A DNA stretch of 63,970 nt, filler included, from Licmophora abbreviata (lineage: Eukaryota): assembly GCA_900291995.1 (NCBI GenBank). It is 12 parts of 12 records of this genome, joined end to end, with 100 filler letters (N's around TTAATTAATTAA, not from the genome) between each part and the next. Parts side by side here need not be neighbours in the genome. Positions count along the whole stretch, not along the records: positions 36,229 to 41,589 come from OLMU01004030.1; 11 more parts are not named here. One strand, given 5' to 3'. The stretch's first letter is position 1. Every line of letters starts with the position of its first letter. Of the stretch, positions 1 to 63,970 are shown piece by piece. The translations under genes and the position numbers were made by a program. Below the pieces are notes generated by a model. The model saw nothing but the letters and a program-made list of their open reading frames with translations, was not told the origin of the DNA and did not search any database.

Positions 1-1
1 C

Positions 2-259
2 GCTGACTTTGCTGCTATTGCCAGCGGGGCACTCAGGAAGAGTTTGGATCGACTCTGTAGAAAAGCTGAAGCTGAGTTGCAACAGTCCCAGGAAAAGACT
101 GACCTTGACACGATACTGGACCAGTGGGAGGATGAGCAGCTTGCTGCCATCGTGACGCCAGCGGACCTTTTGGATGCTGCCAAAGACGTGACACCGAGTA
201 TCAGAAGCGATCAGCTAGCGGACTACGAGCAGCTACAATCACAGTTTAACAACGGGTAG
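2..259 (+). CDS. 3' end of AAA+ ATPase, peroxin PEX6-like (5' part outside window)
   Basis: The frame from nt 2 reads ADFAAIASGALRKSLDRL...VTPADLLDAAKDVTPSIRSDQLADYEQLQSQF*. This resembles the AAA lid and the PEX6-type C-terminal PS-x-Y tail. Confidence 0.6.
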   Translation, partial: ADFAAIASGALRKSLDRLCRKAEAELQQSQEKTDLDTILDQWEDEQLAAIVTPADLLDAAKDVTPSIRSDQLADYEQLQSQFNNG

Positions 260-841
260 CTTTAGCCTCACCGCACGACCTAGGTTTCGAATGGCAGAGC
301 TGCCTGGAATGAGAGGTATGTTTAACTCAAGCCTATCAACAATGGCTACAAGGACTTCTCTAGCGTCTTTCTATATTAGATGTATCCTGCCGTTCGAGTA
401 GATCTGGCGGTGGTGGTGTTTATTCAGAGAATCTCAATTCGAGCTCTGAGCTCTCATATATTCAAAGCTCAGGTGTGCGGCGCTCGCCAAAATGAAGTGG
501 CGGGAAAATTGAAAAAACGCGCTGCGATCATACGAGTACACACGGCGATACGTGATCTCGTCTACGAGTTGCGTACGTCGTACCTGGTACGCTGCACTTT
601 AACTAGTACTGGTACCAGGCAGAAGCTGGCGGTTGTTGAGTTGAGCCTTCAAGGGTCGATCCAAGGGTCAGTGGGATCCAAGAAAAGTTCCTATTGAGCT
701 AGAAGCTTACGTTGTTGGTATCGAAGACCCCTCGGCTGCCGAGAGATTTCACAGAAGCTTCCGTTTCGAAAAAAGGCTCCCCGAGAATATATACTTGGCG
801 CCAAATTCAGAGTTAGAGGTATTGCTATACCACTCGAGAAC

Positions 842-3146
842 ATGCCTCACTCGTACCGGAACCATCATTCGGATGAAGCTGAGACTCCGATGAATCTAGA
901 AGAATATTCTGGACAGTCGACTCAACAGCGTCGTCGTCTGCGCGCTCGTCTACTGGCCATGAAGGCCACGATTGTGCAGCACACCGAGGCCATGCAGGAT
1001 GCTTCACGACCAGAAGTTTTCGATCGCCTGAGATCGGAGAACAACAGATTGTTTGACGAAATTCGATATCGCCGCGAGTTAAAGCTGGAAGGTGACAATG
1101 TTGAGCTCATCTCGGACCAGGCGGTTGGCCAAGTCGACAAACTAGTGAAGGTACGTGCGATCTCATGCTCTACCCGAGGGATCACTTCACCCAATTTGTG
1201 TTGATGCCCGATCAATCTGACCTCATCCCTTTCACTCTAATTCTTCTCTTTGTGCTTATCAGGTTCCAAAATATGATCCGATTCGGTTGACAAGCAAGCT
1301 TCGAGAAAAATGCACAACGCGCCGCGGCACTCACTCTCGATTCGACTGGAAACTCCTGGGGTATCACGCCGGCGCCTGCCTCTTGACCGTCCCACCTCGC
1401 GTATCGTTTCTGCATGGACCATTGCAAACCGACTATCAGCCAAAGGTGTGCAAGCGCAGGAGGAGAACGTCAGGAGAGAAGGAGCTGGGTGAAGATGAGC
1501 ACCCCGAAGACGTGCGGCGTACCGAACAGAATGCAGATCAGCTGAGTGCCGTGGAACGATCGGTTCAGGCGATTCATGCGACTCTGGAAAGTTCATGTCG
1601 GGACGCAAAGAGACGCAAGCTCGAGACTCTTAATCAACTGCCAGAAGAAGAGCGTGCAGCGGAAAAGAAACGAATGAGGAAGCAAGGCATGGAAGCAGTG
1701 GATGCTGTCGAGTTTCTGTTTGACCCCGAGTCGTTTACTCAGACTGTGGAGAATCTCTGCCATTTCAGCTTTTTAATACAGCAGGGCAAGGCAGGTATCA
1801 AAACGCACGAGGGAGTCCCAGTTGTGACGAGAGTACCGAAACGGCGTCGAAACGAGCCCCCATCGGCTCGCCAGTCAATTGTGTCGTTGACTTTGCAGGA
1901 TTACCGTAACCTGTGTCAAGCTCACACCCTCAAGCAAGGGCATATTCCCCATCGAACTGGTTCCAAGTATGGGGATTTGAAGGTTCGGGACTCGAATAAG
2001 GAAGATGAAGAAAGTGTCTCTAGCGAAGACTCTGCCACCTCCACGAAAGAGAAGGACTATGGAGACGAGAGTGCGTCGTATGCAGCTACTGGTGCCGTTC
2101 CATCGGTAGCACAAGACGACAACCTTCCAATCGTCACTCCACCACGACACATCGAGAAGGTTAATGCTTTTGCGAGTCCTCCATCTCCAGTGCCTTACGC
2201 CGACGACCATGCGCCAGTCGTTCGCAATAGCACGGATCCTTCCGGAGAAGTCGAAGAATGCGTACCACAGGTCTCACAGGACTCTGTTGCTCTTGACTGT
2301 CCTCTTAGCGTCTCTCCTCTACGTGAGCGTGCTGTGAGTGTCCAGGTAGGCCCCTCATCGAAAGAGAAGGACTATGGAGACGAGAGTGCATCGAATGCAG
2401 CTACTGGTGCCGTTCCATCGGTAGCACAAGACGACAACCTTCCAATCGTCACTCCACCAGGACACATCGAGAAGGTAAATGCTTTCGCGAGTCCTCCATC
2501 TCCAGTGCCTTATGCCGACGATGATGCGCCAGTCGTTCGCGATAGCACGGATCCTTCCGGAGAAGTCGAAGAATGCGTACCGCAGGTCTCACAGGACTAT
2601 GTTGCTCTTGACTGTCCTCTTAGCGTCTCTCCTCTACGTGAGCCTGTTGCGAGTGTCCAAGTGGGCCCCGCATCATCGTCAGTTCCTTTTCAAGACAATG
2701 CTCACATCATTCCACCCGATAACGGCAAGCAAACCAATGAAAATCAGGTCAGCACACCGGCAACATCGACCTTTTCTTCCGTGTCAAGTTGGTTTACATC
2801 GTTTGGATCTCACAACGAAGGGCACTTTCGAGACAAGACAGCGGAATCAGTAGTTGGTTCGCTCCCTAGTAGACGTCGTACTACTAGTAGGAAGGACGCC
2901 CTTACGACATGGTTCAAGTCGCTGGCATCACGCACGGAGGAGGCTACCCATGCTCAAGATGACAACCGAGAGGTGGCTTCACATGAGGAAGAGGTCCCGA
3001 GTAGCGAAACGAATGGCCACGTGGTGCCTGACGATGTCCCAGTGGACGAGAAGGAGAGATCTGCGGGATGGCAACAAGTGGGAAAAGTCGTGGCAGTCAC
3101 CGCCCTGAGTCTGTTTTGCATGGCGCTGCCCTTCGTGTCCAACTAG
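842..3146 (+). CDS. NSE4: Nse4/EID-family kleisin of the SMC5/6 complex with long C-terminal extension (exons 842-1150, 1263-3146)
   Basis: N-terminal RRxLR helix, FDWKLLG...FLHGPL motif and the Nse4_C motif EFLFDPESFTQTVENLCHFSFLIQQG. A GT-AG intron at 1151-1262 joins the two ORFs in frame. Confidence 0.85.
2044..2672 (+). repeat. Tandem direct duplication of a 315-nt (105-aa) unit inside the NSE4 tail
   Basis: CGAAAGAGAAGGACTATGGAGACGAGAGTGC... starts at 2044 and again at 2359. The copies are near-identical and in frame. Confidence 0.95.
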
Positions 3147-3452
3147 GGAGAAAGACTGGGCGAGAGAGAGAGCGGTAACAAGGGGAGTTAGACCGAAGTC
3201 TAACATGCAAACAAGGGAAACCAGCGGGAAACTTACTTTATAGAGGCGATGGGGCGGATCTAGAATCAATCTGTTCGACTTATTACCAGGTACCTGGCGT
3301 CGTCTACGAGTATGATAACTAGCCTGCATCACACCAGCCTCGCCTACTGGCAAAGGCCAGACTGACCACCTGCACTCCACTCATCAGATTTCCCGCCAAA
3401 TCGTTTCTTGTTTCTTGTCAGTTCTCAGTTCTCACAATGTTCTCATCTGACC

Positions 3453-4582
3453 ATGACTGCCGAAGCAATGGCAGAGTTTCACCACGAGGAGCAAGGGGAA
3501 GATGCGTCTCCCCCCACGACGATGAATCGAACGACACGTGTGTGTATCAAGAATGTTCCGTCGAATTTCAGTGATCAACAGCTTCGAAAGCACTTGGTTC
3601 AGAACTACCACGGCGATAAAGGTGATGTATCGACGACGCTTATCATCACCGACTGCAGGATTCTCCATACCAAGTTCGGAAAGAGTCGTCGCATGGCCTT
3701 TGTGGGAGTCAAGACGAGTGATATGGCAGAGAATTTGATTCTTCGGCTCCACAAGACGTATGCGGGTACGGCTCGACTGCTGGTGGAACCGGCGTTTTCG
3801 AAACATCAGGATGGAGACGCTCCAGCAACACACCGACCGTGGTCGAAACACAGCGTAGGGTCATCGCGATATACAGAGCTACATCGAAAACAGAAAGGGG
3901 ACGACAAAGACAGCACAACGGTGCCTGTGAAGGAGCCACGATCGACTGATGCAGCCAGCGACGGGCTGGAACGCCGCAAGCAAGAGTTCTTGGCGGCCAT
4001 GGGTGTCTCCGCCGACAGCAGTAAGACCGGAAAAGCCAAGTTCTGGTCAAACGACGATGGGCTGCTTGCACAAGAAGAGTCTCATGGTATATCCATGAAC
4101 GACAGCTCAAAGTCGGACGCTCCCCTCGACCGCGATACCAGCGGCAGAAGCAGTGAGAGCGAGGATAGCATGGAGGACGATTCGAGCGCCACAAGTGATG
4201 ACAGCGGGGGTGAGGGCGCCGATGTTCTACAGTCTCTTCAAACGAATCGAACGCATGGATCCGTCATGTCAGACATGGACTTTCTACGGTCGAAAGTGAC
4301 ATCTGTCGAGGATTTGAGCGAAGAAGCCGACAACGCTGAAGTCGCCACGGAAGCGACAGCGATCGCAAAAAGCGATAGCGAGAGTGATTCTTCAGACTCG
4401 AGCGACTCTGATTCCAGCGTGAGCAGTAGTGACTCTGAAGAGGAAAGCACGAAAGAACAAACGCAGCATGTACCAGGCGACGCATCGTTACCGGCGGCTC
4501 GCAACGACGCTCCTTCGTGTGACAGTGATACGCAAGTCTCCCCCAATCGGTTGTTTGTACGTAATTTGCCATTCGCATGCAC
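3453..4582 (+). CDS. MRD1: Multiple-RRM ribosome biogenesis protein RBM19/MRD1, truncated by gap
   Basis: RRM1 TRVCIKNVP...ITDCRILHTKFGKSRRMAFVG, the RPWSKHS motif, WSNDDG, and the start of RRM2 RLFVRNLPF before the N-spacer. Confidence 0.85.
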
Positions 4583-4682
4583 NNNNNNNNNNNNNNNNNN
4601 NNNNNNNNNNNNNNNNNNNNNNNNNNTTAATTAATTAANNNNNNNNNNNNNNNNNNNNNNNNNNNNNNNNNNNNNNNNNNNN
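4583..4682. other. Assembly spacer (44N-TTAATTAATTAA-44N)
   Basis: 100-nt N-run with a linker that has stops in all six frames. Confidence 0.98.
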
Positions 4683-4703
4683 CTATTCTCGCATCGCATT
4701 TCG

Positions 4704-6401
4704 ATGGGTCATGACGAAGATGACGAGCACTCCATCATGCGTCGCCGGTGGTCTATCTTCCTCTCAGGCCTCTTGTTGTGCGTGTCGACTATCGCCACCG
4801 ATGATGTTGAAACGTGCGATGCCGCCAATCCAGTCTACCAAGAGCCCCCGCCGTCATCGGACTGCCAATCCAGCGTCGTTCTCGTCGAAGGCATTCCCGA
4901 CTCGGACGAACTCGTATCCGGTGTCCTCCGCAATGACCGACGACGAACGTCGCTTCTTGATACCAACTATGACGCAGGCGATCCATTTCTAGCCGTCTCG
5001 CGTTTCGATTCTGACTTTCCCAAGAGTCTGTCGGCTCACTTTCTTCACATTTCGGCCAATGGAAGTCACGAGGGATGGTTCGTTCGCGTGGTGGCACCGT
5101 TGCAAGAGTGTGCGAAAACTATCAAGAGGCTAGTCGCTCGCGAAATTGTGCGAACCCACGATGAAATGGATGTCAATCATCGTGTCGACTTGCGAGGACC
5201 ACATCGATTGGTCGATGAGAATGGTCGAGCGTACGATTCGTCATCATCGCGACGCCTCCATCTCTTGCTACCACGAGAGGCCTTTGTCCATGAAGCGGTA
5301 GAAGAGGGTTTTGTCCGAGTCTTGGACGATGGCAAGACCACACTTACCACACTCAGTCTTTCACCTCGCGTGTTTCTGGTAGATCCGATTCTATCACTCC
5401 AAGACAGTCAAGAGTTGATTGACATTTCGTCCGGTCATCTCCAACGGTCTGCAGAACGGCACTACTCGCCAGGGTATGAAAACTACCGCACCTCCCTGAC
5501 TGGGACGACACCCCACCATGCTCGAGTGACGAGGCTATTGTGGGAGCGCGTCAAGAACATTACGGGAATGCAAGAGGGAGGAGTTGAACGGCCGCAATTG
5601 TTGAAGTATACGGGCACGACTTCGTGGTACAAGAAACATCAAGATTTCTTTCACAACTTTGAGAGTCGACCATTGGAGGAAGTGCGCATGTATGTACAAA
5701 CGCGAATAAGAGAGCTGTGGAGACATGATTCAGATGTTGCAAAGACTCTGAATGAGGAGGCATTGCACAGATTTGATAACTTGAATCAAAAGCTCAGCGA
5801 CGCTGTGGGACGCAAGTTGGCGGTGGGATTGGGACTCGACCTCACGACGGACACGAATGTCCGTCGCCTGGTGCATGACTATTTGGTGGACTCGACGGAT
5901 CCAGTGAACGACTTTTATCGTGTGTGCGCGCTATACGCATCGGAGCTATTGCAAGCGCAGGGCATGACAATAGAGTACTCAGATGATCTTGCGGAAGACC
6001 TCATACTCGGGAGCTACGATGACTTGGATCTGCAAGACTACGTCCCGTACGTTGTCAAACCTGTCCAGAGTAATCGGCATGTTACCATGTTACCGATATT
6101 GCAAGCTGCCGATCGCGGTGGAAACACGGCGTTTCCAAATGCCGAAACATCGCGGTTGCTAGAGCCAGATCACGACGAAGAGATTGAGGATTGCAAGCGA
6201 GGTTTGATCGTCAAGGCAGAGTCAGGTCAAGCCTTGATGTTTTACAATCGACTGCCTCGCGGTGATTTGGACTTTACGAGTACGCATGCAGGTTGTCCAC
6301 CGAAGGAGGGGGAGAAGATTGCAGTCAACTGTTTCACGTGGGATGCGGACGAACGATTCGCCTTTCACTTTCTGAGCAATATCGACGAGTTATACGGTTG
6401 A
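4704..6401 (+). CDS. Secretory-pathway prolyl 4-hydroxylase-like 2OG-Fe(II) dioxygenase
   Basis: Signal-like MRRRWSIFLSGLLLCVSTIA; LSLSPRVFLVD, RTS, QLLKY...HQD, NRHVT, GGNTAFP, GQALMFYN, HAGCP...GEK motifs. Confidence 0.85.
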   Translation: MGHDEDDEHSIMRRRWSIFLSGLLLCVSTIATDDVETCDAANPVYQEPPPSSDCQSSVVLVEGIPDSDELVSGVLRNDRRRTSLLDTNYDAGDPFLAVSRFDSDFPKSLSAHFLHISANGSHEGWFVRVVAPLQECAKTIKRLVAREIVRTHDEMDVNHRVDLRGPHRLVDENGRAYDSSSSRRLHLLLPREAFVHEAVEEGFVRVLDDGKTTLTTLSLSPRVFLVDPILSLQDSQELIDISSGHLQRSAERHYSPGYENYRTSLTGTTPHHARVTRLLWERVKNITGMQEGGVERPQLLKYTGTTSWYKKHQDFFHNFESRPLEEVRMYVQTRIRELWRHDSDVAKTLNEEALHRFDNLNQKLSDAVGRKLAVGLGLDLTTDTNVRRLVHDYLVDSTDPVNDFYRVCALYASELLQAQGMTIEYSDDLAEDLILGSYDDLDLQDYVPYVVKPVQSNRHVTMLPILQAADRGGNTAFPNAETSRLLEPDHDEEIEDCKRGLIVKAESGQALMFYNRLPRGDLDFTSTHAGCPPKEGEKIAVNCFTWDADERFAFHFLSNIDELYG

Positions 6402-6473
6402 TCGCCTCCCGTCAACTGTTTCATCCAATAGTTTCATAACAAAGTGTCGCCTAGAGACAATATTTTCTAGTAA

Positions 6474-7007
6474 CTAGCTAGCGCTGGAGCTCATTGTGTC
6501 TCGTTCAATCAAGTCAATCCAATCGCTCGTTGTCCTTTCGAAGAGGTCCTTGTTGTGGGGAAACCTACTGGAAAAATACCTTGGTGTACGGCCTTTGATA
6601 TCCCCCGATGCGTGATCATCGAGAGCTTGTGGGTACTTTCGTATCAGTGCCTCCACTGTGTTGGTACTGGCGCCCCACATGGCGGCAACATGGAGTGGCA
6701 GCCAGTCGTCTGTGCCGTGAACACGACACGCTTGGGGGTTTAATTCAATCAGTTTCAGGACAATCCTCTCTGGAGCTTCGTAACCCAGAGCAGCATGAAG
6801 CGGCGTATTTCCAAACTTGTCGCGTTCTCCTATAAACAGCGGAATCTGCCTTCTTTCTTCCACCTGCTTACTCGAAATAGCAGGCACACCGCCGGCGGTA
6901 TGAATCATCGTCAAAAGAGCCTCCACTTGGTCCCAATTTTTGAGTTTGATCTTTCGAAAGAGCTCATTGTCGTCCTTGTCGGCAAATTCTTCCTCCGAAA
7001 GGGGCAT
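6474..7007 (-). CDS. Ankyrin-repeat-like protein
   Basis: DKFGNTPLHAAL, WLPLHVAAMWG and GRTP repeats. Confidence 0.8.
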   Translation of the reverse strand: MPLSEEEFADKDDNELFRKIKLKNWDQVEALLTMIHTAGGVPAISSKQVEERRQIPLFIGERDKFGNTPLHAALGYEAPERIVLKLIELNPQACRVHGTDDWLPLHVAAMWGASTNTVEALIRKYPQALDDHASGDIKGRTPRYFSSRFPHNKDLFERTTSDWIDLIERDTMSSSAS

Positions 7008-7427
7008 TCTCGTTTTCAGAGCAGTGCGGCCAAGGCGAGGGCATCACAAGACACGCCATTTTGACATTGTCTCAAGCCGCATGGCAAAATCTGATGATGT
7101 GAAGGTGACGTTTTCTAGCCCGTGAGTCAAGTCAGTCAGATTGAGTCACGAGATGCGAGCTCTAATCCATTCTCAATGTGACGCGATCCAGAGCTCGCAT
7201 TTCTCTCATCGTGTCTGGGAACAAAATGAGATTTGAGATTTTGATTGAACTACCGCGTTGCTGTCAGAGCCGTCGTCGATCATTTTCTCAGCCTCTGCAA
7301 CCGCGTTTTCATCTATTTTGCCACAAATGAGTCTAGCATGTACCTAAACTTCCATTGGTACCATTTGTTTCACCCGAAGTGATCGAAATTTAACGAAACT
7401 ACGACCTAGTACCTCCCCAGCAAGATC

Positions 7428-10400
7428 ATGCTGGAGACGGTCGTACGTCGTATTGTCGCACCGCCGACAGTAAATGCTGGCGTATCGGCTTCTGCCACGT
7501 CCCCGACGTCTCTGGCATCGCAGGTGCTTGCATCTTCAGGCATACCAGGCGCCACAGTCACACCGACAAGACAACGCTGCGTAACCTGTCACCCGAGTCT
7601 TCCTTTGATATGCTATACGCTGGACGTGGTGAACGCACCGCTCTCGATGCATCGACAGCTGGTGGTACAAGATAGCAAAACGCGACAGGTTGTGTGGCAG
7701 CGGTCGCTGAGAGAGCTTGCGAGCGAGCTGTTTGGGTTGAATAGTGACAAAGTCTTCAACTTCACCAACAGCAAACTACAGGTTGCACTGAAGGCCCTCG
7801 GACGCGTTCAGCGTGTGTCGTTTCTCGATCCCTCCACGGCGATTCTTCAGGATGCGGAAGAGTCATCCTGGTTCCAGCATGTGGCGATTCACTTGCACCA
7901 ACGCGTCGTCGTATGGGATATTCGGACCAACAGGCTGGTGAGACAATTCACGCAAGCCAATCTAAGTTCTGCTCATCCGACGACGTCGGCACTCGCATTG
8001 ACAACCAAGCTCATGGCGATTGGCTGTGCCGATGGTAGTTTTCGAGTGTACGATACTGCGTCAGACAAGGTACTGAAGAGTGCCAGAGCGGGGGCGAGTA
8101 AGATCGATGCCTTGTGGGATATCGTGAATGTGACGACTTTTGATGAGCAGCACGGTACTGCATCGGTACGCACGGCGCGCATCGCGGTGCTGAACAAGAA
8201 GGGCACTGCCATTGTCTGGGAGCTTGTCGTGGACGTTCGTGAACATTCGCTGGTAGAAATTCGACCTCCTCTGGCGCGGCTGGAAGGACAGTTTACGTCG
8301 ACGCAGCTGTCCTTGGGAGGAGACGCGCGAACGGAGGCGACAAGTACGAATAGCGCGACGAGTGGCAGCAAGGCGGACGGTACGGCAGATGCGAGCACCC
8401 CTTCCATGGAGCATGTATTGGTAGACTACGATGGGCACCGAGACTATATATTCTGGTTCGTGCCGCTCGGATACAAGGGATCGAACAAGCCTCACGTGCT
8501 CGTGTGGGATCTCAATATCGTATCAGCCGAAGCCATTGGACGAAGCAAGACACCCAAACCGGAACCCTTTGTCATGTCAATCACTAGCGTTGACATTGAT
8601 CCCATGACGCTTGTCGCTGGTTGGGTGCATCCTTCCTATTCTTCGACAGATATTTTGTGTGCTGTCGTGACACAAAGTGGTAAATTGCATGTCGTGGGCA
8701 TGCCGCGGTCGGAGGCTAGCGCGGGACGGGCTACCGAGACAATTCCTGTATTCTCTCTCCATGTTTCACTGATCTTGAAGAGTGATTCGGCGCTGCCGCC
8801 TCCAAGGCTTCATGTCCAATCGTTAGCCACACTACGACGACTCGACCCTTCAACCCTCATGGTCGGTACAGATCTAGGAGTCCTTGTGGTGCGTGTCCAG
8901 GAAACGACCATCAAGGGAGCTGCGCGTCACGTGCATTTTGGCAATAGCATGGGCGAGTGGAGCAGATCAGTTTTGATGGTACACGGTGATTCATCCATTG
9001 CATGGGGCCAACTTCAAGTTCCCCACAGGAATCCTCAGGGCGCGATACACGTCAAGAACCCGAAAACTGTCCATGGAGCAATACGTTCGGGACTGCTAAG
9101 TTTGTCTCCCGAAGCTCAGAGACAATCACCAGTAGTGGGACCAGCACCGGTGTTGCTGCCTAGTCCATCTGGACGCTTTTTGTGTATTCTTTGGCAAGAC
9201 GAGGAACGGTACGAAATTGTTCATATGGCAAGTCTCTTGCGACGTAACGACGATGGTTCTAGATATTCTGCATCCGTGTCGAGTGGGATCGATGTTGTCT
9301 CATTCGCATGGGTCGGAGATGATGATGTATTTGCTGTTCTGCATCCTCCTGCCGAACAGAAAGAGGGGCAAACTCACTCATTTCGAACAAACACAACACT
9401 TTCCTCGAAGGAGTCGAGCGTCATGCTTGGCGCGGGAGGGGGAAGCAAGAAGAAAACCTTACGCAAGTCTTTTGATTTCGTAAAGAAAGGGAAGAGCATG
9501 ACTAGTCCTCTCACTTCTGAAAAGTCGGTTACTCCAACCTCAGCAACAAACACCGCTCAAAAGGAAGGGGACTACACCAACGACGGATCACGCTTTTTAC
9601 CACGGGTTGAACTTCGGACGTTGATTCGCGTCACCGCAAACGCTGCCGAGATAGGTGGCAGCATCTCAGCCGCCACGGAGACGTCGTTCGGCGAAATCAC
9701 GCTGCGCGGCGGTAACCGGAGCCCGGCTTCGGCTCTCTTTGGAGGACCAGTTTTGTGTGTCGCTAGCGATGGTGATACCAATAGCACAAAGGATAGAGGC
9801 GTCGCCTACTTTTACACACGCAAGACAGACACGGACGGTCGAGCCTCTTCGTACGTGTCATCCGGACCCGCCATCCCCTCGCCAGACTTGGTTGAATGGG
9901 ACGAAGATGGCCGCATCTGTGCTGTCATAGTCGAATCGCGAATTTCCGTGTTCCTCTCGCATCCTCCGCAACTTTCATTGCTGGGCAATGTCCAGCTTGG
10001 ATCACCGACTGACCCTGACGTCACCGTCACCGGAGCCAAGTTCATTCATGGGGTCCTGTACTGCACCACTGAGACTTCTGTTCAGTGCATCTTTTTGGGT
10101 AATCTCGAGAGCGGAATATGTCATATGGACTCTTTTATGTTGGCTTCTGTCGGACATCCGTCTCTGCGTTCGCTATCGGCTACTTTGGCGCCTCCATCGC
10201 TATCAATGGCGTTGAACCATCCACTCGTGCTGGGATATCAGAGCGGGAGCTTACTTCTTTCTACATCTACAGGACTCCATGCAGTGTCGCTCAGTCATCC
10301 ATTACTACGAATTGGATCTTTGCTTGCAGCGGAACTTTCAGATCAAGCTAAGCCTTGGCTCGATCTGATCGAAGAGTACGACCACGAGGCGCTTTCCGCG

Positions 10401-10859
10401 TTCCTGGAACGGCGCGGAGAGCCCGTGTTGGCAGCGGAGTTGCCGGGTCTTTCTGTGGAGACCACTATCGATATCTGTTTGCGCTATGACCTCACAGAAC
10501 GACTGGAAGCCTTGATTGAGGATCATGGTCTGCAGAGCATTCGAAATGTTGATGAGGGGAGGCCAACCATTTATGAAGTTGGCTATAGCCTTGTCGTGAG
10601 TGTTGGCGCCTATTTGCTGAGCAAAGGGAAATTTGAAATTGTACGAAGACTGGCAACGGAATGCCTGCAGTGTGGAAGAGATGGAAAGAACGACGCGTTC
10701 GTCCTCGCGGGTCTATTGTCGGCCGTAGACCCTTCAGATGCTCGCCGACTAATCGTGCGTGCTGTAGGGGCCAACAGTGATGACCACAAGTTCAGCGATG
10801 ATGGCAGAATAGCAACGAAACCTGTATTGGCACTCGTCCGAGATCACATCATCCACTAA
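7428..10859 (+). CDS. WD40 beta-propeller plus alpha-solenoid protocoatomer, TSET/TPLATE complex TWD40-2/TTRAY-like subunit
   Basis: 1143-aa intronless ORF with WD40 blades (AIGCADGSFRVYD). The segment LSHPLLRIGSLLAA...HEALSAFLERRG...LPGLS resembles, from memory, the TWD40-2/coatomer hinge. Confidence 0.6.
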   Translation: MLETVVRRIVAPPTVNAGVSASATSPTSLASQVLASSGIPGATVTPTRQRCVTCHPSLPLICYTLDVVNAPLSMHRQLVVQDSKTRQVVWQRSLRELASELFGLNSDKVFNFTNSKLQVALKALGRVQRVSFLDPSTAILQDAEESSWFQHVAIHLHQRVVVWDIRTNRLVRQFTQANLSSAHPTTSALALTTKLMAIGCADGSFRVYDTASDKVLKSARAGASKIDALWDIVNVTTFDEQHGTASVRTARIAVLNKKGTAIVWELVVDVREHSLVEIRPPLARLEGQFTSTQLSLGGDARTEATSTNSATSGSKADGTADASTPSMEHVLVDYDGHRDYIFWFVPLGYKGSNKPHVLVWDLNIVSAEAIGRSKTPKPEPFVMSITSVDIDPMTLVAGWVHPSYSSTDILCAVVTQSGKLHVVGMPRSEASAGRATETIPVFSLHVSLILKSDSALPPPRLHVQSLATLRRLDPSTLMVGTDLGVLVVRVQETTIKGAARHVHFGNSMGEWSRSVLMVHGDSSIAWGQLQVPHRNPQGAIHVKNPKTVHGAIRSGLLSLSPEAQRQSPVVGPAPVLLPSPSGRFLCILWQDEERYEIVHMASLLRRNDDGSRYSASVSSGIDVVSFAWVGDDDVFAVLHPPAEQKEGQTHSFRTNTTLSSKESSVMLGAGGGSKKKTLRKSFDFVKKGKSMTSPLTSEKSVTPTSATNTAQKEGDYTNDGSRFLPRVELRTLIRVTANAAEIGGSISAATETSFGEITLRGGNRSPASALFGGPVLCVASDGDTNSTKDRGVAYFYTRKTDTDGRASSYVSSGPAIPSPDLVEWDEDGRICAVIVESRISVFLSHPPQLSLLGNVQLGSPTDPDVTVTGAKFIHGVLYCTTETSVQCIFLGNLESGICHMDSFMLASVGHPSLRSLSATLAPPSLSMALNHPLVLGYQSGSLLLSTSTGLHAVSLSHPLLRIGSLLAAELSDQAKPWLDLIEEYDHEALSAFLERRGEPVLAAELPGLSVETTIDICLRYDLTERLEALIEDHGLQSIRNVDEGRPTIYEVGYSLVVSVGAYLLSKGKFEIVRRLATECLQCGRDGKNDAFVLAGLLSAVDPSDARRLIVRAVGANSDDHKFSDDGRIATKPVLALVRDHIIH

Positions 10860-11087
10860 CTAGATCACGAAAGCCACATTTAACATTTACCATACGAGCA
10901 TCGGATCTATACAAGTTTAGACTAAGAAGCCAGCTACAACCCGAAAATCAGGTAACAAAAACGGCAGTTCCCTGTGTACTTGTAGCCCATAGCAATGTCC
11001 GTCACCAGGCACGAGTAGATCTGGCAAATCCTACACAAAATCTCACATACAACTCCTCGGTTCCCAACTGTGGGTTCGACGAGGAGT

Positions 11088-13623
11088 TTAGGCAGTCTGC
11101 TCGGCCTCAATGTCAACCTCGGCCTCATCAGCCGCCTGAGCAACTTCCTTAGGGACCTCGACCTTGCCGTGCTTGGAAGCGCGAATCTCCATCAGCTCGT
11201 CGACGTCCTCGGCCTTGGGACCAGTCAGGTCGTAGGCAGCACCACGATGGTGGGAGATATCGAGACCAACCTCCTCTTCAAGAGCATCAACACGGAACAT
11301 GCCCGCCATGTTGAGGAGGAGGAAGAAAGGGGTCATGAGAGCGCCGACCCATCCGATGATCCAGAGAATGGACACGAGCTGCGCAAGAAGAAGATTGGCA
11401 TCACCGCTGCCCTTGCCCCAAGAGTAGAACCATCCGACGTGCGCAGAGTTGTATCCAGCATCTGCCATGCGGCTCTCGTTGGCGAAGAGTCCAACGGCAA
11501 GGACACCCCACGCACCGTTGGCAAAATGAACAGGGATGGCGTCGACAGCGTCATCAATCTTAAGCTTGAGGAGCAACTTCGACATTCCATAGTAACACCA
11601 TCCTCCAATCATACCAACCGGCAGAGCAGCCCAAGGGGCAAAGACGGAACATCCGGCGGTGACGGCGACAAGCCCAGCAAGAGATCCGTTCATCGCCATG
11701 GTAAGATCGTACGACGCCTCACCAGTCTCATGCCAGTCAATGATGGTATCGGTGAACATGCAGGTCACGCATCCGGCAGCGGCGGCAATGGTGGTAGTCA
11801 CAGCACAGAGACCGGCAACGGTGGCAGACCCGGCGCTGGCGATGGCAAGAGCCGAACCTGGGTTGAATCCATACCATCCAAACCAGAGGATGAAGGTTCC
11901 CAGCATCTGAAGAGCAACAGAGTGCGGCATCCATTCAGCAGGCTTCTCCAGAGGGTTTCCGTCCTCGTCGTAAAAGCGTCCCTTACGCGCCCCGAGAACG
12001 GTGGCAGCAATGAGAGCGGTGAAGCCACCAGTCATGTGCACAACTCCTGATCCGGCAAAGTCAACAACTCCAACCCCGCGGAAGGGATCGTTGTTGAAGG
12101 CAGTCAAGAAGCCCTGGGTACACCAGATCGAGTGGACAACGACCGGGTAGACGAAACCCGTGAGGAACATAGAGTAGCAGAGGTAGGCTGCCATCTTACA
12201 ACGCTCGGCAACGGTACCGGCGACAATCGTAGCGGCCGTGGCGGCAAAGGCGAACTGGAAGAACCAACCAATGTAGGCGGGACCAGAGTCAAAGCCCTCG
12301 GCGAGAAAGAAACCCGAGCTTCCGATGAAGTTGACCTTGTCGGGATCGGTGTCGTCTCCGTAGGCAAAAGCGTAACCAATACTCCAGAAACCGATGGCAC
12401 CGCCGCAGGCATCAAGCAAGTTCTTAAGCATGATGTTCTTCACGTTCTTGGCACGGACAGAGCCGGCACAGAGCATGGCAAACCCTGCCTGCATCATGAA
12501 GACGAGGGCACCCTGAAAGTAGAAAGTTCAAGAGATAGATAAGGTTGTTAGACGTTTTGATTTTGCATTACAGGTAAGCGCGGTATCGGGGCGAAAATCA
12601 TAAGTGCGACATGCAGAGGAAAAGGACAGACCGAGGAACGTCTGCGTCAGCGTGAGAACGTGTCTGAAACCCATGACCAGCGTAGAACAATACCAAAGTG
12701 CGACATGAAGTACGACATCCTGAGCATCACCGTCGAAGTTCCGAAAGATGCCGGGAAGTTCAGTTTGGTCCCATATGGGAAATTTTCAAAAGACCAGCGT
12801 CCAGCAAAGGGCTATTGTCCGGCTTGCTGCAACGGAAAATGGTAGTCTATGTGACTGAAGATCCAAGTATATCAACTGCGTGACATTAAAAAGTTCGCAC
12901 ATTTTGCAGAACTTCCTTGCTGACAACGGAAGATGTGCAGCGAAAAAAGACCATGGTATCCAGTGGCGGTCATGGAACGACGATTGACCGACGACAAGGC
13001 CAAGCCACAACAAAACGACTCAGTGATTCCACACAGAGTGCAGTGGACTGCCAGGTCCGAGCGGAACAGTGGAGACATGACCGCAAGAGTAGAAAAGCTC
13101 CATAGAGAACGAAGAAGAAATATCGAGAACGATGCTGACTTACCGCAAACAAGAGGAAGAAGACATCCACGCCCGTCACGATGTCTTGAGTGATCTGTCA
13201 TGTTCGAAAAGAGTGGAAGAAGAAGAAGGTGGTGAGATTCCTGAGTAATCACAAGCGATCCGCGCTGGTGGTATCTCATCTTCTTTGCTTGTGACGCCTT
13301 GTGCCGGACACACACAAGCATCACCCGATCTTCTGATTACACATGAGGCGATAGTCCGCTTCAAGCGATGGTGCGCCCTCTACTGACACGCAGAGGAAGG
13401 AATGCACCGCATAGGAATGCGCCGCATCGGAAAGCACTAACATACTTCCCAGAAAGACGAAGAAGCACAGCATCGATCCACATACAAGTTTCGAATCCGG
13501 CGTCACCTAACAAGCTTCACTCAGTCAGGTACTTACAGCGAAGAGACCGCAGTCTTGGGTACCGACACCGGCACCTTCGTCACCACAGTAGTCGTTGAAG
13601 AAATCGTATGCTTCTGATGCCAT
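11088..13623 (-). CDS. AMT1: Ammonium transporter AMT1-type, copy A (exons 13623-13537, 13194-13144, 12512-11088)
   Basis: Spliced product MASEAYDFFNDYCGDEGAGVGTQDCGLFA|ITQDIVTGVDVFFLLFA|GALVFMMQAGFAMLCAGSVR...DFAGSGVVH...WFGWYGFNPGS. Both introns are phase-0 GTAAGT...CAG. Confidence 0.93.
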
Positions 13624-14336
13624 CGTTGCCAGGGTTCAATCAAACACTAGAGGTGTTCGATGGGCCAAAGTGATTTGTGAGAGAAGGAAGGCGCACTTCA
13701 CTTCTGCTTTTTTTCTGGGATTATCTGACTCCAGACGGAAGTCTACGTAGATTCTACTCGTCACACGTACATGAGCTGAGTGAAGTTGAAGTCTACGAGA
13801 TCTCAATACCATTAATTGACTGGTAGCGCGCACGTACGATGTCCTGACGTAGTACAAGATGTGCGTAGATTCTACAGGAAACGGCCGACTGGCGCGAAAA
13901 AATGTTGGTTGGCTGGAAGTCCACTTCGTCTGTCTGTGGAGGCGGTTGACACCGCTTTTCTCGTTCGTCACGACGGTCAGGCCTGCAGACACAGCGACGG
14001 CAATCGGCTGGATGTGTCAGGTCGCGTAGGCTAGTATGTTTAGTCTCGGCTGTTGGGAAACGCTAGGCTTTACTAGCGCTGGTGAATGTCCCCCCAAACC
14101 AAAGCTGGTTGGCAGAGCCGCCAGAACCACTGGCGGGGGGACCTTGGTTGACTTTCTCGTTGCTAGCGTTTCCACCATCAACGACGGAAGACAGTGCGCA
14201 GGAGTACCGGGACTCCTGACGGGGCCTACCGCTACAAGTCATCTCACTAACAAAACGAGATGACAAAGAGTTTTTTTTACGCTCCTGGGTACCTTGCAAG
14301 CTGTAGCTGTTTTAAATGTATAATTCATCCCAAATC

Positions 14337-15989
14337 CTAGGCCTTGTACGAACTTACGTCGTTGACACATTCCTCTAGCATTGCTTCTTCATCGTCGTGC
14401 GCATCGTCTCCGTCCTCATCGGTCCTCGGAGCACTCGTTGTTTTTCGTTTCCGCAATGCCGACTCTCCTTTAGCACGTTTGTAGGCTTCAATGTACTCGA
14501 GTTTGACTTCATCTGTGTTCATAGCACTGCCGCCGTGATAACTAATATCCAGACCGACTAGTTCTTCCAACGAGTCCGCCCGAAACCATCCTTTGAGGTT
14601 TAAAAAGAAAAAGAAAGGGACCATCATCACCAGGACCCATCCAAAGATCCACAGCAAGCCCATCAACTGGCATGCCAGCAGCGTGGCATCCCCACTTCCA
14701 CGTCCCCACGAATAGAACCATCCCACATGCTTGTCTCTCCCGTAGGTTCGCAACAGATTTTCCGGTACGGCAAACAGTCCCGTCGCAACCACTCCCCAAA
14801 TGCCATTGACAAAGTGGACGGGAATGGCGTCGACGGCATCGTCTAATCGAAATTTGATGAGTGTATGTGATCCGAGTAAATAGAACCAGCCGGCTATCAT
14901 TCCAATAACGACGGCGCTCCATGGTTCTACGACGCTGCAGCTTCCCGTAATGGCCACCAACCCGCTCAAACTCCCATTCATGGCCATGAGCAAGTCAAAC
15001 TTAGCTTCCCCCGTTCGACGTTCTTCCATTAACATGTTCGTGAAGAGGGCCGTGACAGCACCAGCAGCAGCCGAGAGCGTCGTTGTTACGGCTGCTAAGG
15101 ATGCAATTATTCCGGTCTCGTTGGTGGTCGTCGTGGTGAGCGTCAGGGCACTCCCTGGATTGAATCCGTACCAGCCAAACCAAAGTATGAAAGTTCCAAG
15201 CATTTGGAGTGCTACACTGTGTCCCGGCATGGGCTTGGGTTTTCGAAGCGGTACTCCCCGTGCATCATAGAATCTTCCTTTACGGGGTCCGAGGATGATA
15301 GTGGCAAAGATGGCCGTCGTCCCTCCGGTCAAATGCACGACACCGCTCCCGGCAAAGTCGACCATGCCACTGCCCCATAGTGGTTCGACTGCGTAGGCGG
15401 ATAGGAATCCGTGAACACTCCAGATCGAGTGCGCCACAACGGGATAGACGAATCCGGTCAAGAGAATACTGTATCCAAGATAAGCTGCCATTTGACATCG
15501 TTCCGCCAGAGTTCCCGCTACAATGGTCGCTGCAGTTGCCGCAAAGGCAAATTGAAAGAGCCAATTGGCATGACTGTCCAAATTGCGCATAAAGAAACCT
15601 TCGTTCCCAATAAAGGTCTTTGCAGTAGAGCTGGGGTCATCTCCTCCGAAGGCGAATGCATATCCGACGGTAAAGAATGACAGCGCAGCCCCGCAGGCGT
15701 CCAGCAAGTTCTTGAGCATGGTGTTCTGAACATTCTTCAATCGTACACTTCCTGCACAGAGCATGGCGAATCCGGCTTGCATGAAGAAGACCAAGGCCGC
15801 GGCATAGACCAAGAACCAGCTGGTAATACTGGAATAGGATTGTTCTTGCGACAGTTCGAGCGAGGACGCGATACACTGCAAGACGTAATCTTGATCTTGA
15901 GACTGTTCGAATTCTTCTTGGAGTGCGAGGCAGTTCTGGTACAGCGAGACAGACGCGCCGCTACTACTACCGCTGCTGCTGCTCGACAT
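14337..15989 (-). CDS. AMT1: Ammonium transporter AMT1-type, copy B (intronless)
   Basis: LVFFMQAGFAMLCAGSVR, DFAGSGVVH, WFGWYGFNPGS and DDAVDAIPVH motifs. Confidence 0.95.
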   Translation of the reverse strand: MSSSSSGSSSGASVSLYQNCLALQEEFEQSQDQDYVLQCIASSLELSQEQSYSSITSWFLVYAAALVFFMQAGFAMLCAGSVRLKNVQNTMLKNLLDACGAALSFFTVGYAFAFGGDDPSSTAKTFIGNEGFFMRNLDSHANWLFQFAFAATAATIVAGTLAERCQMAAYLGYSILLTGFVYPVVAHSIWSVHGFLSAYAVEPLWGSGMVDFAGSGVVHLTGGTTAIFATIILGPRKGRFYDARGVPLRKPKPMPGHSVALQMLGTFILWFGWYGFNPGSALTLTTTTTNETGIIASLAAVTTTLSAAAGAVTALFTNMLMEERRTGEAKFDLLMAMNGSLSGLVAITGSCSVVEPWSAVVIGMIAGWFYLLGSHTLIKFRLDDAVDAIPVHFVNGIWGVVATGLFAVPENLLRTYGRDKHVGWFYSWGRGSGDATLLACQLMGLLWIFGWVLVMMVPFFFFLNLKGWFRADSLEELVGLDISYHGGSAMNTDEVKLEYIEAYKRAKGESALRKRKTTSAPRTDEDGDDAHDDEEAMLEECVNDVSSYKA

Positions 15990-16753
15990 GGTGAAGAATG
16001 TAACACACGGGATAGGCTGGGAATACTCACTATGTAGACTGAAGTAGCGAATAAAGAGGACACTCGAGGCAACTAGATCGAACTTCTTGTATCAGAAATA
16101 CTAAAATTGCCAGGTGTTTGTGTGTGAGCGGCGGAGGGTCCCTTTGCGGCACCGATGATGTGTTGGTTGGTACGATACCAGAAAATCGAACATGCAGCTT
16201 GATACTTTTATGTAATACTCGTGTTGTTATGTTTATCAATACTCTAGACAGTAGGCATAGGCCAGTGCTATGTAATCGAAGATGTATGCTTAAAGTGGAA
16301 TATCATCAGGTAGAGAATATACTTGTCTCTACGGTTTGGAAATGCCACGTCATACAAGACTTCCTGTTTTAGTCGAAGGAGTCAGAAATACCAATCCACG
16401 ATGACATTCCGAGGAGAACTCGTCGCGGCGGCGGGCTTTGTGGTGTTTTGTGTTTTGCCACAAGTGATGATACAGATATTGAATACGCTGCGTTGCACTA
16501 CAGTCTTCGCTGTATGACATACTTGCGTTCATCCTCTTGTTTCTCATTCGTACGATTCGATTTGAGCTTCAAGGCTTCCGTCCAAGTTTCATTCCTCCTT
16601 CACGCCTTTGTCTTTTAGAAGAGGAAGACTCATTGCTGCTTGACCTCCGATTCTTGCCATCAATTTCTGATTTTTGATTTTTGACTTTTGGCGCTGTACG
16701 TGGGTCTAGTCTACACGGCATTGCTGCTCTCTCTCTCTAAAAACACGACCACG

Positions 16754-19700
16754 ATGTCCCCTCCCGCCAAGGCCAAATCGGCCTTTCTGTTCTATCAGAC
16801 GGAACACTTGGCTTCCATCAAACGAGAATTGGACACGGCCAACATGGGCGAGGCCATGACGGAACTGAGCAACCGATGGAAGTCGTCGACTCCCGAACAA
16901 AAACAGCCCTACTTTGCACTCGAACAGCAGGATAGGGAACGATTCAATCGTGAGTCGGCCAAGGCTGATCAACTGGCCTTGCAAGAACTGGAACGCAAGC
17001 GACAAGCTCAGAACGATCTATCGGCCACTCGCGGAGCGCGTCTCCAAGTCGACGAGCAACGTGCCGCGCGGCAGGCCAAGTCGGAGGCACGCCGTGCGGC
17101 ACGGGAGGACCACAGCGACACGGAATACGAAAAGAAACGCAAGGCGGAAACCAAACAGCGTCAGATGGTGCGCAAGAAACAAGAAAAGGCAGTGCAAGAA
17201 CGTCACCGTAAGCTGGACAAGCAAGAATCTGTCAAGGCCAATGCGAGACTGGAATACTTGTTGCAACAGTCGTCCATCTTTGCCAAGCTCAAAATGGGAC
17301 ACGGCAAAGCGCCACCGTCGTCACCTACAGGCAAGTACCAATCGCATCACCGAGAGGAACATGCCGAGAGTCAGCAAAATAGCGATGAGGACGACGATGA
17401 CGATCAGCCGGAACACGTGTTTTTGACCAAGCAACCCAGTGTTATCAAGCATGGTACCATGAAGGCATATCAGCTTGAGGGACTCAATTGGTTGATTCAT
17501 CTCGCCGAAAAAGGACTGAATGGAATTCTGGCCGATGAAATGGTGAGTCGCACCCAATGCAGGTAGTTTGCAGTACCTGGTATGTGCAGAAAAAGGAAAA
17601 TCTCAACCATCACGACCACTCTCTGCACTCGTCGAAATTACAGGGCCTTGGAAAAACACTGCAGTCCATTAGCATCCTAGCCTATCAGTATGAATTCATG
17701 AACGTTCAGGGCCCCCATTTAATTTGCGTTCCTAAATCGACACTGAGCAACTGGATGAATGAGTTGAATCGCTGGTGTCCGTCCTTGCGCGCGATTCGCT
17801 TTCACGGCACCCGCGAAGAACGTGAGGCGCTCGTTGCCGACTATTTTACGCACGAGGCTGCCGCTCATGACGGCAAACGTCCCTCCAAGCGTCACTATAA
17901 CAAGCAACTGCAGCAATGGGAAGATGATAATACCGATACTCCTCGCGCGTGGGATGTCTGCGTCACGACATATGAAATATGCAATATGGAACGCAAGACG
18001 TTGCAAAAGTTCGCTTGGAAGTACCTTGTTATTGATGAAGCGCATCGACTCAAGAATGAAGCGAGCATGTTTAGTAAGACGGTACGGACGTTCCATACGC
18101 AGCATCGCTTGCTGTTGACGGGAACACCTCTGCAGAACAATTTGCACGAGCTTTGGGCACTGCTGAATTTCTTGTTGCCCGACATCTTTGGGTCTGCGGA
18201 ACAGTTCGACGAGTGGTTCAATTTGGAAATCGACGATGAAGACGCTAAGAAACAGATGATTTCGCAGCTGCACAAGATTCTCAAACCGTTCATGATTCGA
18301 AGGTGCGTGTGCCTGTGTGGTTGATCTGTGTTTGCTCTGAGTCCTACGTTGCTCACTATCTCGATACTTTACCACGTTCCATTTCTCTAAACAGATTGAA
18401 AGCGGACGTTGCAAAAGGATTGCCACCCAAAACGGAGACTCTCATCATGGTGGGCATGTCCAAAATGCAGAAGCAGCTTTACAAGAAGTTACTGTTGCGC
18501 GATATTGAGAGTATCACTTCAAGTGGCGTAAAGAATCGAACGGCGATTCTTAACATCGTTATGCAGTTGCGCAAGTGCTGTGGCCATCCGTATCTTTTCG
18601 AGGGAATGGAAGATCGAACACTGGACCCACTTGGAGAACATCTTGTCATGAATTGTGGCAAACTGAATATGCTGGACAGGCTGCTGAAAAAACTCCAGGA
18701 GCGCGGTAGCCGGGTGCTGATCTTTACGCAAATGACTCGTGTTTTGGACATTCTGGAGGATTTCATGGTGATGCGCGGATATATGTATTGTCGCATCGAC
18801 GGAAACACAACATACGACGATCGTGAAGGGGCGATTGATGAGTTCAATAGGGATGGGAGCCCCAAGTTTTGCTTTCTCTTGAGTACACGTGCAGGTGGGC
18901 TTGGAATTAACCTGCAGACCGCCGATACGTGTATCCTCTACGACAGTGATTGGAATCCGCAGGTAGGTCCTTGCTTCCACGTGTGTCGGGGTTCTTGTGT
19001 CGTTTCGGTAATGCCTGGCTCATACAGTCTCTCGCCCTTCTGTTTGAATCGAAGGCTGATCTTCAAGCCCAGGATCGATGCCATCGACTAGGGCAAAAGA
19101 AGGAGGTAAACATTTACCGCCTCGTCTCGGAAAACACCATCGAGGAGAAGATTGTCGAACGGGCTCAGCAGAAGCTAAAGCTTGACGCCATGGTCGTGCA
19201 GCAGGGACGTCTAAAAGACAAGGATAAGAAGATTTCGAAGGACGAAATCATGGCCGCTATTCGATTCGGCGCGGATACTGTCTTTCGTTCCGAAGAGAGT
19301 ACGATCACGGACGACGACATTGATGCAATTTTAGAACGCGGCAAAGCCAAGACAAAAGAGTTGGCAGAAAAGATCCAAAAGGCTGAGAAGGGCGATCTGC
19401 TCGACTTTCGGCTCGACGCTGGAATGGGGGCGCAGACGTTTGAGGGTGTCGACTACAGTGACAAGGATCTGCGCGATCAGCTTCGTCTCCTTGCTGCCGA
19501 CTCTCTTGGAAAGCGGGAGCGTCGACCGCCGCCAACGAGCTACAACCCCATCATGGAACCCAAAAAGTCCATGGTCGTCAACAATCGCCGTATCAAGTTG
19601 CCACGATACCTTCGTTTGCCCCGCATGGAAGACCATCATTTCTACAACCGCGAGCGACTTCTGGAATTGGGCACTCACGAGTTTCACATGTATGGCAAGC

Positions 19701-21586
19701 TTCGCGAGGTGGGTCAGTTGCCGCCTCGCGAGTTCATGGAGAAGAATCGGACAATTCTGCCGCCCGATTTAGCTCAGGAAAAGAAGGATCTCCTCGAAGA
19801 AGGTTTTGGCGACTGGACGCGAAGCATGTTTTACCATTTCGTCAAGGCGGCGGCCAAGTTTGGCCGCGACGACATTGCGAGCATCGCATTGGAGATGGAC
19901 ATGCCCGAGGACGCTGTTGCATCGTACAGCAACTCATTTTGGAAGTATGGACAGGCAGAATTGAAGACGGAAGAGTGGGAGCGTGTCCGAACGAGTATCG
20001 AGCGTGGTGAAAAGAAGATTGCAAAGCAGCGAAAGCTCACGGCGCTCTTATCGGATTTCATCGGGACATTCGACAACCCTCGTGAGGAAATGACGTTTGC
20101 CAACAAGGGTACGACGCACTTTGCACTGGAGCAGGATCGAGCGTTGCTGTGTGCCGTCAACCAGCACGGTTATGGAAATTGGGACTCGGTACGCGAGGAA
20201 GTCAGAAACGACAATGCATTGAAGTTTCAACACGTGGTGCAAGGGATGAACACGGACATGATTGCCAAGCGTTGCGACTACCGAATGCGTCAGATGGAAA
20301 AGGAGTGTGAGGCAAGAGAGAAAGCGCTCCGGAACTTGAAACCACCCAACGTGGTTGCGGCAGAGAATGCTATCAATGCCATAAAGGAAATGGATGAGTG
20401 GGAGACCGAAGCACGGGCATGCCAATTGCGCGGCGAAGATGCTCCGCCCTTGAGTAACGTGTCTTCGGAAGCTGCTCAGGTCATTCGGGATCGAGCTGCA
20501 GAGAGGCAGCCGCACATCGACCGCCTTCGTGAAATCGAAATCCAGGTCCGGGGCTGCATGGCTCTGGCAGAGCAGACCCGACAGGAAATTCTTAGAGGCG
20601 CTCAGGTGAGTGGTCGCCGGGAAGTTGACAAGATTATCAAGCTGTTGTTTTGGTGGCTCACATTTTGGCTCATTTTTTTTCATTTTGTCCCGCAGTACGT
20701 CAACTACAGCAACATTACGCTGAAGGCCGGTGGCCCCAACACGAGCGGCGGCGAGGCACTCACTGTCATGACAGCCGCAAGTGGAGAAGACATTGAAGCC
20801 AAAATCAACCAGTCCGTCCTTGCCGTCCCTGAATGCGGCGTATGCGCTTCTTGTACCGACGACACATCCCGCAAGATTTGCATCAAACGTCTGGAAGTCC
20901 GAGACAAGCTCATTGCCGCGGAAGAACGCCGTCTCAAGGACGCCGCCTCCAAGGGGCACAAGGTGAAGTCGAGCAGCAAGAGCAATGGAAACAGCGCGAA
21001 AAAGCGCAAGCCTGATATTCCTCCCAAAACGCCATCGACCACCTCGAAGAAAAAGAAAATGTTGAAGAAACCCAACGGCGAATTGGGCCCCCGCGTCACG
21101 TCTCAAGGTAATAAACGCATGGAAATCCCCGAAGAACTGTTCCCCAACTTTTGCCGTCGCATTTCAGCCCGTGGCACAAACGAGCGCATGAAAGTCATCA
21201 ACGACTTTGTCGAAGAGTATCCAACCATCAGTACACGACAAGTGACAATAAAATTCGCGGATATCACGACCAAGGAACGTCCCGACTGGATGACGGGCAA
21301 GGAAAAGTTGCGATTTATGTTCTATCTTCGTCCCAAGTTTTACAAGTACCTACCAGAGAATGAGCGTCCTGAGGGATGGGAAAGAATGGCAGCAGACGAC
21401 GAAGTTTTGTGGGACAAGGAGCAGGCGGAAAAGGAAGAACAGAAAAAGAGTGACAAGGTGGCGGTGGATGCCAACCCTAAGTCGCCGCACTCGGAAAGCG
21501 CCCCAATGGCGGAAGCGGAAGCTGAAGCAGAGATCGTCGAAGCGGTTCCAGTGGCGGAAGCGAATGAGATGGACACTAGCAACTAA
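16754..21586 (+). CDS. ISWI: ISWI/SNF2H chromatin remodeling ATPase with N-terminal HMG box (introns 17543-17643, 18303-18394, 18963-19054, 20606-20695)
   Basis: [65 protein letters not shown] and [34 protein letters not shown] follows (EEGFGDW...YGNWD). All four introns are GT-AG and keep the frame. Confidence 0.93.
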
Positions 21587-21754
21587 GAAGTAGACTGCAA
21601 GAGAAGTGAAGAGAGACTCCTTTGACGGCTCGTGCGTCCTCCGCACCTACCTTACGTACGGCAATACCATAGGCCATCATCGGCTATCAGTGTCTCTAGA
21701 GTTCACTCTGTCTCTCTGATGTCTCCATTCATATGATATTCACCCTCGGCAAGC

Positions 21755-23478
21755 ATGTTGAGATGGTGTCCCGACCTCAATAAGTGGAAAAGTCGAAATG
21801 ACATTATTCCGACATTCCAAACTTCCAGCAAAAAAGTGCGCGAAGCCAAACCACAACAAAAAAGTTCGAACAGAATTCACCATGAACACGACGAAACCAT
21901 GTCTCCCGACGGCCCTCGGCACGACGAATCAGAAGAAGAACATGATTCGTTGTCACACCCAGAATTAGGGAAAAGTCCTGGCATGGTCAATCATCAGTTG
22001 ATTTGGGACAAGGCCGTAGCACTGTCGTTTTACAGCATGGTGGCGAGTCGATAAGAGTTCTGATTGGAAATTTGCTTGGCTTGGCATGTCATCAACCAGG
22101 AACGGTGCAGTGGAATAAGACTGAGTGGGCTCCCTGTATGACAGCCCCAGGGAATACCAATGCGACAGGGGGTGCCTTGTTTACGGATCTGCCTGCCAAC
22201 ATGCTCGGCTGCTTCCTCATGGGCCTCTTCACAAGTGGACATGACGACACACAGGCGGAGAAGCTTCCGGTACACACGAATTTGTGCTTTTTGAAGCGCC
22301 ACAGTAGATTTCAATCTTGGACCGTCACTCATTTCGCAATACGAACAGGCCTGTCAGGCTCTCTGACTACTTTTTCTTCTTGGAACGCCCAAATGGTCGT
22401 CATGATATGTGCAGGAGAGGGTACGGAACTTGGAACCCAATGGGTCAGTGCTCTATTTGGATATTGTGTAGGGTGGATGGTAGCCTTACAATCCTACTAT
22501 CTTGGTACACATGTTGCCTCACTATTGCATCGATGTCAGAATCCCGATCTCGCTCAAGAAGCAGATTTACTCCATGCTCGACAACGAAATGTTAGACTGA
22601 ACCGCGACTTGCCCGATATCGAACGGCGGTACCTCTATGACTTGACGCAACAGGGTGCGACGATGAATCCATCCATGCAAGCGGGAAACACCCAATACAA
22701 TGATGCCATGAGTAGTACTGGGTTCCATCATCTAAAACGGTGGAAGGAACAGACGCATCGACATCGATATCAACAGATTAACGAGGGTGGGTCGTTTCTC
22801 CAAGAATTGCATGATATTGAGCGGATCGTATTGATTGAGCAGAGAGACCCTGATCAAGAGCTATTAGAAGTCGCAAATAATGCCGGGTGGGATGTGGAAG
22901 CGTTAAAACAGTGGCAACAGATGTCCCAAAACGGTGACTTCGAGTCTGTTAAAAGATGGCGTACAGAGCGCGAGACGGAACAAATACGAATCGAACGATG
23001 GGTTAATAGTGGAGCATTGATAGTGGCAGCGGCACTCCTTATTTGGGGAATCGTAGAAGAGTCGGGTTCCGACGCTGCATCCTTGAACTATCGGTCGTCT
23101 TTTTTGGCAACATTGCTTGCTCCGCTCGGAACGCTGGCTCGATGGGGCATTTCATACTGGAACGGCTCCATCCAAACTACGAATTGGCAATGGTTTCCAA
23201 TTGGTACGTTTGTCAGCAATATGCTCGGCTGCTGTATATCTAGCTTGATGCTGGCTATTTTGTTGCAGGCCGGCGATACAAGTGACTTGACAATTGTATT
23301 ATTGGGCGCCTTCAAGACGGGGTTTGCGGGATCGCTCAGTACTGTGTCTACCTTTGTGGTGGAAATGGCTGCGTTGTTGCGGGAATTACCTCAACATGCA
23401 TGGGGATACTACTATTTGGCTCTGACACTCACGACAGCCTGTACTTTGGGGGTCATTTTCTATGCGTGGGCCGTGTAA
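21755..23478 (+). CDS. FEX: FEX-type fluoride exporter (two CrcB/Fluc domains); one-base frameshift at about 22042
   Basis: Domain 1 has ANMLGCFLMG and TGLSGSLTTFSSW; domain 2 has PIGTFVSNMLG and TGFAGSLSTVSTF. ORFs 21755.. and 22003.. join as SFYSMVGESIRVLIG if one G is added. Confidence 0.85.
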
Positions 23479-23868
23479 AGCTATAAGATCGCTTCATGGT
23501 TGCTGGAACCTGCAGCGTGTCATCTTGCTGACGGTACCGGTATGCAGTCGGCGCATCTCGAACACCGACTTTCATCTTTAGATCAGAATACATCTTTGTG
23601 ATGAGAAGAGCATCGATTCGAAAATACATGTTGGGCATGCGATACGGAATCGAGCATTGTCGGAAAGCAAGATCGTTTCGCTAGTATACTGTATTTACGC
23701 GTTTTCAACGTGGGGCGTCATGACATTGTCCATGATGAGCAATTCTCAGAGCAAATAGCCAATCGCCTTGAAGGCAAGAGTAGATGTCAGACAGGAAAAG
23801 AATTTGCGGAGCTTTTAGATGATTCGCGGGTCCACCGAGACATCGAGACGACCGCAGTCCTGGCCATC

Positions 23869-25646
23869 TTAGGGTTTGAGCGTCTTTTTGGCTTTTGTGT
23901 TCATAGGGATTGCCATGGAGTCGAAATTGAGCCCGCTTACTTTTTCATCCTCTGCATGTCGAACCTCCCACTCGGAGACGAGATAGTCGATCACGTCACC
24001 GGCCGAATAGGTCCAGCTTTGCGTTTCCTCATCTTGCTTCATGAAACGACGACAGGCATTCACGTCGTCACCAACCGTGACGAGCGATTGTTCAACATAT
24101 GCTTCTCCGTTCCTGCTGTTAAGGGGGCTGACTTGGGGGTAGCCAGCGTCGGCACAGAGAGCATTGCAAAGACACTTGCGTCCTTGGGTCGCTTCCTCGG
24201 TACCACCTTTCTTGGTGTACTTGTCGACGGGTTCAGATGCACAACGGTAGCCCACCTTGCCGCTGGGCTGAACATAGGCCGTTCTCAAATATCCGAGATT
24301 ACAGACGCGGGGGCGTGCGAGGTAGTCCTCGTTTTCTGACAAGGTATTTTCCAGCTCCAACACCTTGAAGGGAAAGCCAGTCGGAGAAGCAACAGGGTCG
24401 GTGTAGACGTCGAGGTCGCCCGCAGCCAGGCGAGTCAAAATATCCTGTCGCACTTCGTCGCGCATGCCGGACTACCCAGGTCCAAACATTGAGTTGTGAG
24501 CAAGACAATACACCATGACCATCAGACTACTTATAAACTCACCTCTTGAGCAAGAGCAAATGCCGTACCGACCTGAACACCAGCACCGCCGAGCTCCTTG
24601 ACTTCAGCAAACTTGTCGGCCTTGCCGTAGGATCCCGCCATCCAAAATGGCAAGTCCTTGGAAGCCTTGAGGAACTTCAACATGTCCACTTCATCTTTGG
24701 GTCCATACACGGGCTCACCACGCCCGTTCAGATCCACAGCGTGCGATTTCTTCAACGGATCATACCGGAAGCCCCGGGGCGGTGCGTTGTGTCCACCAGC
24801 CGTGGAGAGTTCGACGACGAATCCGTTGATTCCCTTTGTCGGTCCTTTGCCGCCGGCACGTTTCAACATGCTTTGTGCTAGTACGACGGACGAGACAATG
24901 GGCAGAAAGTTGGGACGCTTGAGTTCTAGCGCCAGTTCAGGCTTTCCCGCCGCCTTCCAAAATTTGCGAGGCGAAAATTCCATTCCGAGGGTTGGCATGT
25001 CTTCTGGTAATTTTCCCTCGACATCCAGTGAAAGCGTGCAGTCTTGGCACTCGGCTAGGTTGTCAAGGATGCGTGGAATTGCCATAGGGATACCTGCACC
25101 CATAAGAATGTAATCGACGTCGGCCAGCATGGCTCCGTAAAGCGACGGGATAGTAGGTAGCTGAACCTTGGTGAGAAGATTCAAGCCACAGAGTCCACCC
25201 GTTGGAGTGCCGTCGTCGTTGTGCTTGGCAAGCCAAACTTCACAGTAGTTCCCAAGGATTGTAGCCTCTAGTAGCTCTTGCTTTGGACGTGTAGTCCACA
25301 TGGCTAGGTGCTTGTATGGCTTCATTTCGTCTTTTCCTCCTGCCACGTAATACTTCTCCATCGCTCGCAGCACCATATCTTGATCAGGAAACGACGAGAG
25401 GGCTCGACGCATAGCACCATCAGGGTCACCCTTCTGAAGGGCACGGACAAAGACGGTGTCCATGGCTGTTCCGGAAACGACGCCGAGCTCACCTTTCTTG
25501 GAAACGGCACGGGCAAGCTCCCAGGAGCTAATGCGAATGCCCATACCGCCTTGAATGATTCTAGGAGGCACATGCGGTGTCACCGTGTATCCAGCGATGC
25601 ATCGCAGCGCTGCAGCAGCAGCTAGCAGTAGTAGTCGGTTCATCAT
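23869..25646 (-). CDS. Nitronate monooxygenase / 2-nitropropane dioxygenase-like FMN enzyme with signal peptide (intron 24472-24542)
   Basis: IIQGGMG, GVVSGTA, AGGHNAPPRG, GVQVGTAF, ASPTGFPFK, CNLGYLR and RKCLCNAL motifs; GTGAGT..TAG intron. Confidence 0.88.
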
Positions 25647-25674
25647 TGCACGTTTCGTTGGCGTTGCTTTGTTG

Positions 25675-25774
25675 NNNNNNNNNNNNNNNNNNNNNNNNNN
25701 NNNNNNNNNNNNNNNNNNTTAATTAATTAANNNNNNNNNNNNNNNNNNNNNNNNNNNNNNNNNNNNNNNNNNNN
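25675..25774. other. Assembly spacer
   Basis: N-run with TTAATTAATTAA. Confidence 0.98.
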
Positions 25775-25881
25775 TCCACGGAGAACTGAATTGAGTCGAT
25801 CAACAATCACAACCTACGGGTAGGATCGAATATTCAAATACAATCATCGCCTTGCAGCTTATTACAAAAAATTAGGCATGT

Positions 25882-28500
25882 TCATCCCCGTAGGCGCTTC
25901 GCGCCTTGCACTGTTAACGTAATTTCAAGACTATTTCCCTCATTGCCATTGCCACCAGCCTGGTCGTATATGACTGCCTTGACAGTATAACTCCCGTTGC
26001 TAGGTAGCCAGTCAAAGTAGTCTCCACCACTATCACCCGCTAGTGCGTAAGGGGCAAAACTTTCGGTCGACTCTTGATCGCCATTCAGAAAGAACCTGAC
26101 ACTTCCAATACCACTGCCACTCGTGTCGGCACGAATGTTTATGTTGGGAGCCAACGACTTGTCAATGGTGTATCCGTTCGTCAGAGTGTTGATTTTGGTA
26201 TTGGTTCTCGAGTTCATCAAGGACATGGATACAATCGACGGTCCTCCGCCGACTGGCTGGGGTGTCGGTTGCGGGACGGGGCTGGGCGTTGGCTGAGGTG
26301 TTGGCCTGGGAGTACTTGGCGGCGTGCCTGGGACTGGGTTGGGCGTTGGTTGCGGTGTTGGTGATGGCGTGGGCGAGGGTGTCGGACTAGGAGTTGGGTT
26401 CTGTGTCGGCTGTGGCGTCCCTGTCGGTTTCTCGACAATTGTCACCTGTATCGAATAGGTGTTTCCAGCGTTTCCTTGCCCACTGGCCTGGTCATATACA
26501 GTAGCGCTGAGGGTTTGGGTGCCCAATGGAGCATCCCAGTCGTTGTAGTCTCCGTTGCTGTCTCCTGCTAGCGCATAGGGGGCAAAACTTTCGATCCACC
26601 GAGTAATGCCGTTCAATTTGAATACAACGCTCCCAATGGTGCCAACTGAATTGGCGCGGACATTGATCGCTGGCGTTTCTTCTAGCACGATCATGGATCC
26701 GTCAGTCATTGTTCGGATGTCCCCATTTGTGTTAGAGTTTATCAGTGTGAAACTCGTGATGGAGGGCCCGGAGGCAGGCTGGGGCGTAGGATTGGGAGTA
26801 GGAATAGGCGTCGATTGTGCGACTGGGTCGGGTGTGGGCCAAGGCGTCGGCTCTGGCGTTGGCTGCGGTGTAGGTGGTGGTGTGCCTGGGACGGGGTTGG
26901 GCGTTGGCTGTGGTGTAGGACTGGGTGTTGGGCTTGGAGTTGGCGCAGGCGTTGGGTTGGGTGTTGGTTGCGGTGTCCCTCCAGCCGAACAAGCCGTGTT
27001 GACGCCCAGAGGAAAATATGTTTCCATCGTCGTTGTTTCACCCCCGCCGCCCTCCACGATGGAACCACTGGCAATGTGTATTTGATCACACTCGCACGAA
27101 AATGCCAAACCTGATCCGTGTCGTCCATTCACAAGATCTCCAGCAGCTGTCCAAGAGGTTCCATCAAAAATGTCCACATTTGCAAAGGCTCTGCCAAAAC
27201 CTTCTCCACCGGCTACCATGAGCTTGCCATCGCAAGTTTGGCCATAAGATGAACCAGCTCTCCCGGTGGGGATGCTTGCACTCGTTCTCCATACACCAGT
27301 AGCAAAATTGTAGCAGTCAGTTTCCACCACAACTTCTTCAAAGAAGTCATCGTCTCCACCATCTCGACCTGCTGCGACACAGAGCTCCCCGTTCACAACT
27401 GCCCCGCCCGTGTGGTCTCGAGGATTTGGTGCTGTCGGCAGGTTCGTTGTCCATTGGTCATTGGCAATGCTGTACTTGTCGAGCCATCCATATGCCTGCG
27501 CATGTCCACCATGACCACCACGATTACCGTGCGAGACGTATATCTCTCCATCATGCAAGACAGAAGCAGCACCCCCACGACGGCGTGGCTCAGGAAGTCC
27601 TGCTTTGGTCGACCAGGAATCAGTGACAGTGTCGTAGATGTAGATCGAATCCACGTTGACCTCAAATGGAAAGAACCCGGTCCAAGCGCTGACGATGTAC
27701 ACCTTGGTCCCAACCGCTACACATTGCATGTGATGTAGCTCGATGTCCAGCCCAGTCTTTTCTGTCCATGTCTGCGTTGATGGATCGTACACGTCGACGG
27801 GCTTGATATCCCGCCCACCAATGAGATATGCAAGGCCATTCACCATGACAAAGCACGCTTCATGCCGCTTTGTCGGCTCATTCGTAGCCCCGACAATTCT
27901 CCATGCATAATCCGGATTCTGAGTCGGAGCTGGAGTTGGCGACGGCGTGGAGCTGCCTCCAGAGACTGACACTTCCACCAAGGACAGCATAGGGTTTTCT
28001 TCAGCGCCATTGACGAGTGCGATTGTGATTTCTCCCGCAGACGTCGCCTTGATGTTGGACACAGTCCGGGTGTGGGCAGTATCACAGCCGGCTAATGCAT
28101 GCACATCAATATCTGACAGAACTCGAGAGTTGACTCGTGCTGTAAAGACTCTGGATCCGTCAACGCAGTTTGGTCCGTAGGTTTCGGCCCACCCAAGCGT
28201 GACATCGTAGTTTGTGTTGGGGACGAGTCCGTCTACGACATAGCCAGCAGGCGTGCCGTCTGCCGGTGCCCACATGTGAGATCCGAACGCATCATCGGCG
28301 ATGGTACCACTCACTTCTCGATCGCTCCCAGGCCATTCGTAGATGGTCCCAAAGAAGTTTCCAGGTTTCGGCGCGCTATAACCATTGACGGGGCCGTTGC
28401 CGTCCCATCCAAAATTGATTTTCGCGACCGTCTGAGCACCGGCCTCTTCCAGGAACAGGGCACAGATAATTGCCAGTAAGGCAGGGAGCTGAAGTGTCAT
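25882..28500 (-). CDS. Secreted modular protein: malectin-like domain, kelch propeller, two PT-rich linkers and two repeated Ig-like domains
   Basis: Signal MTLQLPALLAIICALFLEEAGA; YDVTLGWAETY...RVF (malectin-like); kelch GG..YD....W repeats; duplicated IN.RA..GSV.F.LNG...ESFAPYALAGDS.GDY.DW domain. Confidence 0.85.
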   Translation of the reverse strand: MTLQLPALLAIICALFLEEAGAQTVAKINFGWDGNGPVNGYSAPKPGNFFGTIYEWPGSDREVSGTIADDAFGSHMWAPADGTPAGYVVDGLVPNTNYDVTLGWAETYGPNCVDGSRVFTARVNSRVLSDIDVHALAGCDTAHTRTVSNIKATSAGEITIALVNGAEENPMLSLVEVSVSGGSSTPSPTPAPTQNPDYAWRIVGATNEPTKRHEACFVMVNGLAYLIGGRDIKPVDVYDPSTQTWTEKTGLDIELHHMQCVAVGTKVYIVSAWTGFFPFEVNVDSIYIYDTVTDSWSTKAGLPEPRRRGGAASVLHDGEIYVSHGNRGGHGGHAQAYGWLDKYSIANDQWTTNLPTAPNPRDHTGGAVVNGELCVAAGRDGGDDDFFEEVVVETDCYNFATGVWRTSASIPTGRAGSSYGQTCDGKLMVAGGEGFGRAFANVDIFDGTSWTAAGDLVNGRHGSGLAFSCECDQIHIASGSIVEGGGGETTTMETYFPLGVNTACSAGGTPQPTPNPTPAPTPSPTPSPTPQPTPNPVPGTPPPTPQPTPEPTPWPTPDPVAQSTPIPTPNPTPQPASGPSITSFTLINSNTNGDIRTMTDGSMIVLEETPAINVRANSVGTIGSVVFKLNGITRWIESFAPYALAGDSNGDYNDWDAPLGTQTLSATVYDQASGQGNAGNTYSIQVTIVEKPTGTPQPTQNPTPSPTPSPTPSPTPQPTPNPVPGTPPSTPRPTPQPTPSPVPQPTPQPVGGGPSIVSMSLMNSRTNTKINTLTNGYTIDKSLAPNINIRADTSGSGIGSVRFFLNGDQESTESFAPYALAGDSGGDYFDWLPSNGSYTVKAVIYDQAGGNGNEGNSLEITLTVQGAKRLRG

Positions 28501-28806
28501 CTCGGTGGGATTTGCAAGGTGGCATGGGTTCGACCGCAGTTTCAGACACGATCCTTTGGCCATGAGACGACGTCTGAGAACGGCATCCGAGGGAACTCCT
28601 CACTCGGGAATGGAAAGATATTTTATGATATTATTCGTACATAAATACAATCAGTCACACTTCACAATAAGTGTAAGGTTTTAGCTATGGATGCGACATG
28701 GAGATAGATCGAGGGTCGTGACTGATTTTGGGTGGCCAGCGTGTTGATCGATTCTTCCTCTCGTTTGAAGCCGATCTTCCTCTCGCCGTTTGGCTGCTAA
28801 GTTGTA

Positions 28807-28906
28807 NNNNNNNNNNNNNNNNNNNNNNNNNNNNNNNNNNNNNNNNNNNNTTAATTAATTAANNNNNNNNNNNNNNNNNNNNNNNNNNNNNNNNNNNNNN
28901 NNNNNN
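28807..28906. other. Assembly spacer
   Basis: N-run with TTAATTAATTAA. Confidence 0.98.
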
Positions 28907-31382
28907 AAGTGAGCACTGCGCGAGCGCGTTCAATTTCTTGCAATGAGGTTTCCATCTTGGCAAAATCCAGACACATCTGAGCAGCGGCAGTGTCTTCGAG
29001 TGCAGATACCGCTTCCTGATAGATGTCCCGAGTGGCAGGGACACCCATGTACTTGATCGTTTTCGCAATGAATAGCTGATATGCCGTGTACTTTTCTGCG
29101 GGTGGAACCTTCTGACTCATGGCTCTGTAAACGCTCAGTGCTCGCTTGGTGAGACCGTACTCCTCTTCAAACCTTCCATTCATCATGAAGAAATCAGAGC
29201 AATCCTCAGGGGGACACGATTCGACGCAGCGTTCAAAAAGATCACGTGCCCGTTCCATTTTGGATCCGCCGAATCGAATCACAAAGGCCTCGAGATAGTT
29301 CTTCCACAACAGCTTCGCACCCTGGTGAGGAAAAGCAAAGAGATCCACCCCACGCTCGTAGGCAGTAAAAGACTCTTCGAAATACTTGTGATCAGATAAG
29401 AAGGAGGCAAAGTTGAGAATGTGCATGGGCGTGGCCACCTTAATTTCAATGGCTCGATTGTAAGAATCCTTGGTCGTGGCGACTGTGCCCAGTGACTCTT
29501 CAAGATCCAGCAGCAAGTCCCAGAGACGGAGAGACTTCGGTAGGCCCTTGGCGAGGCGCGCCAAAGCGCCCTGCAAGGAAGGATCTGGCGGTGCCACGGC
29601 GCGACGTGCAATACTGAGGGCCTCGTCCCACACTTCAAGTCGAATTTCCAATTCCACCCATGCTGCGTAACACTGCGCAAGATCATCCACATCTCTAAAT
29701 ACATAAGCGTGTTCGTTGCATATCCGATCGAATAGAGCTCGAGCCTTATCGACACTCTCTTCCTCGTTCAAAGCTGCCAGTTTCAGTACCAACTGACTGG
29801 GCATGCCATTGACGGCTTTGCGAGCCTGGACTGTCTGCAAGGATTCTTCAAGTGCCGCAGCTGCCATTTCGGGTTGCTGCAGCTTCTGATAGAGCTCGCT
29901 ACGCGTCACCCACTCTCCCACGTTGTGCGGGTTTTGACGCAACAAGACACGATTGAGCAAGAGCGGACGACGAGATGTTAAGTGCTCGGCGCGCGCCAAG
30001 GCTAGTTCAATGTCGGCCGTTGCATTGCCAGCAGCGGCCTGTGCGGAGGCAGCCGCATCGCCAGTCAAGATATCCCAGTCATCTGCTGACTCTCCTGCTT
30101 GTGATTCATCATTTTCGCCATCGTCCTCCTCTTCATTCGCCAGCTCCATCATGGCTTCAATAACTCCCTCTTCGAGCTTGACGTAGGCATCAAACAAAAT
30201 GGAGAAATCGCGAACTCGAGAGACGTGTTCAAGCGCCTCTTCGTAAATACTGCGAGCCATGTCGAATTCTCCCATTCGAATGTAGTAATCGGCCAACTTG
30301 GCCCACAATGTTCCCTCCATTTCTCCCAATTGTCGCTGCAATATAACACTGACATCTTCCTTTTTCTTTTCATTGTCCTCGTCCTTATCTTCTGTTTGTT
30401 CCTCAAGGATGGTCCATCCAGATGATGCCGCAGTGGCTGGCTGTAAAGCACCTCTAACTAACGCTTCAAAGTCAATGCCGACTCGCTGAATCTCCGTCGG
30501 ATAGTGCGTACAAATCTGCGCCAGATTCATCCAGAGGTCGTGTCGAGTAGCTTTTGTGGGTGTGACGTGGTCATTCAAGAGTTCCAGTAGGAGCAGGGCG
30601 GCTTCGCCATATCGTTTTAATTCTTGACAAACTGACGCGAGTCGCTCTCGTGCCGAGGGATCAAAGTATTGGGCGTGTCTACGCATGACTCGAAGGATCG
30701 TTTCGTCCGGGATCTCCAGTGTGATTGAAGCTGTCGGTACAGTCGCATCTGCAGCACTCGCTAGTCCCTGTTGTAGAAACGTAAGATAAGGTTTCCATAG
30801 TTTGTCGTGTTGTGTAACTGGCAATGCCTCCAAAGCCCGATTATAGAGTCGACGAATGTCCGTCACATGGGTGCAGTGCTGTTCCAACCAGGAGAGATAG
30901 TCCAACCACAGTCGTGGCATTTTGTGGAGTCGCATGAGCGCTCTCTCGAAGGCGTGAAGAAGCCGCTTGGTACTCACAATATGAGGCATCGCCCTCATTT
31001 TTTCGCGACGCCTCGGGTCGGTCCAGAAGCATACATGCCGACGCCATAGCTTGTGGGATCCAGGCATGAGGGTAACGGCCCGCTCTGCCACCAGCCATCT
31101 TACTCGCAAGAGTTCTCTCGTGTATTTAGGTAGATCGACATATGCAAGTTCCTCACGACCCCCCAATGTATGTCTTTTGTTATGTTTGAGCTGTTTTTCG
31201 ATGAGAGCCTGCATTTCTTGGAGGAGCTCGTCGATTTCAGACAGATACAAGCACCATCCCGAAACACTAAAGGGGGTCTTGGCCATTTGCTCTTCTTGGG
31301 ACAGTAAAACGGGAAAGGAGGCAATCACGGGCATGCATTCGCGCGCCACAGACGACATTCGGGTCGCTTGTGACAGGCTCAT
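28907..31382 (-). CDS. SYF1: Pre-mRNA splicing factor SYF1/XAB2 (HAT repeats), 3' truncated by gap
   Basis: MPGSHKLW, FERALMRLHKMPRLW, LPVTQHDKLW, LNRVLLRQNPHNVGEW, DLEESLGT and MERARDLFE motifs. Confidence 0.93.
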
Positions 31383-31716
31383 GGGGAATATACGCGTAAA
31401 AATGGCAGGGAAGGCGGCTGACGACGATGCTTCAGGTTGTCATGGTCAACCGAGTTCTCAGTTCTCAGATTTCAAGTTGAAAAAATAGTAGGAGCTTTGT
31501 GTGGCTGTCGATGGTTAGCAATATTCTTTAAAAGATTCCTGATTCCTCAATGGCAAAAGTGTACCGATTGCAAGGCTGTGAGCACGGTGTACGAGTATGC
31601 CCAATCGCCATTCCTCTGTCAATAGATAGAGACCTACTACAGTACAAAAGGTTGTACAGTACCATGGTAGAGAGCTTTCGATAGGTCATAGCCCACAACA
31701 GATTGTTCAGTATCGC

Positions 31717-32652
31717 CTACCGGACTTCTTTCTCCACCAACTGCCCTAGAATGTACTCGACCGCTTCCACAATGCTCGGTACAACGCGTGTGGGCGCCAT
31801 TGACAGATTGTCTTCGTCTCCAGTTTGATACTTGCCTGTCTGTACCAATACGGTATGTGAAATTAGCGCTGACTGTGCACCCTGAATGTCATTGATGTAA
31901 TCGTCCCCCACCATGATGACTGAATCGTAAACAACTTTTCTTGGAAAACAGTTCTTCATCTCATGTTCCAATTTGTATTCTACTGCCGCACGAAAGAACT
32001 CCACGGAGGGTTTGCCTACTATATGAGCGGTATGACCTGTGGCGTGTTCTAAGCATGCCACAAACCCACCGGGACCTATCGAAAGTTGATGATCGGCATC
32101 TCGGACATACTTGCTTCGATGAAATGCCACAAGACGATCAGATCCCGCAGGATACTTTCGAAGTATCCGAAAAGCATCGTTCAGGGTCTCATAATGAAAA
32201 CTGGACGGTGAAAGTCCCACCAAGACACTATCAAACTCACGGTGTGTACCAATACTTCTGCTGCTGAATTCAGCCAGATCCTGTTCCAACATGTCCCGTT
32301 CGACGAGACAATAGGGCCGATGCAAGTCTTTCTGCTTCATATAGTTCCGTACGGCATGCGCACTTGTCATGATATCCGACTGTCGGATCAAAGAATTGGA
32401 AAACCCCATTTGGTGAGTGAGTTTGTGGTGCAAGGTGCGAACAGACACGGTCGTTGTGTTGGTGAGAAACAAGACATGAAACGAGGATGTTTCTTCGGAT
32501 GAATCCTGTTGTTGTTGTTGTTGTTGCTGGTATGACAAGAGCTTGTGAATAGCGTCGACGGCTCCGTCGATCGGTTCATCACCGACATGCAGTGTACCCG
32601 ACAAGTCAATCAGAGCTAAACGAAGGGGACTTGAGGAAATTGCTGATGACAT
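31717..32652 (-). CDS. HAD-IIA hydrolase, HDHD2/LHPP-like
   Basis: IDLSGTLH, FLTNTT, VGKPS, MVGDD and LVQTGKY motifs; probable start MSSAISS at 32652. Confidence 0.88.
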   Translation of the reverse strand: MSSAISSSPLRLALIDLSGTLHVGDEPIDGAVDAIHKLLSYQQQQQQQQDSSEETSSFHVLFLTNTTTVSVRTLHHKLTHQMGFSNSLIRQSDIMTSAHAVRNYMKQKDLHRPYCLVERDMLEQDLAEFSSRSIGTHREFDSVLVGLSPSSFHYETLNDAFRILRKYPAGSDRLVAFHRSKYVRDADHQLSIGPGGFVACLEHATGHTAHIVGKPSVEFFRAAVEYKLEHEMKNCFPRKVVYDSVIMVGDDYINDIQGAQSALISHTVLVQTGKYQTGDEDNLSMAPTRVVPSIVEAVEYILGQLVEKEVR

Positions 32653-32966
32653 GGTGGCTGCAATGTGATTGCAGATTTGGAAAATTCTCAGTTGGGCTTG
32701 GTTTCGTCTTCCAACATTCGGAATCGGGAATGTCGGTACCTGCGAGAGTGCACTGTGTGTAATTCCGCTTACAGAATGTGCGACATCACTACGACATTCG
32801 TCAGACAAACATTCCCCGCCAAAACCGAACAGAAGGCGGAGCCAGATTGATGTCTCTTTCTGTGCCGTTGGTGGACAAAGTGATTGATCGTTCCTGAGTT
32901 CATTGATTCTCTCGTTCTGTGCTCTCGTTCTTCTTGTTTGCTTCGACGTTTGTGTACAGTACATTC

Positions 32967-33868
32967 ATGACTAGTTCTACTTTACTGTTGGTGCTGCTGG
33001 CCTGCTGTTCAGCTCGTGTTGGAGCCTTTTCCGTCTTCCCCCCTGTAACGACACCTTTCCTGGATGGCATCATCGGCGGTACTTCGACGACTCGGCTGCA
33101 TGCCAGCACCCAAGAAGAGGCCCCTGCGGCTCACAGCAAGAAGGGTTTGGTGCCCCAGATTACCACTGTCGAGAAACTGGACGACTTTCTCGACTTTCTA
33201 GGTCAAGACGATAAGATCTGTGTCGTCAAGTGAGTCAATCATGTCATCCGATGCGTGTTACCAAAATTGACCAAAAAATACACACACTCTACGATTCTCC
33301 CTCCGTGCTGTGNNNNNNNNNNNNNNNNNNNNNNNNNNNNNNNNNNNNNNNNNNNNTTAATTAATTAANNNNNNNNNNNNNNNNNNNNNNNNNNNNNNNN
33401 NNNNNNNNNNNNAGGTTCCACGCCACCTGGTGCAAGTCGTGTCAAAAGTTTGGTGTCCTGTTTCGCCGGTGGGGTCTTGGTGTGGCCAATCTCCGCGACC
33501 CCAAGAAGACGGACCAACATGAAGTAGTGGTCGAAGGCAATGTTCGACTTGCCGAAGTGGAGTTTGGTGCCAACATTCAGCTGTGCCGGGCACTCGGCAT
33601 CAAGAAGTTGCCCTGTGTGCACATTTACAAGGGCGCGCACGGACTCGTATCGTCCTTTCCCTGCGGTCCCAACAAGTTTGGGATATTGGAAGATAAGATC
33701 GCACGCATGCTGACCATGAGTAGGGAGGAAATCGAATTGGAAAAAAAATTAGAGGAAGGAAGTTCTTTGAGTGATCATGTGGTGACTGAATTACAGAATG
33801 AGCACTTTGAAGAAGCGTTGAGGAATGGCACGACTGGTGACAACAACAATAACAAATTGGCGCCGTAG
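32967..33868 (+). CDS. Plastid-targeted atypical thioredoxin (WCKSC); the intron starting at 33230 contains the assembly gap
   Basis: Signal plus GA-F motif (ARVGAFSVF). Exon 1 ends ..ICVVK at GTGAGT; after the gap and an AG the frame reads FHATWCKSCQKF..., then GIKKLP. Confidence 0.85.
33313..33412. other. Assembly spacer (inside thioredoxin intron)
   Basis: N-run with TTAATTAATTAA. Confidence 0.98.
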
Positions 33869-35620
33869 CTACTACGTACGGAGTATGATAGAAAGGGCCG
33901 ATCGCGAAAATAGGAAAATGTAGCTAGTACCTGTCGGTGCCAGAGCTTAGGCTTGCTCTTTAGACTGCGGGGCTTTTGCAAGAGAAAGGATGGACGTGAC
34001 GACATCTTCGTTGCGTGTCCGGTCTACGAAGATCCGTGTCGCTGTACGCAGCAGCCCTTTGTACTTCTTCGCGACCCCACGTGCTGGCTACTCTTTTATC
34101 ACAGTAGTGCCGCTTCCGAAGTACCAGTGCAACCTGGCACCAGGTACCTGTAGGGTGTTGTATCTTCGGTTCCTGTAAGTACCGTCGGGTCTACCATGTA
34201 TCTGCAACGTGAGATCCGTCTGCTGTGTTGGTAGTCTGAGAGGAAGATGACGACCATAAAAGCCCAAGCTTGATTGTGGCGAACTCAGAATTCACCTGTT
34301 TTGAAGCACAAGAGCCAAAAATGCAAAGACATCCAGGCTGTGGGCGTGTCAAGAAAAAAATCGAATCACATGGGGCCGCGTGTCGCAATTGGAGTCGCGA
34401 GCGGCGCGCCATAGAGAAGGCAAGAGCGAACGAGAAGTCGGTAAACCGTGAAAGCGGCAGTAAAAGCTAAGGACACCTCTTGATTATAGAATTTTGAAGT
34501 TATCTAGCCCCGTCGTCAGGCCAATGCAAAGCCGTACATGGAAATCGAGCGAGGCGTCTCCACCAGAACAGAGAAACACACGACGGGCAGCAGTCAGAGT
34601 GCTCGCTCCTCTACTGGCCAGTGGAAAGCACCTCGTAAGAGTGGAAGTCTTCGGCCACTGACAGCTTTTGATGTCGTCAATCAATCGAACCCTTCTTCTA
34701 CTCGATCATTCGAAAGTGCCATCCATATCCTGATGCCACTCAAGGCCGCCATCACCATCGATCATATGACGATAAAGGCCCATTGATGAATGGTACAAAC
34801 GTGTCACCCTCGTATAAGTTGATTGTCATATGCAGAGTATAAAAGACGAAAGTAATCGGATGCCTTTCGCTATCCTTCGCGAAATCATTCGAACCCGCAG
34901 GCTATCACTTGACGTCATGAGTAATGAGTTGCCAGGAGTCATGCCAGTCTCTCGCTAGCCCAACCCATAACTTGATGTCATGAGTCACATCAGTCTCTCA
35001 AAGCTGATAGTCACTCTCTCGACGTCCTCTGTTGATCACTGCACCACGGCATACATTGGCTGCGATGTAGACGGACTGACTCATGAGCGGAGCAAGCCGC
35101 TGCCCTCAGCACAGTCTTGATAGCCGCTTCATAGATTGCCGCACTAAGTGAAACAGGCCGGCGGCCATTGATTCATTCGATTCGATTCGCCACGACTTTG
35201 CCTTATTGCGTGCTATTCATGACTGAATAATACTATCAAAATTTCGTATGTGGTATCTGTGTACAATCCAGTCTTGGTGCAGTTACGATACATTCGTCCT
35301 CATTAATAAGTACGATGAGAGGAGCCTATGATACTTCTCTATATTTTCATAGGTCATCTTCAACCTCGCCCCCCACCGCCCGCTATGATACGTATTTAGC
35401 TCATAACCTTTTACTAATCAATACGTACGAGGTACGAAACCGGAACAGGTACCCAAGTACCTGATGTACCTGATGATGATGATGGCACCGTTGCCGGGTG
35501 CAAACCACACTCTAATGGCACGAACCGTACACAGTATTTCCTTCAACTCACAACTCCCCACAACGCACTAATTGCGCTGCTACAATTCATACAAGAACAA
35601 CTACTCTTGAAGAAGTAGTC

Positions 35621-36128
35621 ATGCCGAGCCACAAGACGCTCCTGCGCCAGGCGATGCTTGCCATCGCGACGGTTTCGTTGGCCTCGGCAGATCTCCAGCT
35701 CCCAAAATTTTCCTTTCCGGGCGGGTTCCGAGACTTATTTAGAACTGGCTGCTACGGTGCATATCCCCTGTTTGTAAGATTTGCTTTAGATGGCTTTCAA
35801 CTTCGTCTCGTGACCCGGGAAGACTCGATTATGCAAGTGGCACAAGCCGGCTCCTACGTAGGACCGGACGACATCATCGAGTACGGAGAATTTTTGCTCC
35901 CAGAATCGCCGTATATCAAGGAACAGAGCGTTGACCTGAAGCGTATGGATGTTCGGTACATCGGGTACGAGAATGAATCTGGACAGTGCGTCTTCAATCT
36001 TGGATTCTATTGGTCCTTTCTAAGTGATGAAGCGACAACGACGTATCCAGCTCAATTCAACGCTCCCGTCATGTTCAAGGTTTTCTACGATCCTGTCGAT
36101 GACTACCTGACCCGAATGAATGTCTATT
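35621..36128 (+). CDS. Secreted protein of unknown function, truncated by gap
   Basis: Signal-like LAIATVSLASA; the frame stays open to the gap; no family recognised with confidence. Confidence 0.65.
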
Positions 36129-36228
36129 NNNNNNNNNNNNNNNNNNNNNNNNNNNNNNNNNNNNNNNNNNNNTTAATTAATTAANNNNNNNNNNNNNNNN
36201 NNNNNNNNNNNNNNNNNNNNNNNNNNNN
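36129..36228. other. Assembly spacer
   Basis: N-run with TTAATTAATTAA. Confidence 0.98.
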
Positions 36229-36427
36229 GCGAATACAATGGCGGCACATGCTAGCTGGAAGTTATAGCATGTTAAGACTACAGTAATCAATTGGAAAAAA
36301 TGACGAGGTATCTTGTACAGAACCATACCGACTCAAGCCGCCATTCAGTAGTGCCCCCACCCGAAACTCTCCGTTACCACCAATCCATACCACCAGGTAC
36401 CTAGTATCTACCCTACAAGAAACGCAC

Positions 36428-37682
36428 CTATGAGGACGACTCGGCTTGCTTCCCACGGTACCTCTTGCATTCGTCTACGAGCCAGCCAACTGCTTCTTCC
36501 GGAGTTCCCTGCATGACACCATGTCCCAAGTTGAGCAAGTGCTTGTTTCCAGGTCCACCTGCCTTGTCAATACAGTCCCGTACTGCCTCTTCAATCTGTT
36601 CTTTGCTTCCAAACAAGATTGTAGGATCAATGTTACCAGAGATCGCTATGTCCGGTCCAAGAATCTGTCTCGCTTGCGCCATGTCGACAGCCCAATCCAC
36701 CGCAATCATGTCGCATCCCATGTCACGCTGGAGTTCCAAATATGCCGATCCTCCGTTGGCGAAGTAGATGACTGGCGTGTCGGGGTACTTGCTCTTGATG
36801 ATTTCAATTGCTTTCTGCGCAGCAGGCTTGGCAAAGTTTTCAAACTGCTTGGGGGACATTTGATGCGCCCAGCTCTCAAAGACTTGAATGACTTGCGCGC
36901 CGCACTCAATCTGGTGACAGGCATAGTTGCCAATCATGGTGGCAAGCTTGTCCAGAAACATGGACATACACTTGTTGTCGCCAGTGGCGTCAGTCATCAT
37001 GAGTTTCTTGGTTTTCAAACAGTGCTTGCTGCTCTTGCCCTCAATAGTGTAAGCCGCGAGGGTGAACGGGGCACCTACAAATCCAATCAAGGAGGTATCA
37101 GCCTCTTCCGCTTCCTTGGAAAGAGCAGAAAGTGTCTCACGAATAAATGGAACGGTCTCGTCAAAGTCAATGTTTTCCACATCCGGCATGTTCTCAACGT
37201 CTTGTTCCGTTTCCACCTTGGTACTGAATTACGGGCCCAGTCCCCTTGATGACATCAAAATCAATGCCAAGAGTCGGCAGAGGCGTCAGAATATCACTAA
37301 ACATGATAATTCCATCCATACCGTACGCACGGTGACACTGCAGCGACAACTCAATCGCCATGGACGGCGTTTCGCTGCGCTCCCGAAAGGGATAGACATC
37401 ACTGTACTTGCGAAAGTCTGCCATATAGCGTCCCGCCTGTCGCATCAACCAGACGGGCGTGCGTTCCGTCTGTTCGCCGCGAGCGGATCGTACCAAGATG
37501 TCGCGATCTGACGCTGCCGCAGCGGCTGTAGCAGCAGTTTCGGGCTCGGCGGCGGTCGACATGCGCCGAGCCGTCGATTGGCGGGAAACCAATCCAGCAC
37601 CGAACGCCTTGCTCTTGGACGGCACAAAGGCGTTCGCTGTCGTGACATACAGCACCGCCAGTAGGATCAGAGTGAATTTCAT
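36428..37682 (-). CDS. hemE: Plastid uroporphyrinogen decarboxylase; one-base frameshift at about 37227
   Basis: [21 protein letters not shown] presequence; [40 protein letters not shown] and NLGHG motifs. Confidence 0.93.
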
Positions 37683-38111
37683 GATGAAGCTGGTGATTCC
37701 AAAAGTCACAAGAGTCGCAGTACGGGCAAGAGCTCTTCGACAACACCACTAACAGGAGTATGATATGTATGATATAGACTGTGTTGCCTCCGAGTGGAAG
37801 AAAAGTGTGATGAAAATGGCATCCATTAAAAAATCAGGACTTCAACTTCCGGGTTTGGCGTGTCTTCAATTCTAGAAACGTACTGGTAGTTTGTGTACAA
37901 CACTCGTATGTGAAGTCTACGTGACTCTCAGTACAAAATGGGGCTAAGCGAGAGCCGCTCGCGACGCACCTATAGTTTCTTGTCACTTGTCACTTGGCAT
38001 CATGAACATCGACTCAACTTGACTGACTCGGTTTTGGATATACTGCGACCTTTCTTGCCATCGCTCTCGTACTTTGACTCCCGCTGGTGTCTCCTTGAAC
38101 TGCCCCCAGCT

Positions 38112-41026
38112 ATGGTATCGAGCTTCTCCTCAACGGGGTCGCGCTCTGGCGTCGCCAGAATAAAAATGCTCCTCTTTCTCGTTAGTTTGGAATCGTTCTG
38201 CCCTACATCATCATCACTACAGCAGCTGGCATCCTCACGCTCATTATGTCCCAGCGTGCCTCATCAGAGCTACACAGGCTTCATCCATGTACCTTCGAGA
38301 CAACCTCTTGATTTCGGCGCGAGCAGAAGAAGGAGGAGACGGCGGTGGCATCATGGCATTCCGCTGGCCGCGTCTGAAGATGATGGCGAAGAAAGCAGCA
38401 GTACTACAAGTAGTAGTACTGGAAGCAGTAGAGCTACTGTGGAGAATACGTACTCCGCCAAGTTTCTCGATGACAATGGACTCCAGCTCATGCTTGACTC
38501 GAATGGAAGAGTCACCGCTAGGCCACGAGCCAAAAAGGAAAAGAAACAAGAGAGGAAAGGAGAGAGTGGTAGCAGAACAAATGCCGATCTTGGGGGGGCG
38601 ACTGTCACACAAGACAAGCGTAATAGTACTGCTGCTTTGCAACTGCAAAATGAAACAGTGTCAAGAAAACCTCGTGAAGCAGTCACGACACCACCAGAAG
38701 CAACGTCAATACATCCGGTATCGTCTGCGCGTCCGATCAAGGAACTCCCGACGCCGAATCCGACCGCTTCCGAATTCAACGTGGTACTGACGCACTGTAC
38801 GGCTGATTTTGATTCATTGGCAAGCGCTGTGGGGCTGGCCAAGCTATGGCAACAAGAAGAGAATGACCGTCATGGCGGCGGTGATGATGAAGATAAGGAT
38901 ACTGTCGAGACTGGCACGGGGGGCCATCATCCGGACATAACTCCCACGTTTGTGGTGCTTCCACGAGGAGCCCATCCCGGTGTACAGCGTTTTCTAGCCC
39001 TGCACAAGTACTTGTTTCCCATCCGGTCACTTCGATCCTTACCAGATCTTTCTGGTTTGAATCGGCTTGGTCTCGTTGACGCCCAACGGCGTGATCGACT
39101 CGGTCCAGCGGAACATCTACTGGGCGAGGCCAAGGAAGTGGTCATTCTCGACCATCACGTGGATACGGAAAGTGACATTCCGGAAGCGACCGACTTTGTA
39201 GTCGATCAAGTTGGCAGTGTGTCTACGCTTGTAGTGGAGCGACTGCAGTCTGCAGAAATGGAAATCTCGGAGGCAGAGGCGACATTGCTAGCTCTCGGTA
39301 TCCATGCTGATACAGGGTCGTTGCGGTACGAAGCGACCACGTCTCGTGATGTGGCAGCTCTACTATGGGTAATGCAACAGGGCGCTAGCCAATCTGCTCT
39401 TGCGGAGCATGCTAAGTCTAGTCTGTCTCCAGAACAGCAAGGCGTCTTGACACAGGCTCTCATCAATACCAATTCGACCAAAGTGCACGGCGTGACGGTC
39501 TCGACCGTATTGCTAGGAGCCGATGGGTTTATCAATGGACTCGCATCCGTCACAACGGACGCGCTAGAACTGAGCACGTCGGATATCTTTCTCCTTTCGC
39601 TCGTGTACGAAGCGCGATCCGGCGGATCTTCCAAACGTCGTGGAGAAGGTGTCGTAAAGTCGCAATTGCTGAAGGAACGACGACAGCAGCACAGCGCACA
39701 GTCCGGTATTAACAGTACTACCATGGAAGAAGCGTGGATGGGTGGGAAGGAAGCACTACGGCGGCGAAGGCTACGAGCCGCATTTGATCGAAAAGACATG
39801 GACGGGTCGGGGTATCTGGAAAAGAATGAAATTGCCGCGGCTCTCGCCACGTCGGGAGTAGTTGCGTCCGAGGTACGGTCGAGCGACTGGACATGCTGCA
39901 TTGAGGTCATGCTTGCATATTGAATACGTGAACTCATGCCACTTGTTACTCTATCGTGAATTTCACACATTCACTTCTCCTTACCTCTCTCCAAGACAAC
40001 AATCAACTCGATTTTTGAAGGAATCGACTTGGACGGCAATGGCCAGATCGACTTTGAGGAGTTTGTGGCCTTTTCGCAAGACGCCGAAAAGCTCGCGGAC
40101 GACCACAAAAACTCGGGACGTCGCGCATCGACCATGATTATCATTGGACGCGTGCGTGCGGGAGTCAACACGAAGCAAGTGAAACTGAACAAGGTATTTG
40201 AAAAGTATGGTGGGGGTGGTCACCCGCAGGCAGCATCTGCCACAGTCCGACTGAGCGATGAGAGTGAAGCGGAAGGAATTCTGGAAGGACTTGTCGATGA
40301 GCTCATTGAGACTGGCCTGTTGGAACAGCCGAGGGTCGGAGATTTCATGACAGCACCCGTGCTGTCTGCGAGTCCCGATATGTCGGAAAAGCAAGTGGAA
40401 GATCTCTTCACACGGTACGAGATTCGGGCGTTGCCTGTGGTAGATGATGCCCTGAACATTATTGGGTTGGTAACATACAAGGAGGTTGCTGCCGCCAAGC
40501 AACGATTGTGGAACAAGGAGCAGAAACGATTACGGCAGGAGGCTGCTAGTAGTAAGAAGTCTGGGACAAAACGTGATGCGAGCAAGCAACGAGAAAGATC
40601 AGCTGACGCAGACATGATTGCTAGAAAACGAAAAAGTGGTAGCGCTCTAAAGGGTTGGATGAAGCAGCACGTTCAGACGGTGGAAGTCAGCATGACCATG
40701 GCCGAGGTGGAAGCACTCCTGTTAGAAACCGACGGTAAGTTCCCTATCCTAGTCGTGTAAACTGTGTTCTTGCTTTTTCAACGCTCTCACACAATGTGCC
40801 ATGATGTATTACTTTATGTGGTTGCACAGTCGGTTGTATCCCAGTCGTCGCCGATGGGACGAAACAGCTTGTAGGCATGGTAACGAGGACGGATCTGTTG
40901 CGCCAACACCGGTACTACTCCTCGCTGCACTACCACAACAAGGGGTTTTCCGATTCCATTGCAGCAAGACAACCCATCATTGAACTACGGAAGAAGCTAA
41001 AGCAATTTGATATTGAAGACGAGTGA
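38112..41026 (+). CDS. DHH/DHHA1 phosphoesterase with inserted EF-hand pair and C-terminal CBS pair (introns 39873-39995, 40735-40829)
   Basis: DHH motifs THCTADFDSLAS, LVDAQ, ILDHH, GIHADTG and GGGGHPQAASA. EF loops DRKDMDGSGYLE and DLDGNGQIDFEEF. CBS motifs VGDFMT..LPVVD..IIGLVT and IPVV..LVGMVTRTDLL. The start codon is uncertain (38112 or 38166). Confidence 0.88.
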
Positions 41027-41506
41027 GGGCCGAGTTTTGACAGTGTCACCAGTGCAGGTACACGTTTCGTACAGATTGGATAAAGTAAGAGATAGCATCC
41101 TTCGTCTATCATGCAACTAACTACCTTAGTTTTCTAGCTAGAGTAGGCGTAGATACTGTCGCTAACGAGATCGTCCTCAGGATAGACCGGCCATGATGCG
41201 CCGTTTGCTGCGTCGCAATCTCATGGTTCCTACGCCGGTACGAGTATCCGTGTTTCGCGACTGCGCACGCCGTTCACGCGGGATTCGCGACTCGCGAACT
41301 CAACACTTCACATCATCGTCTCTCAACGCCTCCCTCCTCTCTTGGGAAGACACAAAAAGACACTCAGTCTAGTATATCCTAGAATAGTCTAGCACCACGA
41401 TCGCATTGTGTTCTGTAGTAGCACACAAACTCTCTGTTTGACTTGAGAGAGACGGTTGAGAGTACAGAAATAGAAATCCGGGATTTCTAATTTCTGTTTT
41501 TTGAGA

Positions 41507-44272
41507 ATGAAAAAAGTGACGAGCAAGGATGAGCGTGACAATGAGCACGACTACGGCGCTGCTGCTGCCGTGACAGACACGACTGCAGANNNNNNNNNNN
41601 NNNNNNNNNNNNNNNNNNNNNNNNNNNNNNNNNTTAATTAATTAANNNNNNNNNNNNNNNNNNNNNNNNNNNNNNNNNNNNNNNNNNNNAACGCAGCATC
41701 GAGCAAGCCCCAAACTGTGGTTTCGGAATTCGGCAAGACTGCGGGGCAATCAAACACGTTCTCCTTGTCCTTGTCCTTGCCGCAAGAAGAAAGACCTTCT
41801 GGGGAGAGGGAACAACGTACTACTGCCTCTAGCAGTGGCAGTCCTCTAAAAAAGAAACCACCGTCGGCACAAGATCGACCTGCTGTCGTTGTACCGGGCA
41901 AGGCAAAGAATAAGACGACCGCACGGCCTATCATTAAGAGGACGAGTCAAGCACGAACTGCACTGTCTAGCGTGTCGAGAACGAAGTCTTCGAGCTCGCA
42001 GGAGAAAGATGATGGGAATGACGAGGATGAATTCGTCGTGGTGAGCAACACGATGCCCTCGTCGCTCTTTGCCATCAACGACCCTCCTTCTTCTACTGCT
42101 ACGCGTCCTCCTAAAAGTGATGCTTCATCGCAACCATCACTGCCAACACCTGCGTCCTCCGTATCACTCATGACAGATCACGACATGGAGATATGTCAGC
42201 GTTTGGACGAAGAGTACGAGCGCGCCTTGGAGGAACGCGAGATTGGCTACAATGCCCGCTACGACAGTGTGCGACAATCGGCAGCCGGGTCCATCATTTT
42301 CATGGTTCTCTACATGACACTTGGAACTGTCTTCTTTACGCAAGCGGCAGGGTGGCAAGTTCACGAAGCTCTCTTCTTTTCCATTTATACCATTACGACA
42401 GTTGGCTATGGGAGCGATAAGAACATTCCGAGGACTCCGGGATTTCAGATTTACACCATTTTTTATATCTTTGTGGGCATTGCCACCTTGACCATCATGG
42501 TGGCACAAGTCTATCAGTGTATTGCCTTGGAAGCGTCGCGGGCGCAGCATAGAAGAGATCGGGCGGAACTGGCGGGGCGAAGTCAGGATCTGTGGAATGA
42601 TAACGAGGACAATCGGTTTCGTCGAGATGGAATTATGAAGACGAGTAGCATACATGACAACGATCATCGTTCATCCGAGGGGTCGCCCGGGCTACGACGC
42701 AAGTCGTCGACGCGGGAGCACACGAGGATGGAGTGGGGGTGGGGTAACAGCAACAACAACAGCGGCGGCGGCAGCAATGACAATATCACCATGGGAAGAG
42801 GAGAAACTTGGGTCGACAAGTGCATACGGATATATGAGCGCACCAAACACTTTCTGCGCGACACCCAGTCAGGACGAGCCGTATCATCGCTCTTGCCCTT
42901 TGGCGGACTCATTTTGATTGGTGCCATTGTCGTTGGACCGATCGAAGGATGGACGGTTGTAGAGTCCCTGTACTTTGCATGCGTGTCATTGACCACCGTC
43001 GGGTACGGTGATACGATTCCAACGCGGCTCGCCAGTATATGGTTCTGCATCTTTTGGTTGCCCTTTAGCGTCGGCTTTATGAGTTTGTACTTGACCAACG
43101 TGGCAAGATTCTATATTCGACTGAGCGACACGAATATTCAGAGGCTGGAACGACAAATGCGAAGGCGACTGCAGACGGCGAAGCAAGAAGCTGAAGTAGA
43201 ACGTGCTGCGGTCTTGCGACGGGCCTATCGTCTCCAACAACACGACGGAGGGCCGGGGGCAGCTGCCTCTGAAGTTGCCATGGGGGCTGCTACGGATGAC
43301 GACGACGATGACGGCGAATCGTTGGGCTCATCCGAGGCGGAAGATTTCTCTCCTAGACAAACGGGAGGCGGTGCGAGAGCGTCGAGATCAAAGTCGCTGG
43401 CAAATCGAGTGGCCAGCCAGTTCGGGTTTGAACCACTCGCTGCACAGGACGTGAATGGGCTTGATACGAGTGAACAAGACTTGCCGATGGACTCGCCTGA
43501 AGCGTTGGAGGTGCTGGGGCAGCAGCGGCGAGAGCGTATTCTCCAGGAGAGCAACTTTGCTTTCGATGGTAACCCTCGTGTTGGCGACAGTTTGACCACG
43601 ATGGGTGATATACTGCGAACGGTCCGGGAACATGTAGTGACAGAAAGTGACGTGGGACAGTCCTACGGAGACACGAATCATTCAATCCGTGGTCGCCCTG
43701 AGAGTCAGTTCATGTCGATCAAGTCCAATGATTTGATGTCTCGTGCAACTGTGCGGCAGCGGCCTTTAGCGAAAAGCGAAAAGAAACCTTCATTTGCCCT
43801 GCGCGTACTGGTGCAAGAACGATTTGCCGAGATCATCGCGACAGAAGTGGCCGGTTTCCAGTCGAACCTTGAGCTAGAAGAAAACACTCTTTCGGTAACG
43901 ATTGATACGTTGCGTCGGACTGCCGACAAGTGGCTCGTGCCGCGACGTGCACAGAAAGCCTTCCGCGCAGTCGCCTTTGAAGCAATATACTTTGTCGGAG
44001 AGCATAGCTTGATTACTCGAGGAGCGAACGCACTATACGATCTTGGACCCTTCGAGTTTCATGGTCTGTTTGCCCCACTGCTTGCGGCGCTGGGTGATGC
44101 TGAAACTATGGAAGGTTGGCTGGCGAGTACAAACGTCCTGGCGGACGTGGACCTCCAAAGGTACGGTGAGAGCAGAAAGCGATCGGAAACCAGAAAGAAG
44201 GCCGCGGCTGCTCGTGTACAAAGGAGCGGGTCGGATAGTAGTGCCCCTGACGCCCAGGGGTCGATTACGTGA
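41507..44272 (+). CDS. Two-pore-domain potassium channel (TPK/K2P-like); N-terminus interrupted by gap
   Basis: Two pore loops, TITTVGYG and SLTTVGYGD, each flanked by TM helices. The putative start MKKVTSKD at 41507, before the gap, is inferred. Confidence 0.88.
41590..41689. other. Assembly spacer
   Basis: N-run with TTAATTAATTAA. Confidence 0.98.
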
Positions 44273-44431
44273 TGGCATGAATAGGGAAAAATAGAGACGC
44301 CAGTTTGGAATCAATAAATGTTTAAAACCGCTACTCGTTAATCAACATGTGTAAATTGTTTGTCACGCTCAATGGGCAAGTGGATTATTCCCCCATCATC
44401 AGTACTCATCTTGCTCTGTCATCCGTGTCTC

Positions 44432-46684
44432 CTACGGATAGCACGCGTCACAGCAGCTGCACTCGAGGGTGCCACCAGAGTCAACGTTGCAATCAGCTGC
44501 CAAGAATTCCAATTTGGCATCGGTAGTCAGCTTGCAAACTTGCTCCGGAACCGTTCCCGCCATGTTGTTCCTGTAGACCTTAACCATGCTCAGCTTCTCC
44601 AGCGAGCCAAATTGAGTCGGAATATTTCCGGTAAGCTCATTGTCCTGGAACTCCAGCTTTTCAAGCTTGAAGCACTGCGCCAATTCCGTCGGGATCGAAC
44701 CATGAATCTTGTTNNNNNNNNNNNNNNNNNNNNNNNNNNNNNNNNNNNNNNNNNNNNTTAATTAATTAANNNNNNNNNNNNNNNNNNNNNNNNNNNNNNN
44801 NNNNNNNNNNNNNTCCATATTTCCAAATTGAGAAGGAATTTCACCCTCAAGCCTATTGTTGAACAAGTACATGGTCTGGACGTCACGAAGGTTGCCAAGA
44901 TTTCGTGGGATCGTTCCCTCGAAGTAGTTGTTGTCCAGATACAGGATCTTGAGATCGTCCAGAGCTTCAATGGAGTCAGGAATAACACCTCGGAATTTAT
45001 TCTTGTAGAGATGAAGCTCCTCTAGACGAGGGGTTCTGTCAAAAACTTCTGGGACGGTCCCGCTAAACTCGTTGTCGTCAAGGTACAGGAGTTGCAACTT
45101 CTGCATCCAGTGGAACTCAATCGGAAGAGTTCCGTTCAACATGTTCTGTCGGAGCCTGAAATCAACCATTTCTGTCATGTAGCGAATGTCATCACTGAGC
45201 GTTCCCGTCAACTCGTTGTCGTCGAGGTAAAGAATGAGCAAGCTCTTCAGATCCCATAAGTAAGGAATCGTGCCGGAAAAGTAGCACTCATCCAAGCCCA
45301 AACCACGCAAGTTCGTCAACTTGTTGAGTTGAGAGGGGATGGTACCCGTCATGCGATTGGTTCCCAAGTAGAGATCCTTCAGCAGGGTAAGCTCTCCAAG
45401 CTGCGTCGGCAATGTGCCGGTAAGATCGTTCTCTTCGAGGTACAGGGCGGCTGTAGCGCAGCAACAATATTACAACGTAAACTCCAGTTAGAACACGGTC
45501 CAAAGATGCTACCAGCCAGTTGCCGATTTCCACCATCCGGTACTTACTCAAATATCGAAACTTGGTGAGGCTCAAAGGAATCGTGCCTTCCAAATCATTC
45601 TTGCCCAGATCTAACGACACCAAGTTCTCCAGAGCAATCAACTCTGACGGGATTGTGCCACGCACATTGTTGGCCGTCAAGTTCAAATGAATGATATCAC
45701 TGTTTTCATTGTAGTGCATCACCTCCTGTCCCTCATGCAAATGAGGAGGACACGAGACTCCAAACCACATGCAAATGCCTTTGTCCGTCATCCAGTAGTC
45801 CATCTCGTTCCATTCCTCCTGGGCTACGCCTTCACCCGCCCCTTCGTCATTGAATTCGCTGCGCACGTAAGTGGAAAAGAAGAAGGTGGCAGCGCATAGC
45901 GCTGCAAGAGGGCGTCGTCATCGGGAGCGAGCTTGGCAGGATCGTCGTCGGTCATCCAGCGTGCGGCTAGGTTCTGTGCCGTTCCCTGGGTCGACAAATG
46001 TTCTTCACTGGTAAAGGCCGATTCGAGAATGACTTGACGAATGGAATTGTACCGTTCCATGTTGACGACCTGGTCCGGGGCGGTAGGTCCCACCGCGTCC
46101 GGAGCACCACTGCCATTGTCGCTGTTGTTGCTCTTGACGAGAGCAACAACGGAAAAGGTAAATAGACCGAGTGTACCAAGAGTGGCCAAGACGATGACGA
46201 ATCGCTTGCGCGTGCATCCTTGACAGGAGAAGAATGCGACAAAGTACTCGAGCAAGAGAGCGAAGCACCCGACAAAGGTATGAAAGACCGCCAGACAGCA
46301 GTCACCGATGCAAGAGAATCGTGATCCTCCTTCATGACGACGTGACTGAAACTCGACGTCTTCCAAGTACTCTTCTGCTTCCGTGGCAGGCGAAGCGTCG
46401 CTGTGCCACATGGAGTGACGGCGAGGAGCCAGGTTGACGGGCTGGGCTTCCGTACCGGTGCGAGCCGAGAAGCGAGGCAAGCTGCCCATGATGCGCGATC
46501 CAATTCCACCTCTACTGCTGGAAGTAGAAGGCATCATGAATCCATGGTCGTCATCCGCGGACGACATGAGATTGATGTTCTGGTTTGCATCCGAGGGACT
46601 GCTGCCAGTTCCTACAAACTGACGTCCTCCAGGAGGACTCTGGCAGTCTTCTTCATCTTCGTCCCAGAGAAAGCGCCGAGCGCT
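44432..46684 (-). CDS. Type II membrane leucine-rich-repeat protein (intron 45451-45547, internal gap, frameshift at about 45890, 5' end lost in gap)
   Basis: Single TM helix, LQRYAL motif, CMWFGVSC cap, plant-type LxLxxNxLxGTIP repeats and C-terminal ADC...CSCCDAC. Confidence 0.88.
44714..44813. other. Assembly spacer (inside LRR gene)
   Basis: N-run with TTAATTAATTAA. Confidence 0.98.
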
Positions 46685-46784
46685 NNNNNNNNNNNNNNNN
46701 NNNNNNNNNNNNNNNNNNNNNNNNNNNNTTAATTAATTAANNNNNNNNNNNNNNNNNNNNNNNNNNNNNNNNNNNNNNNNNNNN
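46685..46784. other. Assembly spacer
   Basis: N-run with TTAATTAATTAA. Confidence 0.98.
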
Positions 46785-47262
46785 TCTTTCAGCCCGCGAT
46801 ATCGATGGAACGAACATTGACTTTAGTACGCTTCAAGGCAAGGTCACCATCGTTACCAATGTGGCAAGCTACTGTGGATACACCGAGTCGCATTATCGAG
46901 GTCTTGTTGAGTTGTGGAGTAGTATCAGTAGTACTACTAGTAGTGAGATGGTGACGATCTTGGCGTTTCCCTGCAATCAGTTTGGACGTCAGGAACCGGG
47001 TACTAATACTGAAATCAAACAATTTGCACGAAAAAAGGGAGTGGAATTTACCATGATGGACAAGGTGGATGTCAATGGAGCAAACGCGCACAAGGTCTTT
47101 CAATTTCTCAAGTACAAGACGCAGACCAAGGGTATCACATGGAACTTTGCAACCTACTTTGTCGTGGCACCCGATGGAACAACTGTTACGGCGCATGAGG
47201 GAGTGGAACCAATGGATCTCATGGAAGACGTGTTTGAGTTGCTCGGCAAGGATGAGCTTTAG
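46785..47262 (+). CDS. GPX: Cys-type glutathione peroxidase with KDEL ER-retention signal, 5' truncated
   Basis: GKVTIVTNVASYCGYT, ILAFPCNQFGRQEPG, ITWNF and C-terminal KDEL. Confidence 0.92.
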
Positions 47263-47341
47263 TAACTTGAAACTTGTATTGTAAAGCTAGCCTGCACGTC
47301 ATCGTCATTTTGAGGACTGTGAAATTAAAGCTCTCTCACTT

Positions 47342-48331
47342 TTAATTCAGATTGACAGCACAAATGCTACTCTTGAACCTCGACTTGTTGGTATCCGCAT
47401 TCTTATCCAACCTGGTATTGAAGGACACGTAGACGACCGTGTTTGTTTCCTCATCGTAAATACGTTGCACCCGCAAGGTTTTAAACAAGATCGATTTCGA
47501 TTCCTCAAAGACTTCTTCTCCACTGTTGCTCTTGTCAATCGTGTCGGCAATACTAACGCGCTTGTTCGTTTTGGCGCATCCGATTCCGGCATCGGAAGGG
47601 TCTGTGAAGAAGTCCTTGGTAAGGCGTTCTGTAATGGGACGTTGAAAATTGGAAATGTAGAGTGTGACTCCTTGGACCTGAAGGAGCGAGGGTGAATGTA
47701 AGAAGTAGTATGGAAGCAGGTTTATTATGAACACAACGTACACGATGTGTGGCATGAGAGGCGTCGCCGGCTGATATGGTGTGTCACTTACTTTGGGATC
47801 TTCGAAGGACTCCACGGTGAGCGTATCCTAAAGTAAGTGTGTGTGAGAGAAAGAGACGCGGTATGGAGAGTAAGAGAGTGTGCACATTGTGGACTTCATC
47901 AACTGCGAAATTAAAAAAAGACAAACCTTGAAGACGAGTCCACTGCCCCTGATTTCACCAATGACTCGACTGGAAGCGGCATGGGTGGGGGCAACAAAAG
48001 GTGGTGCAGCAGTGATGGAACAGCACAAGAGTGTCAGTGCGATTCCTGATGCAAGGGACTTTTTGAAGCGATCAAATGGGTGATGAATGCAATGTGGCTT
48101 CGGAACAGTCGCTGGCTTGTTAGTATTGACAGTCGCAGTGATGAGGTCATCACGTGATGGCATCATCATCATGCGACAAGGATGACGACTCGACTGCACC
48201 GTGCTGGACGGTTTCACGGTGAACCCCATGACATGATGAGGAGTCTGGAGTACCCCATTTAGGACACTACTGATCAGAGTCACACAGAAGAGCCACACAG
48301 GGAGCCGGCGTAGGAATGATTGCGTCGTCAT
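47342..48331 (-). CDS. CreA-family protein with long targeting presequence (introns 47828-47926, 47678-47791)
   Basis: Spliced GSGLVFK|DTLTVESFEDPK|VQGVTLYIS...DPSDAGIGC...EEVFEESKSILFKTLRVQRIYDEETNTVVYVS matches the CreA pattern. Confidence 0.8.
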
Positions 48332-48599
48332 GGTCCAAGAAAGACACTGCGGCGTCTCCTGTATTTTGGGAAGAGGATTTGATTTGAGTTTTAGATTTTG
48401 GATGCGAGTTGCGTGACGCATGCGACTTGCTATGTTTTTGGAAGCTCGTACCTCGCAATCTAAGGATATATGTGACGTGGTAATGACATTTTCTGTTTAA
48501 CGAAATCAAATTCAAATCGGTGTTCGGGTTGACAGAAGCACATCGCGCCACAAAATCATCCCACAAGGCAGTCAAGACACAAGCCTTTATACTTCGACC

Positions 48600-51541
48600 A
48601 TGGTAGTCCTGGACACGCTCGCTGCCAACGCAGCCGCTGCTGCTGCTGCTGACTCCCCGCCAAGAAGGAAGAAATCCGCATTGCGCAGAATGATGGAAAG
48701 CGACGACGACGACGACAGTCTTCACGACGATCCGAAAAACACGGCAGTGATGAGCACGGACGAGGAAGAAGAAGGCACCGATGCGCCTTCTGGAAAGCCT
48801 CCTCGAGGTCCTGCAATGAGCAGTCGTCGCCCGAGCAGTCGTCCTAGCAAGAAGCAGAAACCTCGTCGTCGTCGTCGTCGATCGAGCGCTCATTTCTTGC
48901 GTCTCACGGGACGATTCGAGGATGACGAAGCGGATGACGACGACGAAAATCAGGAAAATCAGAACGACACGCCGCAGCAAGAGCATCTCGGGGAAATGTA
49001 CAAGAGAGCCATTCGTATGAATGCGGAGAATCGGATCAACGCCGGGAACAGCTGGGGACTTCATTTGATTGAAAATATCGATCAGTTTCTTGTCGATGAA
49101 GGAGACGAAGAGGACGAACAACAAGCACCTCGAGTCGTGACTTCGACAAACAACGATCGTACCAGCACCACGTCCATGCTACCACCGTCGCCTCCTACGG
49201 CTTCCACTACCGCTGCTGCTGCATCCGAGAAACGCGTCAACTTTACGAAAGCCAGCTGCACGCTGGATGCCAGTGTCAAGATCTACTCCTACCGCGTCGA
49301 CGACGTTCACTTGACGTCCTACAAGGTCTTGGCCAATCTCAATCGTACCGATACCAACAAGAACAAGAGCGGCCGTAACAACGATCCTGAGACGGAGCAA
49401 GATCATCTACAAGGAGAGGACGAAGAAGGGACGACACGTAGTACTGTGCGCGGTGGCGAACGTAGGGGAGTCGTAGAGACGCTCGAGTCCAATGTTGGTG
49501 AGTGCTTGTTTTTTCTTACTATCGTGTATCCATCGATGGGATCGGATCAGATCCACCGTTTCATCCGTTGTCGCTCACTTGCGTTTCTCGTTGCTTGTGT
49601 GCCCTCTCTCACCCCCTTTTTCTTCCAGCCAACCTCAATATGAACAAGCTCGACTCGGCCTACGATATTGACCCCCTCTTTCACAAAATGTCCAAGACAT
49701 TCGACGAAGGTGGCGCCAAGGGTCTTTTGCTCGTCAATCTCGGCGTCGGCAGCAATGCTTGCAACATTGTCTTTGATAGTAGCAAACAAGCAGAAGATGT
49801 GGACAATGAGCAAGAAGAAAAGGAAGAAGAAGAAGGCATGATTGACATTACGTCCTTGACTACCAAGCTGGCGTCTGTCTTGGACGGTTCTACGGTCGAC
49901 TCGTTGCCGCTCGTACCACAGCTGCGATCCTTACGTGAGGAACACGCTCACTTGGAAGCGGAGGGTTTTGTCAATCACAACAGTCGGCTCTCAAAGAAAC
50001 GAGTGAGTCTTGGGTGTGTGTGTGTGTGTGTCTTTGTTGAATCAATGGACAATATCGATTGTGGTAGGAAGACATGCTACTAACGAATCACACACGTTCC
50101 TTTTCACGTTTTACTACAGTCCTGTCGCTATGCGAGTACGGAAGAAGAAGAAAAGGAGGCAGAAATGTCCATTCACCACGATGCTCTCGAACGTAGCCGC
50201 GTGTCGCAGGCCACTTTGGGTCAAGCTTTGCCAGCACTCGGTGACAACAACATGGACGACGGTGACGACGATGAAATCTCGTACGCCGCTCCTGACTTTG
50301 GTGGAGATGACGACGACGACGACTTTGGCTTCACCGACTTTGTCACAGCCGACGAGAACGGACAGCGCTACTCGTCCATTAGCTTTCACAACGAGAGTGT
50401 GGTGGAAGAGGCGGCTCCGACCCGCATGGCGACGCGTTCCGCAGCTGCGGTCGTGTTGGACGCCCTGTGTGCTGGCGAGTCGTCCTTACAGGACAACGAC
50501 TACGAGTTCTTTAGCGCTGAAGCACTTGAGAAGCTCACCTCAGGCAACGACTGGGCCGGTGCGGCGCATTGGAAACGAGGAAATGCGCTCCGACGGAAGG
50601 CAACTGCTGCGAAGAAAAAGAAGAAGGCTCGCAAGACGAAAAAGAAGGCGCAAGTCCTCGTGGATTTGTCAACGCCTCCGGATCTCCAAGATATCCTTCG
50701 TCAGCCTCCTGCAAAGAAAAAGAAACGCGGGGCATCCAATCCGCTGCAGCTCTCCAAGGCCATGATGACCAAGCACGGCAAGACGGACAACTTGCTGCCG
50801 CCTGATGCGGGTATTGGCATGGAGGCTTTGACGACGCTGTTTCTGCGTCCCAGCGCCGTCATGCGCGGTACCGCACAACAAGACGCCAGCAATGGCAAGA
50901 CTGTTGGTAAGCTTGTGATGGTATCTTTTGTGTAGGATAAGGTGACTCGAAAGGCTCTTCGCTCAACCGTGTCGATCATTTACTTGTTTGTTTTCACAGG
51001 ATTTGACACCAACGTTGAATCGTTCGGCGGCGCCTTTGATGACGGCGGATCTTTCGGAGACGACGGTGGTGGTGGCGGTTTCATGTTCGCAGACGACGAC
51101 GTCGGAGACAACGACTTTGCCATTGGCGAACTGGAGGGTGTTCGCAAGGTGGAAAAGATTCAAGTCGGATACGCAACCGTCGCCAAGAAGGTGGACGTGA
51201 AGCGTCTCAAGAAGGACTTGTGGGCTGAGCTCGAGACTACCCTTGTCACGGAGCGTGTCGAACCAATGGAAGAAGTAGAGAACGAGCAGCATGAGAAAGA
51301 AAACGCTCCAGAAGAGCCCAATACTCTTTCCTTCCAAGACACACTCAAGGACTTGGAGTCCTCGCAGGCTCAATCCGATGTGACGCTGCCGTTCTATTTT
51401 ATTTGTTTGCTCCACTTGGCCAACGAGAAGGGCCTTCGCTTGGAATCGACAGGTCTCGAAGATCTCGTGATTTCTCACGACAACGGGGCTGCGCCATCGT
51501 TTGGCACGCTGCCGAGCAGCGAGACTGGCGAAGCACATTGA
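48600..51541 (+). CDS. NCAPH: Condensin I kleisin CAP-H/Barren (introns 49498-49628, 50002-50119, 50907-50999)
   Basis: ENRINAGNSWGLHLIE, NFTKASCTLDASVKIYSYRVD, DPLFHKMSKTFDEGGAKGLLL, WAGAAHW, AKKVDVKRLKKDLW and FICLLHLANEKGL motifs. Confidence 0.95.
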
Positions 51542-51893
51542 GACGTAGTTGACGTTTGGGAAGAAGTACTTCTAATTGTGGAATGTGATTGTGTTTTACA
51601 GCTTAATTATGCAGTAGTGTGGATACCACAGCAGCGCGTATGATGGGGAGAGGTGGCTGCTCCCATTCAGTGCGTGGCGTCTTCATGGTCACCCATGTTC
51701 TATCGCGTCCACCAACTCCCATTCGGATCTTTTCTCCGTTCATTCCGTACCATAGATCACGTATGTACCTTATCGTATCCTATCTACTGGGTCCAGTGAC
51801 GCTCCGCATCCATCGGGTCGAATGAGTCGAATCTTTCGAGATTCCAAAAGCCGCAACACAACTTTCTTGTATTCTCTCTCTGTTCTGTGCACC

Positions 51894-52669
51894 ATGACGA
51901 CGACGATCACGGCAATTTCGGCAGCGTCCCGCCTCGTGCGGCGATCCTTTCCTAGCAGTGTGAGATCGAAGAGCAATGTGTCCCTTCTTTTGGGACTCTC
52001 GTCCTTCACGACTTCCGCAGGCGTAACATTGTGCGAACCAGCGCAAGACAACGAATTCATCAAGAAAACCAAGGACGGATCCATCGACTGGGAAGGAACC
52101 ATGGATCAAATTGCGAAGCAAGTGGGAGGAACAGTAAGTACATGGATGAATTGGCGCATTGGATGTTCAAGTTAGAAAAACGAGAGACTGAATCTCTTCA
52201 ATTGTGCACTTTTTCGATCGCAGGTTCAAGGAGCCATTGAAACGGGAATGCCTACGCAGCTGTCGTACGGATTCCTTTCAGGATACTGTTCGGGGTATGC
52301 TCTGAAGAAAATTGGAAAGGCTGGAGCAGTCGTCTTTGGTAAGCAGTAGCGGTGTTATCATGCAGAAAGAAGGAATGGCGCTGCCTATTATCCAAACTAT
52401 GTTATGCTCAATCTTGCTCCCCCTCATGTTGCCAATCAGGCCTCGGATTCATGACACTACAGACACTCAGTTACACTGGATACATTCAAGTCGATCACAG
52501 TCGCATGAAGCAGGATCTTACCGACCTAATGGATCTCAACAACGATGGAAAGATTGATAGCGAAGACACCAAGGCGGCCTACTCCAAAGCGCTCAGCGTC
52601 TTGGAATTCAACATGCCGGCGGGAGCGGGCTTTGGAGGCGGATTCTTGGCGGGCTTGAGGACGGGGTAG
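51894..52669 (+). CDS. FUN14-family mitochondrial outer membrane protein (introns 52134-52223, 52339-52439)
   Basis: QLSYGFLSGYCSGYALKKIGK, LQTLSYTGYIQVD and NMPAGAGFGGGFLAG motifs. Confidence 0.85.
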
Positions 52670-52814
52670 GCATCAAATATATACATGATGCAGTATGAAG
52701 TAGGATGACACAGAACGGAAATAACCGCATCAGAGACTGTTGACTGAAGCAATGAACAAGTCAACGACACACATTCGCGACTCTCGTCGTCGCTATCTAT
52801 TTTCGAAATAGTTC

Positions 52815-54292
52815 TTAACAACCTGCTCTTTTCACACTTGCTCGCAATGCCTCAATCAGATACTGCGGTGCCACATGACCCTCGAATCCAATCTTATACA
52901 CGGCCGTGAGCAGCGGAAAGTCGTCCTCGCAGTCCCAATCCACCATTGCTTGATGCACGTATTGCGCATTGTGCCAATCCGGCAACTTCATACCATTCAA
53001 TAAGGACATCTCCAAGGCCTCCCATCTCTCACGATTCTCTTCGGGACTACTACTCCCATTGTGTTCTTGGACAAAGGCTGCGGCGAGTTGTCGCCCTCGT
53101 CCCGCGGTACAGGTTAAGATCACATCTCCCATACCGGCCGATGTTTCAAAGACTGTATTTCCATCCCCCTTTTCGACACCACGACAATTTTCAATGAATC
53201 GTTTCATTTCATGCATCCCCGCACGAAGTACGGCCGCTCGAACATTCCACCCCATATCCATGCCTTCGCAGTAGCCTACAGCAAGCGATAAGACATTCTT
53301 CAAACCACCGCATAGTTCGATTGCCAGTCGATCCTTGCACAAGGACGTTTGAAAGTTCTTACTGGTGGTAACCAGCTGGACGAGTTGTGCCGCATGGTGT
53401 TGTGCAATGTCATTGTCGTAGTACCCAATGGTGGCTTCGGCAAAGGAGTCGTCTGAGGTCATTTCCTTGTACAAGTTGGGACCTGACAAGGCCACCGCGG
53501 AGTGGTAGGGGAGCTTTAGTAAAGCAAAACAACAACAAGAGAAATATCCGAAACAACAAGAGAGATATCAGAGAACGTGCCGCGGCGCTGCGTCTTCCTG
53601 ATCTTCACCGTCACAACGCACCCCAGACTCACCATACTCTGGATGTCATCGACTGCGGTCGTAATCTTCTTGGTCTCGTCGTCATAATGCAAACTCTTAA
53701 TAACACTACACAAGACTGCGTCTGGATGCAGTATATCCTGTTGTTGAAACTGCTGTAGGAGTGGAGGTAGGTAGAGGGAAGGCACCGACACGACGACGAC
53801 ACGTGCATCCCTGACACACTCTTCGACCCTCGTCGTAGCCACCACGACGTTGGCATCAAAGACACCTTCTGGAAAGTATTGACTATTGGTGTGATGCGTG
53901 TTGATTTCATCCACAACGCTTTGACGACGAGCGTACCAAGAGACAGTCGTAGGGGTAGCAGCAGCATCCGTGTCACTACTACTGCCGTGGTGTTCCAGGG
54001 AAGCCTGGGACAGTACCTTGACCATGGCACTGCCAAAGGATCCAGCGCCAATCACGGCGACCTTGTTGGGACGTTTGGTCGAGGAAGAAGAAGACATGGA
54101 GTAGTATCGACACTGCGGTCTTGTCGAATATAGTTTTTGTTTAGGTAATAGCGAAACGGATGATGCTAATTTGGCTTTCGTACCTCGAGCGAAATGATGG
54201 CAAGACTGGACAGTCACACGACGAATCGATGATGATCGATACAGGCGAGGCACAGCATACATTGCTCTGCTGTCGACTGCAGCATAGCTCAT
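52815..54292 (-). CDS. GPD: NAD-dependent glycerol-3-phosphate dehydrogenase with N-terminal presequence (intron 53514-53632)
   Basis: VAVIGAGSFGSA, VPS, ALSGPNL, ELCGGLKNV, GMGDVILTC..GR motifs; the intron joins QSM|LPYHSAVALSGPN. The start is uncertain (54292 or 54262). Confidence 0.88.
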
Positions 54293-54748
54293 CTGTCTAT
54301 AGTACAGGACTCCTACTATAGCGGTACCTGAACTGTGGTTTGGCATCATGGTCGTCGTCGCTCACTTCACTCTCACTTTTTTGGCGGAGCGAGCGCGCAC
54401 CCTTCGACGCGCGCGCGCCCAAAGTTCTATCGTGCGACGGACGGCGCAAGACCATCATCCAAAGCGCGAACGAGCGCGTCGTGTGTGCTTGGTTGTTCTT
54501 GCTATCGCTACCTTGCACGATGATGAAGAGAAGCAGTCTGAAACTGGATACACTTGTCTTCTACTGATCATGGAAGAAGGAATAGGAGGGCAGTGTAGAG
54601 AACCAACCACCACTTCTACTACAACTACTACTCTCTACTAGAGATATGCAATAATATGCAGGCCGTCGTACCAGAGGAGGATACGCTACAACAGGATCCT
54701 CCCACTGAAAGAAGGAAAGCATTCTACGACGACGACGACGACGACAGC

Positions 54749-55842
54749 CTACAGCGCCCACATTCGCATATTTGCACGTTCCACAGGTAACACGTGCGCA
54801 TGTTGGGGATTGGAAACTCGATCATCCTGTTCCGCAAGCTCCACACGAGGATGGTGATGCAGTCCTTCCTCCGCTTCTCCTTCTTCCAATGCTGCTTCCT
54901 CTTCTTGTCTACTGCTACTACTACTAGTAGTAGTAGACACTGCACAGCAGCAACATGACTTTTCCGCAACAAACTGTGCATACTCCTTGAGCATAACAAG
55001 GACCGAGGGCGGAAATGCATCCGGTTGATCTTTGTGCAAGACATGTTCTTCGTAAATCATCCAGGCTCCACCGATGCCCGCACATATCATACTGCTCCCA
55101 AAGAACACATTCGTCCATATATTCCCTGGACTTTTGTTTTGTGCGTCAAAGTTGGAATAGACAATCCTCGTTGCTTGATTGGCAAACTGCGTGACGCAAT
55201 TCATCAATAGCACACTGCTGATTCCAATACGGCGAGAAGTAGGTATGTGATACCAAATTTCCCGCGTCTCGAATCCGAAGAGGTCATAGCCGACCTTATT
55301 GGTCCGTCTCGGCCAGGAGGTGCCCGTGGCATGGACGAATTGAGTGCACCGCCAGGGCATACTCAAGAGGGCCATGTAGGTAAAAAGTACATTTAAGAAT
55401 TGAATGGAAAAGTTGTACCACCAATTGCGTGGATCGCAATCTGTTTTGGAGGGATCATTGCAGAGGGTATGCCAGCCCATGAGGAGGAAGAAAAAGAGGG
55501 CGCCGTCGGCGACGATGAGGAAGAGTACAACGATTCCGATCCATTGAAAGACTTTGTGGTCCAGAAAGCGCAAGAGCGCATCGCGAAAGTCTTCGCTGCG
55601 AGAGGCGGGGGGATCGAGCACGTGTTGTTGTTGTTGTTGTTGTTGTTGTTCTGTTGAAGGGTCGTCTTCCGTGTTGGAGAGGAGGATGCTTCTGCTACTT
55701 CTGCCGCTTCGGGATCATGACTGCTGTCGTCGACTTGTAGTACAATTCCAGACGTTGTCACTTCTTGTTGTTGTTGTTGCTGCGACTCTTCCGTGCTGGC
55801 ATCATTCCGTACGCCATCATCGTCTCCATTCTCCTCCATCAT
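54749..55842 (-). CDS. Multi-pass membrane protein of unknown function; probable frameshift at about 55679
   Basis: About four hydrophobic segments in 54749..55621. An acidic, Gln-rich N-terminus lies in the adjacent frame, starting MMEENG at 55842. Confidence 0.65.
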
Positions 55843-56277
55843 GACGCCGAGGACCAATCCAACGTGTTTTCAAGAGACAGAGATGCGAAGCGACAAGAGA
55901 TTGATATCGAGCGAAGATGGATCGCAATGGATCGCAATGGATCACCACAGCAGCATACGAGTAGAAAGGAAACTGAAACAACAACAAACACAAGGCGCGG
56001 CTGAGCATTTTTCAGGATTTGTACGTTTTGGGGCGAGCTCCCACTCAGTGTTTTGGCGGGAGCGCGCGCTACCGACTCCTGAGCAACCTGAAACGACCTG
56101 ATACACATAGAACATTTGACACGTTTCACCCTTTGACGATAAGGAGTGCGCACCTCTCAAATGGATGAGATTTTGAGTTTTGCAACCACATTCCTTTATT
56201 ACATCGGTAGCACCATGATGGGTGGCGGCGACGATGCTGCGATGTCGCAAACGGCGTCATAACACAAAAAGACGTCG

Positions 56278-58012
56278 ATGAGCTTGTGTCGCCGGCCTGG
56301 TACTCGAGTGACAGCAGCAGTATTGCTGCTGGTGTGGACACTCTTGACCTTATTACTTTTGCTCCTCTCGTCGTCGTCTCATGCGCAGCAGAAGGACGAC
56401 TTGTTCTTCAAGACGATACCTTCTTGGGAGAATGGAACGGATCCCATGGAAGCAAGAGCTAGTAATGAAACTGAGTTGTCAACAAGATCAAGGCGTCAAG
56501 CTCGTCCTGACGGTGTTCGACAGCCCTTTTCCACTACTGGCAGTAATGCCACCACGGATGCTACTTCCAACCCCCTCCGGTACCTGCAGGAACACATGCA
56601 GAAACAAGAAAGTAGTAGTACTACACCAGGAGAACCATACAAACTATCGCGAGAGGTGGACTGTCATGGAGACGTCAATGCCTTTGTTTTTCCACAACAT
56701 GGCTGTACTTTTGCACTACGCCGTCGTGCCCATTGTGCCTTGCAAGACGTCATGGTGAATCCATCGTTGATTCACAGCGAGGCCAAGGCGGGGGCGCCAC
56801 TCGATTCTACCATTCTTGGACGACAGTCATATCGTTCCGAGTTTGTCTCGTACGAAGCTGGGGCATTTACGGTACAACGACTACACGACAAACAACAAAA
56901 CGTCGGGAGGAACGCTACTACTAGTAGTACTAGCAGTCGCTTTGATCCCAGCAATAAGGAATTGGAAAAGGCTCTAAAGAGCGTCGTTCTTGTCGACAAC
57001 AGCAACATCAAAAACAACAACATGACGACGACGACAACGACGACTAGAATACAGTCATCCTGCACAAGCACACTGTATGGTTTGACCCTACTGGTGGTGA
57101 GGTACGAGTATGCCAATCTCTATCATACCGTCACCGACTTGTGGAATGCCTATTGGAGTAGCCGGCATCACCAAAACGAAACGAGCCACGAACCATCCGT
57201 TCATGTCTTGTTTTTGGATGCCCATCCACGAGGAGCATTCGATACAGTTTGGCATGATTTGTTTCGCGGCACGGTACTGCATGTGCAGCAATTGTCCTCC
57301 CATTCGACATGTCTGCAACACGCTCGATTCGTGCCGGTGGGATACACGAGCCCCCTGTCGACCATTGGGACGAGTCGTGACATTATGGAAAATGCTCAAT
57401 TCAACAGGTGTGCCAATGAAACTCTCATGGGTGACTTTGTCGACTTTGTGATGGAACGCTATGATCTCCAGAATAGTAGTAACAGTGCTACCTTTGTTCC
57501 GCATCGAGTCGTCGTGTTGGATCGGGTGCCGTATCTCGCACATCCGAGGAGCAATATGAGTAGTAGCACTACAGCGGGACGTGTGCAGCGGTCCCTCCGG
57601 AATTTGGCGACCCTGGCACAGGATNNNNNNNNNNNNNNNNNNNNNNNNNNNNNNNNNNNNNNNNNNNNTTAATTAATTAANNNNNNNNNNNNNNNNNNNN
57701 NNNNNNNNNNNNNNNNNNNNNNNNACCGTGCAGGTTCATACCATGGTGAATGTAAGCATGCGCGAACAGATCAACGCGATTCGACAAGCTCACATACTGA
57801 TTGCCAACCACGGGGCCGGACTTACCCATCTGCTTTGGCTACACGACGATGCCCATGTAATTGAATTGTCGTGTGCGTTGCCGCATTTTAAGGCTCTATC
57901 CAAATGGAAGCCCAGGATCCATCATCACTGCCAGCCGCCTGTGAAGGATGAAATATCTGAATACTATTGGAATGAACATGTTGTCAAGGTCTTGGATCAG
58001 GCCCTGCAGTGA
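56278..58012 (+). CDS. Glycosyltransferase family 61 (EOGT-like), type II membrane protein, spanning a gap
   Basis: N-terminal TM anchor; RYEYANLYHTVTDLWNAY and LFLDAHP; after the gap EQINAIRQAHILIANHGAGLTHLLWL. Confidence 0.88.
57625..57724. other. Assembly spacer (inside GT61 gene)
   Basis: N-run with TTAATTAATTAA. Confidence 0.98.
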
Positions 58013-58140
58013 TGGGCCTTCAAACTCGCTTCGTGATTCATGGATCTATCCGCTGCTTCCAATCGCTGAGAGTACACCTACTACCGACGAACGTTAGCTA
58101 GAAAACGGCGGCTACTACTATACTTGATCGCGCATGTATA

Positions 58141-60387
58141 TCACTTTGTGGAGCAGCACCCCCCTTGTTTGTCGAGTGCGCTCTTGACATTCGTCTCAGG
58201 CGGCAGGTCAACAGCCGGATTGCCAGAGAAAAAGTCACTGGGTTTCAAAGTGAAGCCCGTTGTTTCACAAGGCATGACGGGAAAGTCTTCGACTCTAGGT
58301 ACATGACACACACCAAACGCATGCCAAAGAACCACGTCCTGTCCCTCCAACGGGCGGTCCGCCTCGATCCACCGAGGCAAGCCATCTTGCTCTTGCGCCT
58401 GCGGTGTGTACTCTCCTGCAGGAAATCGTTCGGCGTCGTCATGTTGGGTGACCCAGAGGTGCGCCGTCGCAAACTTGCCCTTATGTGAGACCGCGCACGT
58501 CTCGGGATCCGTCAAGAGCGGTGGCTGGGCGGGTCCGCGAGTGAAAGGAATTAGTTTGTAGGCAACCGGTTTGTTTGTAATCGGGTTTAGTTTGCCTTCG
58601 GCGTTTGAAATCTTCCAACTTCGTGCCTTTGTGGAATCATACGTACGGACAGCTTCTGATTCAGTACGAAGGACCGTCTCGACAGGAACAAACGCATTAC
58701 CGTAGGGATTGGGGTCTGTCTGAGACACAACATCGACTTCGCTGACCGTGTTTTTAGTTCCATCGACTGCCATGTCTAGCCGAGCGCAGAACATGTGCTG
58801 ATGTATCTGCGCGTTGACACCCGGCGACACGAGCGTTCCATAGCTTGGTGAGGTTGGATCTTCGCTCGCACTCGGTAAGTTGGTCGATAGCTCTCCCGAC
58901 AATCGAATCTCAAAGTCAATCGAGCCGTCCAGCTTGAGACGCCAATAGAACAAATATTCGTAGTTCACGACAGTGGCAATGGAGCTAATCACCAGTTCTC
59001 GTGCTCGTCGGGCTTCATTGTGCCCATTTCGATATTCCACATGTTTCCATAAGATGCCATCGTCCTCTTCATGCATACAAACAGCCTTCTTGAGAAGTCT
59101 CGGTTGTCCATGAATATCATTCAAGACGGCATCAAAATAGTGAATGTGTCCCAAACAATCGCATCCGAGCTCAAGAGAGTTGGCACAATTTCCCAAGCCG
59201 TAATCGCCTACGTCAAACGCACATTTGCGTTGAAACGGTGGGTTGGGATCGCCGTAGGGCACGGCCATTTCCACTAGACTACCGCGATTCAAGACGGGAC
59301 GATCCTGATAGCGCACATCGTGCAAGACGAGCCCCTCTCGATAGTTGAACCCGACACGAAAAGACCAATTTTGCCATTCCACCAGGTTGCTGTCCGACAC
59401 AGAAAATGACGGGCCGTCGGGCTGCAGTATGTTCAGCTCCTTCAACGTATCTGATCGCCACTGGCTCTGCAAATACGAGTTGGTGTGCAGCAAATTCCGA
59501 TGATAGTTGACACTATCCGGAGGAATGTCGGGCGGCGGTCGATCCAAGCCATCAATCCGCACGAGGGACTTGGTGTTGAGATCCACGACCGGCAGAATGT
59601 CAATGGGATGAGCATAGTGATTGTCTTCTAGTTCGTCTCCATACATTCGTGCGTACAGAAACGTCTGAACCAGTCGTCGCGGCGGCAAGGTAGAATCTGC
59701 AGGTTCCGTCATGCTTGCGTCTTGCGTATCGGCCAAGTGTACACTCCAAGGGTCGGCGGCAACTTTCGTCATGTCGGTAATCCCATAGCGCTCCTTCAAA
59801 GCCTCTTGAACTTGTACTGATGACTTCGAAATTTCTTCTGCCAAGTCACAGTCCTCGGGTGTGAGCAAGGGCTGGGTGCCTCGGGGCAAGTCGAGCGAGA
59901 GGACCACCGAAGCAGTGGCGGACGGAGCCAAATCGACTGTGAGCTCAGTTGCAATGCCAGTAGGAGGATACAAAACAATGACTTCGGCCTGACGAGCTCT
60001 CTGCTGTTGTGCAAGCAAGGACAATTTGGGTGGTTCCTTCGCAGAAATGGCAACGAAGCGTAATATTTCCGTCTGGTATTCCTTCTTAGATTCCAAGTAC
60101 CGTTTGACAGCGTCAGAGGTCTTGTTTATTTCATCCGGCGTCAGAGACCCCAGAGGGTGCGTAGCAGGAGTAGGAGTTTGCCCGGTCGACCAAACATGAC
60201 GGCGTTGCTCCAGTACTGCCGTGCAGCGGTTCAGGTGGGCGGCGACAAAGGGCAAGCTCGAAGCAGTGTACGAGAAGTATCGGCAATTTTCAAGTGCTTT
60301 GCGTTGACCTCCAGCAAGCTTCGCAATCACTTGTCGCCTCCCGGGGATCGTTCTAGCCATGGCCGTGCTGGAAAGGGTCGCCATCAT
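58141..60387 (-). CDS. Copper-containing primary amine oxidase (TPQ-dependent)
   Basis: HPL...T.DE, AFDVGDYGLG, LELGCDCLG, TVVNYEY (TPQ consensus), HQH and HVPRVEDFPVMP copper-ligand motifs. Confidence 0.95.
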   Translation of the reverse strand: MMATLSSTAMARTIPGRRQVIAKLAGGQRKALENCRYFSYTASSLPFVAAHLNRCTAVLEQRRHVWSTGQTPTPATHPLGSLTPDEINKTSDAVKRYLESKKEYQTEILRFVAISAKEPPKLSLLAQQQRARQAEVIVLYPPTGIATELTVDLAPSATASVVLSLDLPRGTQPLLTPEDCDLAEEISKSSVQVQEALKERYGITDMTKVAADPWSVHLADTQDASMTEPADSTLPPRRLVQTFLYARMYGDELEDNHYAHPIDILPVVDLNTKSLVRIDGLDRPPPDIPPDSVNYHRNLLHTNSYLQSQWRSDTLKELNILQPDGPSFSVSDSNLVEWQNWSFRVGFNYREGLVLHDVRYQDRPVLNRGSLVEMAVPYGDPNPPFQRKCAFDVGDYGLGNCANSLELGCDCLGHIHYFDAVLNDIHGQPRLLKKAVCMHEEDDGILWKHVEYRNGHNEARRARELVISSIATVVNYEYLFYWRLKLDGSIDFEIRLSGELSTNLPSASEDPTSPSYGTLVSPGVNAQIHQHMFCARLDMAVDGTKNTVSEVDVVSQTDPNPYGNAFVPVETVLRTESEAVRTYDSTKARSWKISNAEGKLNPITNKPVAYKLIPFTRGPAQPPLLTDPETCAVSHKGKFATAHLWVTQHDDAERFPAGEYTPQAQEQDGLPRWIEADRPLEGQDVVLWHAFGVCHVPRVEDFPVMPCETTGFTLKPSDFFSGNPAVDLPPETNVKSALDKQGGCCSTK

Positions 60388-60680
60388 GGTCAACACGAAC
60401 TCAGCGGCCCAACTTCGTTCCAAATCTGGGAATCTTGAAATTTGGGTTTGAGTCGATCCAGTCAAAGATCCAATTCACATATTTCTTAAAACATATACAT
60501 GTATGAATTCCTACTAATGATGTATTTTGGTTGCATCAGTTACGCCCAAAGGGGCCCAAGTTTATAAGTATGAGGTCGTGGTATAGGCAAATACTTAAGT
60601 GTTGGAGCTGGCATGATGTCTTCGTAGTTGTCGTACTATGTCCACGTGATGGTAGTCATGGTGTGCGGTCATTCTCGTAT

Positions 60681-60780
60681 NNNNNNNNNNNNNNNNNNNN
60701 NNNNNNNNNNNNNNNNNNNNNNNNTTAATTAATTAANNNNNNNNNNNNNNNNNNNNNNNNNNNNNNNNNNNNNNNNNNNN
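60681..60780. other. Assembly spacer
   Basis: N-run with TTAATTAATTAA. Confidence 0.98.
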
Positions 60781-60782
60781 CG

Positions 60783-62603
60783 ACGACGCGTACTGCGTTA
60801 AAGCCACCTCCGCCACCCGAGAGAATAAGAATGACTCGTTTGATTCGCAACAACCTCTGGGTGTCCGTACGAACGCGTGCCGAGTCGCATCCCCACGACG
60901 TCGCACCCTCTACGGCAGCAGTCGCTGGAAGTACTAGTACACTGTTGGTACTGGCAGTCCGAGCCGGAGCACCCTTACATACAGTACAAGCGCTCGTCCA
61001 GGCCAATCGAGATCAGCTGGGAGTCATTCACCAGTATCATGGTACGGTCTTACACGAAGCTATCCTGCATCGATCGCGTCCTTGCGTGATTCGATTCTTG
61101 CTCCATGCCATGATGACTCTGTACAATCATCGCCCAGCACCAAATGGTTCCATTCCTAATAGCATTCTTCAACAGGACGATAGCTTGGGTCGCAATGCAC
61201 TGCATCTATTGGTGGTTCATTTCACGCAACGAATACGACAAGACGCCGACCTTAACAACGACGAAACGTGGGATATCTTGGAATGCCTCATACGAGCCTA
61301 CCCACCCGCTCTGCAACACATGGACTGCGATGGGAACACGCCACTTCTACTCGCACTCCTAGTACCTTGTACAACAAATTCTACTTCTACAACAACAACG
61401 TTGCGTGACTCAGACGAGGCTTCCTTGTTTCGATTGATTGCTCTCATGGTCTCCACCGATCCCTCCAGTGCGAGAGTAGCTGCTGTAAGCAGCTCTGTTG
61501 GACAAAAGTTGTCGCATGGTGCTTCTCCAAACCCACTCACATATGCACTCCTCTACGGCCGATCGGAGGCGACCATTCAAATATTATTGGATGCACATCA
61601 GGACCATAACCAATCGCGTCACCACAGTACGAACAATCCATGTTTGACGATTTGCAGTGGCCATCACGAGGTTCCCTTGCATTTGGCTGTTTCCATGCGT
61701 GCGGAATGTTCCATGCTGTCACGATTAATGAGAATGGACGACGACAGTCATTCTGCTGCTGCTGCTGCTGCTGCTGCTGTGGGAGTAGGAGATGTCTACC
61801 AACTGACACCCTTGGATTGGTTGTGGATTCGTCATGTCGTTGACTGGTGTTCCGATTCCACAACAGCTGTTACTACTGCAGTGTCACCGTCAAAGAGACG
61901 CTATTTATCTCCCAACTTTTTAGATTGGCATCGGCGTGTCAGTAGAGAAATGAGCGAAAGGATGAATCATGACGAGGACAAGACCGTTTCTGCTGTTGTC
62001 GCTTGCAGACTTCGAGACAGTTTGTGGGAAAGGGCGTCTTTGTTGTTGCCGGCTGCAGCGTCTGCGTATGATGATGACGAAGAGGAAGACGAACAACAAC
62101 AACGAGGATCGTCCTTCTCCCCTTGGCCACCCTTGCATGCCGCCTGTCGCGTGAAAACACCACTGGCCATGATTCAATTGGCCCTCGACAAGATGTCATC
62201 TTCCTCCTCTTCCTTTCATGCTGGTCAGCTCCCACTGCATCTTGCCTGTGCACGACGACAATACTACTACGCCACCGTCCCCGTGGGTGCATCCTCGCGA
62301 CCGCGGTTGTTAAAGGAAACCACATCACCCATTTCATCTCTGCTAATTAGCTTTCCTGGAGCCGTACGGATTCGTGATTTGAAGCATCAACAGTTGCCCT
62401 TGCATATTGCCATTGAGCGTGGTGCTTGTTTGGAGGATATGGAAGTGTTATTTTCTTATTATCCCGAGTCGTTGGAGCAGAGGGATGGCAAGACGAAACT
62501 GTATCCCTTTCAGCAGGCTGCAGCTGTGATGAAACCACAGCTGGATACGATCTTTACGTTGCTACTGAAGCATCCAACGTTGGTTGCGAGTGGGGTTGCA
62601 TGA
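60783..62603 (+). CDS. Ankyrin-like repeat protein (degenerate PLH-A repeats), possibly 5' truncated
   Basis: LGRNALHLL, DGNTPLLLAL, VPLHLAV, LPLHLAC, LPLHIAI and TKLYPFQQAA...LDTIFTLL..P C-terminus. Confidence 0.8.
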   Translation, partial: TTRTALKPPPPPERIRMTRLIRNNLWVSVRTRAESHPHDVAPSTAAVAGSTSTLLVLAVRAGAPLHTVQALVQANRDQLGVIHQYHGTVLHEAILHRSRPCVIRFLLHAMMTLYNHRPAPNGSIPNSILQQDDSLGRNALHLLVVHFTQRIRQDADLNNDETWDILECLIRAYPPALQHMDCDGNTPLLLALLVPCTTNSTSTTTTLRDSDEASLFRLIALMVSTDPSSARVAAVSSSVGQKLSHGASPNPLTYALLYGRSEATIQILLDAHQDHNQSRHHSTNNPCLTICSGHHEVPLHLAVSMRAECSMLSRLMRMDDDSHSAAAAAAAAVGVGDVYQLTPLDWLWIRHVVDWCSDSTTAVTTAVSPSKRRYLSPNFLDWHRRVSREMSERMNHDEDKTVSAVVACRLRDSLWERASLLLPAAASAYDDDEEEDEQQQRGSSFSPWPPLHAACRVKTPLAMIQLALDKMSSSSSSFHAGQLPLHLACARRQYYYATVPVGASSRPRLLKETTSPISSLLISFPGAVRIRDLKHQQLPLHIAIERGACLEDMEVLFSYYPESLEQRDGKTKLYPFQQAAAVMKPQLDTIFTLLLKHPTLVASGVA

Positions 62604-62688
62604 TTGAGAAACGTCGTAGGATAGTTAACACGACCCGAAGAATGGAACAGCAGTCAGGACACTTGCTAGCGTTTGTTCGAGTGAAGCC

Positions 62689-62788
62689 NNNNNNNNNNNN
62701 NNNNNNNNNNNNNNNNNNNNNNNNNNNNNNNNTTAATTAATTAANNNNNNNNNNNNNNNNNNNNNNNNNNNNNNNNNNNNNNNNNNNN
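62689..62788. other. Assembly spacer
   Basis: N-run with TTAATTAATTAA. Confidence 0.98.
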
Positions 62789-62789
62789 T

Positions 62790-63970
62790 GGTGTCCTCCA
62801 AGGTGGTCCCAGCAGTAGTGATCTCCTTGCACTCTGCATGGACCCAGTCTACAAATCTGTCGACGGGACCCTCACAGAGCACCAAGGCTTTCTCCGTGCG
62901 GTCCACGACGATTGTTTCCTTGTTGGGCCCCCCAAAACTGTCTTTGAGCAGCTCGAACATATTCGACACCAAACGTCTACCATTGGCCTTGTCCTTCGCC
63001 CCGATAAATGTCGTGTCTACATTGCCCCGGACTTTCGGACAGAGTCATTTCACCGTTTACGTGCTTCCATCCCACAGGACTTTGTTACTCTCCCGTGTGG
63101 AAGCAATTCGTTTGGGATCCAAATTGCCAGTATCCCCCTTGGTGCACCCTCTTTCATCAAGAGGAAACTTGCTGACGTCGCCTCCACACGCCTTACCCAA
63201 TTCAAAAGCTGTGAAGACTTCTTCTGCCCAGACAAATACGATTCTGTTGCTATGGATGGTATCCCTCTTCGTCAAGCCCTGCATACCTTGACTTTTCGAT
63301 CTCTCCAACATATGGGCGACTACTGGCCTCGACATCTTGACCCTGCCCACTGTGTGGGATTTGCACAGTTACTAGACAATGGCATTGACCGCCTCATTGA
63401 GACTTCCACTGGTATCAAATTGGACTCTTTTGACACCATTGCCTGTGCACGGCTGCGCCTTCCGGTTTCTTCTAAAGGCTGTGGTTTCCGAAAGCTTCAA
63501 CATCGCCTCGGCTCCGAATTCCTCGGAGGCTTACACCATGGTATTGTTCCTCTTCTAACGGCCTTCTCTATCCCCCTGGCTTTTGAGGAATCTTACCCAG
63601 TACAGCTCCCACCGAATCTTCGGTCGCCTTCCATCCTTCGTCTGTATGGCACTTTGGCGTTTGTTGACAACAATGTTCAACCTTGGGATCACATTCTGCG
63701 ACTTTTCCCAAACTCGACCGTTTCCCAGTCGATTTTAAACAGCTGGACCTCGCTCACAGATGTCTTTACAACTCATGGTCTTCAGCCTGCGACTGATTCA
63801 CTCCTCTCCGAACATGTCTCGACCGCCGGCTCTAGGAAAGGCAAAGCCCCTCCACGTTCTGTTACTCATGCACTTTCCAAAGAATATGAACAAGCTTTAT
63901 TTCAAGCAACAAATTCTACTGTTCACGATCTACCCTGGAAGTCTCAATGCGCTATTGCATGGAAGAATGT
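62790..63970 (+). mobile_element. Non-LTR retrotransposon reverse transcriptase ORF fragment (CRE/Ambal-like), open at both ends
   Basis: Manual translation from 62790 has no stop to the window end. It reads GVLQGGPSSSDLLALCM (RT motif 4), FLRAVHDDCFLVGP (motif 5), IGLVLRPDKCRVY (motif 6), GIQIASIPLG (motif 7) and ARLRLPVSSKGCGFR (thumb). Confidence 0.85.

Follow-up and report, generated by a model that had tools for sequence, protein, structure and literature searches.

A diatom DHH-DHHA1-CBS phosphoesterase with a predicted Ca2+-binding EF-hand pair inserted in its DHHA1 domain

Positions 38112-41026 of the window, on the plus strand, hold a nuclear, diatom-type gene of three exons whose 898-residue product carries an EF-hand pair inside the substrate-binding half of a DHH-DHHA1 phosphoesterase (the window is the whole 63,970-nucleotide stretch of Licmophora abbreviata DNA that was analysed). 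The domain order is a signal-peptide-like N-terminus, DHH, DHHA1 with the EF-hand insert, a CBS pair and a conserved tail. This design is uncharacterised, and it is not a one-off, since it recurs across diatoms and in Triparma. We give about an even chance to the reading that the protein is a plastid NrnA-like phosphoesterase acting on nanoRNA or pAp and tuned by stromal Ca2+ and adenylates. Such an enzyme could put the degradation of RNA fragments or signal nucleotides under the influence of chloroplast Ca2+ signals.

Gene model, catalytic motifs and targeting

The spliced coding sequence of 2697 nt aligns without gaps, at both splice junctions and at the C-terminus, to all ten named full-length diatom homologues (Table 1). 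Intron 1 contains an in-frame TGA at 39921-39923, so a transcript that kept it would encode a truncated protein. Alternative starts are offered by two further in-frame ATGs, at 37938 and 38166. The first-pass annotation had listed DHH motifs, a DHHA1 domain, an EF-hand pair and a CBS pair with no nucleotidyltransferase domain after them, and the gene model, Pfam and alignments bear out the whole list. A Pfam scan found no PolyA_pol domain in any exon. Loss of a nucleotidyltransferase domain in the assembly gap at 41590-41689 can be rejected, because the stop codon and the conserved tail, which is common to the algal relatives, come 560 nt before that gap.

Table 1. Parts of the Licmophora gene and its product, in window coordinates
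Feature	Position	Strand	Remarks
Exon 1	38112..39872	+	Presequence, N-terminal hairpin motif, DHH domain, first half of DHHA1, linker, EF-hand 1; open frame and GT donor at 39873
Signal-peptide-like N-terminus (aa 1-28), Phe at +1	38112..38195	+	Hydrophobic region plus [ASGC]F test passed; homologue N-termini compared
Conserved short motif YSA+F..DNG....D..GRV.A	38451..38519	+	Upstream of DHH domain; conserved in diatom alignment
DHH catalytic domain	38781..39302	+	Pfam PF01368, 1.1e-9, 39 bits (cut-off 28.1)
DHH motif I, DFD	38802-38819	+	Located on sequence
DHH motif II, D	39072-39086	+	Located on sequence
DHH motif III, DHH	39147-39161	+	Located on sequence
DHH motif IV, D of HADTG	39303-39317	+	Follows DHH domain
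132-aa insert in DHHA1 beta-hairpin (aa 502-633)	39615..40133	+	Interrupted by intron 1; basic linker, then EF-hand pair
EF-hand 1 Ca2+-binding loop (12 residues; predicted)	39795..39830	+	Ligand positions conserved in 139 relatives
Intron 1	39873..39995	+	GT39873..AG39995, 123 nt, phase 0; between EF-hand 1 and EF-hand 2
Exon 2	39996..40734	+	EF-hand 2, second half of DHHA1 with GR and GGGGH motifs, CBS1, charged helical linker, start of CBS2
EF-hand 2 Ca2+-binding loop (12 residues; predicted)	40026..40061	+	Pfam EF-hand_1, 27.9 bits (cut-off 25.4), exon 2
DHHA1 substrate-side motifs	40137..40223	+	Strand with invariant Arg, 40137-40154; GGGGH, 40209-40223
CBS domain 1	40335..40496	+	Pfam PF00571, 5e-12, 46.4 bits (cut-off 24)
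CBS domain 2	40653..40903	+	Split by intron 2; Pfam CBS on exon 3, 2.2e-5, 25.1 bits (cut-off 24); alignment
Intron 2	40735..40829	+	GT40735..AG40829, 95 nt, phase 1
Exon 3	40830..41026	+	End of CBS2, conserved C-terminal tail, stop codon 41024-41026

The catalytic equipment is complete. Every DHH motif that had been claimed as intact is present (DFD, D, DHH, the D of HADTG, and GGGGH), and an alignment of 66 sequences from diatoms, other algae and bacterial relatives shows no variation at D, D, D, DHH, D, R and GH. The part of DHHA1 on exon 2 matches PF02272 at 28.0 bits (cut-off 25.9; 3.2e-6). Catalysis would run through the intact DHH metal site together with the Arg and GGGGH of the DHHA1 substrate site. 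The second CBS domain carries a G-h-h-T-R-T-D motif, presumably of the ribose-phosphate type, and the C-terminal CBS pair may add control by adenosine ligands.

The presequence is rich in Ser and Arg, as proposed earlier, with 16.7% Ser and 9.5% Arg over the first 221 residues. Its first 28 residues followed by Phe are what we take, from the usual motif rule, to be the bipartite presequence signature of diatom plastid proteins. A crude test for a hydrophobic region followed by [ASGC]-F is passed by the Licmophora protein and by 55 of 101 full-length-like EF-bearing homologues, against 71 of 2020 shuffled N-termini (3.5%) and 2 of 101 internal stretches. The other 46 homologues fail it, several of them resembling truncated gene models, and the h-region of the Licmophora protein is short, at about 8 residues. 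The signature, which is not itself a localisation, supports the plastid location suggested at first pass, and the protein is probably plastid-targeted. Between the presequence and the DHH domain, the conserved short motif is predicted to form a beta-hairpin (pLDDT 81-90 at the matching residues 61-90 in the AlphaFold model of P0008, a 71%-identical homologue; mean pLDDT 80.6).

An EF-hand pair within DHHA1

The insert lies between two DHHA1 strands. Its end stands about 25 residues ahead of GGGGH, a distance that makes the earlier placement 'just before GGGGH' only roughly right. The pair had also been called 'spliced-in', which is apt for a domain insertion and wrong for the exon structure: the sole nearby intron splits the pair and flanks it on neither side. 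Each exon alone gives a weak EF score, that of exon 1 falling below the cut-off, because intron 1 divides the pair; on the intact pair of P0008, the closest full-length homologue, EF-hand_7 scores 55.4 bits (cut-off 30), and a second EF-hand_7 score is 59.7 bits. A PDB profile search with the full alignment matched calmodulin and troponin C lobes at 1e-16 to 1e-18. Two canonical loops had been placed at about 39784-40075, and both are found inside that span; in each loop, positions 1 and 3 are D, position 5 is S or N, position 6 is G and position 12 is E.

These features are retained in most insert-bearing relatives. Two PROSITE-like loops are kept in 139 of 151 insert-bearing relatives, 36 residues apart in 134; D occupies position 1 of both loops in all 139, and E occupies position 12 of one loop in 137 of them and of the other in all 139. 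The spacing from DHH to GGGH is about 313 aa in the Licmophora protein and 306-372 aa in EF-bearing relatives, compared with about 185 aa in EF-less algal relatives and about 179 aa in bacterial ones. The EF region is not an unspliced intron or an annotation artefact, as it is in frame in both exons, is kept in those 139 relatives, and is present as PF13499 in all ten listed transcriptome-derived homologues (P0013, P0014, P0017, P0026, P0039, P0051, P0081, P0088, P0282 and P0305). Clean removal of the pair by exon skipping is likewise rejected, as no introns flank it.

The way in which the insert is joined to the core suggests how it might act. In the P0008 model, residues 445-528 have pLDDT 83-96 and helix 507-528 runs into strand 533-541; the exit helix of EF-hand 2 is thus modelled as passing almost directly into the strand that bears the invariant Arg, some 20 residues ahead of GGGGH. 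Because this helix abuts that strand, Ca2+ binding could shift the substrate-binding domain: a stromal Ca2+ rise would load the EF-hands, move the domain and tune activity, whether up or down. A sensor placed within a substrate-binding domain would be an unusual type of domain insertion. Direct inhibition of Mn2+/Mg2+ phosphoesterases by Ca2+ is also possible, so a Ca2+ effect in vitro need not come from the EF loops.

The enzyme could instead be constitutive, with the EF-hand pair serving not as an allosteric switch but as a structural Ca2+ site, a protein docking surface or a tolerated insertion. In other lineages the same DHHA1 loop bears unrelated, low-complexity inserts without EF-hands, giving DHH-to-GGGH spacings of 332 (P0151), 253 (P0169), 257 (P0171) and 293 (P0186); the site therefore tolerates insertions, and an insert there need not be regulatory. 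The basic linker on the N-terminal side of the insert is, moreover, probably disordered (residues 410-441 of the P0008 model have pLDDT values under 50). On the C-terminal side, however, a continuous helix and a link of only about 4 residues connect the insert to the core, and 139 relatives on both sides of the split between diatoms and bolidophytes have kept the Ca2+-ligand positions almost perfectly, which points to selection for Ca2+ binding itself. We consider a constitutive enzyme unlikely, and prefer the reading in which the pair tunes the phosphoesterase.

Distribution and bacterial descent

EF-hand families occur in 112 of 120 relatives among the matches listed, and the named carriers are diatoms and Triparma, a bolidophyte and thus of the sister group of diatoms. 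Among relatives without EF-hands, those of brown algae and Tribonema are the nearest. The EF-hand pair was not found in the brown-algal, Tribonema and bacterial relatives compared, and was absent from all seven bacterial fusion proteins scanned. In the tree, all 14 EF-bearing rows form one clade (SH-aLRT 100) whose first branch is a Triparma-like sequence, which fits a single gain of the pair. This clade stands among EF-less ochrophyte rows, in a polytomy with two EF-less groups, one of them containing the brown algae and Tribonema; the tree came from a 'quick' search, and its polytomies deserve less trust. The pair would have entered the DHHA1 beta-hairpin in the ancestor that diatoms share with bolidophytes. 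Of the gain of Ca2+ sensing proposed at first pass, the gain of the EF-hand pair, with its conserved ligand positions, is borne out by this distribution, and the sensing itself is predicted. Public records name the orthologues 'hypothetical protein', 'phosphoesterase RecJ domain protein' or 'nanoRNase/pAp phosphatase', and the Triparma sequence sits in a UniRef 'Calmodulin' entry, so the architecture is effectively unannotated.

The bacterial derivation claimed for the enzyme is supported. The best NCBIfam match, to NF041569 (A-adding tRNA nucleotidyltransferase), falls in the N-terminal part of that model, at positions 44-230 and 260-361 of its 880, and scores 93.1 and 36.0 bits, far below the cut-off of 1440. 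Relatives are encoded at 491 prokaryotic loci, and 74 of the best 80 belong to named cyanobacteria. These relatives are the 'Nrn-CBS' N-terminal modules of A-adding tRNA nucleotidyltransferases of about 900 aa; a complete Anabaena ORF reads DHH-DHHA1-CBS2-PolyA_pol, and all sampled complete cyanobacterial relatives are PolyA_pol fusions of this size. In the tree, the eukaryotic clade shares a polytomy with cyanobacteria, a Schekmanbacteria pair and other bacteria, so a firm nesting of the eukaryotes inside cyanobacteria is not borne out. The algal enzyme would descend from the 'Nrn-CBS' module of bacterial, above all cyanobacterial, A-adding enzymes, and have become free-standing in algae.

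This ancestry raises the possibility that the protein kept a role from the fusion, as an accessory factor of plastid tRNA 3'-end metabolism that works alongside a separate plastid nucleotidyltransferase and trims or clears 3'-end nucleotides or products. The closest curated model is that of the A-adding enzyme, the sampled complete cyanobacterial relatives are all fused to the transferase, and the algal C-terminal tail continues the linker that in bacteria leads into it. Against this, passages in two papers describe the Nrn and CBS domains as dispensable for transferase activity (PMC8208693, PMC13514080), where the 'Nrn-CBS' module is noted for the T. maritima enzyme. The module is also without known function in bacteria. 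We regard an accessory role in tRNA metabolism as distinctly improbable. Under the preferred reading of an NrnA-like phosphoesterase, the job of the protein would be the hydrolysis of very short 5'-phosphorylated nucleotides in the plastid, that is, RNA fragments of 2-5 nt, pAp, or both.

Class of the core and comparison with known systems

By sequence and by modelled fold, the core groups with the NrnA, CnpB, GdpP and DhhP enzymes and not with the pyrophosphatases. The PDB profile search was rerun with the DHH core alone, the full alignment being swamped by calmodulin-type matches. The best matches of the core are of NrnA/CnpB type (4ls9 at 1.8e-6; 5jju and 5cet at 1.7e-5), followed by cyclic-dinucleotide phosphodiesterases (5xsi and 5xt3 at 8e-4), with a pyrophosphatase at 0.24. 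A Foldseek comparison with the P0008 model retrieved GdpP, DhhP, TmPDE and NrnA structures at E values of 6e-17 to 6e-13 and TM(target) of 0.53-0.79. The alignments span about 470-485 columns on targets of about 320-330 residues, and therefore contain one large insert. With family II pyrophosphatases the alignment covers only some 280 columns, at TM of about 0.5. A family II pyrophosphatase or RecJ identity is rejected, given DHHA1 in place of DHHA2, the poor scores, and the lack of the RecJ OB or extra domains. Family membership does not specify the substrate: the NrnA equivalog model NF053633 gives 33.6 bits against a cut-off of 350.

The substrate might instead be a nucleotide second messenger, for example c-di-AMP (by way of pApA) or some other dinucleotide, cyclic or linear; Ca2+ would then gate the turnover of a signal and not the clearance of RNA fragments. 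Borrelia DhhP, TmPDE and the GdpP catalytic domain with c-di-GMP or pApA are among the best structural matches; 5xsi and 5xt3 are described as 'phosphodiesterase acting on cyclic dinucleotides', and cyanobacterial ancestry would presumably be compatible with a c-di-AMP world. NrnA-type sequences nevertheless score above the phosphodiesterases, and in the searchable full-text literature, judged by title and abstract, no diatom diadenylate cyclase is documented. We know of no cyclic-dinucleotide system in the host lineage. Stand-alone DHH/DHHA1 enzymes commonly accept both kinds of substrate, so the fold does not separate nanoRNA from dinucleotides. A dedicated second-messenger phosphodiesterase seems to us very improbable, and an NrnA-like activity on nanoRNA or pAp remains our preferred reading.

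In PMC11663583, large Ca2+ rises are described in the stroma of P. tricornutum under high light and H2O2, and few effectors are known for diatom stromal Ca2+ signals. If our reading is correct, the Licmophora protein would be a soluble enzymatic effector of stromal Ca2+ that acts on nucleotides. A 2022 review (PMC10989914) states that cyanobacteria are without Orn, NrnA and NrnB and that their oligoribonuclease 'remains to be identified'; set against that text, the EF-less family becomes a concrete candidate for this cyanobacterial enzyme and, by extension, for its plastid counterpart. A bolder version is a long shot: the free-standing Nrn-CBS protein would be the missing oligoribonuclease/pAp phosphatase of ochrophyte plastids, its fused ancestor would do the same in cyanobacteria, and the EF-hand insert would make it an effector of stromal Ca2+ under high light or H2O2, setting nanoRNA and pAp levels and feeding a retrograde or transcription-priming signal. 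Diatoms would then have their own equivalent of the plant SAL1-PAP pathway, assembled from unrelated components. A search of the full-text literature, with subscription journals outside its coverage, found no paper on a DHH/DHHA1 design with EF-hands, and the A-adding fusion is mentioned there only in passing.

Compared with known systems, the protein combines familiar elements in a new order. The stand-alone nanoRNases/pAp phosphatases NrnA and CnpB (Rv2837c) share its DHH and DHHA1 core, with DxD, D, DHH, D and GGGH (TM(target) 0.61-0.72). The Licmophora protein, eukaryotic and nuclear-encoded, adds the 132-aa EF insert, the C-terminal CBS pair, the conserved tail and a long N-terminal or targeting region. 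The bacterial A-adding or CCA-adding 'Nrn-CBS' modules are its closest sequence relatives, with the same DHH-DHHA1-CBS-CBS order and common motif neighbourhoods, and are 35-43% identical to a diatom homologue across its residues 134-655, but those scanned lack the EF-hand pair, whereas the diatom protein lacks PolyA_pol. CBS-PPases also unite a DHH-family hydrolase with a CBS pair, and their regulation by adenine nucleotides is a textbook precedent. Matches to the PRK14869 CBS-PPase models are weak, at no more than 37.7 bits against cut-offs of 335-753 (37.7 against 522 for the best), and in those enzymes the CBS pair interrupts the DHH domain and DHHA2 is the second domain, whereas the Licmophora protein has its CBS pair at the C-terminus and a DHHA1 domain with GGGGH. 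GdpP, DhhP and TmPDE, at E values of 6e-17 to 2e-15, are the top Foldseek matches, but the Licmophora protein has no PAS/GGDEF or membrane part and is closer in sequence to NrnA. Among EF-bearing plastid proteins, plant CRSH is an analogue. Nearer to hand, diatom KEA3 and DSP are likewise lineage-specific fusions of an EF-hand pair to a plastid protein, proposed in PMC11663583 as readers of stromal Ca2+. The families are unrelated, and the pair is terminal in KEA3 and DSP, whereas in the Licmophora protein it lies inside the catalytic-side domain of a nucleotide hydrolase.

Gene structure and neighbourhood

The locus is a eukaryotic gene with two introns. Its spliced reading frame of 2697 nt encodes 898 aa. 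All 10 named diatom homologues of full length match it at both splice junctions and at the C-terminus with no gap in the alignment, so the gene model is backed by homology as well as by splice signals. Read unspliced, the exon 1 frame is an ORF (37938-39923) that terminates within intron 1. Other in-frame ATGs are at 37938 and 38166; the predicted protein favours 38112, because a basic n-region and a hydrophobic stretch then fall at the extreme N-terminus.

Features of the DHH gene and its surroundings
Feature	Position	Strand	Remark
URO-D (uroporphyrinogen decarboxylase) gene	36428-37709	-	overlapping ORFs 37194-37709 and 36428-37216
DHH gene	38112-41026	+	stop codon 41024-41026
Exon 1	38112-39872	+	ends at GT donor
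YSA+F..DNG....D..GRV.A motif	38451-38519		upstream of DHH domain
EF loop 1	39795-39830	+	12 residues
Intron 1	39873-39995	+	GT..AG, 123 nt, in-frame TGA inside
Exon 2	39996-40734	+	ends in phase 1
EF loop 2	40026-40061	+	12 residues
Intron 2	40735-40829	+	GT..AG
Exon 3	40830-41026	+	
Assembly gap	41590-41689		100-nt N run
String TTAATTAATTAA	41634-41645		12 nt, middle of gap
Channel-like ORF	41717-44272	+	5' end reaches into gap

Pfam finds DHH in exon 1 (1.1e-9), EF-hand (1.4e-6), DHHA1 (3.2e-6) and CBS (5e-12) in exon 2, and the tail end of a second CBS domain in exon 3 (2.2e-5), which bears out the CBS pair that the first-pass annotation had placed after DHHA1. The DHH motifs it had called intact are present as a complete set with GGGGH, and no nucleotidyltransferase domain follows the CBS pair, as it had also stated, the stop codon lying 560 nt before the assembly gap. 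The DHH motifs, GGGGH and an Arg in a DHHA1 strand, which this protein has, are invariant across a 66-sequence alignment from diatoms to bacteria. The CBS2 motif G-h-h-T-R-T-D, presumably a mark of adenosine-ligand sites, is kept in every row of the diatom alignment. Diatom homologues also keep the YSA+F motif (residues 61-90 of P0008, a close full-length homologue), which forms a confident beta-hairpin in the structure model and was not visible in the brown-algal relatives inspected.

The URO-D and DHH genes are arranged head-to-head, their start codons ~400 bp apart. The URO-D ORF is split, which implies an intron or frame change near 37200, and the encoded protein starts with a clear signal peptide and then Ala-Phe, a plastid-type signature. 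The N run with this string in it resembles an artificial linker for joining scaffolds, with stop codons in every frame, so the two flanks may not be true neighbours. Beyond it, the long ORF has two Ion_trans_2 pore domains and two TVGYG-type filters and is predicted to encode a two-pore K+-channel-like protein.

The EF-hand insert

The two canonical EF loops that had been recognised within DHHA1 sit in an insert of 132 aa (aa 502-633) that separates two strands of DHHA1, and positions 1, 3, 5, 6 and 12 of both are D, D, S/N, G and E. Because intron 1 separates EF-hand 1 from EF-hand 2, exon 1 alone falls under the Pfam EF-hand cut-off; the unbroken pair of P0008 (71% identical) reaches 55.4 bits (cut-off 30). 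The DHH-to-GGGH spacing of ~313 aa falls in the 306-372 aa range of EF-bearing relatives; in relatives without EF-hands it is ~185 aa (algal) or ~179 aa (bacterial).

We surveyed every fetched protein that has DHH and GGGH at least 280 aa apart (n=151), using a PROSITE-like pattern of our own. Two loops fit it in 139, with a loop-to-loop distance of 36 residues in 134 of these; in all 139, both loops have D at position 1, and position 12 is E in 137 for one loop and in all 139 for the other. One loop was seen in eight further proteins and none in four, three of the latter being EF-less with other inserts. The pair is present in 10 of 10 transcriptome-derived homologues among the matches listed, so in other species the EF region is in the mRNA. 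Five eukaryote-type relatives (P0151, P0169, P0171, P0173, P0186) carry low-complexity, EF-less inserts of varied length in the same DHHA1 loop. This loop looks like an insertion hot-spot, and since other lineages hold unrelated inserts there, an insert at this site need not be regulatory.

Distribution and origin

DHH+EF-hand+CBS, for which the first-pass annotation had suggested an architecture search, is not a one-off: a homology search with the DHH-to-EF1 part retrieved 429 relatives, and 112 of the 120 listed matches (55-73% identity) have EF-hand families. The other eight (P0004, P0005, P0006, P0009, P0010, P0053, P0082, P0092), of 453-565 aa with DHH as sole Pfam family, are possibly truncated gene models from eukaryotic contigs. 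Named EF-bearing diatoms are Odontella, Seminavis, Epithemia, Mayamaea, Cylindrotheca, Dactyliosolen and one with a truncated label beginning 'Pseudo'; the bolidophytes, sister group of diatoms, are represented by Triparma verrucosa and T. strigata. The 693-aa DHH-EF-CBS proteins of these two species (P0301, P0302) bear the automatic UniRef name 'Calmodulin', a misleading one derived from the small insert. Across diatoms and bolidophytes the protein is conserved; public records leave it poorly named and its function uncharacterised.

The nearest relatives without EF-hands, from brown algae (Ectocarpus, Pylaiella, Scytosiphon, Ascophyllum, Discosporangium and an 'Undpi1'-labelled protein) and the xanthophyte Tribonema, have a signal-peptide-like start and C-terminal tail in common with the EF-bearing proteins. 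No EF family was found at E <= 1e-4 in the 46 lower-ranked representatives scanned, seven of which are bacterial fusions with PolyA_pol.

In a quick-search maximum-likelihood tree (88 rows, 481 columns, insert columns dropped, SH-aLRT as sole support measure), all 14 EF-bearing rows form one clade (support 100) in which the Triparma-like P0130 branches first. This clade and two EF-less groups, one of which includes brown algae and Tribonema, are a polytomy inside a 27-row clade (99), a pattern that fits one EF gain before the diatom-bolidophyte split. The 48 eukaryote-type rows are a single clade (99) opposite the bacterial rows, themselves a polytomy of cyanobacteria (28 rows, 93), a Schekmanbacteria pair and ten others; the eukaryote-type clade is not nested in cyanobacteria in this tree.

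Among curated models, the top match is to the N-terminal part of A-adding tRNA nucleotidyltransferase, at a score far under cut-off, and the NrnA model also scores under its cut-off. A one-genome-per-species scan with two seed patterns from the alignment, which may favour similar motifs, confirmed 491 prokaryotic relatives. The best 80 of the 491 (35-43% identity over residues 134-655 of a diatom homologue) comprise 74 cyanobacterial names, one Chloroflexaceae bin, one Schekmanbacteria and four 'uncultured bacterium'. Their ORFs are ~900 aa long; in a complete Anabaena ORF, DHH and DHHA1 are followed by two CBS domains and PolyA_pol. These relatives and the A-adding-model match back the bacterial derivation proposed earlier, and there is good support for an origin in bacteria; the simplest reading, though not a proven one, is that it was cyanobacterial and endosymbiotic. 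The bacterial module, termed 'Nrn and CBS domains', is dispensable for the transferase reaction and is assigned no function in the available portions of PMC8208693 and PMC13514080; a 2025 paper lists the fusion only among several DHH-DHHA1 architectures (PMC12709177).

Location, possible control and enzyme class

Diatom plastid targeting follows a rule of a hydrophobic region and then [ASGC]-F. By a crude test of this rule the N-terminus passes, as do 55 of 101 EF-bearing homologues with a Met start and at least 100 aa ahead of the DHH domain (46 fail), against 71 of 2020 shuffled N-termini and 2 of 101 internal stretches. The plastid location suggested earlier stays probable.

For control by adenylates, the precedent among DHH enzymes is the CBS-pyrophosphatases. 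In the P0008 AlphaFold model (mean pLDDT 80.6, pTM 0.64), the insert is disordered on its N-terminal side (residues 410-441, pLDDT < 50) and the EF pair confident (445-528, pLDDT 83-96); the last EF helix (507-528) leads after ~4 residues into strand 533-541, which bears the invariant Arg, upstream of GGGGH. A Ca2+-driven change in the angle of this helix could act directly on the substrate-binding domain. Of the gained Ca2+ sensing proposed earlier, the gain of an EF pair is supported by the single-gain pattern and the conserved ligand positions, and the gating step is one that we infer from the model. Experiments have recorded large Ca2+ rises of the stroma itself in P. tricornutum under high light and H2O2, and EF pairs also occur in diatom KEA3 and DSP proteins (PMC11663583); that paper makes no mention of a DHH protein ('dhh' occurs 0 times). 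As a candidate effector of plastid Ca2+ signals, the protein described here is attractive.

We favour nanoRNA or pAp as the putative substrate because the sequence is nearest to NrnA, because the searchable literature documents no such system based on cyclic dinucleotides for diatoms, and because cyanobacteria lack every known oligoribonuclease, according to a review (PMC10989914). The best solved-structure sequence matches of the DHH core are NrnA/CnpB-type (4ls9, 1.8e-6; 9wbu, 1.5e-5; 5cet and 5jju, 1.7e-5), followed by cyclic-dinucleotide phosphodiesterases (8e-4) and TmPDE; a pyrophosphatase scores 0.24. The P0008 model matches GdpP, DhhP, TmPDE and NrnA structures (E 6e-17 to 6e-13) over ~470-485 columns for targets of ~320-330 residues, the excess being the insert, whereas family II pyrophosphatases align over only ~280 columns. 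Sequence and fold matches therefore group the core with hydrolases of nanoRNA, pAp, pApA and cyclic dinucleotides, and the protein is a new variant within a known enzyme class.
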